Assembly (NCBI GenBank): GCA_964510775.1
Contig: CAZEBZ010000003.1
Span: 424-64,423 of the forward strand
Direction of reading: 5' to 3'
Length of the DNA stretch: 64,000 bases
Origin: an uncultured Thermodesulfobacteriota bacterium
GTDB lineage: Bacteria; Desulfobacterota; GWC2-55-46; JADFVP01
The position numbers and the translations under genes are program-made. The notes below the pieces were generated by a model. It saw only the letters and a list, made by a program, of their open reading frames with translations. It did not search any database and had not been told where the DNA came from. This document shows, piece by piece, positions 1 through 64,000 of this stretch; the stretch's first letter is position 1, and each line of letters opens with the position of its first letter.

Positions 1-765
1 CCCTCGTCTATAGTTCCATAAGCAGCTATGGGCACTTGGCAGCCGCCTTCGAGCCTCTTTAGCAGCGCCCTCTCAGCGCGAACAGCACGGGAGGTCTCTC
101 TATGGTCAAAAAAGGCTATAAGCTCATTAGTCTGCTCATCGTCTATGCGCGTCTCTATGCCAATGGCTCCCTGGCCGATAGCGGGAAGAAAGATCTCAGG
201 AGAGAGAAGCTCCGTAATGCGGTCCTGCCAGCCAAGCCTGTTCACCCCGGCGCCTGCGAGCATAATGGCGTCGTACAGACCCTCATCAAGTTTACGAAGG
301 CGTGTATCAAGGTTACCGCGCAGCTGGGATATCTCAAGATCGGGCCTGAGGTTAAGAAGCTGCGCCTGACGGCGAAGACTCGATGTGCCGACCTTTGCGC
401 CCTTTGGCAGGTCTTTTAAGAGGACATTGTTGTTGCTTATAAGTGCGTCTCTTGGATCTTCCCTCTTCGCGATAGCCACAAGAGAGAGCCCCTCTGGAAA
501 CTCCGTAGGCACGTCCTTCATGGAGTGTACGGCGAGATGCACTCTACCGGAGAGCAGCGCCTCTTCAATTTCCTTTACAAAGAGGCCCTTGCCGCCTACC
601 TGCGCCAGAGGCACGTCTGTAATCTTATCTCCCGTAGTCTTTATCTTTTCAAGGCTTACGCTTACAAAAGGGTACTTCTTCTCAAGCTCCGCCTTCACCC
701 ACTCGGCCTGCCATAGGGCAAGCTTACTGCCCCGTGTCCCGATTATCAGTTCTTTTTTTTCCAAT
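1..765 (-). CDS. hemC: Porphobilinogen deaminase (hydroxymethylbilane synthase), C-terminally truncated by the window edge
   Basis: Reverse-strand translation from 765 gives (M)[54 protein letters not shown], the canonical HemC N-terminus. A TTG start lies 9 nt after AGGAGA. The ORF track missed it because it runs off the window. The + strand ORFs at 28..798 are low-complexity shadows. Confidence 0.85.
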
Positions 766-858
766 TTCGAGTATCTCCTTTTGCAGCCCCCCTTCTGAAA
801 AAGGCAGCGGGAGGTCTATTATAATAACTCTCAAACTCACAAGAGCGCGGAGCGCCGC

Positions 859-2166
859 TTAATCTTCTCTTGAACCTGTCTTTAAGATATCCTCGTCCTC
901 GTCAAGATCAAAGAGTTTTCTCGTAGTATCAATATAGGTATCGCCCTCTATCTTGTCTGCATCTTTCTTAAGACGCGATACAGGGCCGTGAAGAATCTTA
1001 TTAACAATAGACTTTGTCATGGAGTCAAGGATCTTTTGCTCCTTGGAGCTAAGTCCCTTCAGGCCTTTCAAGGCCCGCTCCAGCTCGGCCTTTCTTATAC
1101 CGTCGCAGTAGTTGCGAAGCGCAATAATAGTGGGTACAACATCAAGAGACTTTATCCAGCGGTAGAACTTCTCTATTTCCTCATCTATTATACGCTCTGC
1201 CTCATCGGCCTCCTTTGATCTCTCTTTTATATTAGAGGCGACAACGCCCTGCAGGTCGTCTATATCGTAGACATAAGTATTGTCAATATTGTTCACAAGA
1301 GGGTCTACGTTACGGGGCACTGAGATGTCGATAAAGAACATGGGGCGGTTCTTGCGCTCCCTTAAGACTTCGCGTATCTGCTCTTCTCTTATAATAAAGT
1401 TCTTCGCACCCGTAGAGGCGATGACAATATCCACGTTCTTGAGGTGCATGTGGAATTCCCTGAACATTATAGCCGTTCCGCCAAACTCCTTTACAAACTC
1501 AAGGGCCCGCTCATAGGTGCGGTTAGCCACCATTATCTCTCTAATACCGCCGCGAAGCAGATGCTTTGCCGCAAGCTCCGCCATCTCGCCGGCGCCAATA
1601 AGCATGACTGTCTTTCCCGAGAGCTCACCGAATATTTTTTTGGCAAGCTCCACAGCGGCAAAACTTATACTAACGGCGGCCTCGCCTATCTTTGTCTCCG
1701 TCCTGATGCGCTTGGCTACGGAAAAGACCTTATGGTAGAGCTTATTGACGATAACACCTGCTGAATCGGCCTCTACGGCACGGGCGTATGAGTCCTTCAC
1801 CTGGCCAAGTATCTGCGGCTCGCCAAGCACCATTGAATCAAGGCCCGCAGCTACCCTTAATAGATGCCTGACGGCATCAGCTCCGCAGTGCGAGTAAAGA
1901 TGCTCATCAAGGCTAGTAAGTTCAATGCCGCTGCTATCGGCGAGAAAACGCTTTACATGAAGCAGTCCCTTATCAATACCCTCATCATGACTCAGGGCGA
2001 GAACCTCGACACGGTTGCACGTAGAGAGTATAACACCCTCATTTAGACCGTATTCTCTTACAAGGCGGCGCAGCGAATCCTCAAGAGCATCAGAAGAGAA
2101 GGCTACCCTCTCCCTCACCCCAACAGGGGCCGTCTTGTGATTAAGACCAACTATGATGAGTTTCAT
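859..2166 (-). CDS. hemA: Glutamyl-tRNA reductase
   Basis: 435 aa, starting MKLIIVGLNHKTAPVGVRERVAF, with the conserved NADPH-binding region GAGEMAELAAKHL. It is linked to hemC and to siroheme-branch genes. Confidence 0.95.
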   Translation of the reverse strand: MKLIIVGLNHKTAPVGVRERVAFSSDALEDSLRRLVREYGLNEGVILSTCNRVEVLALSHDEGIDKGLLHVKRFLADSSGIELTSLDEHLYSHCGADAVRHLLRVAAGLDSMVLGEPQILGQVKDSYARAVEADSAGVIVNKLYHKVFSVAKRIRTETKIGEAAVSISFAAVELAKKIFGELSGKTVMLIGAGEMAELAAKHLLRGGIREIMVANRTYERALEFVKEFGGTAIMFREFHMHLKNVDIVIASTGAKNFIIREEQIREVLRERKNRPMFFIDISVPRNVDPLVNNIDNTYVYDIDDLQGVVASNIKERSKEADEAERIIDEEIEKFYRWIKSLDVVPTIIALRNYCDGIRKAELERALKGLKGLSSKEQKILDSMTKSIVNKILHGPVSRLKKDADKIEGDTYIDTTRKLFDLDEDEDILKTGSRED

Positions 2167-2198
2167 AAGACCGTCCGTTAATACCTGAGTTTAAGACC

Positions 2199-3023
2199 TT
2201 ACCGCAGCGAGATGCCATGGGCCCCGCCGAGTATTACGTTTATCATTATAAAGGAACCAATAAGCACCATAAAGGCCAGCGCCGAGAGCAAGGCGGCTTT
2301 TTTCCCTCTCCATCCCGCCGTAAGCCTTCCGTGCAGCAGCGCCGCGTAGAGAAACCATGTGATAAGCGACCAGACTTGGCGAGGCCTCCACTGCCAGTAG
2401 GAGCCAAGTGCGTACTCCGACCATACGGCGCCGGTGATAATCGCCAGAGTAAGCAGGGGAAAACCATACTGAAGACATCTGTAGTTAAGCTCATCAATCA
2501 CGTTAAGAGAGGGCAGAATATAAAAAAGCCCCTTGAGCTTTCTTTTTTTAAGGTAATGCTCCTGTATCATGTACATGATGCCGAGAAAGAAGGCGATGGC
2601 GAAAAAGGCGTTGCCGAGAAAAGCAAGCACCACATGTACGGGCAGCCAGTAACTCTCAAGGACAGGGGCAAGGGGTATAATGGTCTTTGGGAAAAAAGAA
2701 GACGTCATTATAAGGGCAAGGGCAAAGGGCGTTACAAATGCCCCGAGGACCCTCTGCTTGAACTTTACGAGCATAATCATGTACAGCGCCACCGTAAGCC
2801 ATGAGAAAAAAAGCAGCGACTCGTGCAGGTTAACGACAGGCGTCCTGCCTGCCCAAGCCCAGCGCACGATTATGACAATGGTATGAAGGACAAAAGAGGC
2901 CGTCAGCACACCTACGGCCGCCTTCACCACACGCTCGTTATGGCTAATGAGATAGACTACGAAGATGCACGTGGCTATAAAGTACCCGGCTATGGCCGTA
3001 TGAAAGAGAATATCCGTCAGCAT
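2199..3023 (-). CDS. CcsA/ResC/HemX-like cytochrome c assembly family membrane protein
   Basis: 274-aa polytopic membrane protein with a W-rich CcsA-like core (WAWAGRTPVVNLHESLLFFSW ... WSEYALGSYWQW). Its position between hemA and the precorrin-2 dehydrogenase matches the hemA-hemX arrangement. Confidence 0.8.
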   Translation of the reverse strand: MLTDILFHTAIAGYFIATCIFVVYLISHNERVVKAAVGVLTASFVLHTIVIIVRWAWAGRTPVVNLHESLLFFSWLTVALYMIMLVKFKQRVLGAFVTPFALALIMTSSFFPKTIIPLAPVLESYWLPVHVVLAFLGNAFFAIAFFLGIMYMIQEHYLKKRKLKGLFYILPSLNVIDELNYRCLQYGFPLLTLAIITGAVWSEYALGSYWQWRPRQVWSLITWFLYAALLHGRLTAGWRGKKAALLSALAFMVLIGSFIMINVILGGAHGISLR

Positions 3024-3712
3024 TCGCCCTCTTCATTACCAGAAGAAAATATCTTTTCGCAGTTAAGTCCAAGGGCCGAGAGGCTCACCCCCGCAGCATC
3101 GTTAAGCACCCTGTTAAGGCCCTCAATGTCCCCTGCCTTTATCAGCGCGGGGATCTCCGAGTCTAACAACTCGTTAATAATCCTGTCTTTTTTATCACCT
3201 TTAAGTCCATTTTTCAATAACTTCTCACGCAGTGCGGCCATTATCTCCAGAAAAGGTGCGTACTCTTCGCCTATAATGTTCTCTATCTCAAGACGAGTTC
3301 TCTTAGCAAGGGCCGGGGAGCCGCCTGCCGTGGAGATGGCGATTAAGAGCTCTCCCCTTCTCACCGTGGAGGGTACTATAAAGGACGAACCCGCGGGGTC
3401 GTCCACTACATTGACGGGTATTTTAAGGGCGCGTGCCTCGCGGCGTACTTCTTCGTTTACGGCCCTATCTGACGAGGCGGCTATAACAAGGCCCGCCCCT
3501 TTAAGATCCCCTGACTTAAAACGCCGCCTTAAGAGGCGTACTTTCTTATTATCAACAAGTTCACTTATCTTTTCTGTGACTAAAGGGCTAATAACCGTAA
3601 CAACCGCCCCGGCATTTAAAAGACCCAGAGCCTTTCGCTCCGCAACGGCTCCTCCGCCTATTACAAGACAGTGCGTATCTGTAATCTCAAGAAATAACGG
3701 GTAATAACCCAT
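3017..3712 (-). CDS. Precorrin-2 dehydrogenase / sirohydrochlorin ferrochelatase (siroheme synthase N-terminal domain type)
   Basis: 231 aa, starting MGYYPLFLEITDTHCLVIGGGAVAERKALGLLNAGAVVTVISP, a Rossmann fold typical of SirC/CysG-N/Met8. It overlaps the ccsA-like gene by 7 nt. Confidence 0.85.
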   Translation of the reverse strand: MGYYPLFLEITDTHCLVIGGGAVAERKALGLLNAGAVVTVISPLVTEKISELVDNKKVRLLRRRFKSGDLKGAGLVIAASSDRAVNEEVRREARALKIPVNVVDDPAGSSFIVPSTVRRGELLIAISTAGGSPALAKRTRLEIENIIGEEYAPFLEIMAALREKLLKNGLKGDKKDRIINELLDSEIPALIKAGDIEGLNRVLNDAAGVSLSALGLNCEKIFSSGNEEGEC

Positions 3713-4033
3713 AGAGGTCCACTGAGGTAAGAGACAGGGAGGTGGGAGCCCTTCGCGTTAAACCATTAAGGCAAAACGCTAAGGCCCCCGAGGATAAAGC
3801 CCCCTCTTGATATATATGAAATGAAAAGATCTTTAGTACGTCGCCATAATTATTATCTCGCAAAAAGATTAAAATAAGGTAAATTATTCCTTTAAAAGAT
3901 TTTTAATCTTCTCCACCCCATAATCTCTTCACCTTGGAGTCGTTTCGCGGGAAGTGTAAGGCCCTTACATCTATCAACTTATCGTAACTGTAGCATTAAT
4001 ACTAAAATCAAAAAGACCAAAAAGGAGACACTC

Positions 4034-4546
4034 ATGGATATTAAAGAAAAGAACGATGTGATACTCACCGCTGTTAAGGAAAAATTCGGCTTTGTACCTA
4101 ACCTCTTCAGGACTCTCTCAATCAGCCCCGCTGTCTCAGATGTCTACCTGAAGGCCAATGCGGCTATGGAGGAGGCCTCTGTCTCGGCGCAGGAGACGCA
4201 TGGCGTAAACCTCGCCGTATCAGTTGAGAACGGCTGCAAGTACTGCGTTGCCGCCCATAGCGTCATGTGCAAGATGGTTGGTATCGAGGTTGATGAAATA
4301 GACCTTATTAAACAAGGTAAGCTGCCTGAGGAAAAAACCCTCGCCGCCGCCGTAAAGGCTGCGCTCCTTATAATGGAAAAAAAGGGCTGGCTCAATGACG
4401 GGGAGCTCTCAGAGCTTGAGAGTCAAGGCGTAGGGCGTGGAAAAATCTACGAGATAATCGCCCTAATAGGCATTAAGACAATAGCCAACTACGTTAACCA
4501 CATAGGAAAGACTGTGATTGACGATGAGTTTAAAGAGCAGGCCTAA
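4034..4546 (+). CDS. Carboxymuconolactone decarboxylase / AhpD-like family protein
   Basis: 170 aa with the ENGCKYCVAAHS CxxC-H core of the AhpD-like fold. AGGAG lies 8 nt upstream of the ATG. Confidence 0.75.
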   Translation: MDIKEKNDVILTAVKEKFGFVPNLFRTLSISPAVSDVYLKANAAMEEASVSAQETHGVNLAVSVENGCKYCVAAHSVMCKMVGIEVDEIDLIKQGKLPEEKTLAAAVKAALLIMEKKGWLNDGELSELESQGVGRGKIYEIIALIGIKTIANYVNHIGKTVIDDEFKEQA

Positions 4547-4713
4547 GCTTATACCAAAGCTCATAAGAGAGCAGAGCGATAAAGGCCCTCTCACAAGGCA
4601 GGGTTTATACGCCAAGGGCCGCTCTACGACGAAAACCCCTTAAAGGCAACGCCCACTTATCTACAAAAAGCCGCGATTCAAAGGCGCCTTTTTTTACGCC
4701 CCCACCGATGCCC

Positions 4714-5064
4714 CTACTTAAAGGCCTCGGCGATGTCCTCAAAAGAAGCGTCTACTACAGAGACGTTTGTGTACCCCATCTGCCGAAGAGCACATGCTGA
4801 GAGGGCCGCACGACCGCCTCTGGCACAGTGAAGCAGCAGTGGCGTACTCGCAGCTGGAGCGGTCTTCTCTATCTTCATCTCCAGCACACCTCTTGGTATA
4901 TTCACAGAGCCCTTTATAGAGCCCTCCGCCGCCTCGCCGGGCTCCCTTACATCTATGAGAAGGGCGCCCTCAGTTTCTTTCAAGACATCAACTGCCTCTT
5001 GCGGAGTAATAAGCCTGCACTGTTTTTTCACCTCGGCTACAAGGTCGCCGGCGGATCTTATCAT
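4714..5064 (-). CDS. Rhodanese-like sulfurtransferase domain protein
   Basis: 116 aa with a catalytic loop HCARGGRA and typical rhodanese spacing (LIDVREPGE ... GYTNVSVV). Confidence 0.8.
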   Translation of the reverse strand: MIRSAGDLVAEVKKQCRLITPQEAVDVLKETEGALLIDVREPGEAAEGSIKGSVNIPRGVLEMKIEKTAPAASTPLLLHCARGGRAALSACALRQMGYTNVSVVDASFEDIAEAFK

Positions 5065-5327
5065 TTTCTCACCCTGCTTTTTCTTGGAGCCGCCGCGGGG
5101 CTCTTCTTTACAGTCCTGCGTCTCTTAACAGGTTTACTACCTGCGAGCAACTCTTGTTCCGCCGCGAGCCAGTTAGCCTCATCTCTACCCGCCACCCAGC
5201 CGCTCTTCTCATAAAGAAAGTACGCCGCCTGTGAGATCTCCTCATGTCTGTTATCCATTTTTTTCACCCTCCCGGATTTGAAGAACCAAGTACTTATGAA
5301 TAACACCTCTATACTTATAAAATACAC
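5061..5327 (-). CDS. DUF2934 domain small protein
   Basis: 88 aa. ISQAAYFLYEKSGWVAGRDEANWLAAEQEL matches the DUF2934 signature. A K/R-rich C-terminus follows. It overlaps the rhodanese gene by 4 nt. Confidence 0.6.
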   Translation of the reverse strand: MYFISIEVLFISTWFFKSGRVKKMDNRHEEISQAAYFLYEKSGWVAGRDEANWLAAEQELLAGSKPVKRRRTVKKSPAAAPRKSRVRK

Positions 5328-5351
5328 CTCTTTGAGGCCTTGTCAAGTGGA

Positions 5352-7352
5352 TTAAGATACACCGAGCTGTCTGTCCTCAAGCTCTCTGATTCTGTCTCTA
5401 AATCCGGCGGCCTTCTCAAAGTCAAGCTTCTTCGCGGCACGGGCCATCTCTTTACGAAGGGCCTTTATAAGGGCTGGTATTTCATGGGGAGGAATATACT
5501 CCTCGGCCTCCTCTGCAGCCACTGGCACGGTGTAATAATCCCCCTCGTATATAGTGGAGAGTATGTCTTTAATACTGCTCTTTATGCTAACAGGGGTGAT
5601 ACCCTCTTTTTGATTATATTTCTCCTGAAGCCCTCTTCTTCTATCTGTCTCATCCATAGCTCGGCGCATGGAGCCTGTAACCCTGTCGCCGTATAGCAGA
5701 ACACGTCCGTTTACATTACGGGCAGCGCGGCCAAAGGTCTGCACAAGAGAGCGCTCGGAGCGTAAAAATCCCTCCTTATCGGCATCAAGTATGGCTACGA
5801 GTGAGACCTCGGGCAGATCAAGGCCCTCTCGGAGCAGATTTATGCCCACGAGCACATCAAACTCGCCCTCTCTGAGGTTACGTATTATCTCCACCCTCTC
5901 AAGGGTATCAATATCAGAGTGCAGGTACTTTACCCTCACGCCAAGCTCGCTGTAGTACTGCGTAAGATCCTCGGCGCTCCTCTTCGTAAGGGTAGTCACA
6001 AGGACACGCTCGCCTTGTTTTACGCGCTCTCTTATCTCACCAAGAAGATCGTCTACCTGATGCGTAGCGGGGCGCACCTCAATGGGCGGGTCAAGTAGAC
6101 CTGTGGGCCTAATTATCTGCTCTACGATATTTTTATCTCCTGCGAGGTCCTTCTCATAATCAGCGGGCGTGGCAGAGACATAGACGCCCTGAACAACCCT
6201 ACCCTCAAACTCATCAAACTTCAGGGGCCTGTTATCAAGGGCAGATGGGAGACGAAAGCCAAAGTCCACGAGGTTCTGCTTACGGGATCTGTCTCCCTTG
6301 TACATGGCCCCAACCTGGGGCACGGTTATGTGAGATTCGTCGGCAAATAGGAGGAAATCATGGGGAAAGTAATCAAGGAGCGTATAGGGCGGCTCACCGG
6401 GAAGGCGGCCTGTAATGTGGCGCGAGTAATTCTCAATACCCGGGCAAAAGCCCATCTCATCAAATAACTCAAGGTCGTAGAGCGTACGCTGCTCAAGACG
6501 CTGGGCCTCTACGTTACTACCCGCCTCCTTGAGCTCACGAAGACGCTCGCCAAGCTCGGCACGTATTGAGTTAACGGCCCTCTTCAGGTTATCCTCTGTA
6601 GTAACAAAGTGAGAAGCAGGGTGAACGAGTACCTTGCTGATACTCCTTAAGACCCTGCCCCGCATGGTGTCTATCTCGGAAATCTCCTCAATAGTATCGC
6701 CGAAGAACTCAAGCCTCAGCGCCGAGGCCGTCTCATATACAGGAAATATATCCACCACATCGCCGCGTACACGAAAGGTGCCGCGGTGAAAATCAAAGTC
6801 ATTTCTCTTATAACGCATGGCCACAAGGCGTTTTAGCACCTCGTCCCTATCAACGGTCATGTCTTTTTCCACATAGAGCTTTATCGTGCCGTAGGCATCA
6901 GGCGAGCCGATGCCGTATATGCACGAGACTGAGGCCACTATTATTACATCACGCCTTGTAAGGAGGGAGTGAGTGGCGCTGTGGCGGAGTTTGTCTATCT
7001 CGTCATTTATGGAGGCGTCTTTCTCTATATATACATCTGATGCGGGCAGATAGGCCTCGGGCTGGTAGTAGTCGTAGTATGAGACAAAGTACTCTACGGC
7101 GTTCTCAGGGAAGAGATCTCGAAACTCGGCGTAGAGCTGCGCCGCAAGCGTCTTGTTGGGTGCGATGATAAGTGATGGCCTCTGAAGCTCTTCTATGACC
7201 TTTGCAACGGTAAAGGTCTTTCCAGAGCCTGTTACGCCAAGAAGCACCTGCGCGCCCTCGCCTCTCTTTATGGCGGAGCAGAGTTTTTTAATTGCAGCGG
7301 GCTGATCTCCGCGCGGAGTAAACTCAGAATCTATCTTAAATACACCTTTCAT
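5352..7352 (-). CDS. uvrB: Excinuclease ABC subunit B
   Basis: 666 aa. Starts [24 protein letters not shown], has a Walker A motif GVTGSGKTF, helicase motifs, and the C-terminal UvrB/UvrC-interaction motif [14 protein letters not shown]. Confidence 0.97.
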
Positions 7353-7583
7353 AACCTCTCCATCTATCTTAATCCCGATTACCCTAACTTAAAAGGATAC
7401 CACGAAGGGAGGTTCCATGTAAACTCAGGCAGAGGAAGGAGCGGGAAAAGCTCCTTAAGATAAAAAGGGGCGCCTCTATTGGATAAAAATATTTTATTTT
7501 TCCTGCCCTTATGTTATTAATATTCGTTGGATATTTTTACAACAACACCACAACTAACGACCTTGCGAGGTTTCAAAAAAGAC

Positions 7584-10427
7584 ATGGAAAAGATAGATTA
7601 TAAGGATACGCTTAACCTGCCGCGGACAGAGTTCGCCATGAAGGCCCGTCTCAGCGAGAGTGAGCCAGAGAGGCTCCGTGAGTGGGAGGCAACGGGGCTA
7701 TACGAGCAAATAATGAGGGCGGGAGCGGGCAGGGAAAAATTCATACTCCATGACGGCCCTCCCTATGCCAACGGCCACATACACATGGGGCACGCTCTTA
7801 ATAAGATATTAAAAGACATAATCGTAAAAAACGCCTTTATGTCAGGCTTTTCGGCGGACTATGTGCCCGGGTGGGATTGTCACGGCCTGCCTATTGAGCT
7901 GCAGGTGGAAAAAGAGCTCAAAAAAGAGAAGATCGAGTTCTCAAAGTCTGAGATAAGAAGGCGCTGCCGCAGGTACGCCGAAAAATTCGTGGCCATTCAG
8001 CGAGATGAGTTCAAGAGGCTCGGCATCTTCGGCCAGTGGGACTCGCCCTACCTCACGATGAACTATACCTATCAGGCAGCCATCATGGAGGAGCTTGGAA
8101 AATTCCATGAGAACGGCCTTATCTACAAGGGCAAGAAACCTGTTCACTGGTGCGCCTCGTGCAGGACGGCCCTCGCCGAGGCCGAGGTGGAGCATGGGGA
8201 TAAGACCTCGCCCTCAGTATACGTTGCATTTCCCGTTGATAAAGAAGAACTGGAAAAAAGACTAAGCATAAAAATAAGTGATAAAAAGGCAGCCGTAATT
8301 ATCTGGACGACTACGCCCTGGACATTGCCGGCAAACCTCGCCGTAGCCATACACCCTGACCTCGACTACGTACTCGCCTCCTTTAATGGCGCCTCTTACA
8401 TCTTCGCCGAGGGACTTTTAGAGAGTCTTGCAGGGGCTATTGGTTTAGAAAAAGAAGACATCAGAATAATAAAAAAATTCCGTCATAATGATATCAGTGG
8501 CCTAAAGGCGCGCCACCCCTTTATAGATAGGGACTCGCCCATACTTCCTGGCTCCCATGTAACCCTTGAGGCGGGCACGGGCTGCGTTCACACGGCGCCT
8601 GGCCACGGTCAGGACGACTACGAGCTTGGCCTTCAACACGGCCTCGATGTCTACGCCCCTGTTGATGACGGCGGAAAATTCACTGATGAGGTGCCTGAAT
8701 TTACTGGCCAATTCGTCTTCAAGGCCAACAAAGGCGTAATCGAATTATTAGAAGAGAGAGGGGCGCTCCTCGCCACAGAAGAGATACGTCACTCATACCC
8801 CCACTGCTGGCGCTGCAAGCGCCCAGTTATATTTCGGGCTACAGAGCAGTGGTTCGTCTCCATGGAGGCAGGTGACCTTCGCGGCAAGGCCCTAAGGGCA
8901 ATAGATAATAAGATAGAATGGATACCCGCCTGGGGGCGTGAGCGTATTCACAAGATGATAGAGAACCGTCCGGACTGGTGCCTCTCAAGGCAGCGCGTCT
9001 GGGGTGTTCCCATACCTGCCGTAAGATGCACAGAGTGCGAGAAGAGCTTTTTGGATGAGGGCCTTATAACGGGGCTCGCCGCGGCCTTCGAGGACGAGGG
9101 CGCCGATATATGGTACGAGAGAGAGCTAAGGGAGCTGCCCAAAGGCACGGGGCTAAGATGCCCGGAGTGCGGCGGTACGGAGCTAAAAAAAGAAGAGGAT
9201 ATACTCGACGTCTGGTTTGACTCAGGCGTAAGCTACGCAGCCGTCCTTGAGGGTCGCACCAACCTGAAGTTTCCCGCAGACCTATACCTTGAGGGCAGCG
9301 ATCAGCACAGGGGCTGGTTTCACTCATCGCTTCTAACCTCCATAGGCACACGCAACGAGCCTCCATACAGGGCGGCGCTAACGCACGGCTTTGTCGTAGA
9401 CGGCAAGGGTAAGAAGATGAGCAAGACTCAGGGTAATGTCATAGCCCCTGAGAGCATTATAAAAAAGTACGGCGCCGAGGTACTAAGGCTCTGGGTCGCC
9501 GCCGAGGACTACCGCGACGATATCAGGGTATCAGAGGAAATATTAAGACGCCTCTCTGAGGGATACAGGCGTATACGCAATACCTTCAGGTATATCCTCG
9601 GTAACCTCTATGATTTTGACCCTGAAAAAGACAGCGTGCCTTACAGAGACCTCGGAGAGCTTGAGAGGCTTACCCTTCATAAACTCTTCGAACTTAACAA
9701 GGGCGTAGGTGATGCATATAAAAACTACGAGTTTCATAAAATCTACCACTCTGTACACAACTACTGCGCGGTGGACTTAAGCGCCCTCTACCTTGACGCC
9801 ATTAAAGACCGCCTCTATACCTCAAAGCCCGCCTCACAGGAGCGCCGCGCTGCTCAGACGACTATATACTACGTCCTTGACCACCTGCTGCGTCTCATGG
9901 CTCCAATACTTGTCTTTACCACAGAAGAGGCCTGGCAGAGTCTTCCAGGCGTGCGTGAAAAGAGCGTTCACCTCGCCGCCATGCCTGCCCTGCCAGAGCA
10001 GTGGGAGGACGATAAACTTACTAAGGAGTGGAAACTGCTCCTTGAGATAAAGGATGAAATATCAAAAGCCCTTGAGGGGGCGAGAAAGGCAAAGCTCATA
10101 GGCCACCCCCTTGACGCGAGGGTGATAATCAAGCACAGTGAACAATTTAAGGACGTACTTGAGGCAAAAGGGAAATACCTTAAAGAAATACTTGTAGTAT
10201 CGCTGGTGGAGGTAAGCGGTACAGAGGGAGCAGGCGGGACTGAAGGTCTTAATGAGAAGGGCGATAGATTTACCTTTATCTCAAAAGACCTGCCGGGCAT
10301 TGAAGTCGCCGTAAAAAAAGCCGCGGGGGAAAAATGCGAGAGGTGCTGGAACTACAGCGAGAGCGTAGGAGGAGATAAGAAAGCCCCCAGGATATGCGAA
10401 AGATGCAGCAAGGCCCTTGAGGGGTAG
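7584..10427 (+). CDS. ileS: Isoleucine--tRNA ligase
   Basis: HMGHALNKILKD (HIGH motif), KMSKTQGNVI (KMSKS motif) and a C-terminal Zn-ribbon CERCWNY...CERC. The start is chosen at the in-frame MEKIDYKDTLNLPRTEF typical of IleS; the ORF-track start at 7527 is less likely. Confidence 0.95.
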   Translation: MEKIDYKDTLNLPRTEFAMKARLSESEPERLREWEATGLYEQIMRAGAGREKFILHDGPPYANGHIHMGHALNKILKDIIVKNAFMSGFSADYVPGWDCHGLPIELQVEKELKKEKIEFSKSEIRRRCRRYAEKFVAIQRDEFKRLGIFGQWDSPYLTMNYTYQAAIMEELGKFHENGLIYKGKKPVHWCASCRTALAEAEVEHGDKTSPSVYVAFPVDKEELEKRLSIKISDKKAAVIIWTTTPWTLPANLAVAIHPDLDYVLASFNGASYIFAEGLLESLAGAIGLEKEDIRIIKKFRHNDISGLKARHPFIDRDSPILPGSHVTLEAGTGCVHTAPGHGQDDYELGLQHGLDVYAPVDDGGKFTDEVPEFTGQFVFKANKGVIELLEERGALLATEEIRHSYPHCWRCKRPVIFRATEQWFVSMEAGDLRGKALRAIDNKIEWIPAWGRERIHKMIENRPDWCLSRQRVWGVPIPAVRCTECEKSFLDEGLITGLAAAFEDEGADIWYERELRELPKGTGLRCPECGGTELKKEEDILDVWFDSGVSYAAVLEGRTNLKFPADLYLEGSDQHRGWFHSSLLTSIGTRNEPPYRAALTHGFVVDGKGKKMSKTQGNVIAPESIIKKYGAEVLRLWVAAEDYRDDIRVSEEILRRLSEGYRRIRNTFRYILGNLYDFDPEKDSVPYRDLGELERLTLHKLFELNKGVGDAYKNYEFHKIYHSVHNYCAVDLSALYLDAIKDRLYTSKPASQERRAAQTTIYYVLDHLLRLMAPILVFTTEEAWQSLPGVREKSVHLAAMPALPEQWEDDKLTKEWKLLLEIKDEISKALEGARKAKLIGHPLDARVIIKHSEQFKDVLEAKGKYLKEILVVSLVEVSGTEGAGGTEGLNEKGDRFTFISKDLPGIEVAVKKAAGEKCERCWNYSESVGGDKKAPRICERCSKALEG

Positions 10428-10923
10428 TATGAACAGAGGCCTAAAAATATTTCTTCTTACCACCGCCTCCGTTGCTGTTCTCGATCAGCTCAGCAAGGCC
10501 CTTATAACGACTCGTCTGGGCCTTGGCTCAGTAGTGGAGGTAATTCCAGGGCTATTAAATATCGTCTACTTTCGAAACACGGGCTCGGCCTTCGGTCTTA
10601 TGCAAGGCGCCTCATCTATTAAGACTATCCTAATGGCCGCACTCACCATAGGCGCTATCATAGTCATTGCCTTTATGGCGCGCCAGAGCCGCGGTAAACT
10701 CCATGCCCTTGCCCTCTCACTTATAAGCGGCGGCGCAGCCGGCAACCTCATAGACCGCCTTACGAGCGGCTCTGTCGTGGATTTTATAGACATCTTCATC
10801 GGCGCCTATCACTGGCCCGCCTTCAACATCGCCGACTCGGCCATTACCACAGGAGTAGCAGCATATATTATACTCATGTACAAGAAGAGACCCCCGGTCG
10901 GTACAAGAGGGGGATTAAATTAA
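10417..10923 (+). CDS. lspA: Lipoprotein signal peptidase (signal peptidase II)
   Basis: Roughly 165-aa membrane protein directly overlapping the ileS stop, in the conserved ileS-lspA order. It carries NRGLKIFLLTTASVAVLDQLSK, the FRNTGSAFG motif and the NIADSAIT motif. The start is either 10417 or the ATG at 10429. Confidence 0.9.
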   Translation: MRGSMNRGLKIFLLTTASVAVLDQLSKALITTRLGLGSVVEVIPGLLNIVYFRNTGSAFGLMQGASSIKTILMAALTIGAIIVIAFMARQSRGKLHALALSLISGGAAGNLIDRLTSGSVVDFIDIFIGAYHWPAFNIADSAITTGVAAYIILMYKKRPPVGTRGGLN

Positions 10924-11005
10924 TATCACCTTGGCAGATAGAGAAAAGGGCAAGACAAGAGAGAGGGGATAATAAAGAAAAGGAGAGAACTATAAGCCAA
11001 AAAAA

Positions 11006-11746
11006 TTATTCCAGACCGAACTTAGCCGCCTCAACCTTAATAAACTCCAGTATAGAATCCTGATCTTCCTGAGAAATATCAGAGAACATTACACCTGAAC
11101 CGCTAAAGAGAGTCGCCTCCTCATCATTACTCGTCGTCCACCTGACAAGGGCGTTCATCTTCATCACCGTCTCGCTATGGGGCAGGGCAAAAACAAGGCG
11201 CACAAGGGTACCCTCAAGAAGCTCTTCTTTTGTATGGAGGAAGAGGCCGTTATCGCTGATATTTAAGATAAATCCCGTAAGAGACCTCTCGCCTACCTTA
11301 AAATCTACGGGTATGGAGACGGGTACACGCACCCTCTTTTGTCCCTTGGCGGCAAAGTCGCTGTAGAGCACGTTATTTACCATAAAGATTATATGCTCCG
11401 GCGTATAGGCCTTTGAGATAAGCCTTGAGACACCAAGCCCTTTAAGCCTTCCAATAACCTCCATAGGGTCGTAAACACTCGTTATTATAAGAATTGGAAA
11501 CTTTCCAGTGTATCCATTGCTCTTAATCCACTCAAGAACCTCAAAACCATCCATATCAGGCATGTGCAGGTCGAGTATAAGAATATCTATACCCTCAGAA
11601 TCATTCACTATATTCGCTATAAGCTCTCTTCCGTCCTTTGCGGAAGTGACCTCGTGGCCGCCGTCAGTGAGAATCTCACTGAGCCTCATCCTGAAAAAGA
11701 GTGAATCATCAGCGATAAAGACCCGTTTTTTACGCACATCACCCAT
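11006..11746 (-). CDS. Response regulator receiver domain fused to a C-terminal PilZ (c-di-GMP binding) domain
   Basis: N-terminal CheY-like region with the phospho-acceptor D in ILDLHMPDMDG. The C-terminal part carries PilZ signatures QKRVRVP (RxxxR) and NISDNGLFL (D/NxSxxG). Confidence 0.75.
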   Translation of the reverse strand: MGDVRKKRVFIADDSLFFRMRLSEILTDGGHEVTSAKDGRELIANIVNDSEGIDILILDLHMPDMDGFEVLEWIKSNGYTGKFPILIITSVYDPMEVIGRLKGLGVSRLISKAYTPEHIIFMVNNVLYSDFAAKGQKRVRVPVSIPVDFKVGERSLTGFILNISDNGLFLHTKEELLEGTLVRLVFALPHSETVMKMNALVRWTTSNDEEATLFSGSGVMFSDISQEDQDSILEFIKVEAAKFGLE

Positions 11747-11961
11747 ATAAACTCTCCCGTTGAGCTTGAATCTGTATTGTTTTTTTATGTTTTTATGGAG
11801 GTGAAGCAGCCAGTGTGTATATTAAGCTGCAAGGGCGTGATAAAAAAATAAACGCCACTATTTAATTTTACAATAGCAGCGTCGTTTTTTCAATATATTT
11901 TAAAGAAAGGGACTATAAATTAATGAAGCGCCTTAGACACTCTCGCCTCGCAGAGGTACGG

Positions 11962-14145
11962 TTATTTCTTCGGGAGTTTCCACGTTGCGTGCTTGCAGTC
12001 CGGGTACTTGGAGCAGCCGTAAAAGACGCGGCCTTTCTTGGTGCGGCGCTCAACGAGTGTACCGCCGCAGCCCTCCTCAGGACAGTCTACGCCAGTTGAG
12101 TATGGCAGTGTGCTCTTGCAGTCAGGGTATTTCGAACAGGCGAGAAAACGGCCGAACCTCCCGCTCTTAATCACCATGGGGCTCTCACACTTGGGGCATT
12201 TTTCATCTGTCTCGGCCGTCTTATCGGCTTTTTTTACGGCGCCGCTCTCATCAGTAGTAAAATCCCCTGTATTCTTGCACTCAGGGTAACCCGTGCAGGC
12301 GAGGAACTTACCACGCCTTCCCCACTTTATCACCATGGGCTTGGAGCATTTCTCGCAGAGAAGATCCGTAGGCGTCACATCTTCCTTGACGCTCCTCATC
12401 TCCACCTTTGCTTTTTCAAGCCTCTTGCTGAAAGGCGTGTAAAACTCCGCCATGAGCTCGCGCCACTTAACCTTGCCTTCCTCTACCATATCAAGCTCTT
12501 CTTCCATATGAGCGGTAAACTCGGCATTCAAAATCTCGGGAAAACTCTCAACAAGCAGGCCGTTTACAAGAGTTCCAAGTTCCGTGGGGTGGAGCCTGCG
12601 CTCCTCTTTTTCCACATATCCCCTGTCCTGAATGGTACTGAGGATAGTGGCGTAAGTAGAGGGACGTCCAATGCCGTTCTCTTCGAGTTCCTTTACAAGA
12701 GTAGCCTCCGTAAACCTCGGCGGGGGCTGAGTAAAGTGCTGAGAGGGGTCTATATCAAGGAGACCAACCTCCTCGCCCTTATTAATAGGCGGCAGCAGCG
12801 CGGATTTGCCCTTACCCTTTGCCTTCTCATTCTCTTTATCCTTATCCGAGGCCTTCTCGGCAGTCTCAACACTTACCTCGTAGACACGGGTAAACCCCGG
12901 GAACTTCATCACAGAGCCTGACGTCGTCAGGGTATATGTGCCGCCAGTTATCTCTACCCTTGTCTGATCCATAATGGCCGGGGCCATCTGACAGGCCACA
13001 AACCTCTTCCAGATAAGGCCGTATAATTTCCACTGATCAAGAGTAAGCAGACTCTTAATACTATCAGGCCTGTACTCCATAGACGTGGGCCTTATGGCCT
13101 CATGGGCGTCCTGCGTCTTGGATTTACCTTTTTTCTTCTTATATACATTGGCCTTGGCGGGAAGATACTCCTTGCCGTACTCCTTCTCAATAAATCCCCT
13201 TACCGCCGTAACAGCACTATCGGCGAGCCTCGTAGAATCTGTCCTTATATAAGTAACAAGACCTACGGGGCCTGCGCTGCCAAGCTCTACGCCCTCGTAT
13301 AACTGCTGGGCTATCATCATCGTTCTCTTTGCCGTAAAGCCGAATTTACGCGAGGCGTCCTGCTGCAGCTTGCTTGTAGTAAAAGGCGGCAGCGGATTTC
13401 TTCTCACCTCTTTTTTCTCAACACCGGCTATCTTATACTGCAGCTCTCGCAGCTCTGCCACGATGCCCTCAGACTCGGTCTTCGTCGCCGGCACAAGCTT
13501 CTTGCCATCTTTTTTGGCGAGCCTCGCCGTAAACTCGTCACCACCCGCCGACTGGAATAACACGTCTATATGCCAGTACTCAACAGTCTTAAAGGCATTA
13601 ATCTCGGCCTCACGCTCGCAGATAAGCCTCACGGCAACAGACTGCACACGGCCTGCGCTAAGGCCCATACGCACCTTCTTCCAGAGCACGGGGCTTACCT
13701 GATAACCTACTATGCGGTCAAGAATTCTTCTCGCCTGCTGGGCCTCGTATTTTTTCCGGTCAAGGTCTATGGGTTTGGCTATTGCGGCCTTAATGGCGTC
13801 TTTTGTAATCTCATTAAAGAGCACACGGCGCGTCTTCACCCCGTCCTTGTCTATCTCCTCTGCAATATGCCAGGCAATAGCCTCACCCTCTCTATCAGGG
13901 TCAGGTGCGAGATAGATGGTCTCGGCCTCTTTGGCGGCGCTCTTCAGCTCTCGAATAGTCTTCTGCTTTGCCTTTATCCTTACATAACTCGGCTCGAAAC
14001 CATTCTCTATATCCACGCCAAGGGCGCTCTTTGGCAGGTCCTTGATATGACCCACTGAGGCAAGCACGGTAAAGCCGCGGCCAAGATACTTGTTGATGGT
14101 GCGGGCCTTTGCCGGCGACTCAACTATTACCAGTGATTTTCCCAT
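11962..14145 (-). CDS. topA: DNA topoisomerase I
   Basis: The start is placed at MGKSLVIVESPAKARTINKY, the canonical TopA N-terminus, with GGAGG upstream. It has a Toprim domain, the catalytic Tyr region, and C-terminal tandem C4 zinc ribbons (CEKCSKPMV..., CPKCESPMV..., CPEEGCGG...). It follows dprA. Confidence 0.95.
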   Translation of the reverse strand: MGKSLVIVESPAKARTINKYLGRGFTVLASVGHIKDLPKSALGVDIENGFEPSYVRIKAKQKTIRELKSAAKEAETIYLAPDPDREGEAIAWHIAEEIDKDGVKTRRVLFNEITKDAIKAAIAKPIDLDRKKYEAQQARRILDRIVGYQVSPVLWKKVRMGLSAGRVQSVAVRLICEREAEINAFKTVEYWHIDVLFQSAGGDEFTARLAKKDGKKLVPATKTESEGIVAELRELQYKIAGVEKKEVRRNPLPPFTTSKLQQDASRKFGFTAKRTMMIAQQLYEGVELGSAGPVGLVTYIRTDSTRLADSAVTAVRGFIEKEYGKEYLPAKANVYKKKKGKSKTQDAHEAIRPTSMEYRPDSIKSLLTLDQWKLYGLIWKRFVACQMAPAIMDQTRVEITGGTYTLTTSGSVMKFPGFTRVYEVSVETAEKASDKDKENEKAKGKGKSALLPPINKGEEVGLLDIDPSQHFTQPPPRFTEATLVKELEENGIGRPSTYATILSTIQDRGYVEKEERRLHPTELGTLVNGLLVESFPEILNAEFTAHMEEELDMVEEGKVKWRELMAEFYTPFSKRLEKAKVEMRSVKEDVTPTDLLCEKCSKPMVIKWGRRGKFLACTGYPECKNTGDFTTDESGAVKKADKTAETDEKCPKCESPMVIKSGRFGRFLACSKYPDCKSTLPYSTGVDCPEEGCGGTLVERRTKKGRVFYGCSKYPDCKHATWKLPKK

Positions 14146-14314
14146 TATATAAGACAATGCCTCCGTTGTATTTGAAATAAGCTCAAAAAACCTTTTACAG
14201 TTTAAGGAGAGTAATTTCAACTCTTTTTTTATTTTTTATCAGATAGAGCCGCTTATGAGACTACAGGCCCCTCTATACATCTGTAAAATATGAGAGACAA
14301 AATTGGGGCGGCAA

Positions 14315-15457
14315 TTAAAAAATTCTCGTAAAAATCTTTCCCGGCCCCTGTGAGACAAGGCCTTTCAACTCCATCTCAAGAAGCACTCCGCCAAGCTCCG
14401 CCGTATTTATCCCAAGGAGTGAGGCAAGTTCATCTATGGACAGAGGGCCCTCTTCAAGACCCTTGAATACAAGGGCCTCATTACCCTCGGCGGGGCTGTC
14501 CTTTCCCTCATTCCTTCCAACCCCGCAGGTCTTCATAGTGCCAGGTGAGAGGCCCCACTCAGCCAAGACATCGCCTGCGGCCTCAACAAGGACGGCGCCG
14601 CTCTTAATTAGGCTGTTTGGCCCCTTGCTCTTATAGGAAGTAAGGGGGCCCGGTACGGCAAAGACGTCGCGGTTCTGCTCAAGAGCAAGCCTCGAAGTCA
14701 TCATAGCACCGCTCCTAAGTGGCGCCTCAACAACGATAAGGCCTCGTGAGAGGCCGCTTATTATCCTGTTTCTCCGTGGAAAATTATAGGCCTTTGGCCC
14801 GGCGCCCATTGGAAACTCCGATAGAAGAAGGCCCTTAACGCCTAATTGCTCATAGATTTGCCGTGCCTCGCCAGGGTAGCAGCGGTCTACACCTGTGCCA
14901 AGCACTGCAACAGTAGCGCCGCCTGCCTCAAGAGCGCCTTTATGCGCCGCACTGTCGCAGCCCTTTGCCATGCCGCTTACAATGAGAATTCCAAGAGAGG
15001 CCAGGTCGCTGCCAAGAGACTGGGCAACCCTCAACCCGTAATGAGTGGGCCGCCTTGTACCCACTATGGCCACTGACTCAGTAATGGCAAGTAGAGATAA
15101 ATCACCTCGATAGTAAAGAAAAAAAGGCGGATCAGGTATTTCTTTAAGGCGGGCTGGGTAGAGGGGGTCATTAAGGGTTAAGAGCCCCGCGCCGGCCTCG
15201 TCCATAAGGGCAAGTTCACCATCAACCCACGCCCAGTCATCAAAGCCCTTTATAGACTGGGCAAGGCGCGGCTCGAGGGCCAAGTCAGGAGCAGACTCGG
15301 CAAAAGTGCCAAAGAGGGCCTCGGGCCCCTCATTGATAATGGCATCGACAAGGCGCGGCCTGTACCCTCGTGGAATTTTCAGCCTTCTAACGGCAAGCCA
15401 GTATCTAATATCAACCTCTTCCATAGAGAAAAAGGCCGCTCTCATAAATATCTCCAA
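14315..15457 (-). CDS. dprA: DNA processing protein DprA (Smf)
   Basis: 380 aa with a Rossmann-like DprA core (GTRRPTHYG, VVEAPLRSGAMMTSRLALEQNRDVFAVPG) and a C-terminal winged-helix-like tail. It lies in the conserved dprA-topA arrangement. Confidence 0.9.
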   Translation of the reverse strand: MEIFMRAAFFSMEEVDIRYWLAVRRLKIPRGYRPRLVDAIINEGPEALFGTFAESAPDLALEPRLAQSIKGFDDWAWVDGELALMDEAGAGLLTLNDPLYPARLKEIPDPPFFLYYRGDLSLLAITESVAIVGTRRPTHYGLRVAQSLGSDLASLGILIVSGMAKGCDSAAHKGALEAGGATVAVLGTGVDRCYPGEARQIYEQLGVKGLLLSEFPMGAGPKAYNFPRRNRIISGLSRGLIVVEAPLRSGAMMTSRLALEQNRDVFAVPGPLTSYKSKGPNSLIKSGAVLVEAAGDVLAEWGLSPGTMKTCGVGRNEGKDSPAEGNEALVFKGLEEGPLSIDELASLLGINTAELGGVLLEMELKGLVSQGPGKIFTRIF

Positions 15458-15552
15458 GAGAGGGCCTCAAGACCGTCGCCGCTCTGCAAATCCTCGCAAG
15501 AGGGGCAAAGAATAATTGTATCATTAACAATACAGGACTTAACCTCAACAAC

Positions 15553-16650
15553 CTACAGGGCGGACTTTGCCAGCACAGTATCGCCCGTCTTTATGGCCCT
15601 GATGCTCTTTATTACTATGCACGACGATGTGCCTTTACCTGCCTCAACAACGACTACGGAACCTATCTCCTCATCGGGAATAGCAACTTTTTTTCCTGTA
15701 AGAGGGTTGCGAAGACTCCCCTTATTCCTCATCACCTTAAGGAGCCTGCCCTGCTCAATTCCATCATCAGAACCCTTGTCTATATAGAGTATATCTCCCT
15801 TTGAAAGAAACTCATTTTCAAGAGAGGCTATGACAACACCCTCTATGGCAGCATCGGAAAATCTAATCCGCACCTCTTTAGGGGGCTCACTGTACTTCAT
15901 AAGCCTGTTGCCGGCTCCTATTTCCTCAAAAGAATTATCTACCCTGCCCTCAACAACGCTATTTGTTCCCGTAACGACGAGGCTGCCGAGGATCTCTATG
16001 GTATGGCCCATTACTTTTCCCGTAAGGGGGTGCTTTATAATGTCACCCTCTTTGAAGATAGTATAACGGTCTCCCTCGCTGACCTCTTGCCCCTCATTAA
16101 AGGAGAGGTATACCTCATCACCGCGGTGCAGGAGCATCTTCTCATCATCCTTTGCCTTCAGTATAATACCCGCTCCCTTAGGGGTTTTTTCAGAGATAAA
16201 ACCCTTTTTACGTAAGGGTGCGCTGCCGTAGGCAGGCCCTTTTGGGGCCTCCGGTTTAACAGCAGAGACTTCAGGCTGCAGCCTTACAACAGGCAGCCCG
16301 TCTTCAGTGAGACTCACAACAGGGAGGGAATCAATATCAAGACCAGCAGGTCTCTTCGCGCCCTCTTCGGCCCCGAATGGCACAACCTTTACCACATCGC
16401 CGGGGTATATAAGGTCGGGGTTTTTTATGTATGAGTTAAGCTTCCAGAGATATGGCCACTTAAAGGGGTCTTTCAGAAACCTCTCGGAGATGTCCCAGAG
16501 GGTATCGTGCCTGATGATGGTATAATAAACGGCATTCTCATCGCCGCGCGTCTTGCCGGCGCCCTTGTCGCCAGGTACGGCACGGGCGGGCACAGATGAG
16601 AACAGGCACAGAATTAATAAAACATAAAAGGCCTTGAGATAATTTTTCAT
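15553..16650 (-). CDS. Secreted LysM domain-containing protein
   Basis: Signal peptide MKNYLKAFYVLLILCLFSSVPARA. The LysM motif is YYTIIRHDTLWDISERFLKDPFKWPYLWKLNSYIKNPDLIYPGDVVKV. The C-terminal part is beta-rich and its function is unknown. Confidence 0.65.
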   Translation of the reverse strand: MKNYLKAFYVLLILCLFSSVPARAVPGDKGAGKTRGDENAVYYTIIRHDTLWDISERFLKDPFKWPYLWKLNSYIKNPDLIYPGDVVKVVPFGAEEGAKRPAGLDIDSLPVVSLTEDGLPVVRLQPEVSAVKPEAPKGPAYGSAPLRKKGFISEKTPKGAGIILKAKDDEKMLLHRGDEVYLSFNEGQEVSEGDRYTIFKEGDIIKHPLTGKVMGHTIEILGSLVVTGTNSVVEGRVDNSFEEIGAGNRLMKYSEPPKEVRIRFSDAAIEGVVIASLENEFLSKGDILYIDKGSDDGIEQGRLLKVMRNKGSLRNPLTGKKVAIPDEEIGSVVVVEAGKGTSSCIVIKSIRAIKTGDTVLAKSAL

Positions 16651-16670
16651 AATATGCCTTCCTTCTCTTA

Positions 16671-17537
16671 TTATAACTTCAACCTCTTTAACGCGCTCTT
16701 AGCCGCAGATGACTCAGGATAATCTCTCTCAATCCTCTTAAATGCCGCTCTTGCCTTCTCAGACTCGCCGAGCTTATCATAAGTGGCTCCAAGCCCCATC
16801 AGGGCGTCGGCGGCCTTGTTGCCGCGAGGATACCTGTCTATTACAACTTTATAGAGGACAACTGCGTCCCTGAAATCCTTCTTTCGATAATAACTCTCGG
16901 CGCTCCAGTAAAAGGCGTTATCAGCAAGGTCGCTCTCAGGGTAGGCCGTTGTTAGTCTCAAAAAGAGAGTCCGCGCGTCACTGAACTTTCCTGCCAGGAA
17001 CAAGGCGCGGGCTTTTTCGTACATAACCTTTGCCGAGGTGAGCTTCGAGGCAGCGGGAGCGGAGACCGAGGGCTTCGCAGCACCGCCAGACCTTCCCCTA
17101 TTATCTTTAATCTCAACGGAAGGGGGTTTTGCCAGCTTGGCAGGGCCTTTTTTTACGGCTAACGGCCCTTTTTGCGCCTGACTCACCGGACTCTCAGACA
17201 ACCCCTTTATTCTAAGGACGCCTTTCTCACCAAGCCTGATAACCCTCAGCCCCGCAGGCGGGGTTATAGCTGCAGACTTAGACTCTCGCTCCGCCGAAGC
17301 GTCTCTGGCGCCTGACTCTGAGTCGAGCTTATCGCGAAGGAGATGAAACTTGTTCTCAAGTTCTTCGAGCTTAGCTCCGCGCTCATCAAGAGACCTCTCC
17401 AGAGAGGCTATCCTCTTATTAAGGCCCTCCACCACAACTGCATCAGGCGTGGCCGCGCACCCGTAAAGAGATAAAAAAGCAAGGGCAAATATGACTTGAT
17501 ACTTATGCTTCACTGTTGCAAGATTAATCGCTACCAC
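16671..17537 (-). CDS. YbgF/CpoB-like Tol-Pal-associated periplasmic protein (coiled coil plus C-terminal TPR)
   Basis: Signal/lipobox region (SLYGCAA), a coiled-coil (LERSLDERGAKLEELENKFHLLRDKLD), and C-terminal TPR repeats (ADNAFYWSAESYYRKKDFRDAVVLYKVVIDRYPRGNKAADALMGLGATYDKLGE). Confidence 0.7.
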   Translation of the reverse strand: MVAINLATVKHKYQVIFALAFLSLYGCAATPDAVVVEGLNKRIASLERSLDERGAKLEELENKFHLLRDKLDSESGARDASAERESKSAAITPPAGLRVIRLGEKGVLRIKGLSESPVSQAQKGPLAVKKGPAKLAKPPSVEIKDNRGRSGGAAKPSVSAPAASKLTSAKVMYEKARALFLAGKFSDARTLFLRLTTAYPESDLADNAFYWSAESYYRKKDFRDAVVLYKVVIDRYPRGNKAADALMGLGATYDKLGESEKARAAFKRIERDYPESSAAKSALKRLKL

Positions 17538-17714
17538 CTTGTTTTGTCAAGCCTTTTTTACGTGCGCAGAAGTTCAGATGAGTACTTCTAAAGGCTCATA
17601 AAGATAATTCAGAGGCCATATTACAGAACGCCATCATTATTATTAATACAATTATGGGGCCGCTCTGTCAGTGACGTCTATCACCGCAGCCTTTACAGGG
17701 ATAGAGAAAAGACC

Positions 17715-18377
17715 TCAGCCCCCTGCTGTTTTTTTCACTCTTTTATAGACAAAAGGCACAAGGGAGACGAGTAGAACAAGGAGAATACCTATAATAAATG
17801 CAGGGGAGACGCGGCCGTGGAATATATCCAGTATGGAGCTGGAAAAAACCACATAGGCCGTAATACCGGGAAGCATAAAGATAAGGGTAGCGAGGAAATA
17901 AGGAGCGAGGCCTATCTTAGTAAGGCCAAAGGCGTAGTTAAGAAAGTTAAATGGAAATAAAGGGATAAGCCTCGTAAAGGCCACAATCTTCCAGCCCTTT
18001 TTCTCTACGGACTCGTCTATCTCCCTCATACGGCCGCCCTTTACAAGGCCCTCTACCCACTCGCGCCCCATCTTTCTCGCGATAATAAAGGCAAGTGTAG
18101 CGCCTGTGGTAGCGCCGACGGCCACATAAACAACACCCCAAAAGGGCCCAAAAAGCACGCCGCCAACTACGGTAATGGGCAGCCCCGGAAGCATGAGACT
18201 CGGCGCGAGGGCATAAAATAGCATATAGACCACAGGGCCCCATACCCCAAAACCGCCTATCCACCCTCGCATTACGTCCTGGTCAAGGTATCTTCCAAGG
18301 CCGAGGTATCTTACGAGAAAAAAAGCGCCGCCTATAAAAAGCAGTAAGATTACGAATTTTATTGTTTTCTTATTCAT
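17715..18377 (-). CDS. DedA / TVP38-TMEM64 family membrane protein
   Basis: 220 aa with multiple TM helices and the family core motifs LMLPGLPITVVGGVLFGPFWGVVYV and FTRLIPLFPFNFLNYAFGLT. Confidence 0.8.
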   Translation of the reverse strand: MNKKTIKFVILLLFIGGAFFLVRYLGLGRYLDQDVMRGWIGGFGVWGPVVYMLFYALAPSLMLPGLPITVVGGVLFGPFWGVVYVAVGATTGATLAFIIARKMGREWVEGLVKGGRMREIDESVEKKGWKIVAFTRLIPLFPFNFLNYAFGLTKIGLAPYFLATLIFMLPGITAYVVFSSSILDIFHGRVSPAFIIGILLVLLVSLVPFVYKRVKKTAGG

Positions 18378-18384
18378 GGCATTT

Positions 18385-18935
18385 TTTCCAAAGTTGCGAA
18401 GGAGGCGTAAAAGACCTTAAAGGTTTGGAAGTTACCACCCCCCTCCCCACACCATTGGTTTTCTTTGTCCATTTTTTTTGGTGGGCAGTGCCCACCCTAC
18501 AAGTATCTCTAAGTTTTTAAATAATCAGCATAGAACCCCGCCGATGTTGGTTGTGCTTACTGCATAGCGAGCAAAAAACCTTTTTCCAAAGCCACGAGGG
18601 ACGCCTGAAACACTTTAAAGGTTTGGAAGTTACCCCGCCTCCCCCCATTGGTTTTCTTTGCCCATACTCTCTTAGCGACCGTCCTGCATATGACCTGCGC
18701 TATATCCCCCAGGGACATAGAAAAAATGCAAAATAAATAAAAAACTTTTTTCCGAGGCTATGCGGGGCGTACCGACACCTTAAATGCTCTAAGTTCTTTC
18801 CGGCCAATTGGTTTTCTTTGTCCTACTTTCTTTTTTCCGAGGCTATGCGGGGCGTACCGGCACCTTAAATGCTCTAAGTTCTTTCCCCCTTTGGTTTTCT
18901 TTGCCCAGCTTTCTTTTTTCCAAAAGAAAGTTTTT
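18385..18935. repeat. Cluster of four ~85-90 bp direct repeats (two near-identical pairs) of an intergenic repeat family with core ATTGGTTTTCTTTG and adjacent hairpins
   Basis: Units lie at about 18390-18475 and 18580-18665 (TTTTTCCAAAG...CCTTAAAGGTTTGGAAGTTACC...CCCCATTGGTTTTCTTTGYCCAT) and at about 18745-18830 and 18830-18912 (TTTTTTCCGAGGCTATGCGGGGCGTACCGRCACCTTAAATGCTCTAAGTTCTTTCC...TTGGTTTTCTTTG). The embedded hairpins are GGTGGGCAGTGCCCACC and CTTTCTTTTTTCCAAAAGAAAG. The same core recurs at 21483-21735 and 40100-40530. Confidence 0.8.
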
Positions 18936-19013
18936 TATCTCTTGCGCCGTGCCCTGCGCCTTCAACCCGCCTTTATCTCCAAGTGAAGAGAGTATTTTAA
19001 TGCCGGCTCTTGT

Positions 19014-20444
19014 CTACTTACCCCTTCTGATAAGCCAGCGTGAGACCGTTGGAAACCACCCTGAGAAGAGTTTCTCCGTATAATAGGCGTCGCAGGCGCG
19101 TTTTAGCCCCTGCGCCACAGTGGGGTAGACGTGAATCGTCCCTGAAATGGCCGTTATGGGGAGCTTTGCCTTCATGGCAAGCACGTACTCGTGTATTAGC
19201 TCGCCTGCTCCGGGGCCAAGAATATGAGCGCCCAGTATCTGCTTTTTCTTGCTCACAACTATCTTTATAAGGCCCTTACCCTCGCCCTCAAGAAGGGCCC
19301 TGTCCACCTCGGCAAAGGGCACACGAAAGACAGAGACCTTATCGAACTTGGCGCGGGCCTCGGCCTCTGTAAGGCCAACTCTCGCAAGCTCAGGGTCGGC
19401 AAAGGTCACCCAGGGAGTTACCCTGTAATCGGCCCTTCTCTTTATAACAGGAAATAGGGCGTTTGATACGACAAGGCCCGCCTGATACTCGGCCATGTGC
19501 GTAAACTTAAATGGCCCCGTTACGTCTCCGGCGGCGTAGATATGACCCTGCGTGGTCTTCATTGAGAGGTCGGACTTTATACCCCTTCGTTTATCATACT
19601 CAATGCCTGCGTTAGAAAGGTCAAGGCCCTCTACATTAGGAGACCTGCCGATTGCGGACATTATCTCCTCAGCCTCATAGACCTTATCTCCATCAGAGCG
19701 GGCCGCGAGCACTCTCTTACCCCTCTCACTTCGCCCTATCTCCTTAAACTCCTTGCACGTCTCTATCTTTATACCCTCTTCTACAAGAAGGGCATGAAGG
19801 GCGGCGGAGAGCTCTTTATCTTCTCGAGGCAGTATCTGCCCTTTTTTCTCAAGTATGGTAACTTCCGCGCCAAGACGGCTGAAGATCTGGGCGAACTCTA
19901 TGCCTATGGGGCCGCCGCCGAGGATAATAATGCTTGAGGGCAGACTCGTAAGGCCAAGGGCCGTAATATTAGTAAGCGCACCGACTTCTTTTAGTCCGGG
20001 TATAGGTAAGATAGCGGGGCTTGAGCCCGAGGCTATAAGAAACTTTCTTCCAAGAAGCCTCTGCCCCTCTACGTTAAATACATGGTCGTCCTCAAAGGCG
20101 CCGCTGCCAAAGATTACATCTACACCCATCTTTCTGAAACGCTCAGGGTCGTCGTTACAGGAGATCTTTGACTGCACAGCCTTCATAGAGGCCATAACTT
20201 CTGCAAAATCCACGGTAACAGGGCCGCACTTTACGCCAAACTCCCCGGCGCGCCGTGCTATCATGGCTACCTTAGCAGAGTGAACGAGCCTCTTTGTAGG
20301 CACGCAGCCCCAGTGCAGGCAATCGCCGCCAAGGGAGGCCGTCTTCTCCACAAGGGCAACTCGCGCGCCGAGCTGCGCGGCGCCGCTTGCCGTAACAAGG
20401 CCCCCAACACCGCCGCCGATTATTATAAGATCGTATTTTTTCAT
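19014..20444 (-). CDS. FAD-dependent pyridine nucleotide-disulfide oxidoreductase (dihydrolipoyl dehydrogenase / mercuric reductase-like class I family)
   Basis: The start is placed at MKKYDLIIIGGGVGG. It has a redox-active disulfide GGDCLHWGCVP, a second NAD Rossmann motif, and a C-terminal dimerisation domain with the HxxxxE region (HVYPTVAQGLKRAC). No HMA domain is present. Confidence 0.85.
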   Translation of the reverse strand: MKKYDLIIIGGGVGGLVTASGAAQLGARVALVEKTASLGGDCLHWGCVPTKRLVHSAKVAMIARRAGEFGVKCGPVTVDFAEVMASMKAVQSKISCNDDPERFRKMGVDVIFGSGAFEDDHVFNVEGQRLLGRKFLIASGSSPAILPIPGLKEVGALTNITALGLTSLPSSIIILGGGPIGIEFAQIFSRLGAEVTILEKKGQILPREDKELSAALHALLVEEGIKIETCKEFKEIGRSERGKRVLAARSDGDKVYEAEEIMSAIGRSPNVEGLDLSNAGIEYDKRRGIKSDLSMKTTQGHIYAAGDVTGPFKFTHMAEYQAGLVVSNALFPVIKRRADYRVTPWVTFADPELARVGLTEAEARAKFDKVSVFRVPFAEVDRALLEGEGKGLIKIVVSKKKQILGAHILGPGAGELIHEYVLAMKAKLPITAISGTIHVYPTVAQGLKRACDAYYTEKLFSGWFPTVSRWLIRRGK

Positions 20445-20560
20445 GACTATCTGCTGTCCCTGTCCTGCATTAACTCCCATGTCTCATCTTTACTCTATAT
20501 GTAATATAACACCAGCGCATATATCCGTAAGTATGATGGCTTACATAAGCCGCCTCATAA

Positions 20561-21466
20561 TTAAATAGTCTTGGCGGACTCCATAAAATCCTTTACAGTT
20601 GAGAGGGCGGGGATACCGGCCCTGCCCCCTAAAGCAATGCATTTTAACGCGGCAAAGGCCGAGGCGAACCTTACAACCTCCTCCATAGGCCACTTTTGCA
20701 ACAGACCAAAGATATACCCGCCGTGAAAGACATCCCCAGCGCCTGTAGTATCAACGGCCTTAACCATAAAGGCCGGGGTAGTAAAGACCCTGCCCCCATC
20801 TTCGCCCACCCACGTCACAGAGCCTCTATCTCCAAGGGTTACGGTAACGGCCTTCGCGCCAGACTCGGCTATTTTTTTTACGGCCTCCTCGGGGTCGGCA
20901 TGAAAATAATTGGAAAAGACCTCAGAGCCTACGATATAGTCCGCCTTTGGCAGCAGCCTCAAGAGGCCCTCTCTCGGCGAGCCGGCATCGAGAACAACGG
21001 GCAGCCCCGCCTCTACGGCAACGTCGGCTATCCTTATCGAGGCCTCCTCCATAAGGCCGTCAAGAAGCAGGCAATCCGTACCCCTTAGCCACTCCCTCTT
21101 AACCTCAGCAGCGCCAAGCTCCGCTCCCGTCGGCCTCTTCCATAGAATAGTCCGCGAAGCGCTCACTGAGTTAACAATAATAAAGGCCAGCTGCGAGACT
21201 CCGCCCTCCCTTACAGCGAGGGCCTCTATATCAACACCCTCATCTATCAGGCCTTGCCTAATCTTGCCGCCTGCATCATCATCATAGACTACACCCCCAA
21301 AGGCCGTCTCTACTCCAAGCCTTGATAAAGAGACAAGGGCCGTTGCCACAGGGCCGCCGCCCTGCTCTGTAAACTCAAGAACCTCTTTTTTCAGATCCTC
21401 CGCAGGAAAACCATCTACCAAAGCGATAAAATCAAAGGAGGCCTGACCAAGACCGAATACTCTCAT
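20561..21466 (-). CDS. PfkB-family carbohydrate kinase (ribokinase-like)
   Basis: The start is taken at MRVFGLGQASFDF. The N-terminal 23 codons of the track ORF are translated from the intergenic repeat. It has a C-terminal DTTGAGDVFHGGYIFGLL anion-hole / catalytic-Asp motif. Confidence 0.85.
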   Translation of the reverse strand: MRVFGLGQASFDFIALVDGFPAEDLKKEVLEFTEQGGGPVATALVSLSRLGVETAFGGVVYDDDAGGKIRQGLIDEGVDIEALAVREGGVSQLAFIIVNSVSASRTILWKRPTGAELGAAEVKREWLRGTDCLLLDGLMEEASIRIADVAVEAGLPVVLDAGSPREGLLRLLPKADYIVGSEVFSNYFHADPEEAVKKIAESGAKAVTVTLGDRGSVTWVGEDGGRVFTTPAFMVKAVDTTGAGDVFHGGYIFGLLQKWPMEEVVRFASAFAALKCIALGGRAGIPALSTVKDFMESAKTI

Positions 21467-21482
21467 AAATTTCAAACCCCCC

Positions 21483-21735
21483 TTACTTTCTTTTAGAAAA
21501 AAGAAAGTAAGACAAAGAAAACCAACGGGGAACACAACGCCGCACTATAAAAAAAAACCTAACTTGCCCCACGAAACTTTCCTGAAAACAAGTGAGACAA
21601 AGACCCCCCTGCTTTCTTTTGGAAAAAAGAAAGCAGGGTAAAGAAAACCAATTATCTATACAAGCTTTTATCTCAAAAACACAGCCTTGCTCTAATCAAC
21701 AAAAAGAAAGCAGGACAAAGAAAACCATACACAGG
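21483..21735. repeat. Second locus of the same intergenic repeat family (three cores in reverse orientation)
   Basis: CTTTCTTTTAGAAAAAAGAAAGTAAGACAAAGAAAACCAA (21483-21525), GCTTTCTTTTGGAAAAAAGAAAGCAGGGTAAAGAAAACCAAT (21610-21652) and AAAAAGAAAGCAGGACAAAGAAAACCAT (21702-21729) are the reverse complement of TTGGTTTTCTTTGTC...CTTTCTTTTTTCYAAAAGAAAG. This locus lies between pfkB and dtd, which are both on the - strand. Confidence 0.8.
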
Positions 21736-21795
21736 GACAAAAACGAAAGTTAATTAGCGAGCAATTAAAAAAACCTCGAGCCGCAGAAAACAAAA

Positions 21796-22242
21796 TCAGG
21801 TATTACGGCTGTTTAGGAGCATAGTTACAGGCCCGTCATTTACGCTCTCCACCTCCATGTGCGCCCCGAACACACCGGCCTCAACTTGAAGACCGCTCTC
21901 TCTTAATTTTGTAATAAAGAGCTTATAAAGGGCCTCGGCCTTCTTTGGCTCCTCGGCCCCTGTAAAACTCGGCCTTCGCCCCTTTCGGCAATCTGCGAGC
22001 AGGGTAAACTGAGATACTACGAGAAGGGCCCCGCCGGCTTCGCCAACATCAAGGTTCATGCGACTAGAGGCGTCAGAGAATAACCGCAGGCCGCGCACCT
22101 TCGAGGCAATATAATCGAGCTCGTCCAAAGAATCACCCTTCTCCACGCCAAGATAAACGAGCAGACCAGACTCAATACTGCCTGTAAGAGCGCCGTCTAC
22201 AGTAACACTCGCCCTCTTCACCCTCTGCAGCACCGCTCTCAT
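21796..22242 (-). CDS. dtd: D-aminoacyl-tRNA deacylase
   Basis: 148 aa with the SQFTL and NDGPVT signature motifs, starting MRAVLQRVKRASV. Confidence 0.95.
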   Translation of the reverse strand: MRAVLQRVKRASVTVDGALTGSIESGLLVYLGVEKGDSLDELDYIASKVRGLRLFSDASSRMNLDVGEAGGALLVVSQFTLLADCRKGRRPSFTGAEEPKKAEALYKLFITKLRESGLQVEAGVFGAHMEVESVNDGPVTMLLNSRNT

Positions 22243-23045
22243 ATCTTTACTATCCTCACCTTCTCACCAACGCCTATGCCAAGCATCTTCGCGGCGTTGG
22301 CCTCACGTGCCGCCGCTTCCATAAACCCGCTGCTGCCCATAAGGGCCCCCGCGCCTGCCTCAGGTATATCGCCGTAGGTACGGTACAAGCCTTTTATTGA
22401 GCGCCCTTTTATGGTCACCTCAACATCGCAGACACCAAGACTCTCCTCCAAATCCCCTGCCTTAATATTGCTTATGAGGTTACCGTAGGTGTCTACATGG
22501 AGAATCTCACCACTTATAACCGCGCCGTCAAAGGTAGGCTCAGGAAGACTTATCATAAAAAAATCTCTTATCTCAAGACCGATTTTTTCAGGAGGTATGC
22601 CAAGGGTAAGGTAAGCGGCAACAGGCCCGAAAATATCTCGGCCATGAAATGTGGCGCTTACGTCTACTCTACAAAAATCGCTCTTTGTTATCTCAAAGAC
22701 ACGCCTTATCCCTGTTTTTTCCGCGGCAAGGCTTAAGAGCCCGTTATCGGGGCCCACAAAAAAACCGCGCCTTGTCTCCACTATTACACCGCGCCGCGAG
22801 GTGCCTACACCTGGGTCTACTACGCCTACATGCACTGCGCCTGAGGGAAAATAAGGACAGGCCCCTGCCATTACAAAGGCCCCCTCCATAATGTCGCCTG
22901 CACTTAGGGAGTGAGAGATATCCACTACCGAGGCGTGGGGGTTCACTCCAAGAATAACGCCCTTCACGGCGCCAACGTAAAAATCCTTAAGACCGAAATC
23001 AGTTGTAAGGGTTATAATCGAGGGCAAAGCCGCCTCCCTTATCGA
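22239..23045 (-). CDS. SAM hydroxide adenosyltransferase / fluorinase-chlorinase-like protein (DUF62 family)
   Basis: The conserved N-terminal block IITLTTDFGLKDFYVGAVKGVILGVNP and the DUF62 C-terminal beta domain are present. The track ORF extends to 23249, but that N-terminal extension has no DUF62 homology and overlaps the + strand DUF2249-NifU gene. The start is probably a GTG or TTG near 23045-23060, and its exact position is uncertain. It overlaps dtd by 4 nt. Confidence 0.75.
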   Translation of the reverse strand, partial: SIREAALPSIITLTTDFGLKDFYVGAVKGVILGVNPHASVVDISHSLSAGDIMEGAFVMAGACPYFPSGAVHVGVVDPGVGTSRRGVIVETRRGFFVGPDNGLLSLAAEKTGIRRVFEITKSDFCRVDVSATFHGRDIFGPVAAYLTLGIPPEKIGLEIRDFFMISLPEPTFDGAVISGEILHVDTYGNLISNIKAGDLEESLGVCDVEVTIKGRSIKGLYRTYGDIPEAGAGALMGSSGFMEAAAREANAAKMLGIGVGEKVRIVKI

Positions 23046-23172
23046 CAAAAAAAATGGCACTATACAATGATTTACAGTATAATCAACATATTGAGGTAAT
23101 GTAGAAAGTATACCATAAATCAGGCCCCGGCGAGGTCGAAGAAGACCTCTCTCGGCGAGCAAAGGAAGATAA

Positions 23173-23664
23173 ATGAATATGAACCCTTCAGTTGCAGTAG
23201 ATCTAAGCGAGCTGCCTGTCTTCAAACGGCATCCGCTGGCATTTGACACCTGGGATGAACTTCCTACAGGGGAGGTAATGCGCCTTACAAACGATTACGC
23301 CCCCGACATCCTGCAGGCCCACTTCGACTCCCTCTACCACGAGATTTTTAAGTGGGAAGTTATAAAGAAAGGCCCTGATACGTGGGTAGTGGATATAAAG
23401 AGGCTTCGCGACCCTGAGCCTGACGTGGGCGAAGATGTGCAGGAGAGAGTGCTTGCCGCCCTCGCCGAGATAAGACCCTTTCTTGAGGGAGACGGCGGAG
23501 ACGTGGAGCTCGTGGAGATAGACAAAGAGGAGCGCACTGTCAGGGTAAAGCTCACCGGGGCCTGCAGCAGCTGTCCCTCATCGTCATCAACCCTTAAGGG
23601 CGGCGTGGAAAAAGCCATCAAGGAGCACGCCCCTGAGATACGCACTGTTGAGAATGTAAAATAA
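23173..23664 (+). CDS. DUF2249 domain fused to a NifU-like C-terminal Fe-S cluster domain
   Basis: The N-terminal region (LPVFKRHPLAFDTWDELPTGEVMRLTNDYAPDIL) fits DUF2249. The C-terminus (IRPFLEGDGGDVELVEIDKEERTVRVKLTGACSSCPSSSSTLKGGVEKAIKEHAPE) is a canonical NifU_C (Nfu) domain with a CxxC motif. Confidence 0.7.
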   Translation: MNMNPSVAVDLSELPVFKRHPLAFDTWDELPTGEVMRLTNDYAPDILQAHFDSLYHEIFKWEVIKKGPDTWVVDIKRLRDPEPDVGEDVQERVLAALAEIRPFLEGDGGDVELVEIDKEERTVRVKLTGACSSCPSSSSTLKGGVEKAIKEHAPEIRTVENVK

Positions 23665-23998
23665 GGGGTAAGTGTGAGAGTGGTGCGAAGAGCAATAATA
23701 CTCTGAAGAGATTACTTGGTAGTCGAGAGTATTAAAAGGCCGCGCTTTTGCCACTCTCTTCTTTTTTGTCCTCGGAAACTACCATGCTCGCCGCCCTCTC
23801 TCTTTACAAAAAAGCCCGCAAAACCATCAAAATGCCTTTACAAGAGAGGTCTTTGGGCTATAATCTATCTTTACGCCTACATAAACTCAGCCATACACAC
23901 TTGAAATATGTAAGACAGCTTACTTCCCGGGCGGCCCATTGATGCTACCTTAAAAAATAACAGGGAAGGTCGGATAATAAAAACTTCAGGAGAATTAT

Positions 23999-25849
23999 AT
24001 GCAGATCGAAGAGGCAAAGAGCGTTACTGTGCCCCTGACGGGTCTATCCACACTGTGGTTTCAGGTCTCAGGCACGCTCTGCAATCTCAAGTGTTCTCAC
24101 TGCTTTATCAGCTGCGGCCCCGGCGTTAGGCGTCATAAGATGCTCTCAAGAGAGAGAGTGCAGAGCTACCTTGAGGAGGCCCGCGCAACGGGCATAAAAG
24201 AGATATACTTTACCGGAGGCGAGCCCATGCTCAACCCCGAAATAATGGGCATAACAGAAGACGCCCTTAAGGACGCAGATGTAACGATACTTACTAACGC
24301 CACGCTTATAAGCGCAGAAGTGGCCTCCAGATTCAAGGGCCTGGCCCTTGCCGCGGACTTTGAACTAACCTTCCGTGTCAGCATGGACAGCCCTGACGAG
24401 GCAAAAAATGACAAGATTCGCGGCGACGGCTCATTCAAAAAAACCTCAGAGGGCATAAAAAACCTAATAGGCGCCGGTTTTGAGCCCATTATTACGGCTA
24501 CGAAGATAGATGATAAGGGGCCCTGCCTTGAGGCCTTTGAGAATTGGCTCCGCACGCTGGGCTCAAAGGCCCCTCATGTAAAGACCCTGCCGCTCCTGCA
24601 TATCGGAAGAGGCGAGAAAAATTACCGTCCCTACAGCGAAGAAGAGAGGCTGCAGGCGGCCCGCCTTGAGTCCGTAAGACCAGAGGCCCTGCAGTGCTCC
24701 AGCGCACGTATGATAACGAGCGAGGGAGTCTTCTGCTGCCCCATTCTCATAGACGAGGACTCGGCGAGAATGGGCTCGACCATTCAGGAGAGCCTGCGCC
24801 CCGTGGCCCTTACCTCGCCTGCATGCTACACCTGCGTAAAAGAAGGTCTAAGCTGCTCCAACGCCTCGTCAACATGCTCTGAGGCTCGCCGCGAGGACGT
24901 TAAGTCCTTTTACGGAGAAGCCGCCGTAGAGCCCCAGCCCGGGCTTTGCTGCCCAACGGCGTACGCAGGCGCAGAGACAGGACACATCCCCGCGGAGGTA
25001 CTTGACGTATCCTACGGCTGCGGCAGCCCCATAACCCTCTCGGGACTCACCGCAGGCGAGACCCTTCTTGACCTTGGAGCAGGAGCCGGCATTGACTGCT
25101 TTATCGCCTCAAAGATAACAGGCCCAAAAGGAAGAGTCATTGGTATTGATATGACTGATGAGATGCTTGGAAAGGCCGAGAAAAACAAGGTGGAGGTGGC
25201 CGCAAGACTTGGCTACAGCAACGTAGAGTTCAAGAAAGGATTCCTTGAGGATATCCCCGTAGAAGAAAAGAGTGTAGATATCGTCACCTCTAACTGCGTA
25301 ATCAACTTAACGGCAGATAAGACCCCTGTCTTTAAAGAGATATACAGAATATTAAAAGACGAGGGCCGATTCGTCATTTCAGATATTATCTCAGAACGGA
25401 GCGTGCCCGCGGCCATGCAGGAGGACAGCGAGCTATGGGGCGAGTGCATCTCCGGCGCCCTTACAACGGAAGAGTTCATCAAAGAGGCGGTTGATGCGGG
25501 CTTTTACGGTATAAGTATTCTATCAGATACATTTTACCGTGAAGCAGACGGCATAAAATTCTACTCCATTACCTTTGACGCCCATAAAATGATAAAGGGC
25601 GAAAAGTGCCTCTACCGAGGGCATCAGGCTACCTACGGGGGGCCCTTCGAGTCTGTAACTGACGACGAGGGTCACGAGTTCCCGCGAGGCCTCGCAATAG
25701 AGGTATGTACAGATACGGCAAAAAAACTCACCGCCGCGCCATACAAGGGGCTCTTCACCGTAACTCCTCCACAAGGTGAAAAAACCGTAAAAGAAGAGGC
25801 CTGCGTGCCTAAGACGAGTAAGGCCGGCGGCAGTTCAGGGTGTTGCTAA
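23999..25849 (+). CDS. Fusion protein: N-terminal ArsS-like radical SAM domain plus C-terminal ArsM-type arsenite S-adenosylmethionine methyltransferase domain, with a Cys-terminated tail
   Basis: The N-terminus carries the radical-SAM cluster motif CNLKCSHCF and downstream Cys-rich segments (CCPILIDED, CYTCVKEGLSCSN). From about aa 300 there is an ArsM-like class I MTase with the conserved As-binding cysteines (CCPTAY, YGCGSP, VTSNCVINL, LWGECISGAL) and the SAM motif LLDLGAGAGIDCF. A ~100-aa extension ends in GGSSGCC. AGGAG lies 8 nt upstream of the ATG. Confidence 0.75.
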   Translation: MQIEEAKSVTVPLTGLSTLWFQVSGTLCNLKCSHCFISCGPGVRRHKMLSRERVQSYLEEARATGIKEIYFTGGEPMLNPEIMGITEDALKDADVTILTNATLISAEVASRFKGLALAADFELTFRVSMDSPDEAKNDKIRGDGSFKKTSEGIKNLIGAGFEPIITATKIDDKGPCLEAFENWLRTLGSKAPHVKTLPLLHIGRGEKNYRPYSEEERLQAARLESVRPEALQCSSARMITSEGVFCCPILIDEDSARMGSTIQESLRPVALTSPACYTCVKEGLSCSNASSTCSEARREDVKSFYGEAAVEPQPGLCCPTAYAGAETGHIPAEVLDVSYGCGSPITLSGLTAGETLLDLGAGAGIDCFIASKITGPKGRVIGIDMTDEMLGKAEKNKVEVAARLGYSNVEFKKGFLEDIPVEEKSVDIVTSNCVINLTADKTPVFKEIYRILKDEGRFVISDIISERSVPAAMQEDSELWGECISGALTTEEFIKEAVDAGFYGISILSDTFYREADGIKFYSITFDAHKMIKGEKCLYRGHQATYGGPFESVTDDEGHEFPRGLAIEVCTDTAKKLTAAPYKGLFTVTPPQGEKTVKEEACVPKTSKAGGSSGCC

Positions 25850-25965
25850 GGGCTCTTAACCCCTTTTACGCCTCATGGCGTAGGGCCTTGCGTCATACTG
25901 CAAGGCCCTACCATCAAAAAAAGTTATCATCAAAAAAACCTAACACAGCCCGAAATAAGTTGCAT

Positions 25966-27210
25966 ATGCGGCACTCTCATCTCTTTTTCACCGCAATCAC
26001 CGTTTTTTTTCTCCTCTTCACTACTTTCTCGGCAACATCTCAAGGAGCACAATGGCCTCCACGGATACGCTCCTTGCTCACGGCCCTTACCTACGTCAGT
26101 GAAGACCCCTCTGACTTTGGGGCAGAGACGAGCAAGAGCGACAAGACCCTCCTCAGTACATTCAAGCCCCGCATATTTATCGCCCCGGGCGGACGAAGGC
26201 CCGTTGATTTTTACGGATTTTATCTACCAAAAACCGCAGTAAAGAACGAGAAAGGGGCGATTGTAAAAAAAAATCCTACGAGGGCTTATCTAAAAACCAT
26301 TGAGCGAAATGCAGGCTTTTACCTCGATTATGAGGGCCCTGATAGGCCCTGTGAGGGTAGAGCCTGCGAGGGTTACGTAGGCACCGGATACGGCAGGGTC
26401 TATAGAGAGGACGCTCGCTTTTTCACAAAGGAGGGCGTAAGAAAAATACCCCTTACTATACTAAAATACAACTTCGCCTTTACTTACAGCGGCCTTCCCG
26501 CAGCTGTAGGGCAGTTGAAAGAACTGCCTCTTAGCCTCTTTATAGACCCGGCAAAAATTCATGAACTCGATATACACGGCGCCGTGCATATCGTACTAAA
26601 TGGACAAAAGAGACCCATCGCCCTGATTCTCGCCGAGCATAATTACTTCAGGACTTTTGTCTTTGGAGACAGTATCTCAAAGATGCCAAGAGACAAGCGC
26701 GTAAAAATATGCTTTGCCCAACGCTCAAACGAGCCCTATCCATGCCCTGCAGGGGCCGCTCCATTGAGGCGTCGCACAGTTGGCAGCCCCGCTGATATAA
26801 GTTACGTTATAAACGGCGGGGAAAAACCCTTTTTCTCAGGAGAGGACATTATCTACGGCCCAGAGTCCGGCGCGCAACAAGTGAAGTACGTACTGAAATC
26901 TCTACCAAAAAAAGACCCCCTCTACGTAAGCTGGATACCCCTTGGCAATAAAGAGAAGATCCTCTTTTACAAGAGTTACTACATACAAGGCCCGCCGGGC
27001 ATGGATATGAACACATGGCCCAAGAAGAAGAAATACTCTGATATTATGCAGTTCTGGTACTTTCGAGAGGACAGCAGCGAGGATGCCGCACTCATGGGGC
27101 AATATCTTCACACCCTAAGCGATGGAGATCTCAAGAGAGTGCTTGAGCATAACGGCGAAAGGCTTTATAATGATATCGCTATAGCAGAGCGCAAGGGCGG
27201 CAGAGACTAA
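25966..27210 (+). CDS. Hypothetical secreted/membrane-anchored protein
   Basis: The start is taken at MRHSHLFFTAITVFFLLFTTFSATSQG (a signal or anchor helix). No recognisable domain is present. It lies immediately downstream of the ArsS-ArsM fusion on the same strand. Confidence 0.5.
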   Translation: MRHSHLFFTAITVFFLLFTTFSATSQGAQWPPRIRSLLTALTYVSEDPSDFGAETSKSDKTLLSTFKPRIFIAPGGRRPVDFYGFYLPKTAVKNEKGAIVKKNPTRAYLKTIERNAGFYLDYEGPDRPCEGRACEGYVGTGYGRVYREDARFFTKEGVRKIPLTILKYNFAFTYSGLPAAVGQLKELPLSLFIDPAKIHELDIHGAVHIVLNGQKRPIALILAEHNYFRTFVFGDSISKMPRDKRVKICFAQRSNEPYPCPAGAAPLRRRTVGSPADISYVINGGEKPFFSGEDIIYGPESGAQQVKYVLKSLPKKDPLYVSWIPLGNKEKILFYKSYYIQGPPGMDMNTWPKKKKYSDIMQFWYFREDSSEDAALMGQYLHTLSDGDLKRVLEHNGERLYNDIAIAERKGGRD

Positions 27211-27329
27211 CTCTCTTCATATCTCTTGCAGGGCGGCTTCCCCCTCATCACCGGAAAAAAGCCTAACTAAATAGCCGCCTTCACAAGACTCGTCTTCACG
27301 ATTAAGCCAACGCCGTCAATTAAAATATC

Positions 27330-27357
27330 TTGACTTAAATAGCTTGGCCATGATAAT
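27330..27357 (+). promoter_or_regulatory. Sigma70-like promoter (TTGACT-16-GATAAT) upstream of the response regulator
   Basis: TTGACT lies at 27330-27335 and GATAAT at 27352-27357 with a 16-nt spacer, 35 bp upstream of the ATG at 27393. The RBS is AAGGGGA. Confidence 0.45.
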
Positions 27358-27392
27358 TTTTTTAAAATTCTAATTAAAAAAAGGGGACTTTC

Positions 27393-28859
27393 ATGATAAA
27401 GACCATTCTTCTCGCTGACGACAGCATCACCATGCAGAAGGTCATAAGGCTTACCTTTGCCTCCGGTGGTTACGAGCTATGCTGCGCAGACAACGGTGAT
27501 GAGGCGCTTAAAAAAGCCGAGGATCTAAAGCCGCACATTGTCCTTGTAGATGCCGCACTGCCGGGAAAAAACGGTTATGAGGTCTGCCGAGGCATAAAAG
27601 ACAATCCAAGGCTAAAAAATACCCCTGTCATTATACTTGCCGGAACCTTCAACCCCCTTGACGATGATAAAGCAACAAAGGCAGCGTGCGACGACTCCAT
27701 CGTAAAACCCTTTGAGTCAAGACAGCTTGTAGAAAAAGTAGAGAACCTCTTACGAAAATATCCTGCATCTGAGGCAACCCCTGCTGAGGAGGCGATTACG
27801 GGCGAGACTACGGGCTGGGCCGAGGACGATGTCATAAGAGCGCCTGAACCCTCACCCCTTGCAGGTGTCTCTTCCCTATCCTTTACTGAAGAGACCGTAA
27901 AGAGAGAGAATGTTCCTGACCTTGAGGTACTTGAAGGCCGCGGCAGTATAGAAAAACCTGACGAAGGCATAACTTCTGAGCAAAATGAGGAGGCAGAGAG
28001 CGCACCGCCAAAAATGGAGACAGCCCCTGGAGAATTAGAGGGAGAGGGGGGCTTTGACATAGAGGGCTTTGAGATTAATCCCTTTAAATCCGAGGCGTTA
28101 CGAGATACTGCCCCCATTGAGGAAAGAGGCAAAGGCATTAATGCCTGGAATGTTGAAGAGAAGGACCTCATAACCTTTGAGGACGGAGAGAGTGAGCTTG
28201 AGATAGAGACAGAGTCATACGCGGGCGCTGCGGCAGAGGATGAAGTATTAATTGATGAACCCATTAAAGCAGATGAAGGGCCCGCAGAGGACGTAATCGA
28301 GGCAGAAGAAGAGGGCGTCACTAAGGAGTCTACAGAGACTTTAGAGGGCGAGGCTCCTGCTGAGAGTAGTAATATAGCAGATGAGGCATGGATCTGTGAG
28401 ATTGTAAAGAAGATAAGCCTTGAGATAATGGAAGGGGCGGTGCGTGAAAAAGCCCCCGAGCTTGTACAAGAGGCCGTAGATGAGGCGGTGCGTGAAAAGG
28501 CGCCCGAGCTTGTAAAAGAGGCTGTAGAAGGAATAGCGAGAGAAAAAGCCCCCGAGCTTGTACAAGAGGCCGTAGATGAGGCCGTGCGTGAAAAGGCGCC
28601 CGAGCTTGTAAAAGAGGCTGTAGCAGAGATAGCGAGAGAAAAAGCCCCCGAGCTTGTACAAGAAGCCGTAGCTGAGGCCGTGCGTGAAAGAGCGCCGGAG
28701 CTTGTAAAAGAAGCCGTAGCAGAGATAGCGAGAGAAAAAGCCCCCGAGCTTGTAAAAGAGGCCGTAGAAGGGATAGCGAGAGAAAAAGCCCCTGAGCTCA
28801 TAAAAGAGGCCGTAGAAGAAGAGATGGAGAAAATCAAGGAGGCCATAAGAGGATTATAG
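27393..28859 (+). CDS. CheY-like response regulator with an acidic linker and a C-terminal array of 16-residue repeats
   Basis: Receiver domain MIKTILLADDSITMQKVIRLTF...VLVDAALPGKNGYEV...K. An E/D-rich low-complexity region follows, then roughly 8 repeats of the REKAPELVKEAVEGIA / REKAPELVQEAVDEAV type. Confidence 0.8.
   Translation: MIKTILLADDSITMQKVIRLTFASGGYELCCADNGDEALKKAEDLKPHIVLVDAALPGKNGYEVCRGIKDNPRLKNTPVIILAGTFNPLDDDKATKAACDDSIVKPFESRQLVEKVENLLRKYPASEATPAEEAITGETTGWAEDDVIRAPEPSPLAGVSSLSFTEETVKRENVPDLEVLEGRGSIEKPDEGITSEQNEEAESAPPKMETAPGELEGEGGFDIEGFEINPFKSEALRDTAPIEERGKGINAWNVEEKDLITFEDGESELEIETESYAGAAAEDEVLIDEPIKADEGPAEDVIEAEEEGVTKESTETLEGEAPAESSNIADEAWICEIVKKISLEIMEGAVREKAPELVQEAVDEAVREKAPELVKEAVEGIAREKAPELVQEAVDEAVREKAPELVKEAVAEIAREKAPELVQEAVAEAVRERAPELVKEAVAEIAREKAPELVKEAVEGIAREKAPELIKEAVEEEMEKIKEAIRGL
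28441..28824 (+). repeat. Eight in-frame tandem 48-bp repeats (alternating two variants) inside the response-regulator gene
   Basis: GTGCGTGAAAAAGCCCCCGAGCTTGTACAAGAGGCCGTAGATGAGGCG alternates with GCGAGAGAAAAAGCCCCCGAGCTTGTAAAAGAGGCTGTAGAAGGAATA, with point variants. The array causes the long antisense ORF 27575..28846. Confidence 0.9.
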
Positions 28860-29208
28860 AACTACCTTAACCACATTACTACCCCGCCGCAGCAGTAGGC
28901 CTCTTCTGCCGAAATACCCTATGTATTACAGGTTCTTTCTCTTCCCTCAAGTGCCATTGGGCCTAAAAGAGGGAAGTGAGTCTTTCCTATACTCTTTAAG
29001 AGCGATAACTGCGCCCTCCCTTCTATGCCGCCTTATCAGCCATTGCTTACTCACAGACAACTACTCCTTAAGAAGGTCTTTCATACACCCTCCTCAGGAC
29101 TCTTGCATGGGAATAGAGGCAGGACTTATATTTTTAGGGCTTTTTTGGCCCTTTTATGGTAGATTTTAAACCCTATCTTATAGATAAAGCTGAGGAAAAG
29201 GATATTTT

Positions 29209-31890
29209 ATGAGCAAGACAACAACAAAGATACCGGAGCCGCGATACGATCCCCTTGAGGTAGAAAAGAGATGGCTTGGATACTGGGAAGACTCAGGCCT
29301 TACAAGGGCCGAGGCCTCTTCAGATAAGCCCGCCTTCTCTATGGTTATACCGCCGCCAAATATCACAGGTGCGCTCCACGTAGGACACGCCCTTAACTCC
29401 ACGCTGCAGGATATACTGGCGAGATACAAGAGGATGAAGGGCTTTAACGTGCTCTGGATCCCCGGCATTGACCACGCGGGCATCGCCACGCAGAACGTCG
29501 TTGAGAGAGAGCTTGCCGCCGAGGGCACAGACCGCCACGCCACGGGCAGAGACAACTTCATCGAGCGGGTATGGCAGTGGAAACAGGAGTACGGCGATAC
29601 CATACTTAACCAGCTCTCCCGCCTTGGCGCCTCATGCGACTGGTCGCGCCTTCGCTTTACAATGGACGAGGGCCTAAGCAAGGCCGTACGCGAGGTCTTT
29701 GTCACCCTTTACTCCGAGGGCCTCATATACAGGGGTGATTATATTATCAACTGGTGTCCCCGCTGCAGGACTGCGCTATCTGACCTTGAGGTAACCTTTG
29801 AGGAGACTGACGGACACCTCTATTATATGAGATACCCCGTAATAGACCCGCCCGCAGGCTCGCCTGAGGCCATTATTGTTGCCACCACTCGTCCTGAGAC
29901 CTTGCTCGGCGATACAGCCGTAGCCGTAAACCCAGAGGACGACAGATACGCAAAGCTCATAGGCTCTAAGATAAGCCTGCCCTTTACAGAGCGTGAGATA
30001 CCGATAATAGCAGACGAGCACGTAAGTGTAGAGTTCGGCACAGGCGCCGTAAAGATTACGCCCGCCCATGACTTTGACGACTTTGATATGGGTAAAAGAC
30101 ACAACCTTGAGTCCATTACAGTAATGGATCTTGGCGGTATTATGAACGAGCAGGGCGGCAGGTTCGAGGGTCAAGACCGTCTCGATGCGAGAAAAAACAT
30201 AATTGAGGCCTTAGAGGCCGACGGACTTCTTGAGAAGACAGAGCCTCACAAACTCATGCTCGGCTCCTGCTACAGGTGCGGCACCGTCGTGGAGCCTACA
30301 CTCTCAAGGCAGTGGTTTGTAGATGTCAAACCCCTCGCAGGGCCTGCCATAAAGGCCGTTGAGAAGGGCGATGTTCGCTTTATACCGAAAAACTGGGAGA
30401 ACCTCTACTTTGACTGGATGCACAATATCCGCGACTGGTGCATCTCAAGGCAAATCTGGTGGGGACACCGCATACCTGCCTGGCACTGCGCCGATTGCTC
30501 GCACACTACTGTCGCAAAAATCGACCCCGCTGCCTGCGAAAAATGCGGGGGAAAAAATATCGAGCAGGATCACGACGTTCTGGACACATGGTTCAGCTCA
30601 GCTCTCTGGCCCTTCTCCACACTGGGCTGGCCTGATAAAACAACGGAGCTGGCGAGTTTTTACCCTACAAACGTACTCTCAACGAGTTTTGACATAATAT
30701 TTTTCTGGGTAGCGCGCATGATAATGATGGGCCTTAAATTCATGGACGAAGTACCCTTCCGTGACGTATACATACACGCCCTCATACGCGACTCCGAGGG
30801 TCAGAAGATGAGCAAGAGCAAGGGTAATGTAATCGACCCCCTTGTTATGATTGAAGAATTCGGCACTGATGCCTTCAGGTTCACCCTCGCAGTACTTGCG
30901 GCACAGGGCCGTGACATAAAGCTCGCCCCGGAGCGCATCGAGGGGTACCGCAATTTTTGCAATAAACTCTGGAACCTCACGCGCTTTACACTTATGAATA
31001 TCGACGGCCCTGTTGAGGCGCTCTCAGAAGATACACCCCTTAGCGACGCTGATAAGTGGATACTCACACGCCTCTCGGTCACAGTCTCAGGCGTTAACGA
31101 GTCCCTTGATACGTACCGCTTTGACGAGGCGGCGCGCCTGCTCTACGGCTTTGTCTGGCACGAGCTATGCGACTGGTACGTGGAATTATCCAAAAAAGAC
31201 CTTCGCGGCGAGGGCACAGCCGAGAGTAAGGCCAGCTGCCTTACTGTGCTGACTGCTGTCCTCAAAGATACTGTAAAACTCCTGCACCCATTCATGCCCT
31301 TTATTACAGAGGAGATTCACTCGTTCCTGCCCGGCGAATCCGGCTCCCTACTTGGCGAGTCCTACCCCGAGGCGGGCAGAAGGTATGAAGAAGAGGCAGC
31401 GGGCATGGAGCTTGTCATGGAGCTTATAAAGGCCGTGAGAAATATAAAGACAGATATGAACGTTAAGATTAAGACGGCCGTACCTGTGTACTGCTACTCA
31501 AAGGACAGACTCTCTCTTGAGAGTCTGAAGCAGGGGCTTCCCTATATAGAGAATCTTGCAGGCGTCTCTGAACTAATTATAAATGAATCCGGCGAGGCCC
31601 CTGCCGACTCTGTCTCGGCAAGAGCAGGCGCCGCCAACTCCCTTGTGGAGATTTTTATACCAATGGAGGGCCTTGTAGACGTAGAGGTAGAGGGACGGCG
31701 GCTGAATAAGGCCCTTGAAAAGGCAACTAAGGAGTATGAGTCTCTGGAGAAGAAACTCTCAAATCAGGCCTTTCTTGAGAGAGCGCCTGCGGCCATAGTT
31801 GATAAAGAGAGGGCAAAACTAAAGGAGCTTCTGGAAAAAAAATCCAGCATCGAGGCTGGTCTAAGACGCCTCGGCCCCAAGAGGGCTTAA
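29209..31890 (+). CDS. valS: Valine--tRNA ligase
   Basis: PPPNITGALHVGHALNSTLQD (HIGH motif), KMSKSKGNVIDP (KMSKS motif) and a C-terminal coiled-coil tRNA-binding arm. AGGAAAAGGA lies upstream. Confidence 0.97.
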   Translation: MSKTTTKIPEPRYDPLEVEKRWLGYWEDSGLTRAEASSDKPAFSMVIPPPNITGALHVGHALNSTLQDILARYKRMKGFNVLWIPGIDHAGIATQNVVERELAAEGTDRHATGRDNFIERVWQWKQEYGDTILNQLSRLGASCDWSRLRFTMDEGLSKAVREVFVTLYSEGLIYRGDYIINWCPRCRTALSDLEVTFEETDGHLYYMRYPVIDPPAGSPEAIIVATTRPETLLGDTAVAVNPEDDRYAKLIGSKISLPFTEREIPIIADEHVSVEFGTGAVKITPAHDFDDFDMGKRHNLESITVMDLGGIMNEQGGRFEGQDRLDARKNIIEALEADGLLEKTEPHKLMLGSCYRCGTVVEPTLSRQWFVDVKPLAGPAIKAVEKGDVRFIPKNWENLYFDWMHNIRDWCISRQIWWGHRIPAWHCADCSHTTVAKIDPAACEKCGGKNIEQDHDVLDTWFSSALWPFSTLGWPDKTTELASFYPTNVLSTSFDIIFFWVARMIMMGLKFMDEVPFRDVYIHALIRDSEGQKMSKSKGNVIDPLVMIEEFGTDAFRFTLAVLAAQGRDIKLAPERIEGYRNFCNKLWNLTRFTLMNIDGPVEALSEDTPLSDADKWILTRLSVTVSGVNESLDTYRFDEAARLLYGFVWHELCDWYVELSKKDLRGEGTAESKASCLTVLTAVLKDTVKLLHPFMPFITEEIHSFLPGESGSLLGESYPEAGRRYEEEAAGMELVMELIKAVRNIKTDMNVKIKTAVPVYCYSKDRLSLESLKQGLPYIENLAGVSELIINESGEAPADSVSARAGAANSLVEIFIPMEGLVDVEVEGRRLNKALEKATKEYESLEKKLSNQAFLERAPAAIVDKERAKLKELLEKKSSIEAGLRRLGPKRA

Positions 31891-31959
31891 TTTGAACTTA
31901 ACGCGCTATTTTCAGAGAAAAAAACTATAACCGCAAGACAATCAACAGACTCAGGAGTC

Positions 31960-32820
31960 ATGAAAAGTCTCATTAAGGAGAGCAGGGCCCTTATAAAGGC
32001 CGCCCTTGCCGAGGACATAGGCACAGGAGACATAACCACAGCGGCAACTGTACCTGCGAGAAAAAAAGGCCGCGCCCGCATTATCGCCAAAGAAGACCTC
32101 GTGCTTGCCGGCCTATTTCTTGTTAAAGAGGTATTCAGCCAGCTTGATAAGGGAATAAGTATAACTACCCTAAAAGAAGACGGCGAAGGGATAAAAAAAG
32201 GCCGCACCATTGCCCTCTTAAGGGGCCCTCTCGCACCTCTGCTTACAGGCGAGCGCGTGGCCCTTAATATCCTTGCCCGCCTAAGCGGCATAGCCACTAT
32301 GACCGCGGCCTTTGTAGAGAAGGCACCAGAAGTCGCTGTCCTTGATACAAGAAAGACAACGCCTTGCCTTCGCTCCTTCGAGCGTTACGCCGTAAGTATT
32401 GGCGGCGGAATTAACCACCGAAGCGGCCTCTATGACGCCGTGCTCATAAAAGACAATCACATAAAAGCCGCTGGAAGCATAACAACGGCCATAAAAAAAG
32501 CCCGTAAATACTGCGGCTCTAAGGCGGTTATAGAGGTTGAGACAACTACCTTAAAAGAGACTAAAGAAGCCCTTGCAGCTGGGACAGATATTATACTCCT
32601 TGATAACATGGATGCTTCGAAGATAAAAAAAGCCGTGGTAATTATCGGCGGCAGGGCCTTAAGTGAGGTATCAGGGGGCGTTAACCTCGCTAACATAAAG
32701 GAGTACGCCGCCACGGGCGTAGACCGCATCTCAGTTGGGGCGCTAACGCACTCGGCGCCATCAGTTGATATAAGCATGAAGGTAATAGACAGCAATGGCA
32801 GGGAAAAAAACAGAGGGTGA
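31960..32820 (+). CDS. nadC: Nicotinate-nucleotide pyrophosphorylase (carboxylating)
   Basis: 286 aa with LLRGPLAPLLTGERVALNILARLSGIAT and the C-terminal TIM-barrel motifs of quinolinate phosphoribosyltransferase. Confidence 0.93.
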   Translation: MKSLIKESRALIKAALAEDIGTGDITTAATVPARKKGRARIIAKEDLVLAGLFLVKEVFSQLDKGISITTLKEDGEGIKKGRTIALLRGPLAPLLTGERVALNILARLSGIATMTAAFVEKAPEVAVLDTRKTTPCLRSFERYAVSIGGGINHRSGLYDAVLIKDNHIKAAGSITTAIKKARKYCGSKAVIEVETTTLKETKEALAAGTDIILLDNMDASKIKKAVVIIGGRALSEVSGGVNLANIKEYAATGVDRISVGALTHSAPSVDISMKVIDSNGREKNRG

Positions 32821-33781
32821 GATACTGCGCCGTCTCCAGAGCCCGCAGGGCGCCTTTATCTCCGGTGAGACCCTCGCCGCAGAGCTTGGCATATCCCGCA
32901 CCGCTATATGGAAGCGTATAAGAAGCCTTAAATCAGAGGGTTTTCCCATAATAGCCCTGCCATCAAAGGGCTACCGCCTGAGCGCGCCCATAGAGCCCTT
33001 TAACGAGACGAGCATATCAGCGGGGCTGACCACAGAGTTCATCGGACAAAAAATTCATTTTTTTAATACCCTCTCATCTACTAACGAAAAAGCTACTCAT
33101 CTCGCGCAGGCAGGCGAGGACGAGGGCAGTGTTGTTGTCTGCGACTCTCAATCCAATGGACGGGGCAGACTGGGACGAAGCTGGTCCAGTCCGCCGGGAG
33201 TAAACCTCTATACCTCTATAATCCTTCGCCCGCAGCTAACGGCCCATGAGCTGCAGGGTTTTACACTGCTTGCCGCCGTAGCCGTAGCCGAGACAATTGC
33301 GGGCTACTGTAAAAAAGCGCCTGCCGTAAAATGGCCTAACGACGTCCTCATAGACTCAAAAAAAGTAGCGGGTATACTCATGGAGATGCATACAGAGGGC
33401 GAGATGGCCCGTTTTGTCATCGTGGGCATTGGAGTAAATCTCAACATAGACCCGACTCTGCTGCCGCCCCCTGTAAGAGATCTGGCTACCTCTATTAAAA
33501 ATGAGAACAACGCCGCCGTAAAAAGAGCTGACTTTGCGCGCGCCCTCTTTCTCACTTTTGAGTTCTGGTATAAGACCTTTTTAAATAAGGGACTTTCCGC
33601 TATAATAGATGCTTGGCGCAGTCACTTCACTGCAGAGGGAAAAGACGTAACGATTCGCTCTTTTGATAAGACAATAAAAGGGATATGCCTCGGCATAGAC
33701 AGCTCGGGCGCACTTCTCATACGAGACTACAGTGGAGAGACAAAAAAAATCCTCTCCGGCGACCTTATAAGAGGCGCCTAA
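32795..33781 (+). CDS. birA: Bifunctional biotin--[acetyl-CoA-carboxylase] ligase and transcriptional repressor BirA
   Basis: N-terminal HTH (ISGETLAAELGISRTAIWKRIRSLKSEG), catalytic GRGRLGRSW and KWPNDVL motifs, and a C-terminal SH3-like domain. It overlaps nadC. Confidence 0.93.
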   Translation: MAGKKTEGEILRRLQSPQGAFISGETLAAELGISRTAIWKRIRSLKSEGFPIIALPSKGYRLSAPIEPFNETSISAGLTTEFIGQKIHFFNTLSSTNEKATHLAQAGEDEGSVVVCDSQSNGRGRLGRSWSSPPGVNLYTSIILRPQLTAHELQGFTLLAAVAVAETIAGYCKKAPAVKWPNDVLIDSKKVAGILMEMHTEGEMARFVIVGIGVNLNIDPTLLPPPVRDLATSIKNENNAAVKRADFARALFLTFEFWYKTFLNKGLSAIIDAWRSHFTAEGKDVTIRSFDKTIKGICLGIDSSGALLIRDYSGETKKILSGDLIRGA

Positions 33782-33832
33782 GACCGCCTTTACTCAAGAG
33801 CAGAGAGTATTTCGTGAGAAGGAGAAAAGAAA

Positions 33833-34606
33833 ATTAAAAAACTTCTTACCGTTGACATAGGCAACAGCGAGACCGTACTCGGTCTCTTCGAGGGCAATGC
33901 CCTCACCCTCCACTGGAGGTTCAGCACAGTAAGACAGAGAACTACTGACGAGTTATTTATTATGCTAAGCGGCCTCTTCTCCTCAGTGGATATTAGGGCC
34001 GCGGATATTGAAGGGGCCGTTATCTGCTCCGTAGTACCGCCTGTGGATAAGGAGATTAAAGAGGCCCTCGGCCGCCTTCTTGATAAAGAGGTAAACTTTG
34101 TAGGCGAGGATATTACCGTCGCCATGCCTGTCATAACGGATAACCCCCATGAAGTGGGGGCAGACAGGATTGTAAACGCCGTCGCAGCCCACGCCCTTTT
34201 CAAGGGCGCCGCCATAATAGTGGATTTTGGCACTGCCATTACAGTAGACCTTGTTACCGACAAGGGCGAGTACGCAGGCGGGGCCATCGCGCCTGGCGTA
34301 GGCATCTCCACAGAGGCCCTCTTCACACGCACAGCTCTCTTACCTCGCGTGGAGCTGAAGAGGCCCGCACACGTACTTGGCACAAATACTATAGAGGCCA
34401 TTCAGAGCGGTATTTATTACGGATTCTCCGGTCTTGTCGACGGGATAATAAAGGGTATTATAGAGGAGTACGGCTCAAGGCCGCCCGTTGTGGCCACAGG
34501 CGGGCTCTCAGGGGCTTTTAGAGGTGGAAGCGAGTTCATTACGGATATGGACGAGTTTCTCACACTCAAAGGACTTAACCTCATATATAAAGGAAGGGCG
34601 CAGTGA
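33833..34606 (+). CDS. coaX: Type III pantothenate kinase
   Basis: The CoaX N-terminal motif LLTVDIGNSETVLGLF is in frame upstream of the first ATG (33962). No ATG/GTG/TTG start is available after the in-frame stop at 33812, so an ATT start (33833, 12 nt after AGGAG) or a sequencing error is implied. The downstream motifs are GADRIVNAVAA and VVATGGLS. Confidence 0.8.
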   Translation: MKKLLTVDIGNSETVLGLFEGNALTLHWRFSTVRQRTTDELFIMLSGLFSSVDIRAADIEGAVICSVVPPVDKEIKEALGRLLDKEVNFVGEDITVAMPVITDNPHEVGADRIVNAVAAHALFKGAAIIVDFGTAITVDLVTDKGEYAGGAIAPGVGISTEALFTRTALLPRVELKRPAHVLGTNTIEAIQSGIYYGFSGLVDGIIKGIIEEYGSRPPVVATGGLSGAFRGGSEFITDMDEFLTLKGLNLIYKGRAQ

Positions 34607-35055
34607 GTAAAGAAGAAGCCAGTAAATACTTTGCCGAGGGCATACGGCTCATGCAGAAAGAACGCCTCGACCGTGCCATGAGGGCCTTTGGCAAGGCCCA
34701 CAGAGAGGATAGGAACAACCCCTCCTATATGTCCTATTACGGGCTCACAAAGGCCCTTAAGGGCGGAGATATCGGCTTTGGCATAGACCTCTGTACAAAG
34801 GCCATAAAAAAAGAGTTCTCAAGGGCCGAGTTTTACTTAAACCTCGGAAAAGTCTATCTCTCAGTAAATAATACAAAAGGCGCCATAAATATCTTCAAGA
34901 AGGGGATAAAGTTCGAACCCGGCAACAAAGAGCTGAAAAAGCACCTCTCTGAGCTTGGCATAACCAAACCATCGGGACAACCCATGGTTGAGGACAAGGT
35001 AAAATCAGGGGGGTTTTTCTCAAGACTCTTCAAGGGTTTAGTAGGAGGCCGTTAA
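34603..35055 (+). CDS. Small tetratricopeptide-repeat protein
   Basis: 150 aa with TPR-like helices (ASKYFAEGIRLMQKERLDRAMRAFGKA... AEFYLNLGKVYLSVNNTKGAINIFKKGIKFEP). Confidence 0.6.
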   Translation: MSKEEASKYFAEGIRLMQKERLDRAMRAFGKAHREDRNNPSYMSYYGLTKALKGGDIGFGIDLCTKAIKKEFSRAEFYLNLGKVYLSVNNTKGAINIFKKGIKFEPGNKELKKHLSELGITKPSGQPMVEDKVKSGGFFSRLFKGLVGGR

Positions 35056-35095
35056 ATCTGAGTAATACCCGTAAGAGGGTGTAGAGGAGGCTGGC

Positions 35096-37189
35096 ATGAG
35101 TAATGACATAGGACAAAAGAGAAACATCGCCGTAATAGCCCACGGCGGAGCCGGTAAGACCACCCTCTGCGAGGCCATGCTCTTTGGCTCCGGTGCCGTT
35201 AAACACCTCGGCAGCGTAGACAAGGGCAACTCCCACTTTGACTTTGAGGCTGAAGAAAAAAAGAGAAAGATAAGTATTACCTCAAGCATCCATCACTACA
35301 GCTGGAAGGGCGAGAGGGTAAATATAATTGATACACCAGGGTACTCTAACTTTCTCGCAGAGACTCGCGGCGCTCTCCGCGTCACAGGCGGCGCCGTTGT
35401 TATAGTAAGCGCCATCTCAGGAGTAAAGGTAGCGACTGAACGGCTCTGGAGTTATGCCGATGATCACGAGATATCAAGAATCGCCTTTGTTAACAAGATG
35501 GATAGAGAGCGGGCAAACTTCTTTCGCGCCATTGACGACCTTGAGCATGTACTTGGCGTACGGGGCGTGGCCATGGAGCTGCCCATAGGCAGCGGCGCGG
35601 ACTTTACGGGAGTAATAGACCTGCTCACAATGAAGGCCTACTATTACAGAGATGACTTAACAGGCGCTTTTGATATAAGAGATATTCCAGAAGAGCTAAG
35701 CGATGAGGCGCAGAGGCTTCGCCAGGTCATGATAGAGTGCATAGTAGAGTCTGATGATGCTCTCCTTGAAAGATACCTTGATGGTGAGGCGCTTTCGACA
35801 GATGAACTTGGGGCTGCGCTTCGAGAAGGTACGCTTACGAAAAAATTCGTCCCTGTTTACGCGGGCTCTGCCAGTAAGAACTTCGGCGTAAACCTCCTTA
35901 TGGACGCTGTTAATACGTGCCTGCCCTCACCTGCCGACAAGGGCGCCATAAAGGGGCACGCAAGAGGCACAGATCCTGAGACAGGCGAGACTATCTTAAG
36001 AGAGCCCGAGGCATCGGCCCCCTTCTCGGCCCTTGTATTCAAGACCCTCATCGACCCCTACACAGGAAAACTCTCGGCCCTTCGCGTATACTCAGGCGCC
36101 ATTACACCTGGCTCCGTTATAATCAACTCCTGTACGGGAACAAAAGAAAAGATCTCTCACATATACGCAATTGAGGGTAAAGAGATAAAAGAAGTCTCAA
36201 AGGCCGAGGCAGGCGACATCGTAACTCTTGCAAAGCTCAAAGACACCTCTACAGGAGATACGCTTTGCGCCGCAGATGCGCAGGTTGTCTTTGACGGCGA
36301 GGCTCGGCCCGCCACAGTACTCTCCTATGCCATACATGCCAAGACCAAGAGCGATGAGGATAAGCTCTCAGTTGCGCTCTCAAAGCTTATGGAAGAGGAC
36401 ATGGCCCTGGACTTCAGACGTGACAAGCAGACAAAGGAGTTCGTAATCGCCGGTGCGGGACAGATGCACCTTGAGGCCAGCGTAGACAAACTCCGGCGCA
36501 AATACCACTGCGAGGTTGAGCTCAAGGCCCCGCGTACACCTTATAAAGAGACAATACTAAAGAGCGCCAAGGTGCAGGGTAAGTACAAAAAGCAGTCCGG
36601 GGGCCACGGCCAGTACGGTGACACATGGCTGGAGCTAAGGCCGCTATCGCGCGGCGAGGGCTTTCGTTTTGTGAACAGCATTAAGGGCGGCGTCATACCG
36701 CGCCAGTTCATACCTGCAGTGGAAAAGGGTATAAAAGAGGCCATGGAGGCGGGGATACTCGCGGGTTTTCCCGTTGAAGACGTAGAGGTCGAGCTTGTAG
36801 ACGGCTCTTTTCACTCCGTAGATTCATCGGAGATGGCCTTCAAGATAGCCGCTGCCATGGGTTTTAGAGATGCCATGGCAAAATGCGGACCCATTATCCT
36901 CGAGCCTTTAATGAATATGAAGATAGTCGTACCCGCTGATAAGCTCGGAGATGTTATCGGAGATATTAACTCAAGAAGGGGTAAGATATTAGGGGCGGAA
37001 CCTACTGCGGGCAGTCAGACAATCAGGGCCCTTGTGCCCATGGCCGAGGTAGTTACCTACGCGCCGGAGCTTCGCGGCATGACAGGGGACCGCGGTATGT
37101 TTACAATGGAATTCTCCCATTATGAGAAAGTGCCGGCATATCTTAGCCAGAAAGTCATCGCCGCGGCGAGCGGCGGCAAAGAAGACTGA
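35096..37189 (+). CDS. Elongation factor G family GTPase (EF-G paralog, not in an str operon)
   Basis: G1 motif AHGGAGKTT, DTPGYSNF, NKMD, and EF-G domains II-V. It is isolated from the rpsL/rpsG/tuf context, so it is likely an EF-G2-type paralog. Confidence 0.9.
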   Translation: MSNDIGQKRNIAVIAHGGAGKTTLCEAMLFGSGAVKHLGSVDKGNSHFDFEAEEKKRKISITSSIHHYSWKGERVNIIDTPGYSNFLAETRGALRVTGGAVVIVSAISGVKVATERLWSYADDHEISRIAFVNKMDRERANFFRAIDDLEHVLGVRGVAMELPIGSGADFTGVIDLLTMKAYYYRDDLTGAFDIRDIPEELSDEAQRLRQVMIECIVESDDALLERYLDGEALSTDELGAALREGTLTKKFVPVYAGSASKNFGVNLLMDAVNTCLPSPADKGAIKGHARGTDPETGETILREPEASAPFSALVFKTLIDPYTGKLSALRVYSGAITPGSVIINSCTGTKEKISHIYAIEGKEIKEVSKAEAGDIVTLAKLKDTSTGDTLCAADAQVVFDGEARPATVLSYAIHAKTKSDEDKLSVALSKLMEEDMALDFRRDKQTKEFVIAGAGQMHLEASVDKLRRKYHCEVELKAPRTPYKETILKSAKVQGKYKKQSGGHGQYGDTWLELRPLSRGEGFRFVNSIKGGVIPRQFIPAVEKGIKEAMEAGILAGFPVEDVEVELVDGSFHSVDSSEMAFKIAAAMGFRDAMAKCGPIILEPLMNMKIVVPADKLGDVIGDINSRRGKILGAEPTAGSQTIRALVPMAEVVTYAPELRGMTGDRGMFTMEFSHYEKVPAYLSQKVIAAASGGKED

Positions 37190-37204
37190 AGAAGGCGGAC
37201 TCCC

Positions 37205-38203
37205 ATGAGGATTAAGAAGAGTCTCCTGAAATTTATCTCACCTGCGAGTGAGCCTCAACAGAGGCTTAACTCGGCAAGGCGCAACGGAGCGGAGTTTCTG
37301 ACCCTATCACCGTCAGATCAGGTCACTTTGCTCTTTGTACTCTCACATGACAGAGATGAGAATGTTGCAGCCGCCGCTTATGAGACACTCGCAGGGGCAG
37401 ATGCCGATTTTATACAAGAAGCCCTTGGCCAGAGACTCAACAACCTTGTCTTAAGAGACCTTTTTGTACGCTTTTACGACAGCGCCTCTGTGCTAAGGGC
37501 GATACTTGGCAACAAAGGCCTTGATGAGGGCCTTGCCCGTACAATAGCAAAATCTGGGTCTCAGGATATTCTCAATATCCTGGAAAAAGATCCCTCAATA
37601 ATTAAGAGAGTTCCCGCCATCATAGATGGGGCAAAAGAAAACCCCCTGGCAGGGGCGGACTTAATCAGGAGATTGGAGTCCGCGGCAGGGGAGCTTATAG
37701 AGGCTCAAGCAAGGGGGGAGACAACTGCCGCTTCTGAAGAAGAATCCATCACCGAGATTATAGCCCAGGGCGACGACTTTGACAGCGACAGATTCAACGT
37801 CTATCAGGCAATATGCAATATGACGGCAGGGGAGAAGATAAAACTCGCCCATACAGGCGACAGGTCTGTAAGAAACCTTCTCATAAAAGACAAGAACAGG
37901 ATAGTAGCCCTCTCTGTGATGCAAAACCCGAAACTCACTGAGCAGGAAGTCGTACGTGTAGCCTCTTCAACGAATACCTCAGAGGAGATTCTACGAGACA
38001 TTAGCAACTCAAGAGAGTGGATGAAGAGTTACAATATAAAGCTTGCCATAGTGCAGAACGCACGTACGCCGCTGGCCTCTTCGCTAAAATTCATCGATTA
38101 TATCCGCGAGCGGGACTTAAAGAATCTTGCCAGAAGCAAAGGCATTCCCGGAGCCCTTAAGAGCGCTGCCGAGAGAAAACTTCAACAGAAGACAAGGCGT
38201 TAA
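37205..38203 (+). CDS. Hypothetical alpha-helical protein
   Basis: 332 aa with no recognisable motif. It starts 16 bp downstream of the EF-G paralog, so it is probably co-transcribed. Confidence 0.45.
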   Translation: MRIKKSLLKFISPASEPQQRLNSARRNGAEFLTLSPSDQVTLLFVLSHDRDENVAAAAYETLAGADADFIQEALGQRLNNLVLRDLFVRFYDSASVLRAILGNKGLDEGLARTIAKSGSQDILNILEKDPSIIKRVPAIIDGAKENPLAGADLIRRLESAAGELIEAQARGETTAASEEESITEIIAQGDDFDSDRFNVYQAICNMTAGEKIKLAHTGDRSVRNLLIKDKNRIVALSVMQNPKLTEQEVVRVASSTNTSEEILRDISNSREWMKSYNIKLAIVQNARTPLASSLKFIDYIRERDLKNLARSKGIPGALKSAAERKLQQKTRR

Positions 38204-38236
38204 TCAAAGCCCTTGTATAGAGAGGATCTTAAAAAT

Positions 38237-39085
38237 ATGTCATTAGGCTGCCATGTATCAACGGCCGGCGGGCTGTACAAGTCCGTGGAAAGAGCGAAGG
38301 AAGCGGGCTGCAGCGCCTTTCAGATATTCGCCCGTAATCCTCGCTCCTGGCAGGTGCGCCCCCTTGACGAAGAAGCGGCAAAGAGGTTTATATCGCTACG
38401 TGAAGAGTCGGAGCTATGGCCCCTTGTGGTGCATACCTCATATCTAATCAACCTCTCTTCGCCTGATGAGGTGATATTTTCTAAATCACTCAACCTCTTC
38501 AAGGAGGAGTTATCTCTTGCCGAGCTGCTTCGCGCCGAGTACCTTGTAACACACCTTGGGAGTCCAAAGGGTAATGGCAAGGCCTTTGCCATGGAACAGG
38601 TAAAAAAAGCCCTTAAAGGTGTAAAAGATGCCGAGATAAACAAAAAAACAACTATTTTATTTGAGAACAGCGCACATAAAGGCATGACAGGCGATGACCT
38701 CGGTGAGATTGGAGACATGATAGAGGCGGCGCATGGCGAGGGATTACTCGCCGGCATGTGCTTTGATACCTGTCACGGCTTTTCCGCAGGTCTTCCCTTA
38801 ACGAATAAGGCAGATGCTGTCAGACTCGCGGCAGCCATTAAGAAAGCAGTAGGCACCGAGGGGCTTCGCCTCATTCACCTTAACGACTCAAAGGGCGAGG
38901 CAGGTTCAGGCATAGACAGACACGCCAACATCGGAGAAGGCCAGATTGGGAATAAGGCTCTAAAGGCCTTCTTAAACGCAGAGGGCATTAAGGGCGTACC
39001 CGTTATCCTTGAGACGCCTCAAAAAGAAGAAGGCGATGAGATAAAAAATCTAAGGGCCGCAAGAAGACTTATCGGCAAGAGATAA
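38237..39085 (+). CDS. nfo: Deoxyribonuclease IV (endonuclease IV, AP endonuclease family 2)
   Basis: The start is taken at MSLGCHVSTAGG (the canonical Nfo start). The TIM-barrel metal ligands are VVHTSYLINL, HLG, FENSAH, DTCH and IHLNDSK. Confidence 0.9.
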   Translation: MSLGCHVSTAGGLYKSVERAKEAGCSAFQIFARNPRSWQVRPLDEEAAKRFISLREESELWPLVVHTSYLINLSSPDEVIFSKSLNLFKEELSLAELLRAEYLVTHLGSPKGNGKAFAMEQVKKALKGVKDAEINKKTTILFENSAHKGMTGDDLGEIGDMIEAAHGEGLLAGMCFDTCHGFSAGLPLTNKADAVRLAAAIKKAVGTEGLRLIHLNDSKGEAGSGIDRHANIGEGQIGNKALKAFLNAEGIKGVPVILETPQKEEGDEIKNLRAARRLIGKR

Positions 39086-39136
39086 TGGCCGAGAGCTGAT
39101 ATTAATAAGCGTACAAAAATCGTGGAGGAGTGAAAA

Positions 39137-40042
39137 ATGTATGACATTGTAATCATAGGCGGCGGGCCAGCGGGGCTTACGGCGGCTATCTACGCCATCA
39201 GGCTTGGGCTAAAGACCGTCATGGTAGAGAAAGAACTCGTCGGAGGCCAGATAGCCCTTAGCGACATAATTGAGAACTACCCGGGTTTTCCATCTATTAG
39301 CGGAGCGGGGCTCATGGAGCACTTCGAGACCCATGCCAAAGGCCTCGGTCTTGAGATAATTCTCCGAGAGGTATCAGAGATAAAGAGAGAAGATAAGACC
39401 CTGGTCTTAAAGACCTCTGAGGGTGATATGGACACAAAGGCCGTTATTGTGGCAACAGGCGCCAAACCTCGCAGGCTCGGCGCCGCGGGCGAGGTGGAGT
39501 TTACAGGCAAGGGCGTCTCCTACTGCGCCACCTGCGACGGGCCCTTTTTTAAAGGCCTTAACGTCCTTGTAGTTGGTGGCGGCGACACGGCCCTAAAAGA
39601 AGCCGTCTATCTATCAAAGATCGCCAAGAAAGTATACATCGTCCACAGGCGTGACGAGTTCAGAGGAGAAAAAATCCAGCAGGACCGAGCAGAGGCCGCC
39701 GAGAACATCGAGTTTCTAAGAAGTCATGCCTTAAAGGAGATTAGCGGCGAGATGGTTGTGACTGAGGCCCTCGTAGAGGATCTTAAGACTGGAGAGACAA
39801 AGACTCTCGCCGTAGACGGGGCATTTATCTTCGTAGGCATTACTCCAACAACTGGATTTATCGAGGCCGAGAAAGATGAGAGCGGTTTTATCAAGACAAA
39901 CCAGAACATGGAGACAAATCTGCCTGGAATATTCGCCGCAGGAGACTGCCGTACAACACCTCTGCTGCAGGTTGCAACTGCCGTAGGCGACGGCGCCATT
40001 GCCGCCTACAAGGCCGCCGAGTATGTGGCGGATTTGGAGTAA
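39137..40042 (+). CDS. trxB: Thioredoxin-disulfide reductase
   Basis: MYDIVIIGGGPAGLTAAIYA, the redox-active CATCDG, the NADPH motif VVGGGDTA, and a C-terminal GDCRT motif. Confidence 0.95.
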   Translation: MYDIVIIGGGPAGLTAAIYAIRLGLKTVMVEKELVGGQIALSDIIENYPGFPSISGAGLMEHFETHAKGLGLEIILREVSEIKREDKTLVLKTSEGDMDTKAVIVATGAKPRRLGAAGEVEFTGKGVSYCATCDGPFFKGLNVLVVGGGDTALKEAVYLSKIAKKVYIVHRRDEFRGEKIQQDRAEAAENIEFLRSHALKEISGEMVVTEALVEDLKTGETKTLAVDGAFIFVGITPTTGFIEAEKDESGFIKTNQNMETNLPGIFAAGDCRTTPLLQVATAVGDGAIAAYKAAEYVADLE

Positions 40043-40099
40043 AGACAGCTCCCTTATCTTAGCGGGAGATTTTACAAGACCTTAGATGTAACAATCATC

Positions 40100-40530
40100 G
40101 CTCCCCATTGGTTTTATTAACCCCGCTTTTTTTCGATAGGGTGAGAGAAAGACCGCTGCGAGCTTGGTCTTCTTATACATTGGTTTTCTTTACCCCCCTT
40201 TCTTTTTTCCAGTGGGGCGATGATGAAGTTTTGTAGCGATAAAATATCAACACCATATTGGTTTTCTTTACCCCGCTTTCTTTTTTCTAAAAGAAAGCGG
40301 GAGGTTTTCTTTGTCTTACTTTTTTGTAAATGGTTAGAGAAAGACCGCTGCGAGCTTGGACTTGTTATACATTGGTTTTCTTTGCCCCCCTTTCTTTTTT
40401 CTAAAAGAAAGGGGGAGGTTTTCTTTGTCTTACTTTCTTTTTTCCAGTGGGACGAAGATGCAGCTAAAGAGAATATGAGCTAATTGCCCCCCATTGGTTT
40501 TCTTTGTCTTACTTTCTTTTTTCCAAAAGA
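40100..40530. repeat. Third and largest locus of the intergenic repeat family (at least 7 cores, mosaic of longer duplicated blocks, perfect hairpins)
   Basis: ATTGGTTTTCTTT(A/G)CC starts near 40107, 40179, 40255, 40370 and 40491, and GGTTTTCTTTGTCTTAC near 40303 and 40418. The perfect palindromes are CCCGCTTTCTTTTTTCTAAAAGAAAGCGGG and CCCCCTTTCTTTTTTCTAAAAGAAAGGGGG. Duplicated ~80-bp blocks AGAGAAAGACCGCTGCGAGCTTGG.CTT.TTATACATTGGTTTTCTTT lie at 40144 and 40336. Spacing between cores is irregular. Confidence 0.85.
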
Positions 40531-40548
40531 AAGTAAGGAGGCGTGGAT

Positions 40549-41484
40549 ATGAAAAAAGTCATTATATCCATTGGCGGAAACGCCCTCATCAGGCGTGATG
40601 AATCGGGGAGTATTACTGAGCAGTTTCATAATGCCAGAGCCGCCTGCGCCCTTGTATCAGAGCTGCTAAGAGATGGCTGCGGTGTAATCATCACACACGG
40701 CAACGGCCCTGTAGTAGGTAATATCGTCATCAGAAATGAGGCGGCAAAGGAGTTTGTGCCTCCCATGCCACTTTACATCTCCGATGCCGACTCCGAGGGC
40801 GGGCTGGGTTTTATGATTCAGCAGACCATATATAATGAACTTGTAAGGGCTAAGGTAGAGGCCGAGGTTGTCACCGTTGTAACTCAGGTCGTGGTAGATA
40901 AAAACGATAAAGCCTTCGCCGCCCCTGATAAACCCGTTGGCCCTTATTATACGAAAGACGAGGCAAAAAGCCTCAGCAAAGAAAAAGGCTGGGTCCTGAG
41001 TGAGGACAGCGGCCGAGGCTTCAGGCGAAGAGTACCCTCACCGAGACCGCGGCGTGTAGTAGAGAGCGCGGTAGTCGAAAAACTCTCAGAGCAAGGCGTA
41101 GTCGTAATAGCTGCAGGCGGCGGAGGCGTGCCCGTAATAGAGAATAAAGAGGGCACGCTACAGGGCATAGAAGCCGTCGTGGATAAAGACCGCACCACTA
41201 CCCTGCTCGCAGGAGACATGGGCGTTAAGACCATACTTAACCTTACGGCCATAGACAGTGTGTACCTTGATTTTGGCGGAGATGAACAGAGACCCCTTCG
41301 TGAGTTAAGTGTAAGAGACGCAGAAAAATATCTAAGAGCGGGCGAGTTCGCCCCTGGAAGCATGGGGCCCAAAGTCGAGGCGGCTATTGAGTTCGTAAAG
41401 GCAGGAGGTCAAGAGGTTATCATCACCACACCGGCCCTTATAGGTAAAGCGCTTAAAGGTCAAGCGGGCACAAGGATTTTTTAG
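40549..41484 (+). CDS. arcC: Carbamate kinase
   Basis: MKKVIISIGGNAL...GVIITHGNGPVVGN...AAGGGGVPV are carbamate kinase signatures. AAGGAGG lies 8 nt upstream of the ATG at 40549; the GTG at 40543 is too close to the RBS. Confidence 0.9.
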   Translation: MKKVIISIGGNALIRRDESGSITEQFHNARAACALVSELLRDGCGVIITHGNGPVVGNIVIRNEAAKEFVPPMPLYISDADSEGGLGFMIQQTIYNELVRAKVEAEVVTVVTQVVVDKNDKAFAAPDKPVGPYYTKDEAKSLSKEKGWVLSEDSGRGFRRRVPSPRPRRVVESAVVEKLSEQGVVVIAAGGGGVPVIENKEGTLQGIEAVVDKDRTTTLLAGDMGVKTILNLTAIDSVYLDFGGDEQRPLRELSVRDAEKYLRAGEFAPGSMGPKVEAAIEFVKAGGQEVIITTPALIGKALKGQAGTRIF

Positions 41485-41574
41485 CCTAAAGATGAATATA
41501 CTAAAAAAACCGCTTCTTCTTGTAAAATAATATATACTTACAGTAGACGCTTAACACTCTTATAATAGGAAAAA

Positions 41575-42855
41575 ATGAGCAAAGATACTATAAGATGCCC
41601 AAGGTGCGATAATACTATACCGCTGACTGAGGCCCTCTCGCGTGAGATTAACGAGGGTTTTGAGCGAGAATATGAGGCGAGAGGAAGGGAGAGGGAAAAG
41701 GAGTTCAAGGAGCGTGAGGAGGCATTAAGCAGAAAAAGCGCGGAAGTAGAGAGGCGTATAGCTGAAGAACTCTCAGCACAGAAAGGCCGCCTTGAACTTG
41801 AGGCAAGAAAGAGGGCAAGAGAAGAGGCGGCGGTAAGAATAACCGCTCTTGAGGAAGAGACTCGTGAGAGTAAGAGGCAGCTCGCCGTGGCCAACGAGAA
41901 GGAGCTCGCCTATCTAAAGGAAAAAAGAGTCCTCGATGAAGAGAAGAGAAATTTTGAGTTAAAGAAGGCCCGCGCCATAGAGGCAGAACGCGAGGCCATA
42001 AGAGAGAAGGCTGAGAAAGACTTTATCGAGGTGCACCGCCTGAAAGACCTTGAAAAAGAGAAGAAGATGCTGGACATGCAGAGGATTATCGAGGATCTAA
42101 AGAGAAAATCCGAGCAGGGTTCCATGCAGACCCAGGGCGAGGTCATGGAGCTTGACCTTGAGGACGCGCTGAAGACACGTTTTCCCTATGACGAGATTGT
42201 ACCTGTGCCAAAGGGTATCAGGGGGGCCGATATTATACAAAAAGTTCACACCAATACCGGTCACTTCTGCGGCAGTATCATCTGGGAGCTGAAACGCACG
42301 AAGGCCTGGAGCAAGGATTGGCTCACAAAACTCAAGGACGACCAGCGCGATGTTAGGGCCGAGATAGCCGTTATCGCCACAGAGGCGCTGCCAAAAGAGA
42401 TAACCTCCTTTGGCTTTATTGAGAGAGTCTGGGTAACAGGCTATCACCTTGCACCGGCCCTCGCCGAGGCTCTGAGAAACAGCCTTGTTCAACTGGCCCG
42501 AGCCCGTCAGGCCTCTGTGGGTAAAGAAGAAAAAAAAGAAGCTATCTATAAGTACGTCTCCGGGGACGAGTTCCGCCAGAAAGTAGAGGCCATAGTTGAG
42601 TCCTTCACCACTATGAGAGCTGAGCTTGAGCAGGAGAAAAGGGCTTATACAAGGCTCTGGGCCAAACGCGAGAAACAGATAGAGCGAGTCTTTAAGAACA
42701 CTGTAAGCATATACGGCGACCTTGAGGGTATTACAGGCGCGGCGCTGCCCCCAATACAGACACTTGAGCTTGAGGAGGGGGCGGAGGTACTGGAAGAGAG
42801 TGAGAGGCAGGCACTTCAAGAAGAAAAAAATGTAAAAAAAGAGGGGCTTTTTTAG
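41575..42855 (+). CDS. DUF2130 family protein (N-terminal zinc ribbon, long charged coiled coil, C-terminal conserved domain)
   Basis: The N-terminus has CPRCDNTIPLTEAL. A roughly 150-aa E/R/K coiled coil follows. The C-terminal block GADIIQKVHTNTGHFCGSIIWELKRTKAWSKDWLTKLKDDQRDVRAEIAVIATEALP is typical of DUF2130. Confidence 0.65.
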   Translation: MSKDTIRCPRCDNTIPLTEALSREINEGFEREYEARGREREKEFKEREEALSRKSAEVERRIAEELSAQKGRLELEARKRAREEAAVRITALEEETRESKRQLAVANEKELAYLKEKRVLDEEKRNFELKKARAIEAEREAIREKAEKDFIEVHRLKDLEKEKKMLDMQRIIEDLKRKSEQGSMQTQGEVMELDLEDALKTRFPYDEIVPVPKGIRGADIIQKVHTNTGHFCGSIIWELKRTKAWSKDWLTKLKDDQRDVRAEIAVIATEALPKEITSFGFIERVWVTGYHLAPALAEALRNSLVQLARARQASVGKEEKKEAIYKYVSGDEFRQKVEAIVESFTTMRAELEQEKRAYTRLWAKREKQIERVFKNTVSIYGDLEGITGAALPPIQTLELEEGAEVLEESERQALQEEKNVKKEGLF

Positions 42856-42910
42856 AATTAATATAAAAAAACCTGTCTTAAGGAAGAATTATTAATAAAA
42901 GGGGTCTCAG

Positions 42911-43174
42911 GTGACGCTTACAACAATTATCGCTATATACGCGGCAGCGGCTATATGCATTGGTATCGCCACGGGAGCTATCGCAAAGAGCAATGACGGC
43001 AGCTTTATCAAGTGGTTCATCTACGGAGCTCTGCTCCCTGTAATAGCCCTGCCTCACGCCATTCTCATTGTACGGGCCATTGGAACAAAAAAATGCATGT
43101 ACTGCCACAAAAAAGTTAAATTCACAGCCACTACATGCCCAAAATGCGGTTTTGAGTTCATAGACCTGAGCTGA
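42911..43174 (+). CDS. Small membrane protein with a C-terminal zinc-ribbon (CxxC...CxxC)
   Basis: 87 aa with a GTG start, two predicted TM helices, then CMYCHKKVKFTATTCPKCGF. It lies 55 bp downstream of the DUF2130 gene. Confidence 0.45.
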   Translation: MTLTTIIAIYAAAAICIGIATGAIAKSNDGSFIKWFIYGALLPVIALPHAILIVRAIGTKKCMYCHKKVKFTATTCPKCGFEFIDLS

Positions 43175-43225
43175 TTTTTTATCTGCCTCCAATACCTCGC
43201 ACCCCGCCTGCCTAAGACCGACTTC

Positions 43226-43990
43226 TTATACCTCCAGCATCATACCGTCATAGGCAAACTCTATGCCCTCGGGCAGTCTTGGGTTATCTTGTGGATAATC
43301 AATGTCGTGGCTAAGGTGCGTAAGTATCGTTCTCTTAGGGCGAAGCTTTTTTACTATATCTACGGCCTGCTCCACAGTCATGTGCGTAGGATGGCTCTTA
43401 TAGCGTAGCGCGCCGAGGACAAGAAGGTCAAGGTCGCGGAGTTTTTCCATGGAAGAAGGCGGAATCTGACTGCAGTCCGTAATATAAGCAAATGAGGCTA
43501 TACGAAAACCCAGCACCAGGCCCCTGCCGTGCCTTACCTCAAGGGGAATTACCTCAACGGGCCCTATAGTGAAAGGGCCGAGTATTTCGGTAATGGAGAG
43601 TTCAGGTTTAAAGCTCTCACCACGCTCGCCGCTAAAAATATAATTAAATAAGAGGGTCAGACGCTCTATGGTCTCGGCGCTGCCAAAGCAGGAGATGGGC
43701 CCCTTCTGAAGCATATTAAAGGAGCGAAGCTCGTCTATTCCATGTACATGGTCGGCGTGAGGGTGTGTAAAAAGTACGGAGTCTATGCGTGTAATGCCTG
43801 TAGAGAGGGCCTGCGAGCGAAGATCAGTAGAGGTATCGATGAGGATATGCGTGCCTTCAACCTCTATAAGGGCAGATGATCTTGTGCGGGAATTACGAGG
43901 GTCATTTGAGGTACATACTGAGCAGGCGCAGCCGATCACTGGCACGCCCGTAGATGTGCCGCAGCCTAATATAAGGAGTTTTATAGCCAT
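43226..43990 (-). CDS. MBL-fold metallo-hydrolase (PhnP-like)
   Basis: LLILGCGTSTGVPVIGCACSVC...FTHPHADHVHGIDELR gives the HxHxDH metal-binding motif. Confidence 0.85.
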   Translation of the reverse strand: MAIKLLILGCGTSTGVPVIGCACSVCTSNDPRNSRTRSSALIEVEGTHILIDTSTDLRSQALSTGITRIDSVLFTHPHADHVHGIDELRSFNMLQKGPISCFGSAETIERLTLLFNYIFSGERGESFKPELSITEILGPFTIGPVEVIPLEVRHGRGLVLGFRIASFAYITDCSQIPPSSMEKLRDLDLLVLGALRYKSHPTHMTVEQAVDIVKKLRPKRTILTHLSHDIDYPQDNPRLPEGIEFAYDGMMLEV

Positions 43991-44216
43991 AATGCCGTGG
44001 CCTCATAGACCTTTTGCCAAAGAAGAACCCGTTAAGAAGGATTACCTGCAATAGAACAGGTCTGCCCTCTTGGCTTACCCCAAGAGGTATAGCCCCAAAA
44101 GAGACAGACTTATAGAGAAGATGCCCTGCCTGAGAGCCTATGGGCATTAAGCACCTGCACCCTCTCCAAAAGAGACACCTCCATTATAGAGTCCACCCTT
44201 AAGACAAGCCCGGAAG

Positions 44217-44450
44217 CTACTCCTCGTACTCACCTACCACTTTAAGCTCTTCTATGACATCGCCCTCGTGGGGAGCGTCGTCCATGTATGGAGTAAGGTC
44301 ACAGCCGGCATAATGCTCAAAGTGCATTCCCTCTACAAAAAGAGGGCTCTTGGTGGCATCGTATACCTTGCCCTTATAGGCAAAATAGATAGGGTCTCCG
44401 TCGTTGGCGCCATCGAATTTTTTCAGTTCTTCTTCAGTAAATTTTTTCAT
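44217..44450 (-). CDS. Cytochrome b5-like haem/steroid-binding domain protein
   Basis: 77 aa, with FTEEELKKFDGANDGDPIYFAYKGKVYDATKS...HFEHYAGCDLT (the b5-like fold with an HxxH-type ligand region). Confidence 0.7.
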   Translation of the reverse strand: MKKFTEEELKKFDGANDGDPIYFAYKGKVYDATKSPLFVEGMHFEHYAGCDLTPYMDDAPHEGDVIEELKVVGEYEE

Positions 44451-44453
44451 AGT

Positions 44454-45314
44454 TTAAACAATATAAAATGGCGTAGGCATGAAAGTCAATATAAAAACCG
44501 ATATGGCAGCTATTGAGGTGAGTCTTCTCCTTCTGTCCATAGGCTGGCGCTGGTCTGCAAGCGGCGGATGGCGAAGCCCTATAATAGTGATAAGGGCCGC
44601 CCAGATAAACCAGCCCGGCCAGGCGAAGTAACCAAGCACGGCCATAACCGCTACGAGCATAAGGGAGATGGGGCGCCCTCTCTCACCAAGAAGGGCATAG
44701 ATAACATGACCGCCGTCGAGCTGGCCAAGGGGAAGGAGGTTCATCGCCGTAACAAAAAAACCAATCCACCCGGCAAAGGCAACGGGGCTGAGAAAGACAT
44801 CAAAACCTACCGGCACAGGTCCTATAGCGAGGTATGTAAGACCTTGAAATATAAGGGAGGAGCCAAACCCCATGGCCCCCGTACCCTGCAGAAGAGGCGT
44901 AACGGAAGAGGTGCGAAGGCCTATGTATGTAACGAGACATGCCATAACAAAGCCGGCAAGGGGCCCTGACGCTCCAATATCCACGAGGGCGTTTTTTGTG
45001 GTAATAGGAGATTTTATCCTTATCACAGCTCCAAATGTCCCTATCATTGGCGGTATTGGCGGCGCGGGGATAAAGAGAGGCCACGTCGTAAGGACGTTAT
45101 GACGCCGAGATGCAATATAGTGACCGAGCTCATGTGTACCGAGTATTAGAAGAAGGGATATGGAAAATGGCAGCCCCAGCATAAGTTCACTGGAATGATT
45201 ACGTAAATCCGCCCCTTGATACAGAGCCCCCGCTATAACAGTCGTACAGAGGGTAGTGGCAAGGAGCAGCAGGGGTATATAGCGGCGTGGGGAGTAAGCG
45301 GCCCTATGACTCAT
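44454..45314 (-). CDS. Site-2 protease family (M50) zinc metallopeptidase
   Basis: Polytopic membrane protein with HELGHYIASRRH (HExxH) and a downstream LDGG-type motif (LPLGQLDGGHVIY). Confidence 0.85.
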   Translation of the reverse strand: MSHRAAYSPRRYIPLLLLATTLCTTVIAGALYQGADLRNHSSELMLGLPFSISLLLILGTHELGHYIASRRHNVLTTWPLFIPAPPIPPMIGTFGAVIRIKSPITTKNALVDIGASGPLAGFVMACLVTYIGLRTSSVTPLLQGTGAMGFGSSLIFQGLTYLAIGPVPVGFDVFLSPVAFAGWIGFFVTAMNLLPLGQLDGGHVIYALLGERGRPISLMLVAVMAVLGYFAWPGWFIWAALITIIGLRHPPLADQRQPMDRRRRLTSIAAISVFILTFMPTPFYIV

Positions 45315-45326
45315 TTACCCCCCATA

Positions 45327-46397
45327 TCAAGAAGACCCGCCCATTGCCGCGGCCTTCTTACTGCCCTTCATAGCGATTCTGTAGATATCAAGGGCGGCCA
45401 TAGCAAGGCTCAATATGATTGGGCCGGCTATTATGCCTATGAAACCAAAGGCATGGACAGCGCCAAGTACGCTGAAAAAAAGCAGCAGAGGGTGCTGATT
45501 GGTCTTACCGCTTATGATTATGGGACGTAAGAGATTATCTACAAGGCCTATGACAAGGGCTCCCCAGAGCAGAAGCAGAAGGGCCTTTAAGAAGGCCCCT
45601 TTTATAAGGAGGAAGAGGATAGCGGGGATAACAACAGCAAGGGTTCCGATACCTGGCAAGAATGAGGTAATGAACATGACAAAGGCCCAGAGAAAGGGCG
45701 AAGGAATGCCGAGGAACCAGAAGGCCAGACCGCCGAGCGCGCCCTGAACGCCCCCGACGAGGACACCGCCCGTAAGGGTAGCGGTAATGATAACCCTGTT
45801 CTTCGAGATGACCTCATCTGTCTGAGTATCATTCAGGGGTATAAGTTCTTTTAGAACGGCAACGAGCTTGTCGCTCTCCATAAATAGAAAGAACATGGTG
45901 AAAAAGGCGAGGACTATATTGAAAAAAAGCTGCGCAAAGTTGCTTACTGCGCCCTTTAAACCCGGCGCGAGGTAAGCGCCTGCCTGCTGCATAGTCGTAG
46001 CGAAGAGTTTCCTTAAATCAATGCCTGATATATCCACATACCTATCGAGAAAACCGGGCATATAATCAAAAAAGTGAAGATTAAGACCGCTCTGCCCGTT
46101 AGAGATATCAGCGGCATAGTGCTGGGCATGAGTGTAGATGGAGATAACCTCGCTCGTGAGCATAGCGGCAAGGATAATCATAGGCACAAGAAAAAAGAGG
46201 GCGATTGTGATACAGGCAAGCGCAGAGGCCGCCGCCTTTACCCTGAGACGCCGTAGCAGCCATGCGTAAAAGGGGTGAAATAATATGACAAAGACTACGG
46301 CCCAGAAGATTGGAACGAAAAAAGGGGCCATAATCCTGTAACTGAGGTATCCTATAATAGCGGCGAAAAACACGCCCACAAGTGTCTCTTTCTTCAA
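45327..46397 (-). CDS. AI-2E family transporter (PerM/YhhT-like permease)
   Basis: 356-aa polytopic membrane protein with the typical AI-2E organisation and motifs (LVGGVQGALGGLAFWFLGIPSPFLWAFVMFITSFLP). Confidence 0.8.
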   Translation of the reverse strand: MKKETLVGVFFAAIIGYLSYRIMAPFFVPIFWAVVFVILFHPFYAWLLRRLRVKAAASALACITIALFFLVPMIILAAMLTSEVISIYTHAQHYAADISNGQSGLNLHFFDYMPGFLDRYVDISGIDLRKLFATTMQQAGAYLAPGLKGAVSNFAQLFFNIVLAFFTMFFLFMESDKLVAVLKELIPLNDTQTDEVISKNRVIITATLTGGVLVGGVQGALGGLAFWFLGIPSPFLWAFVMFITSFLPGIGTLAVVIPAILFLLIKGAFLKALLLLLWGALVIGLVDNLLRPIIISGKTNQHPLLLFFSVLGAVHAFGFIGIIAGPIILSLAMAALDIYRIAMKGSKKAAAMGGSS

Positions 46398-46444
46398 ATC
46401 TCTCTCTTCCTATCCTCGCAGAATATTTTCCGCACTCTGTACCT

Positions 46445-46473
46445 TTGATTTTACTTGCTATTAACAGTATAAT
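46445..46473 (+). promoter_or_regulatory. Sigma70-like promoter TTGATT-17-TATAAT
   Basis: TTGATT lies at 46445-46450 and TATAAT at 46468-46473 with a 17-nt spacer, about 90 bp upstream of the PP-loop ATPase gene start (46565). Confidence 0.5.
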
Positions 46474-46564
46474 TATATTAATTGAAATACAAGAACTTTA
46501 CCCGTCGCCGCCCCCTGGTGTAGAGGTGAGGTTACTTAAAAAAACAGAAGAGAGGTAGCGAAAT

Positions 46565-47575
46565 ATGACAAAGGCCGTGGCCCTGCTCTCAGGGGGCCTT
46601 GACAGCACACTCGCCGTAAAGATGATAATAGACCAGGGTATTGAGGTTCATGCCCTTAACTTCACCTCGGCTTTTTGCACATGCACAACAAGCGCGAGAA
46701 AGGCCGGAGGCTGCAAGAGCGAATCAGTGCGCGTGGCAGAGGAGTTCGGAATACCTATAAAGGTTATGTTAAAGGGTGACGACTACATGGACATTGTCCG
46801 CTCGCCTGCTCACGGCTACGGCAAGGGCATGAACCCCTGCGTGGACTGCCGTATATATATGTTCAAGTCCGCCAAGAAGTATATGGAGGAGATAGGGGCC
46901 TCCTTTATCCTCACAGGCGAGGTACTTGGACAGAGACCAATGAGCCAGAGGCGTGACACCATGAGGATAATCGAGCGTGACAGCGGACTTGAGGGTCTTA
47001 TCCTGAGGCCTCTGTGCGCCGGTCATCTTGAACCTACCATTGCGGAAAAAGAAGGCCTTGTAGACAGGAATAAACTCCTAAGCGTAGCGGGACGGGGGCG
47101 AAGGCCGCAGATGGATCTCGCAGAAGAGCTCGGAGTAAACGACTACCCATGTCCATCAGGGGGCTGCCTCCTAACGGACCGCACTTTTTCCAAAAAAGTG
47201 CGGGATCTCTTTGATAATAAGAGTAAGATTGAGAGGCATGACCTCTCTCTCCTTAGAACAGGCCGGCACCTTCGCTACGAGGGTTTTAAGATAGTAGTAG
47301 GAAGGGACGAGGCCGATAACGCCCGCCTGAAAACCCTCTTAAAGCCCGAGCACATGGCCTTAGAGCCCGTTGACTTTCCAGGCCCCCTTGTACTCATCAC
47401 AGAGAAAGCCCCTGAAGACGTACTGGAGTTCGCCGGAAGACTCATCCTACGTTATGCCTCGGCCAAGTTAGATGGTAATAATAAGGTACGCCTCTCATTC
47501 AACGGGGAGACAAGGGACTTTACACCTGCGGACGCCGTGACTGAAGATGAGCTTATAGAGGCGCGCGTATGCTAA
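46565..47575 (+). CDS. PP-loop ATPase (QueC/ExsB-like N-terminus) with Cys clusters and a ~120-aa C-terminal extension
   Basis: MTKAVALLSGGLDSTLAVKMIIDQGIEVHALNF resembles the QueC N-terminus (SGGxDS PP-loop). The Cys motifs are CTCTTSARKAGGC, CVDCR and CPSGGC. The 336-aa length is well beyond canonical QueC (about 230 aa). Confidence 0.65.
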   Translation: MTKAVALLSGGLDSTLAVKMIIDQGIEVHALNFTSAFCTCTTSARKAGGCKSESVRVAEEFGIPIKVMLKGDDYMDIVRSPAHGYGKGMNPCVDCRIYMFKSAKKYMEEIGASFILTGEVLGQRPMSQRRDTMRIIERDSGLEGLILRPLCAGHLEPTIAEKEGLVDRNKLLSVAGRGRRPQMDLAEELGVNDYPCPSGGCLLTDRTFSKKVRDLFDNKSKIERHDLSLLRTGRHLRYEGFKIVVGRDEADNARLKTLLKPEHMALEPVDFPGPLVLITEKAPEDVLEFAGRLILRYASAKLDGNNKVRLSFNGETRDFTPADAVTEDELIEARVC

Positions 47576-48456
47576 GAGTAAGAGAAGGGGCGTCAATAAA
47601 AAACTCCGCCGAGGCGGACTCGCCCGAATACGCACTCGTGCCTGAGACCACAAAAAAACTCTCACGCCTGAAGGATATTTTAAGAGATATGGGCGATGTT
47701 GTAGTAGCCTTCTCCGGAGGTGTAGACTCTACTCTGCTCCTTAAGACCGCCAAGAGCGTCCTTGGAGAGAGGGCCGCTGCCATAACGGCAACTTCGCCTA
47801 CATACCCCGCTCATGAGTTCAATGAGGCTAAGAGACTGGCAGATGAATTTGGCGCACAACACATTATTGTGCACTCCAATGAACTGGAGATAGAGGGGTT
47901 CTCGGAAAATACGCCACAGAGGTGTTATCACTGCAAGAGCGAGCTCTTCACTATCGCCAAAAAAGAGGCCCTCGCCCTCGGTCTCTCTAATGTAGCTGAC
48001 GGGGCCAACATAGACGACCTCAAGGATTTTCGCCCCGGCAGCAAAGCCGCGCAAGAGCTTGGCGTAAGAAGTCCTCTTCGTGAAGCGGGGCTGACAAAAG
48101 CGGATATTCGTGAGATAAGCCGCGCCATGGGCCTTACGACATGGAACAAACCGGCCTTAGCATGTCTCTCATCAAGGTTCCCCTATGGAACAGAAATCAC
48201 CGATAAGAGGCTCGAGGTTATAGCAAAGGCAGAGGACTTCATGAGGACTCTGGGATTTAAGGAATTCAGAGTAAGGTACCACAAAGAGACAGTTCGAATA
48301 GAGACCGCTGCCGCCGAGATGCCGCGCCTCCTTCAAGAGCCCATAAGAAAAAAAATTATCTCGTCCATGAAAGGGCTTGGATTTATCTATGTAACCATAG
48401 ACCTCGAGGGCTACAGGACAGGAAGCATGAACGAGGTTCTCGAAAAATTTTTTTAA
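47569..48456 (+). CDS. LarE-like PP-loop ATP-dependent sulfur transferase family protein (TIGR00268-type)
   Basis: LKDILRDMGDVVVAFSGGVDSTLLLKTAKSVLGERAAAITATSPTYP and the conserved Cys in LACLSSRFPYG match the LarE active-site context. It overlaps the upstream PP-loop gene by 7 nt. Confidence 0.75.
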   Translation: MLRVREGASIKNSAEADSPEYALVPETTKKLSRLKDILRDMGDVVVAFSGGVDSTLLLKTAKSVLGERAAAITATSPTYPAHEFNEAKRLADEFGAQHIIVHSNELEIEGFSENTPQRCYHCKSELFTIAKKEALALGLSNVADGANIDDLKDFRPGSKAAQELGVRSPLREAGLTKADIREISRAMGLTTWNKPALACLSSRFPYGTEITDKRLEVIAKAEDFMRTLGFKEFRVRYHKETVRIETAAAEMPRLLQEPIRKKIISSMKGLGFIYVTIDLEGYRTGSMNEVLEKFF

Positions 48457-48531
48457 TGTATAACGAAGGGTGATGAGGGGGGGCTAAGCTGGACTCTTCG
48501 CAGGCCTCTGGTCTTTCACGGCCTCTCCTCA

Positions 48532-51273
48532 TCAGAGAGGTTCGTCGCCGGCCTCTCGGGCCTCGTCAATCCACTTCTCAACATGGAGCTCTAGGAGGCT
48601 CTTAAAAAATTCTCCTTCAGGGTTCAGCATCTCATATATACCGCGAGGCGGGTCGGCCTCAAAACCACGGAACACAAGCTCACCGGAGCGGTAAAAAATC
48701 TCGGCAAAAGTATTATTAGGGCCTGCGGTAAAGATAAATTCCATACGCTCCTGAGGGAGAAAAAAAGAATTTAGTATGCTCCCATGAAGACCTTCTCGCC
48801 CCGTTATCTTCCTGTAAAAAGTCTTATCTCCCCTGCTCTCCTTTATGTACGCAAAGAGGGCCTCATCGCTAAGTGCCTGGCCCTTGTTATATATATCCGT
48901 AATAGTAGAGATGAGCCTTAATGAAGAAAAAGACTCTCCGTCGATTATCTTATTAAAGTCCTTGAGGTAGTTCTCAGTAATCAGCCTCGTAAGGGCCTTG
49001 GCGTTAGATAATTTTCTTCCTGATATGAGTTTCTCAAAGGCGTGTTCCAGATCAGGGGGCATCCTCAGCGTATAGGCAGTATGGATATAGACATCAAAGG
49101 GGTACTCTATGTCCTTGTTTCTGCGCCTCTCTCTATCACCTGAGAGAAGTATCTCCAGATAGGCCTTAACCATTGTATTTCTAAAGGTGCCACGCGCCGA
49201 CTCGTTTATCTTCTCTCCTATGGATACGTTCACCGGGCCCTGATACCCCTTTATATGACCAAGCTCGATTATCTCGGCCCTCGCTCCGTAAGTTATAAAG
49301 AGCCCTGCCTCCATCTCACGCTTAATTGCAGCCGTAAGCTCATCCTTGTATACGCTCTCAAGGCGGCCTTCTTCCTCACCTATCTTGAGAATTGCCTCAG
49401 CAGAGTCATCAAGACCGTCATCAGTCTCAAGAATCATCTCCAGCCTCTTCCTCTTAAGGGCCTCTCTGCGCTCCTCGAATTTTTTATGAACCTCGTCCAT
49501 AACCTCCCTGCCGCTGCCGGGCGGAAGTCTCTGCTCCAGCTCACTGCCGGATTCCTCGATTATCCTTCGAATATCACGGGCCAGCGCCACAAGAGAGCGC
49601 ATGCCTCCGGAAAAAATAATAGCGTCTCCCGGAATATTAGTAAGCCTTATGCCCATCTCATCTTCTGAGAGCCCCATGCCATCGGCATAGCCCTGTGCAG
49701 CGTCAAGTATGGGTTTAAAAAAATACTCCTTCATGAAATCAGCCATAGCTACTTCTTTAATCTTATGCGTCTTACGGCTAAAGTCCTTCATATCAACAAA
49801 TAACTGACCTTCTTTTCTACTCTGCAGTATATTTATCATAGGCCGCTTATCCGTTGAAAAACGGTAAAGACGGCCCTTCATATATTCATCGCGGAGCATC
49901 TTATTCGCGAGTTCAAGTCGTCTATCTGAGAGTCTGTTCATCATAAGAGAGACGCTATCGCTCACCATGGCATCAAGGGTAGCGGCATAATAACCCTCTA
50001 CTACGGAGACAAGGGCCTCACGGCTCTGCTCTCGACCGCCACCTGCGATGCCTTTTAAGACAGACCTCTTCTTACTAAACTCAAGGACAAGACCTCGCAG
50101 CCCATTCAGTCTGTCAGTCCTCAATCTATCCTTTGAGACAACCTCCATTAGCGCCTCAATAGACCTTGCGAGCCTCAACGCATAAGGGCCGTCATTTAGC
50201 AGATTTGTAATAAGACGATCCTCGCTGTAGAGGTCAAAAAACTCTTTTCGAAGCTCCATATCAGGCACATCATATGCCGTCATATAATCAAGTATCTTCT
50301 CCCTGAAAGTCCCTATCTTTACCTGCTCTACGACTGTCTTCATCAGCCTCTTATCACTCTTTACACGCCTTACCCCCTCTTCCACAAGAAGGCGCAGAGA
50401 CTCTGTCTGTACGCTAAGAGGAACAAGATGAGAGGATAAAACCTCGAAGGTATGGCGGCAGATACGATATGGGTTATGAGAAGAGCCTAAGAGAGCGGAT
50501 TTAACGACTATGAAGTGCTCGGGTACAAAGGCCGCCCTCAAGACAAAGGCCACGCCTTTTTCATCAGACCAGGCGGCGGTGAGATCTCTAATGACAGCAG
50601 AAAAAACATTATAAAAACAGAGGCCCACAGAGAGATCCAGTTTGTCGTAACCAAGGCCTTTTACACGAAAGGTCTTAAGAGCCCGCTGATATTTTCTTAC
50701 AGTATTTACGAGCGCAAGAAGTGTCAGGTAGGAGGTCTGCTCCTGCAGACCGTTATACATTTCGTCACCTCGCGCCTTATTCATCATGCCCTTTAGCCAG
50801 GAGATAAACTTTGCGCCGCTCTCGCCGTGAGCGAACCAGGCATAAAGCACAGAGCTGTCAAGATAGGGGGTACTCTCAAGTATCCTCGCGGCAAGTTCTC
50901 TCTCAAAAGACTGTGCCACAAATATATCCAGCCTGCAGGTCTTCTCACGCAGATCCGGAGTAGCTACAAAAACAGTACTCTCACGATTATGCTCATCTTC
51001 TTTACTGGGAGCCTTCAAAGACTCGTAGCGTTTCTTAATAAGGGCCGCGAGCCCTTTTACCGCGGCCTCTACAATAGCCTCATCATCAGAGCCAAGATGG
51101 TAAGGCACCTTTAGCTCCGCTACGTTAAGGCCGTACTTGAACCTAAGAGACTTCGGAGACAATGTCCACAGCGATCCCTTGAGGACTGCCTCAAGGCGGT
51201 CCGGTAGGTCCTCAAAAAAATCTATCCGCTCTTTTGCATAATCAAAGTTCATAACAGGGTCGCAGCTCTCCAT
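48532..51273 (-). CDS. Large (913 aa) soluble hypothetical protein with a central class III nucleotidyl cyclase / GGDEF-like palm-domain motif set
   Basis: No TM helix or signal peptide. Ordered motifs are LFVDMKDFSRKT (aa ~491-502), IPGDAIIFSGG (aa ~547-557), and GLFITYGARAEIIELGHIKGYQGPVNVSIGEKINESARG (aa ~657-695). They parallel the cyclase-domain blocks FxDIxGFT, IGDAxMAVxG and GxxxGxxxxGxxG...GDxVNxASR. The flanking regions of about 490 aa (N) and about 215 aa (C) have no recognisable domains. Confidence 0.6.
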   Translation of the reverse strand: MESCDPVMNFDYAKERIDFFEDLPDRLEAVLKGSLWTLSPKSLRFKYGLNVAELKVPYHLGSDDEAIVEAAVKGLAALIKKRYESLKAPSKEDEHNRESTVFVATPDLREKTCRLDIFVAQSFERELAARILESTPYLDSSVLYAWFAHGESGAKFISWLKGMMNKARGDEMYNGLQEQTSYLTLLALVNTVRKYQRALKTFRVKGLGYDKLDLSVGLCFYNVFSAVIRDLTAAWSDEKGVAFVLRAAFVPEHFIVVKSALLGSSHNPYRICRHTFEVLSSHLVPLSVQTESLRLLVEEGVRRVKSDKRLMKTVVEQVKIGTFREKILDYMTAYDVPDMELRKEFFDLYSEDRLITNLLNDGPYALRLARSIEALMEVVSKDRLRTDRLNGLRGLVLEFSKKRSVLKGIAGGGREQSREALVSVVEGYYAATLDAMVSDSVSLMMNRLSDRRLELANKMLRDEYMKGRLYRFSTDKRPMINILQSRKEGQLFVDMKDFSRKTHKIKEVAMADFMKEYFFKPILDAAQGYADGMGLSEDEMGIRLTNIPGDAIIFSGGMRSLVALARDIRRIIEESGSELEQRLPPGSGREVMDEVHKKFEERREALKRKRLEMILETDDGLDDSAEAILKIGEEEGRLESVYKDELTAAIKREMEAGLFITYGARAEIIELGHIKGYQGPVNVSIGEKINESARGTFRNTMVKAYLEILLSGDRERRRNKDIEYPFDVYIHTAYTLRMPPDLEHAFEKLISGRKLSNAKALTRLITENYLKDFNKIIDGESFSSLRLISTITDIYNKGQALSDEALFAYIKESRGDKTFYRKITGREGLHGSILNSFFLPQERMEFIFTAGPNNTFAEIFYRSGELVFRGFEADPPRGIYEMLNPEGEFFKSLLELHVEKWIDEAREAGDEPL

Positions 51274-51547
51274 TCGCCGTAGACGTATAGTTTATACTAA
51301 AAAACTTCAAAAACAAAGATGGATAATCCTTGTATTTGATTATAATAATAAGTTAAAATAAATAGTTAAGTCAAGGTCATTACCTGTAGCGGCTGCTTAC
51401 CGCACCATAAACAGACCCCTTGAAGAGTCATCTCTCATGATTAGCCTCTTTGTATCAGATAAAAAAACTACTACCAACACAAACCAGCCCCCTGCAAAAC
51501 GTTCACCGCGGGGATCTTACCTACATTAAAAAAATGGGATTTAAGCG

Positions 51548-53407
51548 TTGCTAATCAAAAAAATCTTAAGAGCCAGGTATATCCTACCCTCTCTTGTCTT
51601 CATCATACCCCTTATCGTCTACTCCATAACCCTCATGGGAGGCTTTGTCTACGATGATAATCTACAAATAATCAGAAACCCCTGGATAAGGGACTTAGAT
51701 AATATCCCAAAACTCTTTGTCTCCTCGACTATGAGTTTTCTAAATGGTCAGCCTGCAAATACTTACAGGCCGGTATTCTACCTCGTGTACATGGCCGAGT
51801 ACCTCACCTTCGGGCTGAGACCATGGGCGTGGCACCTCGTCAACATACTCCTCCACTCCATGAACGCACTAATGGTTTATTTTCTCGCCTCTCTCTTCAT
51901 CACAACAGAAAAAAAACCAAGAGCTGATAATCGCGGCCCTTTAGCGCTTACCATGACAGCCCCCTTCATCGCAGGTCTTGTCTTTGCCCTCCATCCCATA
52001 AACAGCGAGGTAGTCTCATGGGCCGGAACCATACCGGAACTTATATTCACCTTGCTAGTACTCTGCGCCTTTACCCTTTACATCCTTGCCGAGAGAGCGC
52101 CGCAAAGAGCTGCGGCATACCTCGCATGCTCTGCTGCCTGCTTCTCAGTGGCGCTATTCTCAAAAGAGACGGCCATGGCCCTTATTATTATCATACCGCT
52201 CTATGAGTTTACGAAGAGGGGTTGGCAGAGTCTTAGACGCTGGAAAATTTTTATAATTTACCTTATACCAGCTGTAATATATATGGTCATGAGAACCTCT
52301 GCCCTTGGCGGAATGACGCAGATGAGTCTTATTAAGATGACCTTCTACGAGGGGCTGCTGAACGTATTCCCGCTCATTGCGAGATACCTTGGTAAACTCA
52401 TCTTACCCATAAATCTAAGCATCATCTACTCCTTTACTCCTGTCCATTCCGCCTTTGAGATGATGTTTATCATTGGTCTGATAGCCTGCGCGGCGTTTGC
52501 AGCCTTAATATTGTTACTGAGGAAAAAAAGAAAGGAGATCTTTTTTCTCATCTGGATACTAATCCCCCTGCTGCCCGTTCTCTACATGCCTATACTCTCA
52601 GTGGGAGGCTTTGCCGACCGCTATCTATATCTCTCCACCGCCGGCGCCGCCGTCTTCATAGCTCTTATGGTTTCTCGAATGTATAAGAGGCAGCAGAGCA
52701 GTAAAAGACAAAAAACAATTCTCATCGCAACCCTGACGCTTATTCTCGTCATATACTCTGCTGCCTCCATAAAGCGGGCAATTATCTGGAGAAGCGACTA
52801 CTCCCTCTGGTCAGATACCGTTATAAAATCACCGAAAAGCCCAAACGCCCTCTATAACCTTGGATGGGCCCTACAGAGCAGAGGCGGAACGGAGAACCTT
52901 AAAAAAGCCCTCAAAGTTTACAAGGAAACGATCCGGGTAAAACCCAATAAGGAAAACGCACATTACAATGCCGCACTTATTTATCAGAAGATGGGCGATT
53001 ACCCTAATGCCCTTATTCACTACAGAGCATCCTTACGTTTAAAACCTTCCAACGCCACTACCCCATATAACATCGCAATGTTATACCAGAGCATGGGAGA
53101 TATATCTATGGCCATAAAGTTTTACAACCTTGCCATAAGCATAAATCCGCAGTACGAAGATGCCCACTACAACCTGGGCTGGACATATCAAAAGATGGGC
53201 GATTACTCTAATGCCCTTATTCATTTAAAGGAAGTACTTAGACTCAACCCACGCAGCACAGACGCCCATTACATGATAGGCAACATATACGATAACAGGG
53301 GTGAGAGGGAAAAAGCTCTTAGCGAGTTTAGTAAGGCCGTTACCGCGGATCCCTCGTACGGCCCTGCGAAGTCTGAGTTAAAGCGCCTCCTTGACAAAAC
53401 AAGATAA
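51548..53407 (+). CDS. TMTC/PMT-like membrane glycosyltransferase-family protein with a C-terminal TPR array (DUF1736-type)
   Basis: TTG start. The N-terminal polytopic region has the GGFVYDD motif and about 10 TM helices. The C-terminus has at least 5 TPR repeats (ALYNLGWALQSRG, AHYNAALIYQKMGDYPNA, TPYNIAMLYQSMGDISMA, AHYNLGWTYQKMGDYSNA, AHYMIGNIYDNRGEREKA). Confidence 0.8.
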   Translation: MLIKKILRARYILPSLVFIIPLIVYSITLMGGFVYDDNLQIIRNPWIRDLDNIPKLFVSSTMSFLNGQPANTYRPVFYLVYMAEYLTFGLRPWAWHLVNILLHSMNALMVYFLASLFITTEKKPRADNRGPLALTMTAPFIAGLVFALHPINSEVVSWAGTIPELIFTLLVLCAFTLYILAERAPQRAAAYLACSAACFSVALFSKETAMALIIIIPLYEFTKRGWQSLRRWKIFIIYLIPAVIYMVMRTSALGGMTQMSLIKMTFYEGLLNVFPLIARYLGKLILPINLSIIYSFTPVHSAFEMMFIIGLIACAAFAALILLLRKKRKEIFFLIWILIPLLPVLYMPILSVGGFADRYLYLSTAGAAVFIALMVSRMYKRQQSSKRQKTILIATLTLILVIYSAASIKRAIIWRSDYSLWSDTVIKSPKSPNALYNLGWALQSRGGTENLKKALKVYKETIRVKPNKENAHYNAALIYQKMGDYPNALIHYRASLRLKPSNATTPYNIAMLYQSMGDISMAIKFYNLAISINPQYEDAHYNLGWTYQKMGDYSNALIHLKEVLRLNPRSTDAHYMIGNIYDNRGEREKALSEFSKAVTADPSYGPAKSELKRLLDKTR

Positions 53408-53478
53408 AGCCCTCTTCTTGCTTACCTCGAACCAAGGCACTTAAGAGGTACAAAATAATGAGAATATCCTAAAAAAAT

Positions 53479-53507
53479 TTGCTTGATTACCCCATAGCGG
53501 GTATAAT
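53479..53507 (+). promoter_or_regulatory. Sigma70-like promoter TTGCTT-17-TATAAT
   Basis: TTGCTT lies at 53479-53484 and TATAAT at 53502-53507 with a 17-nt spacer, about 130 bp upstream of the HEAT-repeat gene. Confidence 0.5.
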
Positions 53508-53635
53508 ACATGGACTTATAAAAAAAGTGAAACATCTATACCGCCTTACTCTTTTAAGATAGAGAATATATCTCTTAGAAGATTTTTTTAGCTGAAAAGA
53601 CGACGGCAGGTCTTCCTTTGCGGCATTGCCACTAA

Positions 53636-54469
53636 TTGCTAAACAACCCTAAAAGCTGGAAGGATACATTGAACCAATTTGTTGAGAGACTAACGGCCAT
53701 GTTCTCGAAGATAATCGCCGGTACTGTATCAAGGGAAGAAGGCGCCATACTTATTAACCATCTCGTTAAGGAAAGCAGTATTGAGACAATAAGCGCGCTC
53801 ACATACCTTATAGAGAACCCGCCGCGCAATGTATTCCAGAAGACAGTGCTCCATACAATAGCCCTGGCAAGAAACAAGGCCCTTTTCAAGATTATGGCCG
53901 AGAGCATTCACAGTCAAGATGAGGATGTATCCCTTCTGGCCGCCTCAGAGCTTGCGCGCCTTAGAACAGATGGAGCTAAAAAAACCCTTATAGATAACCT
54001 TGACAACGAAGTTTACCATGTAAGAAAGAGCGCTGCTGTGGCTCTGGCCGAAGATTACGGAGATGATGGGCTTAACGTGCTAAAAGAACATATTCTCTCC
54101 CATGAAGAACCCTTTTACCGCGCCACCTCGGCACAAGGGCTTGTCTTTGCAGGAGACAAGGGTATAGATATGCTCTTTGCCATTGTTCAGACAGATAAAC
54201 CCGGCCCGGCCTTCTCATCAGTAGAGGCCCTCACAGGTTTTGAGGGTGAAATTAAAGAAAATCTCATACCGGTAGCCATTGAGGCACTCATGAGAGCTGG
54301 AGACAGAAGAAATATTCCCCTTGTTGTGGAATTATTGAGGCTGCTGGCCCTCTGCAAGAAAGAAGCCCTTAAGTACGAGAGCTTTATCTCCGCCTTTTCC
54401 GATGACAACTCCGAGTCCATACGACTGGAAGCTCAAAAAACCCTCCATACCATCAAAAGAAGCCGCTAA
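53636..54469 (+). CDS. HEAT-repeat (PBS-lyase-like) protein
   Basis: 277 aa with repeated helical-pair motifs of the form LxxLxxDxDxxVRxxAAxAL (EDVSLLAASELARL, NEVYHVRKSAAVALAEDYGDDG, EEPFYRATSAQGL, SESIRLEAQKTL). Confidence 0.65.
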   Translation: MLNNPKSWKDTLNQFVERLTAMFSKIIAGTVSREEGAILINHLVKESSIETISALTYLIENPPRNVFQKTVLHTIALARNKALFKIMAESIHSQDEDVSLLAASELARLRTDGAKKTLIDNLDNEVYHVRKSAAVALAEDYGDDGLNVLKEHILSHEEPFYRATSAQGLVFAGDKGIDMLFAIVQTDKPGPAFSSVEALTGFEGEIKENLIPVAIEALMRAGDRRNIPLVVELLRLLALCKKEALKYESFISAFSDDNSESIRLEAQKTLHTIKRSR

Positions 54470-54657
54470 CAACCTATGCGGAGACTCTCTACTTACCAAA
54501 ATAAATTGAGAGAGAACCTATTACTGAGATAAACATGCTTAGCGGCCAAGTATTTCACCAATGCCCTGAGACACAAAACTGAGTACGCTTCTAAAGGCAC
54601 TATATTACGAAGAACAGACTCTTGCGGTAATTAAAGGAAGGCATTCTTGTTCAGCTA

Positions 54658-56670
54658 CTAATAAAAAATCCTTGCGAACTTACGTGAAGCACTAAAATAT
54701 ATGCGGTTATCGGTATAATCAGTTGAAGACGAATTAGTTATGGAATAAGTGTGATTCATAGAGAATCTCCAGGCCCTCAATTGGTAAGTTAGATCATTGC
54801 CCACTTCAAAGTGGCGGGAAAAAGTATCTTCAACAGTAAAGTCATCATACCGTGTCCTAACAACCCAAGTCATTCGCCGGAGAATAGGCCTGCTGTAACT
54901 CAAATTAGAATAGATAAGACGTGATTTATTAGAGCCTGTTCTAAATGTTGTCATTGTTATGTTGTAACCAAGGTCGGCGTTAAGGTTACCCTTAAATATC
55001 TTACGAGTATAGTGCGCCGAGATATCCCCTGTATTGGAACGGTCAAAACCTGTAATCTCATCAAATAAAACTCTGCGTTCCAACTCAAACTCCCCGCTAA
55101 TTCCTTTTATGGGGTTTGTCCTCACTGTAAAAATTGCATCCTCAGATGTATTCTTGAGGTTCTCATGAGCCACGGTACTGTTCTCTTTTTCATAGGATCC
55201 ATTGACAGAAATATACTTTTGCCAAAATCTGCTGTCAAAACTAATGTTATAGTTGCTGTTTTTTTCCTTAACCTGACCGGAAGTAGACTTCAGTACGGCA
55301 AAGAAAGACCCGCCAACATCAAAGAAGAAGAACCTGTTAAAATCTATTCTGTTAAAGTGAAGAGAGCCGTTGTGGGTTATACCCTGGCCGCCTATGTCAT
55401 TATTATCAACACTTTCTTTATTAAAACGCGTATTCAAAATATAACCAAGACCATAACTTGACCTAAACTTAAAGCGTGAAAAAGTCCTGTAATAATTCAG
55501 ATTAGTGTTGGTACTCAATGACTTGCCATCAGTAAGGTTACGATTAGCCGGATTAGAGGAGCTCGACTCTACAAGAGCTAACATAAAACCTTCAGAGACA
55601 GAAAGATGATCTGTCAGGTTATAGGCAAAAGTACTGCTGGCCCTTGTGCGAGTATCGTCCCGCGAGGTAGTAGGACTCTCGGAGAGATCCTTACTTACAT
55701 TTAATTTAAGGTTTAGATTAACTTTCTTCGAGACATGATAATCCAGAGCCCCGTCGTATGAGGTACGCGTAGATCTCGTCTCTACAATATCAGTACTCTC
55801 ATGGTGAAGTCTGTGTGACTGATGAAAGAAACGACTTGGGTCAGATAAGAGCGACATATCTACATTAAATCTTTTTTCCTGACGACTATTCGTCTGAGTA
55901 TTCTCTAAATTCGAGCGTAATACATCGAGACCAAAGACAGAGTGTCTCGATAGCTGAGTAGAGTTTCCAAAAGTAATGGCACTGCTGCGTAAAGATTCTC
56001 CTGTATTTAAAGTATCAAGGTCTATGTCGTAAGTTAAAGTATTCTTGGTAGGACCATACTCTTTATCGGCCCTATATTGTATACTTATTGTCTTGTCACT
56101 ACCGCCGGTACCGCCCCTATCTGCGTATTGCCTCTCGACAGTAAGACTCATCACAGGCAAGGTAACAAACTTACCGGACCAGGCAAAACCAATAGTGGTA
56201 ATATTCGTTGAAGGAGCGGAAGATCCATTAATAGTACTCCAGCTTGTATCCCTGCTGCCAAAGAGTGTTAGAGGTATACGGCTTCGAGGTATTAGGGTAG
56301 TATTTACGTCAAGAAAGAGGCTATTAAAAGTAGTATCCGTAGTATCCGTGGAATTTGCGCTTAAGATATCGAAGTTCTCACTCCTTCTATCGTACCTTAC
56401 ATTGACATCATATATCATGAGCAGCCGGGATATTGCATTACCATAGAGGGTAAAATCATAATTTTGCCCAAAAGATGAGGTAATCTCGTCACTCTGAGTT
56501 GAATTCCTATCATTAGCCGTACGCTTCTCATGGGAATAATCATAGAAGACCGAGCCTACAATATTAGTATGGGCGTAAGGATCCACCTTAACACACCAAC
56601 CACTCGATGGGACAAAGATAGCCGCCAAGGACAGGATTAATACTAAGCATGCCCTTCTTATGTTTATCAT
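54658..56670 (-). CDS. Outer-membrane beta-barrel protein (putative porin component)
   Basis: Signal peptide MINIRRACLVLILSLAAIFVPSSGW. The 670-aa sequence is S/T/N/Y-rich with alternating amphipathic beta-strand character and a C-terminal aromatic residue (…RIFY). Confidence 0.65.
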   Translation of the reverse strand: MINIRRACLVLILSLAAIFVPSSGWCVKVDPYAHTNIVGSVFYDYSHEKRTANDRNSTQSDEITSSFGQNYDFTLYGNAISRLLMIYDVNVRYDRRSENFDILSANSTDTTDTTFNSLFLDVNTTLIPRSRIPLTLFGSRDTSWSTINGSSAPSTNITTIGFAWSGKFVTLPVMSLTVERQYADRGGTGGSDKTISIQYRADKEYGPTKNTLTYDIDLDTLNTGESLRSSAITFGNSTQLSRHSVFGLDVLRSNLENTQTNSRQEKRFNVDMSLLSDPSRFFHQSHRLHHESTDIVETRSTRTSYDGALDYHVSKKVNLNLKLNVSKDLSESPTTSRDDTRTRASSTFAYNLTDHLSVSEGFMLALVESSSSNPANRNLTDGKSLSTNTNLNYYRTFSRFKFRSSYGLGYILNTRFNKESVDNNDIGGQGITHNGSLHFNRIDFNRFFFFDVGGSFFAVLKSTSGQVKEKNSNYNISFDSRFWQKYISVNGSYEKENSTVAHENLKNTSEDAIFTVRTNPIKGISGEFELERRVLFDEITGFDRSNTGDISAHYTRKIFKGNLNADLGYNITMTTFRTGSNKSRLIYSNLSYSRPILRRMTWVVRTRYDDFTVEDTFSRHFEVGNDLTYQLRAWRFSMNHTYSITNSSSTDYTDNRIYFSASRKFARIFY

Positions 56671-56823
56671 AGCGGTTGTCCTTGTTTAAAAGGCAGAAAG
56701 AGAGATACAAGACCTATTGTCCTGCATTGAGAGGCAGTCCGACCTTATGCACTCATTAGAGCTTAAAATAGAAGAAACTACAAAATCACAACAATGTCTT
56801 TTCAGGTCCCATAAAAGAAGAAA

Positions 56824-57645
56824 TCATTTAACGCACCTGAAACCAACGTCATTATAGGCCCCCTTGGGGTCAGCGATACTGCGAAAAGGCGCAGAGACAT
56901 ATACCTGCATGGTGTAGTGCCCTATTCCACCCCAGCCGCCGCCCCGCAGCACCTTGAACCTCTCGCCGTAATCCTTGTCATCATAGGTATTGCCGGGATA
57001 CTGTCCGTACCAGTCCGCCGTCCACTCAATCACGTTGCCGGCCATATCAAGGACGCCGTAAGGACTCGCTCCCTCGGAAAACTTTCCAACAGCCGTAGTT
57101 CCGCCGTACTTACCGAGTGTGTTTACCTTCTTTAAATCAAAATCATCGCCCCAGGGAAAGATACGTCCATCAGTGCCTCTGGCGGCCTTTTCCCACTCCT
57201 GCTCGCTTGGAAGCCGCGCGCCCCGCCACTTGCAATACTCAGCAGCGTCGAACCAGCTCACAGAGGTAACGGGAAAATCGCCCTTACCCTCAGGAACCTT
57301 TCCTTGCGGCCAGTTTGCCGGCGCTTTTCTCGAAGCAGCGGCGATAAACTTACTGTAAGCGGCATTTGTTACCTCAGTTCTATCAATATAAAATTCCTTT
57401 AAAGAGACCTTTCTCTCCGGGGACTCGTTTGCGAACCATGGTTTTCTCGAACCATACTGCACGGCCTTGGCGTCAGTATCTATCCTGTTGCTCCCCATAA
57501 TAAACTCTCCTGCGGGGATAAGCACCATATTCTCAGGAATACTCTTTGCAGCTTCCTTACACCCTGAAAAAGCCAGAGGAAGAATAAGAAGAATCATTAA
57601 GAAAAAATGCTTTACTACGCTAATATTTCCAGCTCTCAAGGCCAT
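56824..57645 (-). CDS. Formylglycine-generating enzyme (FGE-sulfatase / SUMF1) domain lipoprotein
   Basis: The start is taken at MALRAGNISVVKHFFLMILLILPLAFSGC (lipobox). The FGE-domain blocks are FIMGSN, RKVSLKEFYIDRTEVTNAAY, GARLPSEQEWEKAARGTDGRIFPWG, RGGGW and YNDVGFRC. Confidence 0.85.
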   Translation of the reverse strand: MALRAGNISVVKHFFLMILLILPLAFSGCKEAAKSIPENMVLIPAGEFIMGSNRIDTDAKAVQYGSRKPWFANESPERKVSLKEFYIDRTEVTNAAYSKFIAAASRKAPANWPQGKVPEGKGDFPVTSVSWFDAAEYCKWRGARLPSEQEWEKAARGTDGRIFPWGDDFDLKKVNTLGKYGGTTAVGKFSEGASPYGVLDMAGNVIEWTADWYGQYPGNTYDDKDYGERFKVLRGGGWGGIGHYTMQVYVSAPFRSIADPKGAYNDVGFRCVK

Positions 57646-57731
57646 ACCTCCATGATAATACAAATATTTTTTCACAGAACAAAGCATGAGGAGTGAGCTA
57701 CATTGCTCTAAAAAAACACGCCCTCTTTGCC

Positions 57732-58811
57732 CTACTCCTTATCATCGGCGGCGCACCTGAACCCGAAGTTATTATTCGCCGTATTAGGGTCAAAAAATAT
57801 CCTGTTATAACTCGGTGCGCTTATGCCGCATTTATAATAAGTACAATCATACCACGAACCGCCTCTCAATACCTTAAAGCGCTCGCCGTAGTTCTCATCG
57901 GGGTGCTTGTTGCCCGGGTATGGTTTGAACCAGTTATCCACCCACTCCCAGGCGTTACCGGCCATATCAAAGATACCATAAGGGCTTACGCCATCGGGAA
58001 AGCTGCCTACAGGCATGGTATTGCCAAAACCCAACTGTGGGGTATTGGCCTTTTTTCTGGAAAACCTCTCGCCCCATGGAAAGGCCCTGCCGTCAGTTCC
58101 CCTCGCGGCCTTCTCCCACTGATCTTCACTTGGAAGGCGCTTACCCTCCCATCTGCAAAAAGCATTGGCATCGCTCCAACTCACATAAGTAACAGGGTGG
58201 CCCGCCTTTACCAGCGGCGGCCTTCCATTGCTCCATGTGCGAGGCTGAGCATGACCTGTAGCCCGGACAAAAGCGGCATAACGCTCAACAGTTACCTCGT
58301 ACTTATCTATATAAAAACCCTTTACGTATTTTTTATGCTCGGGCTGAACTTTTGGCCACCAGTCATTAGACCCCTTGGTAAAATACCCTTCAGGTACATA
58401 TACCATGCCCTTCCACTTGTCTGTCTTCTTCGAAAGAATCTTCTTGGCCTGCATACTCTTCTTTGGCACTGGAGCGGCAGCCGAGGCAACGAGTTCAGGC
58501 TCTGGCGTACCGGTGTGCTTCCAGGCGTCCTTACCCTCATAATCGCGGTACTTTTTATTAACAGTAATATATCTCTCGCTTAGACCGGGACCGTGGCATG
58601 AGAAGCATGAGGGCTCCCGCGTATAATCAATAGAGTATTTTTTATCTCCATTATGGCATTTTTCACAGCGAGGCTCACCTGTCTCCAGGTCATAATCACC
58701 TGAAGCGGCAGGAAGTGGTGGAAGGGCGAGACTTCTGCCCGCAAAAGAGAGGACAAAGATAAATATCCAAAGACAGCTCATTAATAATGTATATCTTCTT
58801 CTCATATTCAC
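57732..58811 (-). CDS. Dihaem cytochrome c domain fused to an FGE-sulfatase (SUMF1) domain
   Basis: Signal peptide. The two CxxCH motifs are CEKCH and CFSCH. The C-terminal FGE blocks are FTKGSN, VKGFYIDKYEVTVERYAAF, GKRLPSEDQWEKAARGTDGRAFPWG, RGGSW and NNFGFRC. Confidence 0.8.
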   Translation of the reverse strand: MNMRRRYTLLMSCLWIFIFVLSFAGRSLALPPLPAASGDYDLETGEPRCEKCHNGDKKYSIDYTREPSCFSCHGPGLSERYITVNKKYRDYEGKDAWKHTGTPEPELVASAAAPVPKKSMQAKKILSKKTDKWKGMVYVPEGYFTKGSNDWWPKVQPEHKKYVKGFYIDKYEVTVERYAAFVRATGHAQPRTWSNGRPPLVKAGHPVTYVSWSDANAFCRWEGKRLPSEDQWEKAARGTDGRAFPWGERFSRKKANTPQLGFGNTMPVGSFPDGVSPYGIFDMAGNAWEWVDNWFKPYPGNKHPDENYGERFKVLRGGSWYDCTYYKCGISAPSYNRIFFDPNTANNNFGFRCAADDKE

Positions 58812-59335
58812 ATTTTACCTGTTTTTCTTAACTCGGCGGCCTCAAGCTCGCGGCCTCGCCTCTGGAGCTCTCTTACGTATGCCAAGACATTCCATATATC
58901 TTCGTCGCTAAGTATATGCCCCCACATGGGCATTACCATGGCCTCGCCGCCTATCTTCCTCTTTACGCCATCACGAATGGACTTAAAGAGCTTTTTGTCT
59001 GACTTTAACATCCGCTTTTTGTCATGGACAAAGTCGGCGGGATGCGGCGTAATAGCCGTACCAACAGGGCCGTCTCCATAACCCTTTGTTCCGTGACAAT
59101 AATGGCAGTGTCTCTCATAGATAAGCTTACCAGCGGCCGCGTCGCCGCGGCCCCCTGTTTTAGCCTCCAAGGCTCCATTGACAGCGCCAAAGGCATCGGG
59201 CTGCCAGGGAGGCAAAGCAAAGCAGACTGAGAGAATAAGGGCTAGGGACAGCAAGCCCCACGGCCTTCCCGCACTCCTTATCTTACAGCCCATCTTGCAA
59301 TGAATACTCTTCATATTCTTCCTTATATGGCTCAA
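58808..59335 (-). CDS. Monohaem class I cytochrome c
   Basis: Signal peptide, then CHYCHGTKGYGDG with a downstream Met ligand region (MVMPMWG). It overlaps its neighbours by 4 nt on both sides. Confidence 0.8.
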   Translation of the reverse strand: MSHIRKNMKSIHCKMGCKIRSAGRPWGLLSLALILSVCFALPPWQPDAFGAVNGALEAKTGGRGDAAAGKLIYERHCHYCHGTKGYGDGPVGTAITPHPADFVHDKKRMLKSDKKLFKSIRDGVKRKIGGEAMVMPMWGHILSDEDIWNVLAYVRELQRRGRELEAAELRKTGKM

Positions 59336-60363
59336 ATTTTTCTGAGATACTCCACCTTGGCTTTTTTACGAAGACCATCTACCCAGGAGTTCGTAAGACG
59401 ATTATATTCCTTTGACTGGAGTTCAGACCTTAACTTCTTCTGATTAAGTTCCGAGAACTTTATCTGTTTCGCAGGGCGTTTACCCTCAAGTCTGAAAAGA
59501 TGCACACCATAGATACTTAAGACCGGCGCTGAGATTTCGCCGACCTTGAGGCTTGAGACTGCGCTCTCAACATCAGGGAGAAGACTTCCCACATGGGCCC
59601 AGCCCATGTCTCCGCCCTTAGAGGCATCAGCGGCCTTGGAATGTTTCTTGGCAATAGCCGCAAAATCAGCTCCATCTTTAATCTTTTTCGAGAGCGCAAG
59701 TATGTCTTTTCTTGCCTTATTCCAGACCCGCTGACTTGCCGAAGGCTCAACCTTTACAAGTATTCCTCTAAGATGAAGTTGAGCGGGCACCATGAACTTA
59801 TTAAGGTTCTTATTATAATACTCTCTCATATATTTTACTGTGACTAAGGCCTCGGCCTCTTTCTTTAACTTCTTTCTCGCCTTCTCACTCTCTCTCTCTA
59901 CTACAAAGGTAAAGTTAATGGCCTTTCTGAGACCTTCTATAGTTAGGTTACTTCTCTTTAGAACCTTCTCCAGAGAATCACCCGGGGCAAGTTTCTTCTT
60001 GAGCGCCTCCAGCCTCTCCTTAAACTCCTTATCCCCAATACCCTTCACATTTTTAGCAACAGCATCATTATAAATTATTATGTTAGTGATAAGCTTCTCA
60101 AGGGTCTCTTTACGAATAGCCTTGTACCGCCTGTCAGTTACACTAGTATGAAAACTCTGCATTGGAAGGACGTTATTAACGGCGATACGGAGATTTTCCT
60201 CTGTAATATCCTCGCCGTCTACACGCGCCACGGCATCCTTCTCTGAGCGTATAAGAGGCAAGTCACCGGTCTTACCCTCGGCAAATATAACCGAGGCGCT
60301 CATAAGCAAGAACACAAGTAGCGCCGAGGCAGTAAGAACAGGCCGTTTTAGTGATATTGTCAT
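59332..60363 (-). CDS. Periplasmic peptidyl-prolyl cis-trans isomerase, SurA/PpiD-like (parvulin domain)
   Basis: Signal peptide, SurA-like N-terminal chaperone region, and a parvulin core (LRGILVKV ... GGDMGWAHVGSLLPDVESAVSSLKVGEISAPVLSIYGVHLFRLEG). Confidence 0.8.
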   Translation of the reverse strand: MTISLKRPVLTASALLVFLLMSASVIFAEGKTGDLPLIRSEKDAVARVDGEDITEENLRIAVNNVLPMQSFHTSVTDRRYKAIRKETLEKLITNIIIYNDAVAKNVKGIGDKEFKERLEALKKKLAPGDSLEKVLKRSNLTIEGLRKAINFTFVVERESEKARKKLKKEAEALVTVKYMREYYNKNLNKFMVPAQLHLRGILVKVEPSASQRVWNKARKDILALSKKIKDGADFAAIAKKHSKAADASKGGDMGWAHVGSLLPDVESAVSSLKVGEISAPVLSIYGVHLFRLEGKRPAKQIKFSELNQKKLRSELQSKEYNRLTNSWVDGLRKKAKVEYLRKI

Positions 60364-60554
60364 CTATTTTTCCTCCCTTTGAATTGCATATTTTGTTTGC
60401 TGCGTAGAGACTGCAGACCTAATTGTACAGTACTATTTTATGAATGTTAAATAAAATAAGTGTTATATGAGAATTAAAAATTTTTAACGGGAAAAACGCG
60501 GAGTTATGCATTGATGGTAAATATTAGATAAAGACATTTAAAGAGGCTTATAAT

Positions 60555-60592
60555 AAAAAAAAGAGGGCCGTAAAAGCGGCCCTCTTTTTTGT
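60555..60592 (-). terminator. Rho-independent terminator hairpin (AGAGGGCCG-TAAAAG-CGGCCCTCT) flanked by A and T tracts
   Basis: A perfect 9-bp stem with T5 downstream and A8 upstream, placed 19 bp beyond the stop of the tetrahaem cytochrome gene. It could function bidirectionally. Confidence 0.7.
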
Positions 60593-60610
60593 CTTAAGTG
60601 TTGATGCAAC

Positions 60611-61618
60611 TTACTTATCGTGGCAAGTTCTGCAGACTCCGGAACCTGTGTTGCCGCCGACTCTTCTGAGGAAGAGACCGTCACTCTGGCCTACACCGGT
60701 AAGGAAGGTTGCACCAGCAGTATCATGCTTATAGTCAGGATAGCTTCTGTTGCTGAAGTGCGGGTCATGACAGCTTACGCACTCAACCTTGCTGTTTCTG
60801 AGGAGATCGGAAATGGTACCAGTGGAGCTAATCTTACCATTTACGTCCCACCTGTTCTGTTGCATCCAACCAAAGAGGGTTGTATCAGCGAGGCTTGCAG
60901 AGCTAAGACCGGAAGAGAGGTCGATATCTGCGATTGTTGTGCCTGGAGCCCTCAAGGATGCAAGACCGGCGGTCTGGCTTGTTACGTAGTTTACGCCTAT
61001 TGGATGGTCGTTGGAGAGATCCTGACCGATATCAACCCTTGTTCCAAAGAGAGTGTTGACATGGAGGCCTGTACCAAGAGGAGCACCCTCATCAAAGAGT
61101 GTCCAGCCCTGTGACGCACCACCAGCAGTAACGCCGCCGTTACCAGGAGCGTTTACGAGGTTATCAAGGGTTGTAACACCATCATGACAGCTGAGGCAGG
61201 CGAATGTCGTACCGCTCACATCTGAGGCGGCGATTGTGGTACCACCAAGCGTGGTGCCGTAAGGTGTAAGGTTGGCGCTTGTTGTAGAGAGACCTCTGTT
61301 CCAGAGCGGACCAGCGTTAGTGGCCTCAGTGTGGTGAGGTGTATGACAGAATACACATATCTGTGTAGTACCTGTCACACGGCCGAAGGTTGCGCTGGCG
61401 GTGTCCTGGTCCATCGTTGTAAGGTGGGAACCAAAGGCGCCGAGGTTATGCCTTGACTGTACAACACCGTTGGCGGTATCACCTACGGCGTAACCGGTTC
61501 CGCTAACATCCGCTGATGTTGGTGTAGCTACGGCCATGGTACCTGTAGCGGCGTTGGAGGTGCCTGCATAAAAGAGGCCCATTGTTGCGACTATGGCGAC
61601 GGCTAAAAATCTTTTCAT
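60611..61618 (-). CDS. Tetrahaem c-type cytochrome, Gly/Thr-rich, secreted
   Basis: Signal peptide MKRFLAVAIVATMGLFYAGTSNA. The four CxxCH motifs are CVFCHTPHH, CLSCHDG, CVSCHDPHF and CRTCHDK. The composition is low-complexity and G/T/S-rich. Confidence 0.8.
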   Translation of the reverse strand: MKRFLAVAIVATMGLFYAGTSNAATGTMAVATPTSADVSGTGYAVGDTANGVVQSRHNLGAFGSHLTTMDQDTASATFGRVTGTTQICVFCHTPHHTEATNAGPLWNRGLSTTSANLTPYGTTLGGTTIAASDVSGTTFACLSCHDGVTTLDNLVNAPGNGGVTAGGASQGWTLFDEGAPLGTGLHVNTLFGTRVDIGQDLSNDHPIGVNYVTSQTAGLASLRAPGTTIADIDLSSGLSSASLADTTLFGWMQQNRWDVNGKISSTGTISDLLRNSKVECVSCHDPHFSNRSYPDYKHDTAGATFLTGVGQSDGLFLRRVGGNTGSGVCRTCHDK

Positions 61619-61839
61619 GTCTTGCTCCTTTTCATTTTCAGTTGTCTATAGTTGATACGTTGGAGAGAAGATTTTTTTACACAAAAAAAACCTTCGACAA
61701 CTGCCCTGCATATCCGGGCAGTATCAAGGCATCCATCGCCTCTGGTTGTAACGGAACCCGCCATGAGCCCCTAAACCATTCTAACTTTAACCTTATTATA
61801 CAGCAAAATTAAGAGGTGTCAAGGAAAAAATTAATGTTT

Positions 61840-61880
61840 TTTTAATAAAAACCTGACCGCATTACAATGCGGTTTTTACT
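61840..61880 (-). terminator. Candidate terminator hairpin (ACCGCAT-TACA-ATGCGGT) with flanking T tracts
   Basis: A 7-bp stem at 61856-61873 immediately after the NHL gene stop, with TTTTT on both strands nearby. Confidence 0.4.
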
Positions 61881-62943
61881 TCTTTCCCTTGGCCTTCTCG
61901 CCCTCTCCCGTGCCGGCGGCGGCCTCGCGCGCCTTATGCTTCTCGCCTAAAAACTCATAGACGTTTACACGTTCATTCCAGGAATCAACTACGTATATAT
62001 AGTCATCTTTATCAACAGCTATGCCAGTTGGCAGGATCATATGCCCTCTATCGTTGCCGTAGCCGCCAAAAGCCATTAGAATAGCCCCCTCTTCATCGAA
62101 TATCTGTACATTATTAAAGGCCGCGTCAACGACATAGACATGGCCCTCGCTGTCAATGGCCACGCCCTTGGGACGGGCAAACTCACCGGGCAGATCACCG
62201 AACTTACCATAACCGTAAAGAAACCGACCCTTCACATCAAAGACTTCCACACGCGCGTTCATGGTGTCAACGACATAAATATTACCTTTTTTGTCAACAG
62301 TAATATTAGAGGGAAAATTAAAACTGCCCTCTTCTCTACCTCTGTAGCCTATGGTCTGAAGATATTTAAGGGTCTCAAGGTCAAAGACCTGTACGTTGTG
62401 CAGGTGAGTATCCACGACGTAGAACCTGTTGTTGGCGCTATCCACGGCCATGCCCGTTGGCTGCTTAAAGGGTGTCTCAGGGGTGAGATACCTCATGAGC
62501 CTGCCTTTTGTATCAAGGACAGCCACCTGATCCGTCCTCGTATCAGAGACAAAGGTGCGTCCCTTGTCATCTATCGTTACCCCTATGGGCTTATGAAATA
62601 TCTTCGTCCCAAGGGCGCTCAATGAAGAAAACTTGTTATTTGGCAGATCAAAGATAAAGACATCACCGCGGCCAGTATCAGTGACAAAGACCCTTCCGTC
62701 TTTATCAACGCTTATGCCGTTGGGCTTTCTCATATTAATAGATGTATTGGCTCCGATAAGGGCGCCTGCGATGGCCGATGAACCCGTAAGATCCGATTTT
62801 CCGTGAAATGACCTAACAAACTTTATCCTCGGCGGGTTCGGCTTTGCCGGCCATACGAGGTCAGGCAGTTCCTTTGGCGGGGCGCAGCTTATAAGGAGTA
62901 ACGGTACGGCAAACAGAAGTATAGCCTTAAGTGTCCTGGTCAT
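61876..62943 (-). CDS. NHL-repeat six-bladed beta-propeller lipoprotein
   Basis: Lipobox LLISCAPP. It has repeated NHL-type blades (GVTIDDKGRTFVSDT, GMAVDSANNRFYVVDT, ITVDKKGNIYVVDT, GVAIDSEGHVYVVDA, GIAVDKDDYIYVVDS). Confidence 0.8.
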   Translation of the reverse strand: MTRTLKAILLFAVPLLLISCAPPKELPDLVWPAKPNPPRIKFVRSFHGKSDLTGSSAIAGALIGANTSINMRKPNGISVDKDGRVFVTDTGRGDVFIFDLPNNKFSSLSALGTKIFHKPIGVTIDDKGRTFVSDTRTDQVAVLDTKGRLMRYLTPETPFKQPTGMAVDSANNRFYVVDTHLHNVQVFDLETLKYLQTIGYRGREEGSFNFPSNITVDKKGNIYVVDTMNARVEVFDVKGRFLYGYGKFGDLPGEFARPKGVAIDSEGHVYVVDAAFNNVQIFDEEGAILMAFGGYGNDRGHMILPTGIAVDKDDYIYVVDSWNERVNVYEFLGEKHKAREAAAGTGEGEKAKGKK

Positions 62944-63172
62944 ATTCTTTCTTCTCCGATGAGGATAAATAATTCAGTTCATCTCAGAACCGTTTTTTTC
63001 TTATTTACAAAGTGGTATTAGAGAGGCCTCAAAAGCCTGTCACATCAAAAACCAGCCTGAATTCTACTACGAGGCAATTATTTAGTCAAGTGCGTCAATA
63101 CAATCACAGGTCACTATATAAAAATCTTATCTTACACAGCTCCAAGGGGTCTCGGCAGGGCGGATAAAAAGA

Positions 63173-63802
63173 CTACTTCCAGCTCTCTTTTTCAAGGGAG
63201 CGGCCTTTTAATATGCTGTGACAGCGAAGGCAATTCGCACGAGGCCAGAATGTAAAGGCTACCTTGCCATGACACCTTCCGCACCACTTGCCCTTCCATA
63301 TCTCATCCATGGTAATAGGATTTGCGCCTGTCTCGGCAAGAAAGATCTTCGGGTGACAGTTGCTGCATTTGAGCCAGTATGTATGTATGGAGTGAGGGAA
63401 GATAACATTAGCCATCAAAGGAACCTTGGCCTCGATAAATATATTCAGGTCAAGAGGCGGTTTTTCCTTGTCCTTTGGGTCAAGCGTGCCCTTTGGATTT
63501 ATAAAACCTCCCATAACAGAGGCCGTCCAGTTAACACGGCCCTCTGTGTCCTTTGGAAGGACATTCAGGGCGGGCGGCTCGCCGGGCAGGGTCTTCATAG
63601 AGGCCCTCTGCACCACACTGCGGTAAAAGCGGTCGTAGTAATCCGTCATGTGTCCGCCGGCCTTCTCTACCTGATCGTCTTTTGTCCCCTCATTAAAAGC
63701 AAGAAGGGACTGCGCCTCTTTGCCGCACCCCGACAACAGCAGGACAGAGACCGCGGCAACGACAAGGAACCATGAGATTTTTTCTCTGGCGAAGACCCTC
63801 AC
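63173..63802 (-). CDS. Trihaem c-type cytochrome lipoprotein
   Basis: Signal/lipobox LLLSGCGKE. The three CxxCH motifs are CSNCHPK, CGRCHGK and CLRCHS. Confidence 0.75.
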   Translation of the reverse strand: MRVFAREKISWFLVVAAVSVLLLSGCGKEAQSLLAFNEGTKDDQVEKAGGHMTDYYDRFYRSVVQRASMKTLPGEPPALNVLPKDTEGRVNWTASVMGGFINPKGTLDPKDKEKPPLDLNIFIEAKVPLMANVIFPHSIHTYWLKCSNCHPKIFLAETGANPITMDEIWKGKWCGRCHGKVAFTFWPRANCLRCHSILKGRSLEKESWK

Positions 63803-64000
63803 AATACTAAAAAAACCCCACTCTTCCCCCCTGATGAAGCAAAAACCCCACAGAGGATACTATGATACTGCTGATTTCTTCCATATATTTTACAAAAAAT
63901 TACTATAGACAAACCTCTCTTGTCAAGGCCCTTACCCCTCGAAGAGGCAGTCCCAACAAACTCACGTAACAAAAAAAATTTGCAAAAGGATTACAAAAAG

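Follow-up and report, generated by a model that had tools for sequence, protein, structure and literature searches.

A family of REP/BOX-type intergenic hairpin repeats in uncultured Thermodesulfobacteriota

Results and Discussion

A previously undescribed family of hairpin repeats, which is an example of the REP/BOX-type class of intergenic repeats, was identified by analysis of a 64,000-nucleotide stretch of DNA from an uncultured Thermodesulfobacteriota bacterium (GCA_964510775.1, CAZEBZ010000003.1:424–64423), referred to below as the window. The repeats form a multicopy family, carry a hairpin, are biased towards the ends of genes, have kept their sites across species, build arrays of varying length and evolve in concert. 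They are probably extragenic palindromes of the REP/BIME/BOX kind, whose effect would depend on their orientation. No mention of the motif in this context was found in the literature searched.

Repeat units in the window

The core of the repeat, GGTTTTCTTTR, is present in 14 exact copies in the window (those listed comprise four in locus A, three in locus B and six in locus C, plus a degenerate copy at 40107), and a search of the whole window revealed no copy outside these three intergenic regions; a core repeated at three loci was what the original prediction had described. A pattern search with ATTGGTTTTCTTTG, allowing up to two mismatches, gave 11 matches in the window compared with 0.73 expected, a number equalled in none of 100 shuffled sequences. 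These matches are at 18454, 18647, 18807 and 18890 in locus A (+), at 21513, 21639 and 21716 in locus B (−) and at 40179, 40257, 40371 and 40493 in locus C (+). The hairpin CTTTCTTTT-N4-AAAAGAAAG occurs in six copies (0.00 expected), and the palindrome quoted in the original prediction corresponds to 40272–40301 in locus C.

Two modules, termed S and L, were distinguished among the 246 exact cores found in the window and the 108 related loci listed. The S unit consists of the core and a 14-bp A/T-rich hairpin with a 4-nt loop, in the layout (TTCCCC-N-ATT)-GGTTTTCTTTG-(5-bp variable stem)-CTTTCTTTT-TTCC-AAAAGAAAG-(5-bp variable stem)-GG, with a T-rich tract usually next; the 3′ arm is followed by purines and then by the T-rich stretch. 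The loop is TTCC in 81 units, TTCT in 31 and TTCA in 11. The L unit, of about 85 nt, contains the core, a 5′ half-hairpin and a variable segment of about 55 nt with small conserved islands (GGG, TTCAAWG and CCCC) that leads into the next core. L units are arranged in tandem, 5′ of one terminal S unit, and their periods cluster at 79–90 nt.

A covariance model, built from 51 distinct S units, identified six full S units in the window (starting at 18887, 40254, 40368 and 40490 on the + strand, and at 21603 and 21477 on the − strand), and the partial units that it detected in the window are confined to loci A, B and C. The units and their neighbours are as follows.

Locus A
18378–19013: locus A, intergenic region of 636 nt
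17715–18377 (−): VTT/DedA protein gene, flank of locus A
19014–20480 (−): pyridine-nucleotide disulfide oxidoreductase gene, flank of locus A
18383–18467 (+): L-type unit A1, direct-repeat family D2 plus core match; weak model match, 22.7 bits at 18451–18489
18581–18660 (+): L-type unit A2, 81% identical to A1; core at 18650–18660; model match
18745–18892 (+): two tandem L units, family D3; period 83–85 nt; 98% identity over 57 nt; cores at 18810–18820 and 18893–18903
18887–18939 (+): terminal S unit; covariance model 59.4 bits, E 1e-11; core 18893–18903, hairpin 18909–18930, then TTTTTT

Locus B
21467–21795: locus B, intergenic region of 329 nt
21477–21529 (−): S unit B1; 72.1 bits
21603–21655 (−): S unit B2; 73.7 bits; terminator-like pattern; outer stem CCCTG/CAGGG
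21681–21732 (−): partial unit B3; 22.6 bits; core 21716–21726; 5′ arm alone

Locus C
40043–40548: locus C, intergenic region of 506 nt
40104–40221 (+): degenerate unit (ATTGGTTTTATTAA at 40107) and L-type unit (core at 40182–40192); 12.6 and 29.5 bits; families D2 and D4
40254–40306 (+): S unit C2; 75.2 bits; terminator-like; outer stem CCCCG/CGGGA; second core directly 3′, at 40303–40313
40303–40367 (+): L-type unit, family D4; core, truncated 5′ arm and variable segment; duplicate of 40128–40209 (90% identity)
40368–40420 (+): S unit C3; 74.8 bits; terminator-like; outer stem CCCCC/GGGGG; next core at 40417–40427
40417–40489 (+): L-type unit; 17.3 bits; 79-nt period
40490–40542 (+): terminal S unit C4; 74.4 bits; core 40496–40506; hairpin 40507–40538

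In unit A1 the variable segment ends with CCCCACACCATT, followed by the core (18457–18467), and the hairpin is absent. Locus B is flanked by the genes for a D-Tyr-tRNA deacylase (Dtd) and a PfkB-family kinase (both −), and locus C by those for a thioredoxin-reductase-like protein and a carbamate-kinase-like protein (Pfam AA_kinase; both +). Owing to the strands of these flanking genes, the units are antisense to the genes at locus A and sense at loci B and C. The terminal S unit of locus A is thus antisense to both the VTT/DedA and the oxidoreductase gene, and the orthologous S units at this site are likewise antisense in L085, L029, L191, L192, L193 and L194.

In locus B, the 3′ arm of unit B1 leads into GGGGGG (the Shine-Dalgarno sequence), followed by the ATG of the PfkB-family kinase gene at 21466. 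This start gives a protein of 301 aa, compared with 298 aa in four orthologues; the mechanically called ORF (20561–21535, −) begins at a GTG (21535) inside a repeat unit, so the suspected over-extension of the kinase ORF through a repeat was borne out. Since the gene starts at ATG 21466, locus B is 329 nt long and not the 260 nt originally given, while the lengths stated for loci A (636 nt) and C (506 nt) stand. Orthologous S units lie 5′ of the PfkB gene in six relatives, and a degenerate remnant is present in L190.

In locus C, the 3′ arm of unit C4 overlaps the Shine-Dalgarno sequence GGAGG (40537–40541) of the carbamate-kinase-like gene (ATG 40549), in agreement with the earlier remark that a unit adjoins the arcC ribosome-binding site. 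L058 contains an orthologous L+S array 5′ of the same gene.

The longer duplicated blocks reported at the outset were recovered as blocks of 57 nt (98% identity), 82 nt (90%) and 67 nt (81%), spaced by 83–85, 192 and 198 nt, the 57-nt block at 85-nt spacing. The spacing between the repeat units of the window is irregular (41–198 nt). Tandem Repeats Finder did not call the arrays, as their copies are too few or too diverged. A CRISPR array, already discounted in the original prediction, was rejected: the spacing is irregular, the neighbouring “spacers” are 81–98% identical copies of each other, and no cas domains are present in the flanking genes.

Conservation of the hairpin and of the core

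In the 51 distinct S units, 94.1% of cells of the hairpin are paired. The four outer pairs contain 60 double-change cells compared with 25.4 in shuffles (none of 500 shuffles reached 60), every slid control gave a lower count, and at least 15 compensatory variants of the outer stem were observed. These data support the reality of the S hairpin and its maintenance by compensatory change.

The remaining segments are nearly invariant. Among 158 S units, counted with two mismatches tolerated per segment, the core is exact in 148, the 5′ inner arm in 152 and the 3′ inner arm in 150. So strict a conservation of core and inner stem would not be required of a hairpin with a purely structural role and suggests a sequence-specific partner. 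Mismatches of the G·U and A·C types are balanced in S units (12 vs 13), and thus give no clue to the strand under selection or to whether selection acts on RNA or DNA.

Distribution of the family

Reference genomes (one per species) were scanned with the core plus the 5′ arm as the query, and at least 108 stretches were found. Among the matches listed, all but two of the stretches belong to eight uncultured MAG species of Thermodesulfobacteriota or “Deltaproteobacteria”. The window and the 108 related loci listed (751 kb) contain 246 exact cores and 143–158 S units, compared with no core and no S unit in 474 kb of unrelated metagenome loci. The predicted dispersed, genome-wide family was thus recovered, and confinement of the motif to the three loci, which would have spoken against it, is clearly not what was found.

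The window matches contigs of the JGI metagenome 3300023548. Its best coding identity to the eight MAG species is 66–78%, and it represents a further species. Viral contigs, plasmids and phages gave no matches, although the BLAST low-complexity filter may hide T-rich ones; a phage or plasmid origin was rejected on this result.

The two remaining stretches are assigned to other taxa. One (L102), in the Anaerolineaceae bin CAZMXX010000174.1, contains a pair of CAYOVP-type S units; its tetranucleotide correlation of 0.89 with the co-assembled Thermodesulfobacteriota MAG indicates that this contig is probably mis-binned. The other (L104), from the rumen Ruminococcus/Clostridia MAG RUG14199, carries four copies within 8 kb (3807, 6950, 7373 and 7456, all +), in which the core and inner stem are unchanged. 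Each follows a GC-rich hairpin, and an L-then-S pair is included. The contig, of Firmicutes type and unrelated in composition, has its own RNase Y gene, and no copies are present in about 56 kb from its three nearest relatives (RNase Y 86–91% identical). This lone occurrence outside the phylum, on a single contig, suggests horizontal arrival and hints at horizontal spread of the repeat.

Evolution at orthologous sites

As the first set of orthologous loci had been retrieved via the repeat itself and was therefore biased, loci were retrieved anew through the oxidoreductase protein encoded between loci A and B. A metagenome scan with this protein gave only homologues of at most 51% identity, too distant for comparing occupied with empty sites, and protein clusters were used instead. 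This second set comprised five in-clade orthologues (76–85% aa identity) and two outgroups (65–66%), with conserved gene order around A and B. In all in-clade genomes the elements occupy the same two of about 10 intergenic sites, and the other sites are empty throughout. Orientation is fixed as well, being sense at Dtd|PfkB and antisense at PyrRedox|VTT in every in-clade genome; in L190 both sites retain the core and a degenerate hairpin only. Both outgroups lack the elements, and in them the PyrRedox and VTT genes have an overlap of 4 nt or a gap of 16 nt. Therefore, a single filling event at each site preceded the divergence of the clade, and the elements are old and have been inherited vertically at fixed intergenic sites. 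In the outgroups PyrRedox|VTT is a tight operon junction, and the antisense orientation of the elements at this site is consistent with selection against an orientation that would terminate transcription.

The intergenic flanks of these sites are no longer alignable, while no difference in core, inner stem or loop is seen among the 7–8 genomes with an exact S unit at each site. The outer stem varies between orthologous S units, and the number of L units at one site ranges from 0 to 3 across species. L192 carries one odd variant, with identical flanks, at both sites. The 10-nt 5′ flank of the units is genome- or clade-specific (TTCCCCnATT vs CGCTGrYAYT); flank identity is 0.442 within genomes vs 0.392 between them (reached in 0 of 1000 permutations), a difference to which kinship among the genomes contributes. 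Taken together, the variant pair of L192, the within-genome likeness of flanks and the invariant core indicate concerted evolution. That copies within a genome are more alike than orthologues points to gene conversion, or to replacement from a master copy. The family hence provides a clean natural case of an ancient intergenic repeat, fixed in position and orientation, that is still homogenized within genomes.

Only one gain or loss was observed: in L193, the 5′ untranslated region of a radical-SAM gene contains a block of about 190 nt, composed of a degenerate L unit and an S unit, that is missing from L190 and L192, with no target-site duplication visible at this polymorphic site. The suggestion of frequently moving, MITE-like repeats was not upheld, given the same sites and orientation in all in-clade genomes and this one gain or loss.

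A PfkB gene at the position between Dtd and the oxidoreductase gene is confined to the clade with the repeats. In outgroup L195, a 116-nt gap (6884–7001) is found where it lies in the repeat-bearing clade (20561–21466 in the window). Given this restriction, the gene and its upstream S unit may have arrived in one period.

Gene context and orientation

At least 89% of the cores (218 of 246) are located outside ORFs of 100 aa or more. Among the 110 S units with a classifiable context, 48 are co-directional sense, 33 co-directional antisense, 22 convergent and seven divergent. Thus 94% lie where a gene ends; a co-oriented gene precedes 64%, and 30% run antisense to the genes on both sides.

Long ORFs start 10–20 nt after the hairpin in 19 S units (about 13%), compared with two cases in the antisense control. 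In S units located before a start codon, the 3′ arm reads GTAAGGAGG or similar, and therefore the unit supplies the Shine-Dalgarno sequence, as at the arcC and PfkB genes. A link between orientation and the replication strand was rejected, as loci A and B have opposite orientations 2.5 kb apart.

We favour a model in which the S units would be co-transcribed with neighbouring genes and act through an RNA stem-loop, according to orientation and context. A sense unit followed by a U-tract would act as a terminator or attenuator, and one placed directly before a start codon would provide a 5′ stem-loop plus a Shine-Dalgarno sequence. An antisense unit inside an operon may form a non-terminating intercistronic or 3′ hairpin of the exonuclease-blocking kind. 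The L units are probably tandem duplications produced by slippage or unequal recombination between 30-nt direct repeats, in which case the arrays would behave like variable-number tandem repeats. Conserved antisense orientation at a former operon junction is a prediction of this orientation-dependent model, and the orientation fixed there leads in turn to the prediction that a sense unit terminates transcription and an antisense unit does not. By donating ribosome-binding sites and candidate terminators to its neighbours, the family would be useful for studying how repeats are retained and co-opted.

A simpler reading is that the units are the intrinsic terminators of the organism, single or stacked as insulators, which resemble each other through duplication of a successful design. 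As well as the prevalence of gene 3′ ends around S units, this reading has in its favour that, in 75 of 138 cases (54%), a sense-strand T-tract (at least six T in eight positions) follows the stem-loop within 8 nt, compared with none of 138 on the antisense strand. A terminator-pattern scan matched three of the six S units of the window (21638–21607, 40272–40301 and 40386–40415), where the hairpin is followed by AGGTTTTCTT, and to this extent the resemblance to an intrinsic terminator pointed out earlier, for the hairpin followed by GGTTTTCTTTG, was supported. However, the stem is A/U-rich and the T-tract often begins 3–6 nt past it, which is atypical of a canonical intrinsic terminator, and an invariant 11-nt sequence 5′ of the stem is no terminator requirement. 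Moreover, the T-tract frequency shows only a weak dependence on context (69%, 59% and 48%), the units preceding a start codon would silence the gene if termination were full, and nearly a third of the classifiable units (33 of 110) face the wrong way for either neighbour, including that of locus A in every genome examined. The “stacked terminators” of the original prediction therefore hold as a terminator-like pattern and fail as a full account, and we consider this reading unlikely.

Comparison with known intergenic repeats

Among the options named in the original prediction, a REP-like nature fits best, and this assignment is supported by the comparison with known systems. The S units share with the REP/BIME elements of Escherichia coli, Salmonella and Pseudomonas, and with REPINs, a short, palindromic stem-loop (here 14 bp with a 4-nt loop), high copy number, a dispersed extragenic location, a bias towards gene 3′ ends, the presence of both orientations, composite arrays, stable positions and signs of gene conversion. 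E. coli REP elements stabilize upstream mRNA and can attenuate transcription. The RepRanger paper (PMC12306157) refers to Higgins et al. 1988 in this connection. The S unit differs from REPs in lacking a GTAG or CGTC 5′ tag, its 5′ flank being ATT-GGTTTTCTTTG. Its stem is homopyrimidine/homopurine and A/T-rich, whereas that of REPs is GC-rich, and 5′ of this stem it carries an invariant, single-stranded core of 11 nt.

The same genomes also contain canonical REPs as a second, distinct family, composed of GTAG and the GC-rich palindrome GTAGGGTGGGCACTGCCCACC, of which 31 exact copies were observed in 21 loci; one GTAG-tagged copy lies inside locus A (18480–18500, −). GTAG at the palindrome foot is confined to these separate GC-rich palindromes and is absent from S units. 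At L060 2556–3373 (MAG CAYYJQ), GTAG REPs directly abut S units, forming BIME-like composites. This region includes the following gene:

L060 2699–3241 (+), CAYYJQ010000017.1: RAYT-type Y1 transposase of 180 aa (Pfam Y1_Tnp, 24.1 bits, cutoff 23)

The motifs of this protein are HIH...WQRRFWEH...YIHYNPVKHG. Inverted GTAG-tagged REPs are located on both sides of the gene, and two S units a short distance 5′ of it.

BOX elements of Streptococcus pneumoniae, of the structure boxA-boxB(n)-boxC, are intergenic, are co-transcribed and have no transposase of their own. They resemble the present repeats in a modular build with a variable-number middle module and a fixed terminal module, but their sequence is unrelated and they come from a different phylum. 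Unlike in BOX, the first 30 nt are common to the repeated and the terminal module of the S/L arrays, whose appearance is therefore that of slippage products rather than of an ordered A-B-C series.

Correia/NEMIS elements (Neisseria) and ERIC are intergenic repeats that alter the expression of neighbours via hairpins, processing sites, terminators or parts of promoters and ribosome-binding sites. Apart from the shared intergenic location they differ from S units in size (100–150 bp vs about 50 nt), in terminal inverted repeats and in a TA target duplication, of which none was seen here, and in presence/absence polymorphism, whereas S-unit occupancy is nearly fixed. MITE traits were likewise not observed, as there are no inverted repeats beyond the hairpin and no duplication, and occupancy is identical at about 10 sites in 6–8 genomes.

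These comparisons bear on a DNA-level alternative, in which a sequence-specific protein recognizes the unit: it would either serve as a substrate or end in single-strand (HUH/RAYT-type) transposition, and be an actively propagating parasite of the REPIN or MITE kind, or be bound by a nucleoid or recombination protein. This alternative is retained since the constraint on the core and inner stem exceeds a structural hairpin's need; we nevertheless give it only a small chance. Sequence constraint on the core and inner stem combined with pairing constraint on the outer stem is the pattern of a protein-read hairpin, the mismatches lack an RNA-strand bias, and discrete outer-stem subfamilies are common to several genomes. 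The single gain or loss of an L+S block, the horizontal arrival suggested by the Clostridia contig and the RAYT gene adjoining S units in L060 point in the same direction. However, that gene is flanked by the GTAG-tagged GC-rich REPs and not by inverted S units, which lie on one side only. A motif search of 888 kb of fragmentary DNA gave no RAYT gene flanked by inverted S units, and the window contains no RAYT motif. In addition, site occupancy is almost constant across species in which the flanking protein is 76–85% identical, neither target-site duplications nor terminal inverted repeats other than the hairpin were found, and the viral contigs, plasmids and phages contained no copies.

A related and rather improbable proposal is that a putative sequence-specific ssDNA transposase or RNA-binding protein recognizes the folded S unit and moves or maintains it across phyla. 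If true, this would explain the invariance of the 11-nt core and 9-bp inner stem in both Thermodesulfobacteriota and Clostridia, where the copies occur in one rumen genome and not in its nearest relatives.

RNA structure and further alternatives

The folding energy of single units is about −17 kcal/mol for both strands (z-scores −1.9 and −2.4). Overall, the z-scores are modest (−1.7 to −2.5), and two L units folded no better than shuffled sequences. RNAalifold predicted no consensus pairs for 18 distinct L units, on which basis a structured RNA encoded by L units was rejected. Rfam gave no matches in the window at gathering thresholds, and with permissive thresholds chance-level matches alone (13–26 bits vs thresholds of 45–170).

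The earlier proposal of a family of small structured RNAs was not sustained, given the lack of both an Rfam match and a consensus structure in the 85-nt units. The same results weigh against a role of the units as small RNA genes or cis-regulatory leaders, such as tandem sRNAs with a CU-rich anti-Shine-Dalgarno seed or a thermometer of the fourU type, in which the U-rich core would pair with the Shine-Dalgarno sequence. In the minimum-free-energy fold of the arcC leader the core GUUUUCU does pair with AGGAGGC, S units precede start codons more often than in the antisense control, and arrays of the locus A type face away from both neighbours. Nevertheless, a start codon follows just about 13% of S units and no conserved promoter-like element was found, which makes a leader or sRNA function very unlikely. 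A sigma-54 or sigma-70 promoter inside the unit was rejected, as the spacing does not fit and a consensus scan remained at background.

The least credible reading is an intramolecular pyrimidine-motif triplex in RNA, or H-DNA in duplex DNA, in which the core TTTTCTTT would take the Hoogsteen position on the stem formed by CTTTCTTTT and AAAAGAAAG. In its favour, the core matches the purine arm exactly as a parallel complement (seven U·A-U triplets and one C+·G-C), core and 5′ arm are perfect mirror images over 8 nt with 7 nt between them, and all three segments are invariant, Clostridia copies included. Against it, the covarying outer stem between core and inner stem leaves a 1-nt linker, so that triplex and full hairpin cannot coexist, at least six core or purine-arm variants lack a matching third-strand change, and the mirror match is about a 1-in-8 coincidence given the T-rich composition.

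Effects on annotation and assembly

The arrays create false ORFs (87-aa and 91-aa frames as well as the over-extended PfkB start) and probably break the assemblies of these MAGs. No Pfam match was obtained for the ORFs overlapping the arrays of locus A (18808–19083) and locus C (40220–40483, +). The latter corresponds to L001 2396–2656, an 86-aa gene in the public JGI annotation that consists of repeat units throughout, and the gene call at 40220–40483 is almost certainly spurious. The oxidoreductase ORF (19014–20480, −) also starts too early, with 488 aa compared with 476 aa in orthologues.

Another repeat was called by Tandem Repeats Finder at 28431–28819 of the window, with about eight copies of a 48-nt (or four of a 96-nt) unit at 78–89% identity; it is unrelated to the hairpin family and possibly located within a coding region.

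What the first reader, a model, noticed from the sequence alone, without database searches (positions are those of the whole stretch)
23999..25849. Single-polypeptide ArsS-like radical SAM plus ArsM arsenite methyltransferase, with a C-terminal tail ending in vicinal cysteines
The N-terminal half has the radical-SAM cluster motif CNLKCSHCF plus a C-terminal Cys-rich subdomain, as in the ArsS family that adds a 5'-deoxyadenosyl group to dimethylarsenite in arsenosugar biosynthesis. The C-terminal half is a full ArsM with the four As(III)-binding cysteines (CC…YGCG…SNCVINL…GECISGAL). In described systems arsS and arsM are separate adjacent genes. A fusion would channel DMAs(III) directly into the radical-SAM step. 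The extra ~100 residues end in GGSSGCC, a plausible additional As(III)-binding dithiol. The organism appears to be a non-phototrophic anaerobe, so an organoarsenical such as an arsenosugar, arsenolipid or arsinothricin-like product in this lineage would be notable.
Basis: partly seen in the sequence, partly recalled or inferred. Interest (0 to 1): 0.6.

Follow-up and report, generated by a model that had tools for sequence, protein, structure and literature searches.

The report
Radical-SAM enzyme fused to arsenite methyltransferase
One gene of an uncultured sulfate-reducer-type bacterium joins a complete arsenic-methylating enzyme to an uncharacterised iron-sulfur radical enzyme that sits where the arsenosugar enzyme ArsS sits in other genomes, which suggests that strict anaerobes make complex organic arsenic compounds with a single two-step protein.

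Summary
Residues ~297-616 are a complete ArsM. All four As(III)-binding cysteines are present, and so is the usual ArsM C-terminal domain, so the "extra 100 residues" are not extra. It ends in a CC that is invariant in this clade.

Residues 1-290 are a radical SAM domain, but it is not a member of the ArsS family: TIGR04167 scores 63-65 bits against a cutoff of 300, and there is no DUF3641 hit. It is a full copy of a widespread, unnamed, stand-alone ~290-aa radical SAM family with a twitch/SPASM-like tail of five cysteines.

That family is fused to ArsM in both orders and lies next to a separate arsM in about 20% of loci. It is surrounded by the same partner genes as true ArsS: TIGR04282 and TIGR04283 "arsenosugar glycosyltransferases", a VTT protein with a flavoprotein reductase, CMD, thioredoxin, and a small FAD oxidoreductase. 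No canonical ArsS occurs in any of the 85 loci examined. Of these partners, the window holds only the VTT/reductase pair and a distant CMD gene.

The most likely function is As(III) to DMAs(III), then radical C-As bond formation, as ArsS does. This chemistry is inferred, not shown. I found no description of the fusion in the literature. I rate it a new variant of a known kind, interest about 0.6.

The parts
23837..23864 (+). promoter-like site, TTTACA-16-TATAAT (11 of 12 matches)
   Evidence: This is a consensus match only; 4 such sites were found in the region against 1.7 expected.
23988..23992 (+). AGGAG ribosome-binding site, 6 nt before the ATG
   Evidence: read directly from the sequence
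23999..25849 (+). whole ORF of 616 aa: radical SAM-ArsM fusion protein
23999..24868 (+). radical SAM domain, residues 1-290. It is a full-length copy of a stand-alone ~290-aa radical SAM family.
   Evidence: Stand-alone homologues are 44-53% identical over 94-99% of the domain and end exactly at its end. The AF2 model has pLDDT 92.9. The closest folds are SkfB, BlsE, SuiB, EpeE, anSME, viperin and MoaA.
24080..24103 (+). CX3CX2C motif (C28, C32, C35) for the radical SAM [4Fe-4S] cluster
   Evidence: invariant in 121 of 121 sequences
24695..24856 (+). Cys-rich tail: C233-x9-G-x3-C247 ... C276-x2-C279-x6-C286, a twitch/SPASM-like pattern
   Evidence: All five Cys are invariant. In the full-length profile alignment they line up with the five invariant C-terminal Cys of ArsS. 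The tail on its own is not significantly similar to the ArsS tail.
24947..24952 (+). CC pair (C317, C318). C318 corresponds to CmArsM Cys44.
25019..25021 (+). C341 in YGCG, corresponding to CmArsM Cys72
25025..25558 (+). SAM-dependent methyltransferase core and As(III)-binding region of ArsM. It includes C433 (25295-25297, corresponding to Cys174) and C483 (25445-25447, corresponding to Cys224).
   Evidence: Methyltransf_31 113 bits; PRK11873 232 bits; CmArsM E = 4e-45
25559..25774 (+). ArsM C-terminal domain, which carries the invariant CTDTA motif
   Evidence: It aligns with CmArsM up to query residue 589. It also matches the C-terminal ends of NF040538 and NF038099.
25775..25846 (+). low-complexity tail ending in an invariant C-terminal CC (25841-25846)
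   Evidence: disordered in the AF2 model
25963..27210 (+). 415-aa protein with a signal-peptide-like N-terminus and no family hit, conserved directly downstream of the fusion in Thermodesulfobacteriota. It is a possible operon partner.
19014..20480 (-). flavoprotein disulfide reductase of the MerA / dihydrolipoamide dehydrogenase type. It is a homologue of the reductase in ArsS-type clusters.
   Evidence: It is 42% identical to the reductase half of the VTT/FAD-oxidoreductase fusion in the B. thailandensis arsS cluster. It is 48% identical to the gene next to the long-form fusion in L004.
17715..18377 (-). VTT (TVP38/TMEM64, DedA-like) membrane protein, the partner of the reductase
4034..4546 (+). 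CMD (AhpD-like) family protein, 39% identical to the CMD gene of cluster L007. It lies 20 kb away, so the link is weak.

Best explanation
The gene encodes a bifunctional organoarsenical-biosynthesis enzyme.

The C-terminal ArsM module binds As(III) on its conserved cysteines and uses SAM to methylate it stepwise to dimethylarsenite, DMAs(III).

The N-terminal module is a radical SAM enzyme with one CX3CX2C cluster and a five-cysteine twitch/SPASM-like tail. It then cleaves a further SAM reductively and joins the resulting carbon radical to the arsenic. The radical is most likely 5'-deoxyadenosyl, as in ArsS. The product would be 5'-deoxy-5'-dimethylarsinoyl-adenosine or a close analogue, the entry point to arsenosugar-type compounds.

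Fusion would pass the toxic, oxidation-prone DMAs(III) from one active site to the other. The carrier may be a thiol, either the invariant C-terminal CC or C286.

Later steps (removal of adenine, nucleotidyl activation, glycosyl transfer) would be carried out by TIGR04282, TIGR04283 and related proteins. In relatives these are encoded next to the gene. In this genome they lie outside the window, if they are present at all.

Shown here: the identity of both domains, the conserved cysteines, the recurrent fusion and adjacency with ArsM, and the shared neighbourhood with ArsS. Inferred: every chemical step, and in particular which radical is transferred.
For: (1) The ArsM half has all four catalytic Cys, the SAM-binding core and the C-terminal domain.

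(2) The radical SAM domain is a full copy of a stand-alone ~290-aa family with nine conserved Cys.

(3) Domain-fusion evidence that the two enzymes act together:
- rSAM-ArsM in the window type: 12 of 85 loci, from Thermodesulfobacteriota, Methylomirabilis, Planctomycetota and Brocadiaceae.
- ArsM-rSAM in the reverse order, with the same radical SAM family: P0035 at 46% identity and P0094 at 42% (also P0362, P0378 and P0446).
- A separate arsM within 10 kb in 14 of 73 stand-alone loci, several directly abutting.

(4) The neighbourhood is the same as that of true ArsS.
- TIGR04283 and TIGR04282 score above their curated cutoffs next to a short fusion (L090: 209.7 vs 182 and 204 vs 134; L013: 273), next to a stand-alone member (L007: 230.7 and 212), and next to the long-form fusion (L004: 237.9 and 206.3).
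- The canonical arsS cluster of B. thailandensis carries TIGR04283, TIGR04282, a small FAD oxidoreductase, a VTT/FAD-oxidoreductase fusion, thioredoxin/CcdA, MFS and CMD.
- The same families recur around this radical SAM family.
- No canonical ArsS occurs in any of the 85 loci.

(5) The window keeps the VTT and reductase pair, 42-48% identical to those of ArsS-type clusters.

(6) Phosphate transporters, which are also arsenate uptake routes, lie beside fused genes in three lineages.

(7) ArsS is known to adenosylate DMAs(III) to DDMAA (bioRxiv 10.64898/2026.04.29.721666; PMC13598754).
Against: - The radical SAM domain fails both ArsS family models.
- Its core scores higher against MftC, NirJ, MoaA and anSME than against ArsS, and its Cys-rich tail shows no significant similarity to DUF3641. 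Same chemistry is therefore not implied by homology.
- The window (64 kb) has no TIGR04282, TIGR04283, Metallophos_2, DUF547 or DUF3179 gene. No ars operon gene was seen, but this was only a partial screen, not a full annotation of the window.
- Most stand-alone members (59 of 73) have no arsM within 10 kb.
- A cultured Roseomonas plasmid carries the cluster with a phosphonate-type ABC transporter and no arsM.
- The 'arsenosugar glycosyltransferase' names of TIGR04282 and TIGR04283 rest, as far as I know, on genome context and not on assays.
- No member of this radical SAM family has been studied experimentally. All 80 genome loci come from MAGs.
Confidence: 0.5

Rival explanations
1. The enzyme makes an organoarsenical, but by a different radical reaction. 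ArsM still supplies a methylated arsenical. The radical SAM domain then forms some other C-As bond or modifies the product in another way. Examples are transfer of a different SAM-derived or substrate-derived radical, as ArsL does with the 3-amino-3-carboxypropyl group, or H-atom abstraction that leads to an arsenolipid-type or otherwise unknown compound.
For: - The domain is not an ArsS family member, and its core is closer to H-abstracting SPASM/twitch enzymes.
- The ArsM half scores higher against the arsinothricin ArsM model (208 bits) than against the arsenosugar ArsM model (169 bits), though both are far below their cutoffs.
- Stand-alone members have a tightly linked Metallophos_2 partner in 57 of 73 loci. 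That gene is not among the genes annotated in the B. thailandensis arsS region.
- In Thermodesulfobacteriota a conserved unknown secreted protein follows the gene in place of glycosyltransferases.
Against: The neighbourhood shared with ArsS (TIGR04282, TIGR04283, VTT/reductase, CMD, thioredoxin) argues for the same pathway. No ArsL-like family appears among the 25 best NCBIfam hits. ArsL is about 50 kDa and is unrelated outside the core.
Confidence: 0.22
2. Arsenic is not the native substrate. The ArsM-like half would methylate another soft metalloid, chalcogen or thiol (Se, Te, Sb, or a thiol cofactor). The conserved cluster would build a non-arsenic 5'-deoxyribosyl or other metabolite, with arsenic only an adventitious substrate.
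For: - Most stand-alone loci lack arsM.
- The Roseomonas cluster carries a phosphate/phosphite/phosphonate ABC transporter.
- ArsS itself is often a selenoprotein, and the cluster is rich in thiol and redox proteins (PMC13188914).
- No ars resistance genes were seen in the window in a partial screen.
- The ArsM half falls just below the NF008823 cutoff, at 232 against 263.
Against: All four As(III)-binding cysteines and the complete three-domain ArsM architecture are strictly conserved. Solved ArsMs are the only strong structural relatives, at E = 4e-45. ArsS has been shown to act on DMAs(III). Phosphate and arsenate uptake systems flank three fused genes.
Confidence: 0.15
3. The protein is a peptide (RiPP-type) maturase fused to a methyltransferase. 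The SPASM/twitch-like radical SAM domain would modify a peptide, and the methyltransferase would methylate it.
For: The closest solved folds and several of the best NCBIfam hits are peptide maturases: SkfB, SuiB, StsB and ScmF. The related long form carries an N-terminal PqqD-like domain and a full SPASM domain.
Against: The window protein has no PqqD/RRE domain and no Pfam SPASM hit. No small precursor-peptide gene, protease or exporter is conserved beside it. The partner genes are sugar and nucleotide transferases and redox proteins. The methyltransferase keeps the As-binding cysteines.
Confidence: 0.05
4. The protein only detoxifies arsenic. It would be an ordinary arsenite methyltransferase in which the Fe-S domain serves as a redox or electron-transfer accessory, for instance re-reducing the catalytic disulfide in an anaerobe, and not as a second catalyst.
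For: ArsM catalysis involves a Cys44-Cys72 disulfide that must be re-reduced (established knowledge of CmArsM). The nearby flavoprotein disulfide reductase fits a redox theme.
Against: The N-terminal domain keeps the complete radical SAM apparatus, including CX3CX2C and the GGEP SAM motif. It also exists as an independent enzyme in operons that have no ArsM.
Confidence: 0.05

Closest known systems
ArsS (TIGR04167, radical SAM/Cys-rich (seleno)protein; arsenosugar biosynthesis in Synechocystis and others)
   Same: - It is a radical SAM enzyme of about 300 aa with CX3CX2C near the N-terminus.
- It has five invariant C-terminal cysteines in the same order and with similar spacing: CX9GX3-4C ... 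CX2CX6-7C, ending in G-x-S-C at the extreme C-terminus. That last position is where ArsS selenoproteins carry Sec (GxxU motif, PMC13188914).
- It is linked functionally with ArsM.
- It shares the same gene neighbourhood: TIGR04282, TIGR04283, VTT with a FAD reductase, a small FAD oxidoreductase, CMD, thioredoxin/CcdA and MFS.
   Different: - The window domain scores 63-65 bits against a cutoff of 300.
- It has no DUF3641.
- It is 20-21% identical to ArsS in the profile alignment, and the significance of that alignment comes from the core only.
- The tail alone gives E about 0.05.
- ArsS has extra invariant Cys (C102, C132), and this family has C39.
- No ArsS-ArsM fusion was found in the papers searched.
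ArsM / AS3MT arsenite S-adenosylmethionine methyltransferase (CmArsM 4fr0, Chlamydomonas 5evj)
   Same: It has the three-domain architecture, the SAM-binding core and Cys44/72/174/224 equivalents. E = 4e-45 to CmArsM.
   Different: It carries a 290-aa radical SAM domain at its N-terminus. It falls just under the NF008823 cutoff (232 against 263). It belongs to a clade with an invariant terminal CC and a CTDTA motif. It is 51-57% identical to the ArsM of the other Planctomycetota/Brocadiaceae-type and long-form fusions, but only 36-42% identical to the separate ArsMs beside stand-alone radical SAM genes.
ArsL / ArsM of arsinothricin biosynthesis
   Same: It pairs a radical SAM enzyme that makes a C-As bond with an ArsM. 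In ArsL, C-terminal cysteines bind arsenic (bioRxiv 10.64898/2026.04.29.721666).
   Different: ArsL is about 50 kDa, transfers the 3-amino-3-carboxypropyl group and acts before methylation. No ArsL-like model appears among the 25 best NCBIfam hits of the N-terminal domain. The gene context differs: arsQML lies in an ars operon (PMC8552651).
SPASM/twitch radical SAM enzymes (SkfB, BlsE, SuiB, EpeE, anSME, MoaA, MftC, NirJ)
   Same: These are the best fold matches and the best profile scores on the core. The window domain has a CX9GX3C motif typical of the twitch/SPASM auxiliary-cluster domain.
   Different: The window domain is much shorter at the C-terminus. It has no Pfam SPASM hit, no peptide-recognition domain, and a different gene context.
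Long-form PqqD-rSAM-SPASM-ArsM fusions (832-884 aa; Scalindua, Zixibacteria, Nitrospinota, Nitrospirae; uncharacterised)
   Same: The ArsM domain is 54-57% identical and also ends in CC. The neighbourhood is the same: TIGR04282, TIGR04283, VTT, reductase and DUF3179.
   Different: The radical SAM part is only 30-38% identical over the core. It has a full SPASM domain and an N-terminal PqqD-like domain.

Membership tests
ArsM (arsenite methyltransferase; NF008823 / CmArsM type) | Class I SAM-dependent methyltransferase core with a GxGxG SAM-binding motif | tested here: met
   Methyltransf_31 113 bits at residues 351-489; LDLGAGAGID motif
ArsM (arsenite methyltransferase; NF008823 / CmArsM type) | Four conserved cysteines equivalent to CmArsM Cys44, Cys72, Cys174 and Cys224 | tested here: met
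   C318, C341, C433 and C483 align with them and are invariant in 20 of 20 fusions
ArsM (arsenite methyltransferase; NF008823 / CmArsM type) | Score at or above the curated NCBIfam cutoff | tested here: not met
   NF008823 scores 232.3 against a cutoff of 263. NF040538 scores 208 against 500, and NF038099 scores 169 against 400. This is a near miss for the general subfamily model, and the protein is not a member of either specialised equivalog.
ArsM (arsenite methyltransferase; NF008823 / CmArsM type) | SAM-dependent methylation of As(III) | not testable with these tools
   needs an enzyme assay
ArsS (TIGR04167, arsenosugar radical SAM (seleno)protein) | Score at or above the curated TIGR04167 cutoff (300 bits) | tested here: not met
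   62.7 bits for the full protein and 65 bits for the domain alone, aligned only over residues 16-161 to model positions 7-148 of 303. Stand-alone family member L007 scores 57 bits.
ArsS (TIGR04167, arsenosugar radical SAM (seleno)protein) | C-terminal DUF3641 (PF12345) Cys/Sec-rich domain | tested here: not met
   No PF12345 hit at E <= 0.01 for the window domain, while B. thailandensis ArsS scores 183 bits. The tail-only hhalign against ArsS gives probability about 1% and E = 0.05-0.07.
ArsS (TIGR04167, arsenosugar radical SAM (seleno)protein) | Five invariant C-terminal cysteines (CX9GX4C ... CX2CX7C, with the last in GxxC/U) | tested here: inconclusive
   The same number, order and near-identical spacing are present, and the columns coincide in the full-length profile-profile alignment. 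The region adds nothing to the score, and the pattern is also generic for twitch/SPASM domains.
ArsS (TIGR04167, arsenosugar radical SAM (seleno)protein) | Genomic association with the TIGR04282 and TIGR04283 transferases and the VTT/FAD-reductase genes | tested here: met
   This is met for the radical SAM family and for fused relatives (L007, L090, L013, L004, L092). In the window itself only the VTT/reductase pair is present, and neither transferase is found within 64 kb.
ArsS (TIGR04167, arsenosugar radical SAM (seleno)protein) | Adenosylation of DMAs(III) to 5'-deoxy-5'-dimethylarsinoyl-adenosine | not testable with these tools
   needs anaerobic enzymology and As speciation
Radical SAM superfamily | CX3CX2C cluster motif with a partial TIM-barrel core and a GGE SAM motif | tested here: met
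   PF04055 72 bits; C28, C32 and C35 invariant; FTGGEP at residues 71-76; AF2 pLDDT 92.9 with the alternating strand-helix secondary structure expected of the radical SAM core
SPASM/twitch subgroup of radical SAM enzymes | C-terminal auxiliary-cluster domain (Pfam SPASM PF13186, or a CX9-15GX4C twitch motif) | tested here: inconclusive
   There is no PF13186 hit. However, C233-x9-G243-x3-C247 followed by CX2CX6C is present, and the best fold matches are twitch/SPASM enzymes.
Rv1681 family radical SAM protein (NF049973), the best NCBIfam hit of the N-terminal domain | Score at or above the curated cutoff (380 bits) | tested here: not met
   102-105 bits, covering model positions 80-242 of 326 only

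The most novel reading that the evidence does not exclude
This ~290-aa radical SAM family, fused here to ArsM, may be a third, independently recruited C-As bond-forming radical SAM enzyme alongside ArsS and ArsL. Its product would differ from the known arsenosugar precursor. That would define an undescribed organoarsenical pathway, possibly lipid- or envelope-linked and possibly tied to phosphate limitation, operating in strict anaerobes such as anammox bacteria, Methylomirabilis and sulfate-reducer-type Thermodesulfobacteriota.
Probability: 0.25. Interest if true: 0.85.

Novelty: new variant of a known kind. Interest (0 to 1): 0.6.

Why it matters
Only two radical SAM enzymes are known to make C-As bonds, ArsS and ArsL. 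Arsenosugar biosynthesis has been studied genetically only in cyanobacteria.

This result defines a large, unannotated radical SAM family. A single scan of one genome per species found at least 555 loci, all from MAGs. Genome context places the family in the ArsS role. Nature has fused it to ArsM at least twice, once in each domain order.

That gives three things:
- a directly testable single-polypeptide system for DMAs(III) channelling and C-As bond formation;
- a prediction that anammox bacteria, Methylomirabilis, Thermodesulfobacteriota, Acidobacteriota, Gemmatimonadota and others make complex organoarsenicals in anoxic, non-phototrophic settings, which bears on arsenic cycling in sediments, paddy soils and wastewater reactors;
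- a correction for current annotation, which calls these proteins only "methyltransferase domain-containing protein" or "MoaA-like".

The repeated adjacency to phosphate transporters also touches the old question of whether organoarsenicals are tied to phosphate scarcity.

Tried and rejected
- **Literature searches.** ArsM + radical SAM + fusion/fused, arsenolipid + radical SAM, ArsS + arsenosugar, and the TIGR04282/TIGR04283/TIGR04167 accessions found nothing that describes this fusion or this radical SAM family. The library is incomplete, so this is not proof of absence.
- **Unsupervised clustering of neighbour ORFs**. Single linkage chained fusions and antisense ORFs of high-GC MAGs together. 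I replaced it with seeded HMM counts. In that run the ArsM and rSAM HMMs were contaminated by fused sequences, so I separated true ArsMs by score (above 600) and checked them by motif.
- **End-to-end hhalign match to ArsS**. It looked like homology of the Cys-rich tails. Controls showed that the score comes from the core alone and that other radical SAM families score higher. I therefore do not claim tail homology.
- **C-terminal 97 residues alone against PDB.** No hit.
- **Full-length AF2 on 20 sequences.** The model is too poor (pTM 0.48) to say anything about how the domains pack or whether the CC tail can reach the radical SAM site.
- **afdb50 fold library.** Unavailable.
- **Rfam and tRNA scans of the window.** Empty, so there is no riboswitch upstream of the gene.
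- **Marinobacter plasmid hit H2.** It is an unannotated, apparently isolated copy with no informative context.
- **Cluster look-up of the protein.** The taxonomy rests on Thermodesulfobacteriota MAG homologues that are 79-80% identical.
- **ArsL-like and RiPP-maturase readings.** Considered and ranked low; see the rival explanations.


Full report
**1. The observation**

An uninterrupted ORF of 616 codons occupies 23999-25849 on the + strand. An AGGAG lies 6 nt upstream of the ATG. A near-consensus sigma-70-like site, TTTACA-16-TATAAT, sits at 23837-23864 inside a 335-bp intergenic gap. Pfam places Radical_SAM at residues 26-165 and a class I methyltransferase at 351-489.

The fusion is not an artefact. 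A search of 5.8 billion proteins returns more than 80 cluster representatives of 590-650 aa with the same architecture at 44-80% identity. They come from independent assemblies annotated as Thermodesulfobacteriota, Candidatus Kuenenia, Brocadiaceae and Planctomycetes, and one lies on a 2.9-Mb contig. In an alignment of 20 of them both halves are conserved throughout, with 62% mean column identity.

**2. The C-terminal half is a complete ArsM**

- *Family models.* The best NCBIfam matches are arsenite methyltransferase models: NF008823 at 232 bits (cutoff 263), the arsinothricin ArsM NF040538 at 208 bits (cutoff 500) and the arsenosugar ArsM NF038099 at 169 bits (cutoff 400).
- *Solved structures.* The only strong relatives are ArsMs. 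CmArsM 4fr0/4kw7 gives E = 4e-45 over query residues 288-589. Chlamydomonas ArsM 5evj covers 294-613.
- *Catalytic cysteines.* In that alignment C318, C341, C433 and C483 fall on CmArsM Cys44, Cys72, Cys174 and Cys224. All four are invariant in the family.
- *The 'extra' residues.* The region after the methyltransferase core is therefore the normal ArsM C-terminal domain. Only about the last 25 residues are an unstructured tail.
- *The terminal CC.* It is real and conserved. It is invariant in 20 of 20 aligned fusions, in the 12 fused genes of the analysed loci, in the long-form relatives, and in all 14 separate ArsMs encoded beside stand-alone homologues of the radical SAM domain. When ArsM comes first (P0035), CC motifs persist in the linker.

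**3. The N-terminal half is not an ArsS family member**

- *ArsS models.* TIGR04167 scores 62.7-65 bits against a cutoff of 300 and aligns only with the core, residues 16-161. DUF3641, the Pfam signature of the ArsS tail, scores 183 bits on B. thailandensis ArsS but is absent here.
- *Best family hit.* The best NCBIfam hit is the Rv1681 family, at 105 bits against a cutoff of 380. It is followed by SPASM/twitch maturases.
- *Fold.* A confident AF2 model of residues 1-294 (pLDDT 92.9) matches SkfB, BlsE, SuiB, EpeE, anSME, viperin and MoaA best.
- *What the domain actually is.* It is a full-length copy of a stand-alone protein family. More than 2,400 proteins match, and the best 120 are 279-331 aa long. 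They are 44-53% identical over 92-99% of the domain and end exactly where the domain ends. Databases call them 'radical SAM protein', 'MoaA' or 'AdoMet-dependent heme synthase'.
- *Conserved cysteines.* Nine are conserved. Invariant in 121 of 121 sequences are C28, C32 and C35 (CX3CX2C), then C233-x9-G-x3-C247 and C276-x2-C279-x6-C286. C39 is conserved in at least 90%.
- *Family size.* Among 1.84 billion representatives at 50% identity, 62 reach E <= 1e-30. Most are about 290-310 aa, and several are 517-687 aa with the domain at either end.

**4. Relation to ArsS**

I obtained a bona fide ArsS from the annotated B. thailandensis plasmid cluster and built an ArsS profile from 30 sequences. The profile-profile comparison with the new family gives probability 98.5% and E = 2.8e-15 over 277 columns, end to end. 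The five invariant C-terminal Cys of each family fall in the same columns: C233/C251, C247/C266, C276/C305, C279/C308 and C286/C316.

Controls temper this result.
- On the core, MftC (score 155), NirJ (124), MoaA (87) and anSME (87) score as high as or higher than ArsS (81).
- The N-terminal part alone accounts for the whole ArsS score, 110.9 out of 110.6.
- The tail alone shows no significant similarity to ArsS, with probability about 1% and E = 0.05-0.07.

What is shared is a cysteine pattern: CX9GX3-4C ... CX2CX6-7C, ending in G-x-S-C at the very C-terminus. In ArsS selenoproteins that last position holds Sec (GxxU; PMC13188914). No sequence homology of the tails can be demonstrated. Membership in ArsS is rejected. 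A distant sister relationship stays open.

**5. Functional coupling with ArsM**

A scan of one genome per GTDB species found at least 555 loci that encode the family. I analysed the best 80, all from MAGs, together with the loci fetched earlier, giving 85 with an anchor gene.

- *Fused loci.* Twelve are rSAM-ArsM fusions, from Thermodesulfobacteriota, Methylomirabilis, Planctomycetota and Brocadiaceae.
- *Stand-alone loci.* Seventy-three are stand-alone. Fourteen of these have a separate arsM of about 385-420 aa within 10 kb, and it directly abuts the radical SAM gene in L033, L048, L056, L084, L075 and L037.
- *Reverse order.* ArsM-rSAM also exists with the same radical SAM family: P0035 at 46% and P0094 at 42% identity over residues 10-286.
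- *Long form.* A third architecture, PqqD-rSAM-SPASM-ArsM of 832-884 aa, has an ArsM domain 54-57% identical to the window's, but a radical SAM core only 30-38% identical.

Fusions in both orders together with operon adjacency are classic evidence that two enzymes act in one pathway.

**6. Neighbourhood**

- *Stand-alone members.* They are followed by a Metallophos_2 phosphoesterase in 57 of 73 loci. They are accompanied by a small FAD oxidoreductase (42 loci), a DUF2064/TIGR04282 protein (25), CMD (15) and MFS (9). Some also have a TIGR04283 GT2, DUF547, and a VTT protein with a flavoprotein disulfide reductase.
- *Transferases above cutoff.* NCBIfam confirms TIGR04283 and TIGR04282, which NCBI names 'arsenosugar biosynthesis glycosyltransferase' families, above their curated cutoffs in three settings:
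  - beside a stand-alone member (L007: 230.7 against 182, and 212 against 134);
  - beside the long-form fusion (L004: 237.9 and 206.3);
  - immediately downstream of a short fusion that is 52% identical to the window protein (L090: 209.7 and 204), and 4 kb from the Methylomirabilis fusion (L013: 273).
- *Canonical arsS cluster.* The B. thailandensis cluster contains arsS, thioredoxin, CcdA, MFS, MTA phosphorylase, TIGR04283, TIGR04282, a small FAD oxidoreductase, a bifunctional VTT/FAD oxidoreductase, and a CMD gene at its edge. This is the same partner set.
- *A cultured example.* The Roseomonas plasmid carries TIGR04282, DUF547, two radical SAM genes (one of them a member of this family; hhalign probability 100, E = 1e-42), a phosphonate-type ABC transporter, a metallophosphoesterase, VTT, FAD oxidoreductases and GT2.
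- *No canonical ArsS.* None occurs in any of the 85 loci.

The family therefore occupies the ArsS position of a conserved system. From memory, the TIGRFAMs description of TIGR04283 lists 'another transferase (TIGR04282), a phosphoesterase and a radical SAM enzyme (TIGR04167)' as pathway partners. That would also fit the Metallophos_2 gene. I did not verify this here.

**7. The window itself**

Within 64 kb there is no TIGR04282, TIGR04283, Metallophos_2, DUF547 or DUF3179 homologue (tblastn). No ars operon gene was recognised among the ORFs I annotated, and the rest are mostly housekeeping genes.

The following are present:
- the VTT gene (17715-18377, minus strand);
- the flavoprotein disulfide reductase (19014-20480, minus strand), which is 48% identical to the one next to the long-form fusion and 42% identical to the reductase half of the B. 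thailandensis fusion protein;
- a CMD gene 20 kb away (4034-4546), 39% identical to the one in L007.

Directly downstream lies a 415-aa protein with a signal-peptide-like N-terminus and no family assignment. It follows the fusion in all four other Thermodesulfobacteriota loci at 49-63% identity. The organism is most likely an uncultured Thermodesulfobacteriota, since the nearest homologues are 79-80% identical MAG proteins.

**8. Mechanism**

The best-supported model has three steps.
1. The ArsM module methylates As(III) to DMAs(III). This is known chemistry for the family.
2. The product passes to the radical SAM module, possibly thiol-bound to the terminal CC or to C286. DMAs(III) can bind only a single thiolate.
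3. The radical SAM module adds a SAM-derived radical to arsenic. By analogy with ArsS this would be 5'-deoxyadenosyl, giving DDMAA (bioRxiv 10.64898/2026.04.29.721666; PMC13598754).

The downstream logic suggested by the canonical cluster runs as follows. MTA phosphorylase would give a 5-arsinoyl-ribose-1-phosphate. The CofC-like TIGR04282 would give a nucleotide sugar. The GT2 TIGR04283 would then make the glycoside. This logic is inference.

Fused genes lie next to phosphate uptake systems in three lineages: PstSCAB in L001 and L090, and PHO4 in L100. This fits an arsenate and phosphate connection.

I put 0.5 on ArsS-like adenosylation. I put about 0.7-0.75 on 'organoarsenical biosynthesis by consecutive ArsM and radical SAM steps' of any kind. 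The rivals are a different radical reaction on the arsenical (0.22), a non-arsenic native substrate (0.15), a peptide maturase (0.05), and a redox accessory for detoxification (0.05).

**9. Novelty and verdict**

The parts are known kinds: ArsM, a radical SAM enzyme, and the ArsS-type neighbourhood. The new elements are two. A distinct, unnamed radical SAM family stands in for ArsS. It is also repeatedly fused to ArsM, including in anammox bacteria, Methylomirabilis and Thermodesulfobacteriota. I found no paper that describes either point. Public annotation says only 'methyltransferase domain-containing protein'.

I class it as a new variant of a known kind, with interest 0.6. Its interpretation is partly supported: it is right about ArsM and about a functional ArsS-like role being plausible. 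It is wrong about ArsS family membership, about the 'extra' 100 residues, and about the implied rarity of the fusion.

Noticed in passing
window 25963-27210 (+): A 415-aa protein with a signal-peptide-like N-terminus has no Pfam or NCBIfam hit. It is conserved immediately downstream of the rSAM-ArsM gene in every Thermodesulfobacteriota locus seen (L003, L010, L011, L012; 49-63% identity). It may be a lineage-specific operon partner of unknown function.
   Followed up: partly
window 27393-28859 (+); repeat array 28431-28819: A response-regulator receiver protein has a C-terminal part encoded by a 48-bp tandem array of 8.1 copies. This gives about eight 16-aa 'REKAPELVKEAV...' repeats. Homologues follow the unknown 415-aa gene in L003, L010 and L011.
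   Followed up: partly
window 22239-23249 (-) and 20561-21535 (-): A SAM hydroxide adenosyltransferase (DUF62, fluorinase/chlorinase-like SAM_HAT) and a PfkB sugar/nucleoside kinase lie between the fusion gene and the VTT/reductase pair. A SAM_HAT homologue (46% identity) also sits in the unrelated KSB1 cluster L045 (rSAM + Metallophos_2 + ArsM + CMD). PfkB genes lie about 5 kb from the stand-alone radical SAM gene in five Nitrospinales loci. There may be a link to 5'-deoxyadenosyl-type nucleoside processing.
   Followed up: partly
L004 8001-10499 (also P0088-P0120): A second, larger fusion family has the architecture PqqD-like + radical SAM + SPASM + ArsM (832-884 aa). It occurs in Scalindua, Zixibacteria, Nitrospinota, Nitrospirae, Latescibacteria and Elusimicrobia. 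It is flanked by TIGR04282, TIGR04283, VTT, a flavoprotein reductase and DUF3179. At least three different radical SAM types therefore serve the same neighbourhood.
   Followed up: partly
L092 (Roseomonas haemaphysalidis plasmid p546-1, NZ_CP061178.1 52271-71143): A cultured organism carries the cluster: TIGR04282, DUF547, a 459-aa radical SAM protein, a 315-aa member of this radical SAM family, a phosphate/phosphite/phosphonate-type ABC transporter, a metallophosphoesterase, VTT, FAD oxidoreductases and GT2. It has no arsM. It is a useful experimental handle and also a caution that arsenic may not be the only substrate.
   Followed up: partly
L001 1-2645; L090 2356-8673; L100 6479-7408: Phosphate uptake genes lie just upstream of fused rSAM-ArsM genes in three separate lineages. 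They are PstSCAB in L001; PstSCAB-PhoU with PhoBR and porin O/P in L090; and a PHO4/PiT transporter with CMD in L100.
   Followed up: no
73 stand-alone loci among L007-L089: The stand-alone radical SAM gene is followed by a Metallophos_2 phosphoesterase in 57 of 73 loci, often with overlapping stop and start codons. None of the 12 fused loci has this gene within 7 kb.
   Followed up: no
window 23173-23664 (+): The gene upstream of the fusion encodes a DUF2249 + NifU-like fusion protein of 163 aa. It is conserved in the same position in L003. It may be related to Fe-S cluster handling, or the conservation may simply reflect local synteny.
   Followed up: no

Follow-up and report, generated by a model that had tools for sequence, protein, structure and literature searches.

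The window analysed here, a stretch of 64,000 nucleotides from a contig of an uncultured Thermodesulfobacteriota bacterium, carries on its minus strand a long open reading frame with a promoter-like site, the latter falling within a divergent intergenic region of 275 bp. The true start of the protein is likely M8 at position 51252, which gives a length of 906 aa. The initial annotation had placed an ORF and three motif blocks here, and both proved to be real. The features are as follows:

51345 to 51374, minus strand: promoter-like site TTGACT-18-TATTAT, recognised by consensus likeness alone (10 of 12 matches)
48532 to 51273, minus strand: whole ORF, 913 codons and a stop
49939 to 51252, minus strand: all-helical N-terminal domain, residues 8-445
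49528 to 49938, minus strand: cyclase-homology domain, first half, residues 446-582
49768 to 49800, minus strand: block 1, FVDMKDFSRKT, in which D494 is aligned with the first metal-binding Asp
49603 to 49638, minus strand: block 2, NIPGDAIIFSGG, at the beta2-beta3 turn, in which D550 is aligned with the second metal-binding Asp
49318 to 49527, minus strand: insertion, a charged two-helix (coiled-coil) hairpin, residues 583-652
49054 to 49317, minus strand: cyclase-homology domain, second half, residues 653-740
49180 to 49227, minus strand: block 3, VSIGEKINESARGTFR, placed by motif and secondary structure only
48535 to 49053, minus strand: C-terminal alpha/beta domain, residues 741-913

Genomic surroundings and distribution of the family

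The gene stands alone among housekeeping neighbours, a persistent one being a tRNA-thiolation-type PP-loop pair, and no defence or mobile-element context was found around it. No same-strand operon partner could be detected either among the neighbours in the window or when 779 flanking ORFs, taken from 82 loci, were clustered without bias; the survey for a conserved neighbourhood, which had been recommended by the initial annotation, thus returned a lineage synteny block only. A cyclic-nucleotide receptor or phosphodiesterase reliably linked to the gene was not found in the neighbourhood. A neighbouring MBL-fold hydrolase was considered as an Apyc1-type phosphodiesterase; it scored 26 bits against a cutoff of 50, with the match confined to the metal-motif region, and, with only 32 of 48 loci having it close to the target, it was dropped as partner evidence.

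The protein is not the orphan it had been taken for. At 50% identity its family falls into at least 210 clusters, and at least 196 species-level genomes carry it, all of them uncultured Thermodesulfobacteriota, 'Deltaproteobacteria' or Myxococcales. Searches of Pfam, NCBIfam, PADLOC and the PDB sequences gave no relevant match for the whole protein, 34 relatives or 8 insertion-free cores, and the family profile likewise found no cyclase or other match in the PDB. The proposed HMMER comparison with Pfam PF00211 and PF00990 also came back empty, even at E<=10 and with the insertion-free members included. No account of the family was found in the literature, which was searched for the motifs and for comparable architectures. 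A phage or plasmid origin, hinted at by one JGI name, was considered and no such relatives turned up. The suggestion that the protein is a defence effector is therefore unsupported, as it has no PADLOC match, no phage or plasmid relative and housekeeping surroundings. A fusion with an Fe-S domain (P0046) appeared in just one gene call, at the very edge of a 3.2-kb contig, and was left out as evidence. The family is new and architecturally distinct, and it contains a class III cyclase-homology domain.

Fold of the cyclase-homology domain and its flanks

According to the structure models, residues ~446-740 form a class III nucleotidyl-cyclase homology domain that has diverged strongly, the functional centre of the protein. 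The first half consists of a conserved GRLYRFS lead-in, beta1, two helices, the beta2-beta3 hairpin and alpha3, while the second half runs from beta4 through beta5 (EAGLFITYG) and the strand-to-helix block to alpha4 and beyond, with a closing strand; together they form the beta-alpha-alpha-beta-beta-alpha-beta core with the class III additions. Model confidence falls to pLDDT < 50 at residues 669-688. Class III cyclases ranked top with two independent models and two structure-comparison programs, with near-complete coverage of the domain, and in the domain-only model the structures with lower scores included Pol I (up to 9.8), Cas10 (8.8) and GGDEF (8.0). The models and the structure comparison thus support the cryptic class III cyclase-type palm that had been proposed inside a large soluble protein, and of the cyclase, GGDEF or Pol-beta palms named at the time, the class III fold stands and the other two do not.

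In a profile-profile comparison by hhalign, 125 family cores matched 9 real cyclase domains with P=1.1e-4 and a probability of 56% over 122 columns, outscoring all of the controls (P from 0.007 to 0.62). The match spans blocks 1 and 2 alone, in the expected register, with D494 and D550 on the two metal-binding Asp residues and N546 on the Lys/Glu that determines specificity; the similarity to cyclase domains over these first two blocks is suggestive at the sequence level. The second half of the domain alone gave no alignment support against the cyclases (P=0.53), and for this reason the putative transition-state Asn and Arg are assigned from motif and secondary structure only.

The motif likeness could in principle be a coincidence and the region not of cyclase type at all. 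Every sequence-library search was negative, which agrees with such an explanation, as does the 4.7% probability, limited to block 1, of an earlier and shallow hhalign run (13 sequences against 6 mammalian domains), now superseded. However, two models and two structure-comparison programs place the class III cyclases at the top, the deeper profile comparison outscores all of its controls, and within the family conservation is highest at the motif positions, so that coincidence is effectively refuted.

The helical insertion that had been noticed between blocks 2 and 3 was confirmed as a coiled-coil hairpin, situated between alpha3 and beta4. In ordinary cyclases the same site holds the dimerisation arm. 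Across the family the spacer can be as short as 44 or as long as 211 residues and the hairpin is almost missing in some of the members, which indicates that the insertion is dispensable for the domain.

Both of the flanking regions had been described as unrecognisable, and the searches bore this out. The N-terminal domain (~440 residues) is kept throughout the family and evolves fast; no recognisable relative of it was found, and a regulatory or sensor role is presumed. The C-terminal domain contains the conserved motifs DIYNxGxAxS and GxxxFKGFE, and no relative was found for it either, its PDB matches being only engineered OspA beta-hairpin repeats, which were judged meaningless. The C-terminal domain was also considered as a second, degenerate cyclase in a mammalian-like tandem. 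Comparison of the core with the C-terminus by hhalign gave 0.7%, and that of the C-terminus with cyclases gave P values of 0.03-0.04, leaving the tandem reading unsupported.

Conservation of the catalytic-type and base-selecting positions

Class III cyclases carry F-x-D-I-x-G-F-T as block 1 and G-D-x-V-N-x-A-S-R as the transition-state motif. In the present family D494 lies at the end of beta1 and D550 at the beta2-beta3 turn, as judged from hhalign and secondary structure, and the conservation of these two residues among homologues, on which the initial annotation had staked its proposal, was 100% and 96% in the 126 full-length members used for all of the conservation figures. In the same set G549 was conserved in 97%, G556 in 100%, N690 in 92%, R694 in 94%, G695 in 98% and R698 in 97%, and all of these rank among the best-conserved residues anywhere in the protein, the peak of conservation falling in the cyclase-homology domain. 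The motif G-E-K-I-N-E-S-A-R stands at the strand-to-helix junction, in a stretch of low local model confidence, where N690 and R694 correspond to the transition-state Asn and Arg by motif and secondary structure only.

One alternative is a pseudo-cyclase, a domain with the class III fold that may bind a nucleotide without cyclising it and that would serve as a ligand-sensing or scaffolding module. Such cyclase-fold pseudoenzymes are represented by 7sua, which is AdvA of A. baumannii, and by 6yii, the cyclase-like ATP-binding domain of a P. aeruginosa regulator, to which the family is likened by its fold. In a preprint, AdvA was reported to be inactive and to lack both the catalytic residues and the dimerisation arm (PMC13060281). 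In contrast to AdvA, the family retains the catalytic-type residues as its best-conserved positions, and in the few degenerate members these are lost together: all 5 members without D550 also lack N690 (Fisher p=5e-7, shared ancestry ignored), and the losses of N690 and R694 co-occur (Fisher p=1e-5, shared ancestry ignored). Top conservation together with joint decay is what selection on an active site would be expected to produce, and we consider the pseudo-cyclase somewhat unlikely.

The base-selecting positions are different. In adenylyl cyclases the pair of Lys and Asp/Thr selects ATP, and in guanylyl cyclases Glu and Cys select GTP. Neither pair was present at residues 546 and 683 of the family, which have Asn546 (87% Asn) and Val683 (88% Val), the latter placed as the second base-specifying position by motif register only. 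Since this combination is non-canonical, the nucleotide used is not predictable and may differ from ATP or GTP.

The changed pocket also leaves room for a palm nucleotidyl transferase of another chemistry, which would make cyclic di- or oligonucleotides, like GGDEF proteins or Cas10, or would nucleotidylate protein or RNA. The core fold is common to the palms of GGDEF proteins, Cas10 and polymerases, which come up at lower scores, and the persistent tRNA-thiolation-type PP-loop pair next to the gene points the same way, as do block 1 (D-x-K-D-F) and the tail of block 3 (A-R-x-x-x-R-N), which we take to resemble GGDEF motifs. The GGDEF hallmarks, a PF00990 match and a beta2-beta3 turn with the GG(D/E)EF signature, were absent, and so were the GGDD motif and the CRISPR-Cas context of type III Cas10. 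This other chemistry appears quite improbable.

Comparison with known cyclases and the proposed function

The closest known systems include the catalytic domains of bacterial class III adenylyl/guanylyl cyclases (PF00211), such as those of P. aeruginosa CyaB, M. tuberculosis Rv1900c, Spirulina CyaC and Synechocystis Cya2. Unlike these, the family has no detectable PF00211 match, uses Asn and Val in place of Lys/Asp(Thr) or Glu/Cys for base selection, and adds up to ~170 residues between alpha3 and beta4 as the hairpin; its flanks, 440 helical residues and 170 residues of alpha/beta structure, are found in no described cyclase. The trypanosomal receptor-type adenylyl cyclases GRESAG 4.1/4.3 have a short and compact insertion, whereas that of the family is a long coiled-coil hairpin, and they sit in the membrane as receptors whose catalytic and base-selecting residues are canonical. 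Compared with the Pycsar pyrimidine cyclases (PycC, the cUMP and cCMP synthases) the family is much larger in architecture, and no PADLOC PycC match, adjacent TIR or transmembrane effector gene or defence island was found.

Considering all of these results, the best overall explanation, which we hold with evenly balanced confidence, is a class III-type cyclase that converts an NTP into a cyclic nucleotide of a kind that is not predictable. With the catalytic-type residues kept and the base-selecting ones changed, the protein is probably a new regulated nucleotide cyclase; the domain is probably catalytic, as its conserved residues suggest. The gene product is a cytoplasmic protein of ~906 aa, the domain of which would bind a nucleoside triphosphate with two divalent cations. 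By analogy with other class III enzymes it would form a head-to-tail pair with another copy of itself, placing D494 and D550 from one chain opposite N690 and R694 in the other. The 3'-OH of the ribose would then attack the alpha-phosphate, yielding the cyclic nucleotide and pyrophosphate, while control of activity or pairing presumably falls to the helical domain at the N-terminus, to the hairpin and to the C-terminal domain.

A bolder version of the cyclase model, which we regard as unlikely, is that the Asn546/Val683 pocket takes a substrate other than ATP or GTP (e.g. a pyrimidine or a modified nucleotide) and makes a non-canonical messenger. The protein would then be a chromosomal housekeeping signalling enzyme and not an anti-phage one, with the variable hairpin, at the position of the dimerisation arm, as a new built-in regulatory lever.

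Class III cyclases act as the chief source of cAMP and cGMP across every domain of life, and their production of cCMP and cUMP in phage defence was demonstrated more recently. A family that is invisible to the sequence libraries, with its catalytic-type residues kept and its base-selecting residues changed, points to cyclic-nucleotide or related chemistry missed by annotation pipelines. The family also offers a natural series in which the same domain carries coiled-coil insertions from almost none to ~170 residues, and this series could reveal how pairing and activity are controlled. Should the domain turn out to be inactive, it would be a further sign, next to AdvA, that non-enzymatic functions have been built on the cyclase fold. 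The carriers are widespread lineages of sediment and groundwater without cultured representatives.

Gene product and conserved core

The open reading frame of the target was confirmed by translation. In the homologues, and in P0001, a database entry of 906 aa which is 100% identical to the target, the sequence starts from the second Met, which points to M8 (nt 51252) as the likely start and to a protein of probably 906 residues, not 913; no support for the first ATG (51273) was found among the homologues. Residue numbers follow the 913-aa form. The divergent intergenic region contains a good sigma-70-like consensus match, TTGACT-18-TATTAT, ~70-100 nt upstream of the target; since the downstream gene is convergent, the target is probably transcribed alone. 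The three cyclase-like motif blocks proposed in the initial annotation agreed exactly with the translation:

48532..51273, minus strand: target ORF, 913 aa
49768..49800, minus strand: block 1, FVDMKDFSRKT
49603..49638, minus strand: block 2, NIPGDAIIFSGG
49285..49311, minus strand: EAGLFITYG
49180..49227, minus strand: block 3, VSIGEKINESARGTFR

The charged insertion described between blocks 2 and 3 was also found (70 residues, 47% of them charged), and the protein was rightly regarded as soluble, as no membrane segment was predicted in it.

Conservation was scored over 126 full-length family members with identities down to ~23%. The positions with the highest conservation in the full-length protein cluster mainly in the core (residues ~446-740): D494 and G556 are conserved in 100% of the members, G695 in 98%, G549 and R698 in 97%, D550 in 96%, E691 in 95%, R694 in 94% and N690 in 92%. 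In the few degenerate members, which are the most divergent ones and the hardest to align, the losses of catalytic-type residues tend to coincide. D550 is absent from five members, and N690 is missing in each of these (Fisher p=5e-7, shared ancestry ignored); the losses of N690 and R694 co-occur (p=1e-5, with the same simplification). This pattern fits a single active site that would be under joint selection.

Two further conserved regions were observed. A GRLYRFS motif (49864-49884, residues 464-470; G467 98%, Y470 96%) stands just before strand beta1. The C-terminal domain (48535-49053) contains the strongly conserved DIYNxGxAxS (N796 96%, G798 97%) and GxxxFKGFE (G864 97%), and a smaller conserved cluster is formed there by Y795, N796, G798, G864, F868, G870 and E881.

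Predicted fold and relationship to class III cyclases

The window protein was modelled by AlphaFold2 using the family alignment as input (mean pLDDT 79.8). The modelled core consists of strand 487-494, two helices, the hairpin 543-546/551-556, helix 558-582, the long helices 589-616 and 621-651, strands 657-664, 667-673 and 680-685, and then helices. D494 is placed at the end of the first strand and G549-D550 at the hairpin turn, while residues 669-688, the region of the proposed Asn/Arg block, have pLDDT below 50. When the 913-residue model was compared with the PDB by Foldseek, nearly all top matches were class III adenylyl/guanylyl cyclases, with marginal E-values (0.016-0.1). Structure comparison gave 13.6 for CyaC, 13.5 for Cya2, 13.3 for AC5-C1, 13.1 for soluble guanylyl cyclase and 12.9 for cUMP synthase, versus 9.4 for the highest unrelated match. 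Thus the cyclase-like palm of the initial annotation is supported by the predicted model, while its GGDEF wording is not, as neither GGDEF nor Cas10 chains occurred among the 60 best matches. The residues would be compatible with a different, GGDEF-, Cas10- or polymerase-like nucleotidyl-transfer chemistry, but the structural ranking disfavours it and we consider it unlikely.

The suggested HMMER check against the Pfam cyclase models gave no match, even for insertion-free cores, and a profile of these cores had no match in the PDB. Nine real cyclase domains were harvested from the alignments of two PDB searches, whose baits were consensus sequences used solely to retrieve real chains. When 125 family cores, with the insertion columns removed, were aligned to these domains by hhalign, a P value of 1.1e-4 was obtained (probability 56%, 122 columns). 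In this alignment D494 matches the first metal Asp, G549-D550 the second, and N546 the base-specifying Lys/Glu. The controls gave P values of 0.55-0.61 (reversed profiles), 0.62 (N-terminal region of the family), 0.037 (C-terminal region) and, at best, 0.007 (25 motif-preserving block shuffles). The comparison suggests, but does not prove, remote homology with the register proposed initially, and a coincidental resemblance of the motifs appears extremely improbable. The domain is very probably a class III cyclase-homology domain.

When aligned separately, the second half of the domain showed no similarity to the cyclases (P=0.53). The assignment of N690 and R694 as the putative transition-state Asn and Arg therefore rests on the nine-residue motif match (G-E-K-I-N-E-S-A-R in the target, G-D-x-V-N-x-A-S-R in cyclases), their strand-to-helix position and their conservation, in a part of the model where local confidence is low.

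The base-selecting pair is Lys with Asp or Thr in adenylyl cyclases and Glu with Cys in guanylyl cyclases, and these canonical residues were seen in the harvested sequences. In contrast, the target has Asn546 (87% Asn in the family) at the first position and, assigned by motif register, Val683 (88% Val) at the second. The family has a coiled-coil hairpin between alpha3 and beta4, the site of the dimerisation arm in ordinary class III enzymes and of a small extra subdomain in trypanosomal ones. Since the spacing from block 2 to the GLFISYG block varies from 44 to 211 residues across the family (110 in the window protein), the hairpin is a variable excursion within one domain. The flanking 440-residue helical and 170-residue alpha/beta domains are kept family-wide and occur in no described cyclase; the C-terminal one was tested as a degenerate second cyclase domain, with no support.

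Family distribution and genomic neighbourhood

Searches of Pfam, NCBIfam, PADLOC and PDB sequences with the target gave no match, nor was a relevant one found in Pfam with 35 aligned members. The protein is not an orphan: 48 full-length relatives were found at 37-74% identity, with one outlier at 28%, and the exhaustive search gave at least 210 clusters at 50% identity, and relatives occur in 196 species-representative genomes. The best 80 genome matches all come from uncultured MAGs with the labels Thermodesulfobacteriota, 'Deltaproteobacteria' or Myxococcales; within the scope of these scans, the family is restricted to uncultured delta-type lineages. The recorded names all read 'hypothetical protein', except for 'phage pi2 protein 07', given by JGI; this label is unsupported, as neither the 50,697 phage records nor the 72,556 plasmids searched contained a relative. 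P0046, a gene call on a 3230-bp JGI contig, has a NuoG/formate-dehydrogenase-type Fe-S N-terminus (PF13510, PF10588, others), and its remainder matches family residues 273-902 with 50% identity. Either a redox domain has truly been fused there in place of part of the N-terminal domain, or the contig is chimeric through misassembly.

In the window the target diverges from a membrane-plus-TPR gene and converges, as claimed, on a two-gene PP-loop operon, the genes of which overlap by 7 nt:

43226-43990, minus strand: MBL-fold hydrolase (NCBIfam 'GPMC system MBL fold metallohydrolase', 361.8 bits, cutoff 360)
46565-47575, plus strand: ThiI-like PP-loop ATPase with C-terminal NFACT-R_2 RNA-binding domain
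47569-48456, plus strand: LarE-family sacrificial sulfur transferase, PP-loop ATPase (TIGR00268, 340 bits)
51548-53407, plus strand: divergent neighbour, 619 aa, with multi-spanning hydrophobic N-terminal half and C-terminal TPR repeats (NCBIfam matches solely TPR-type)
54658-56670, minus strand: 670-aa protein with signal-peptide-like N-terminus and Ser/Thr/Asn-rich beta-strand-like sequence

Retention of the neighbours was counted over 79 genome loci and those from exact look-up, the denominators being loci with enough flank. The LarE-like gene, tail-to-tail with the target, was kept in 48/65 loci, the ThiI-like gene in 42/59, an M50 peptidase in 33/51, the MBL-fold hydrolase in 32/48 (within 6 kb) and the TPR gene in 29/50. 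When the 779 ORFs flanking the target in 82 loci were clustered in an unbiased way, no further recurrent partner and no same-strand partner emerged. Loci without the synteny block have other housekeeping genes, e.g. for purine, tryptophan and biotin biosynthesis. Thus the suggested survey revealed lineage synteny around a single-copy chromosomal gene, and neither an operon nor a defence island. The defence role considered initially has no support: the surroundings are housekeeping genes, and PADLOC, phage and plasmid searches gave no match. Neither the window nor any of the 84 loci contained a canonical class III cyclase.

The MBL-fold hydrolase directly adjoins the target in one locus (L075); since its match to the Anti-Pycsar Apyc1-like model is weak (26 bits, cutoff 50), it was not counted as a phosphodiesterase partner. 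In L004, which carries the member most distant from the rest of the family, a ThiI/NFACT-R_2 gene together with TusA is found 2.5 kb away. Related loci have 1-3 paralogues of the divergent TPR neighbour, accompanied by a family-2 glycosyltransferase (L001). The 670-aa protein, which 17 loci retain upstream of the target, was matched by neither Pfam nor NCBIfam and may belong to an undescribed family of outer-membrane proteins.

Proposed mechanism

The target is most simply read as a regulated nucleotidyl cyclase of the class III type, and the chances that the domain is an active NTP-cyclising enzyme are about even. Two chains would form a head-to-tail dimer, with D494 and D550 coordinating two divalent cations on the triphosphate and N690 and R694, contributed by the other chain, stabilising the transition state during the attack of the 3'-OH on the alpha-phosphate. 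The Asn546/Val683 pocket would pick the base, while the hairpin and the N-terminal domain may govern pairing or activity. No description of the family was found in the literature, Pfam, NCBIfam or PADLOC. It is a new and architecturally distinct family, having a class III cyclase-homology domain with a coiled-coil hairpin inside, non-canonical base-selecting residues and two flanking domains without known relatives.
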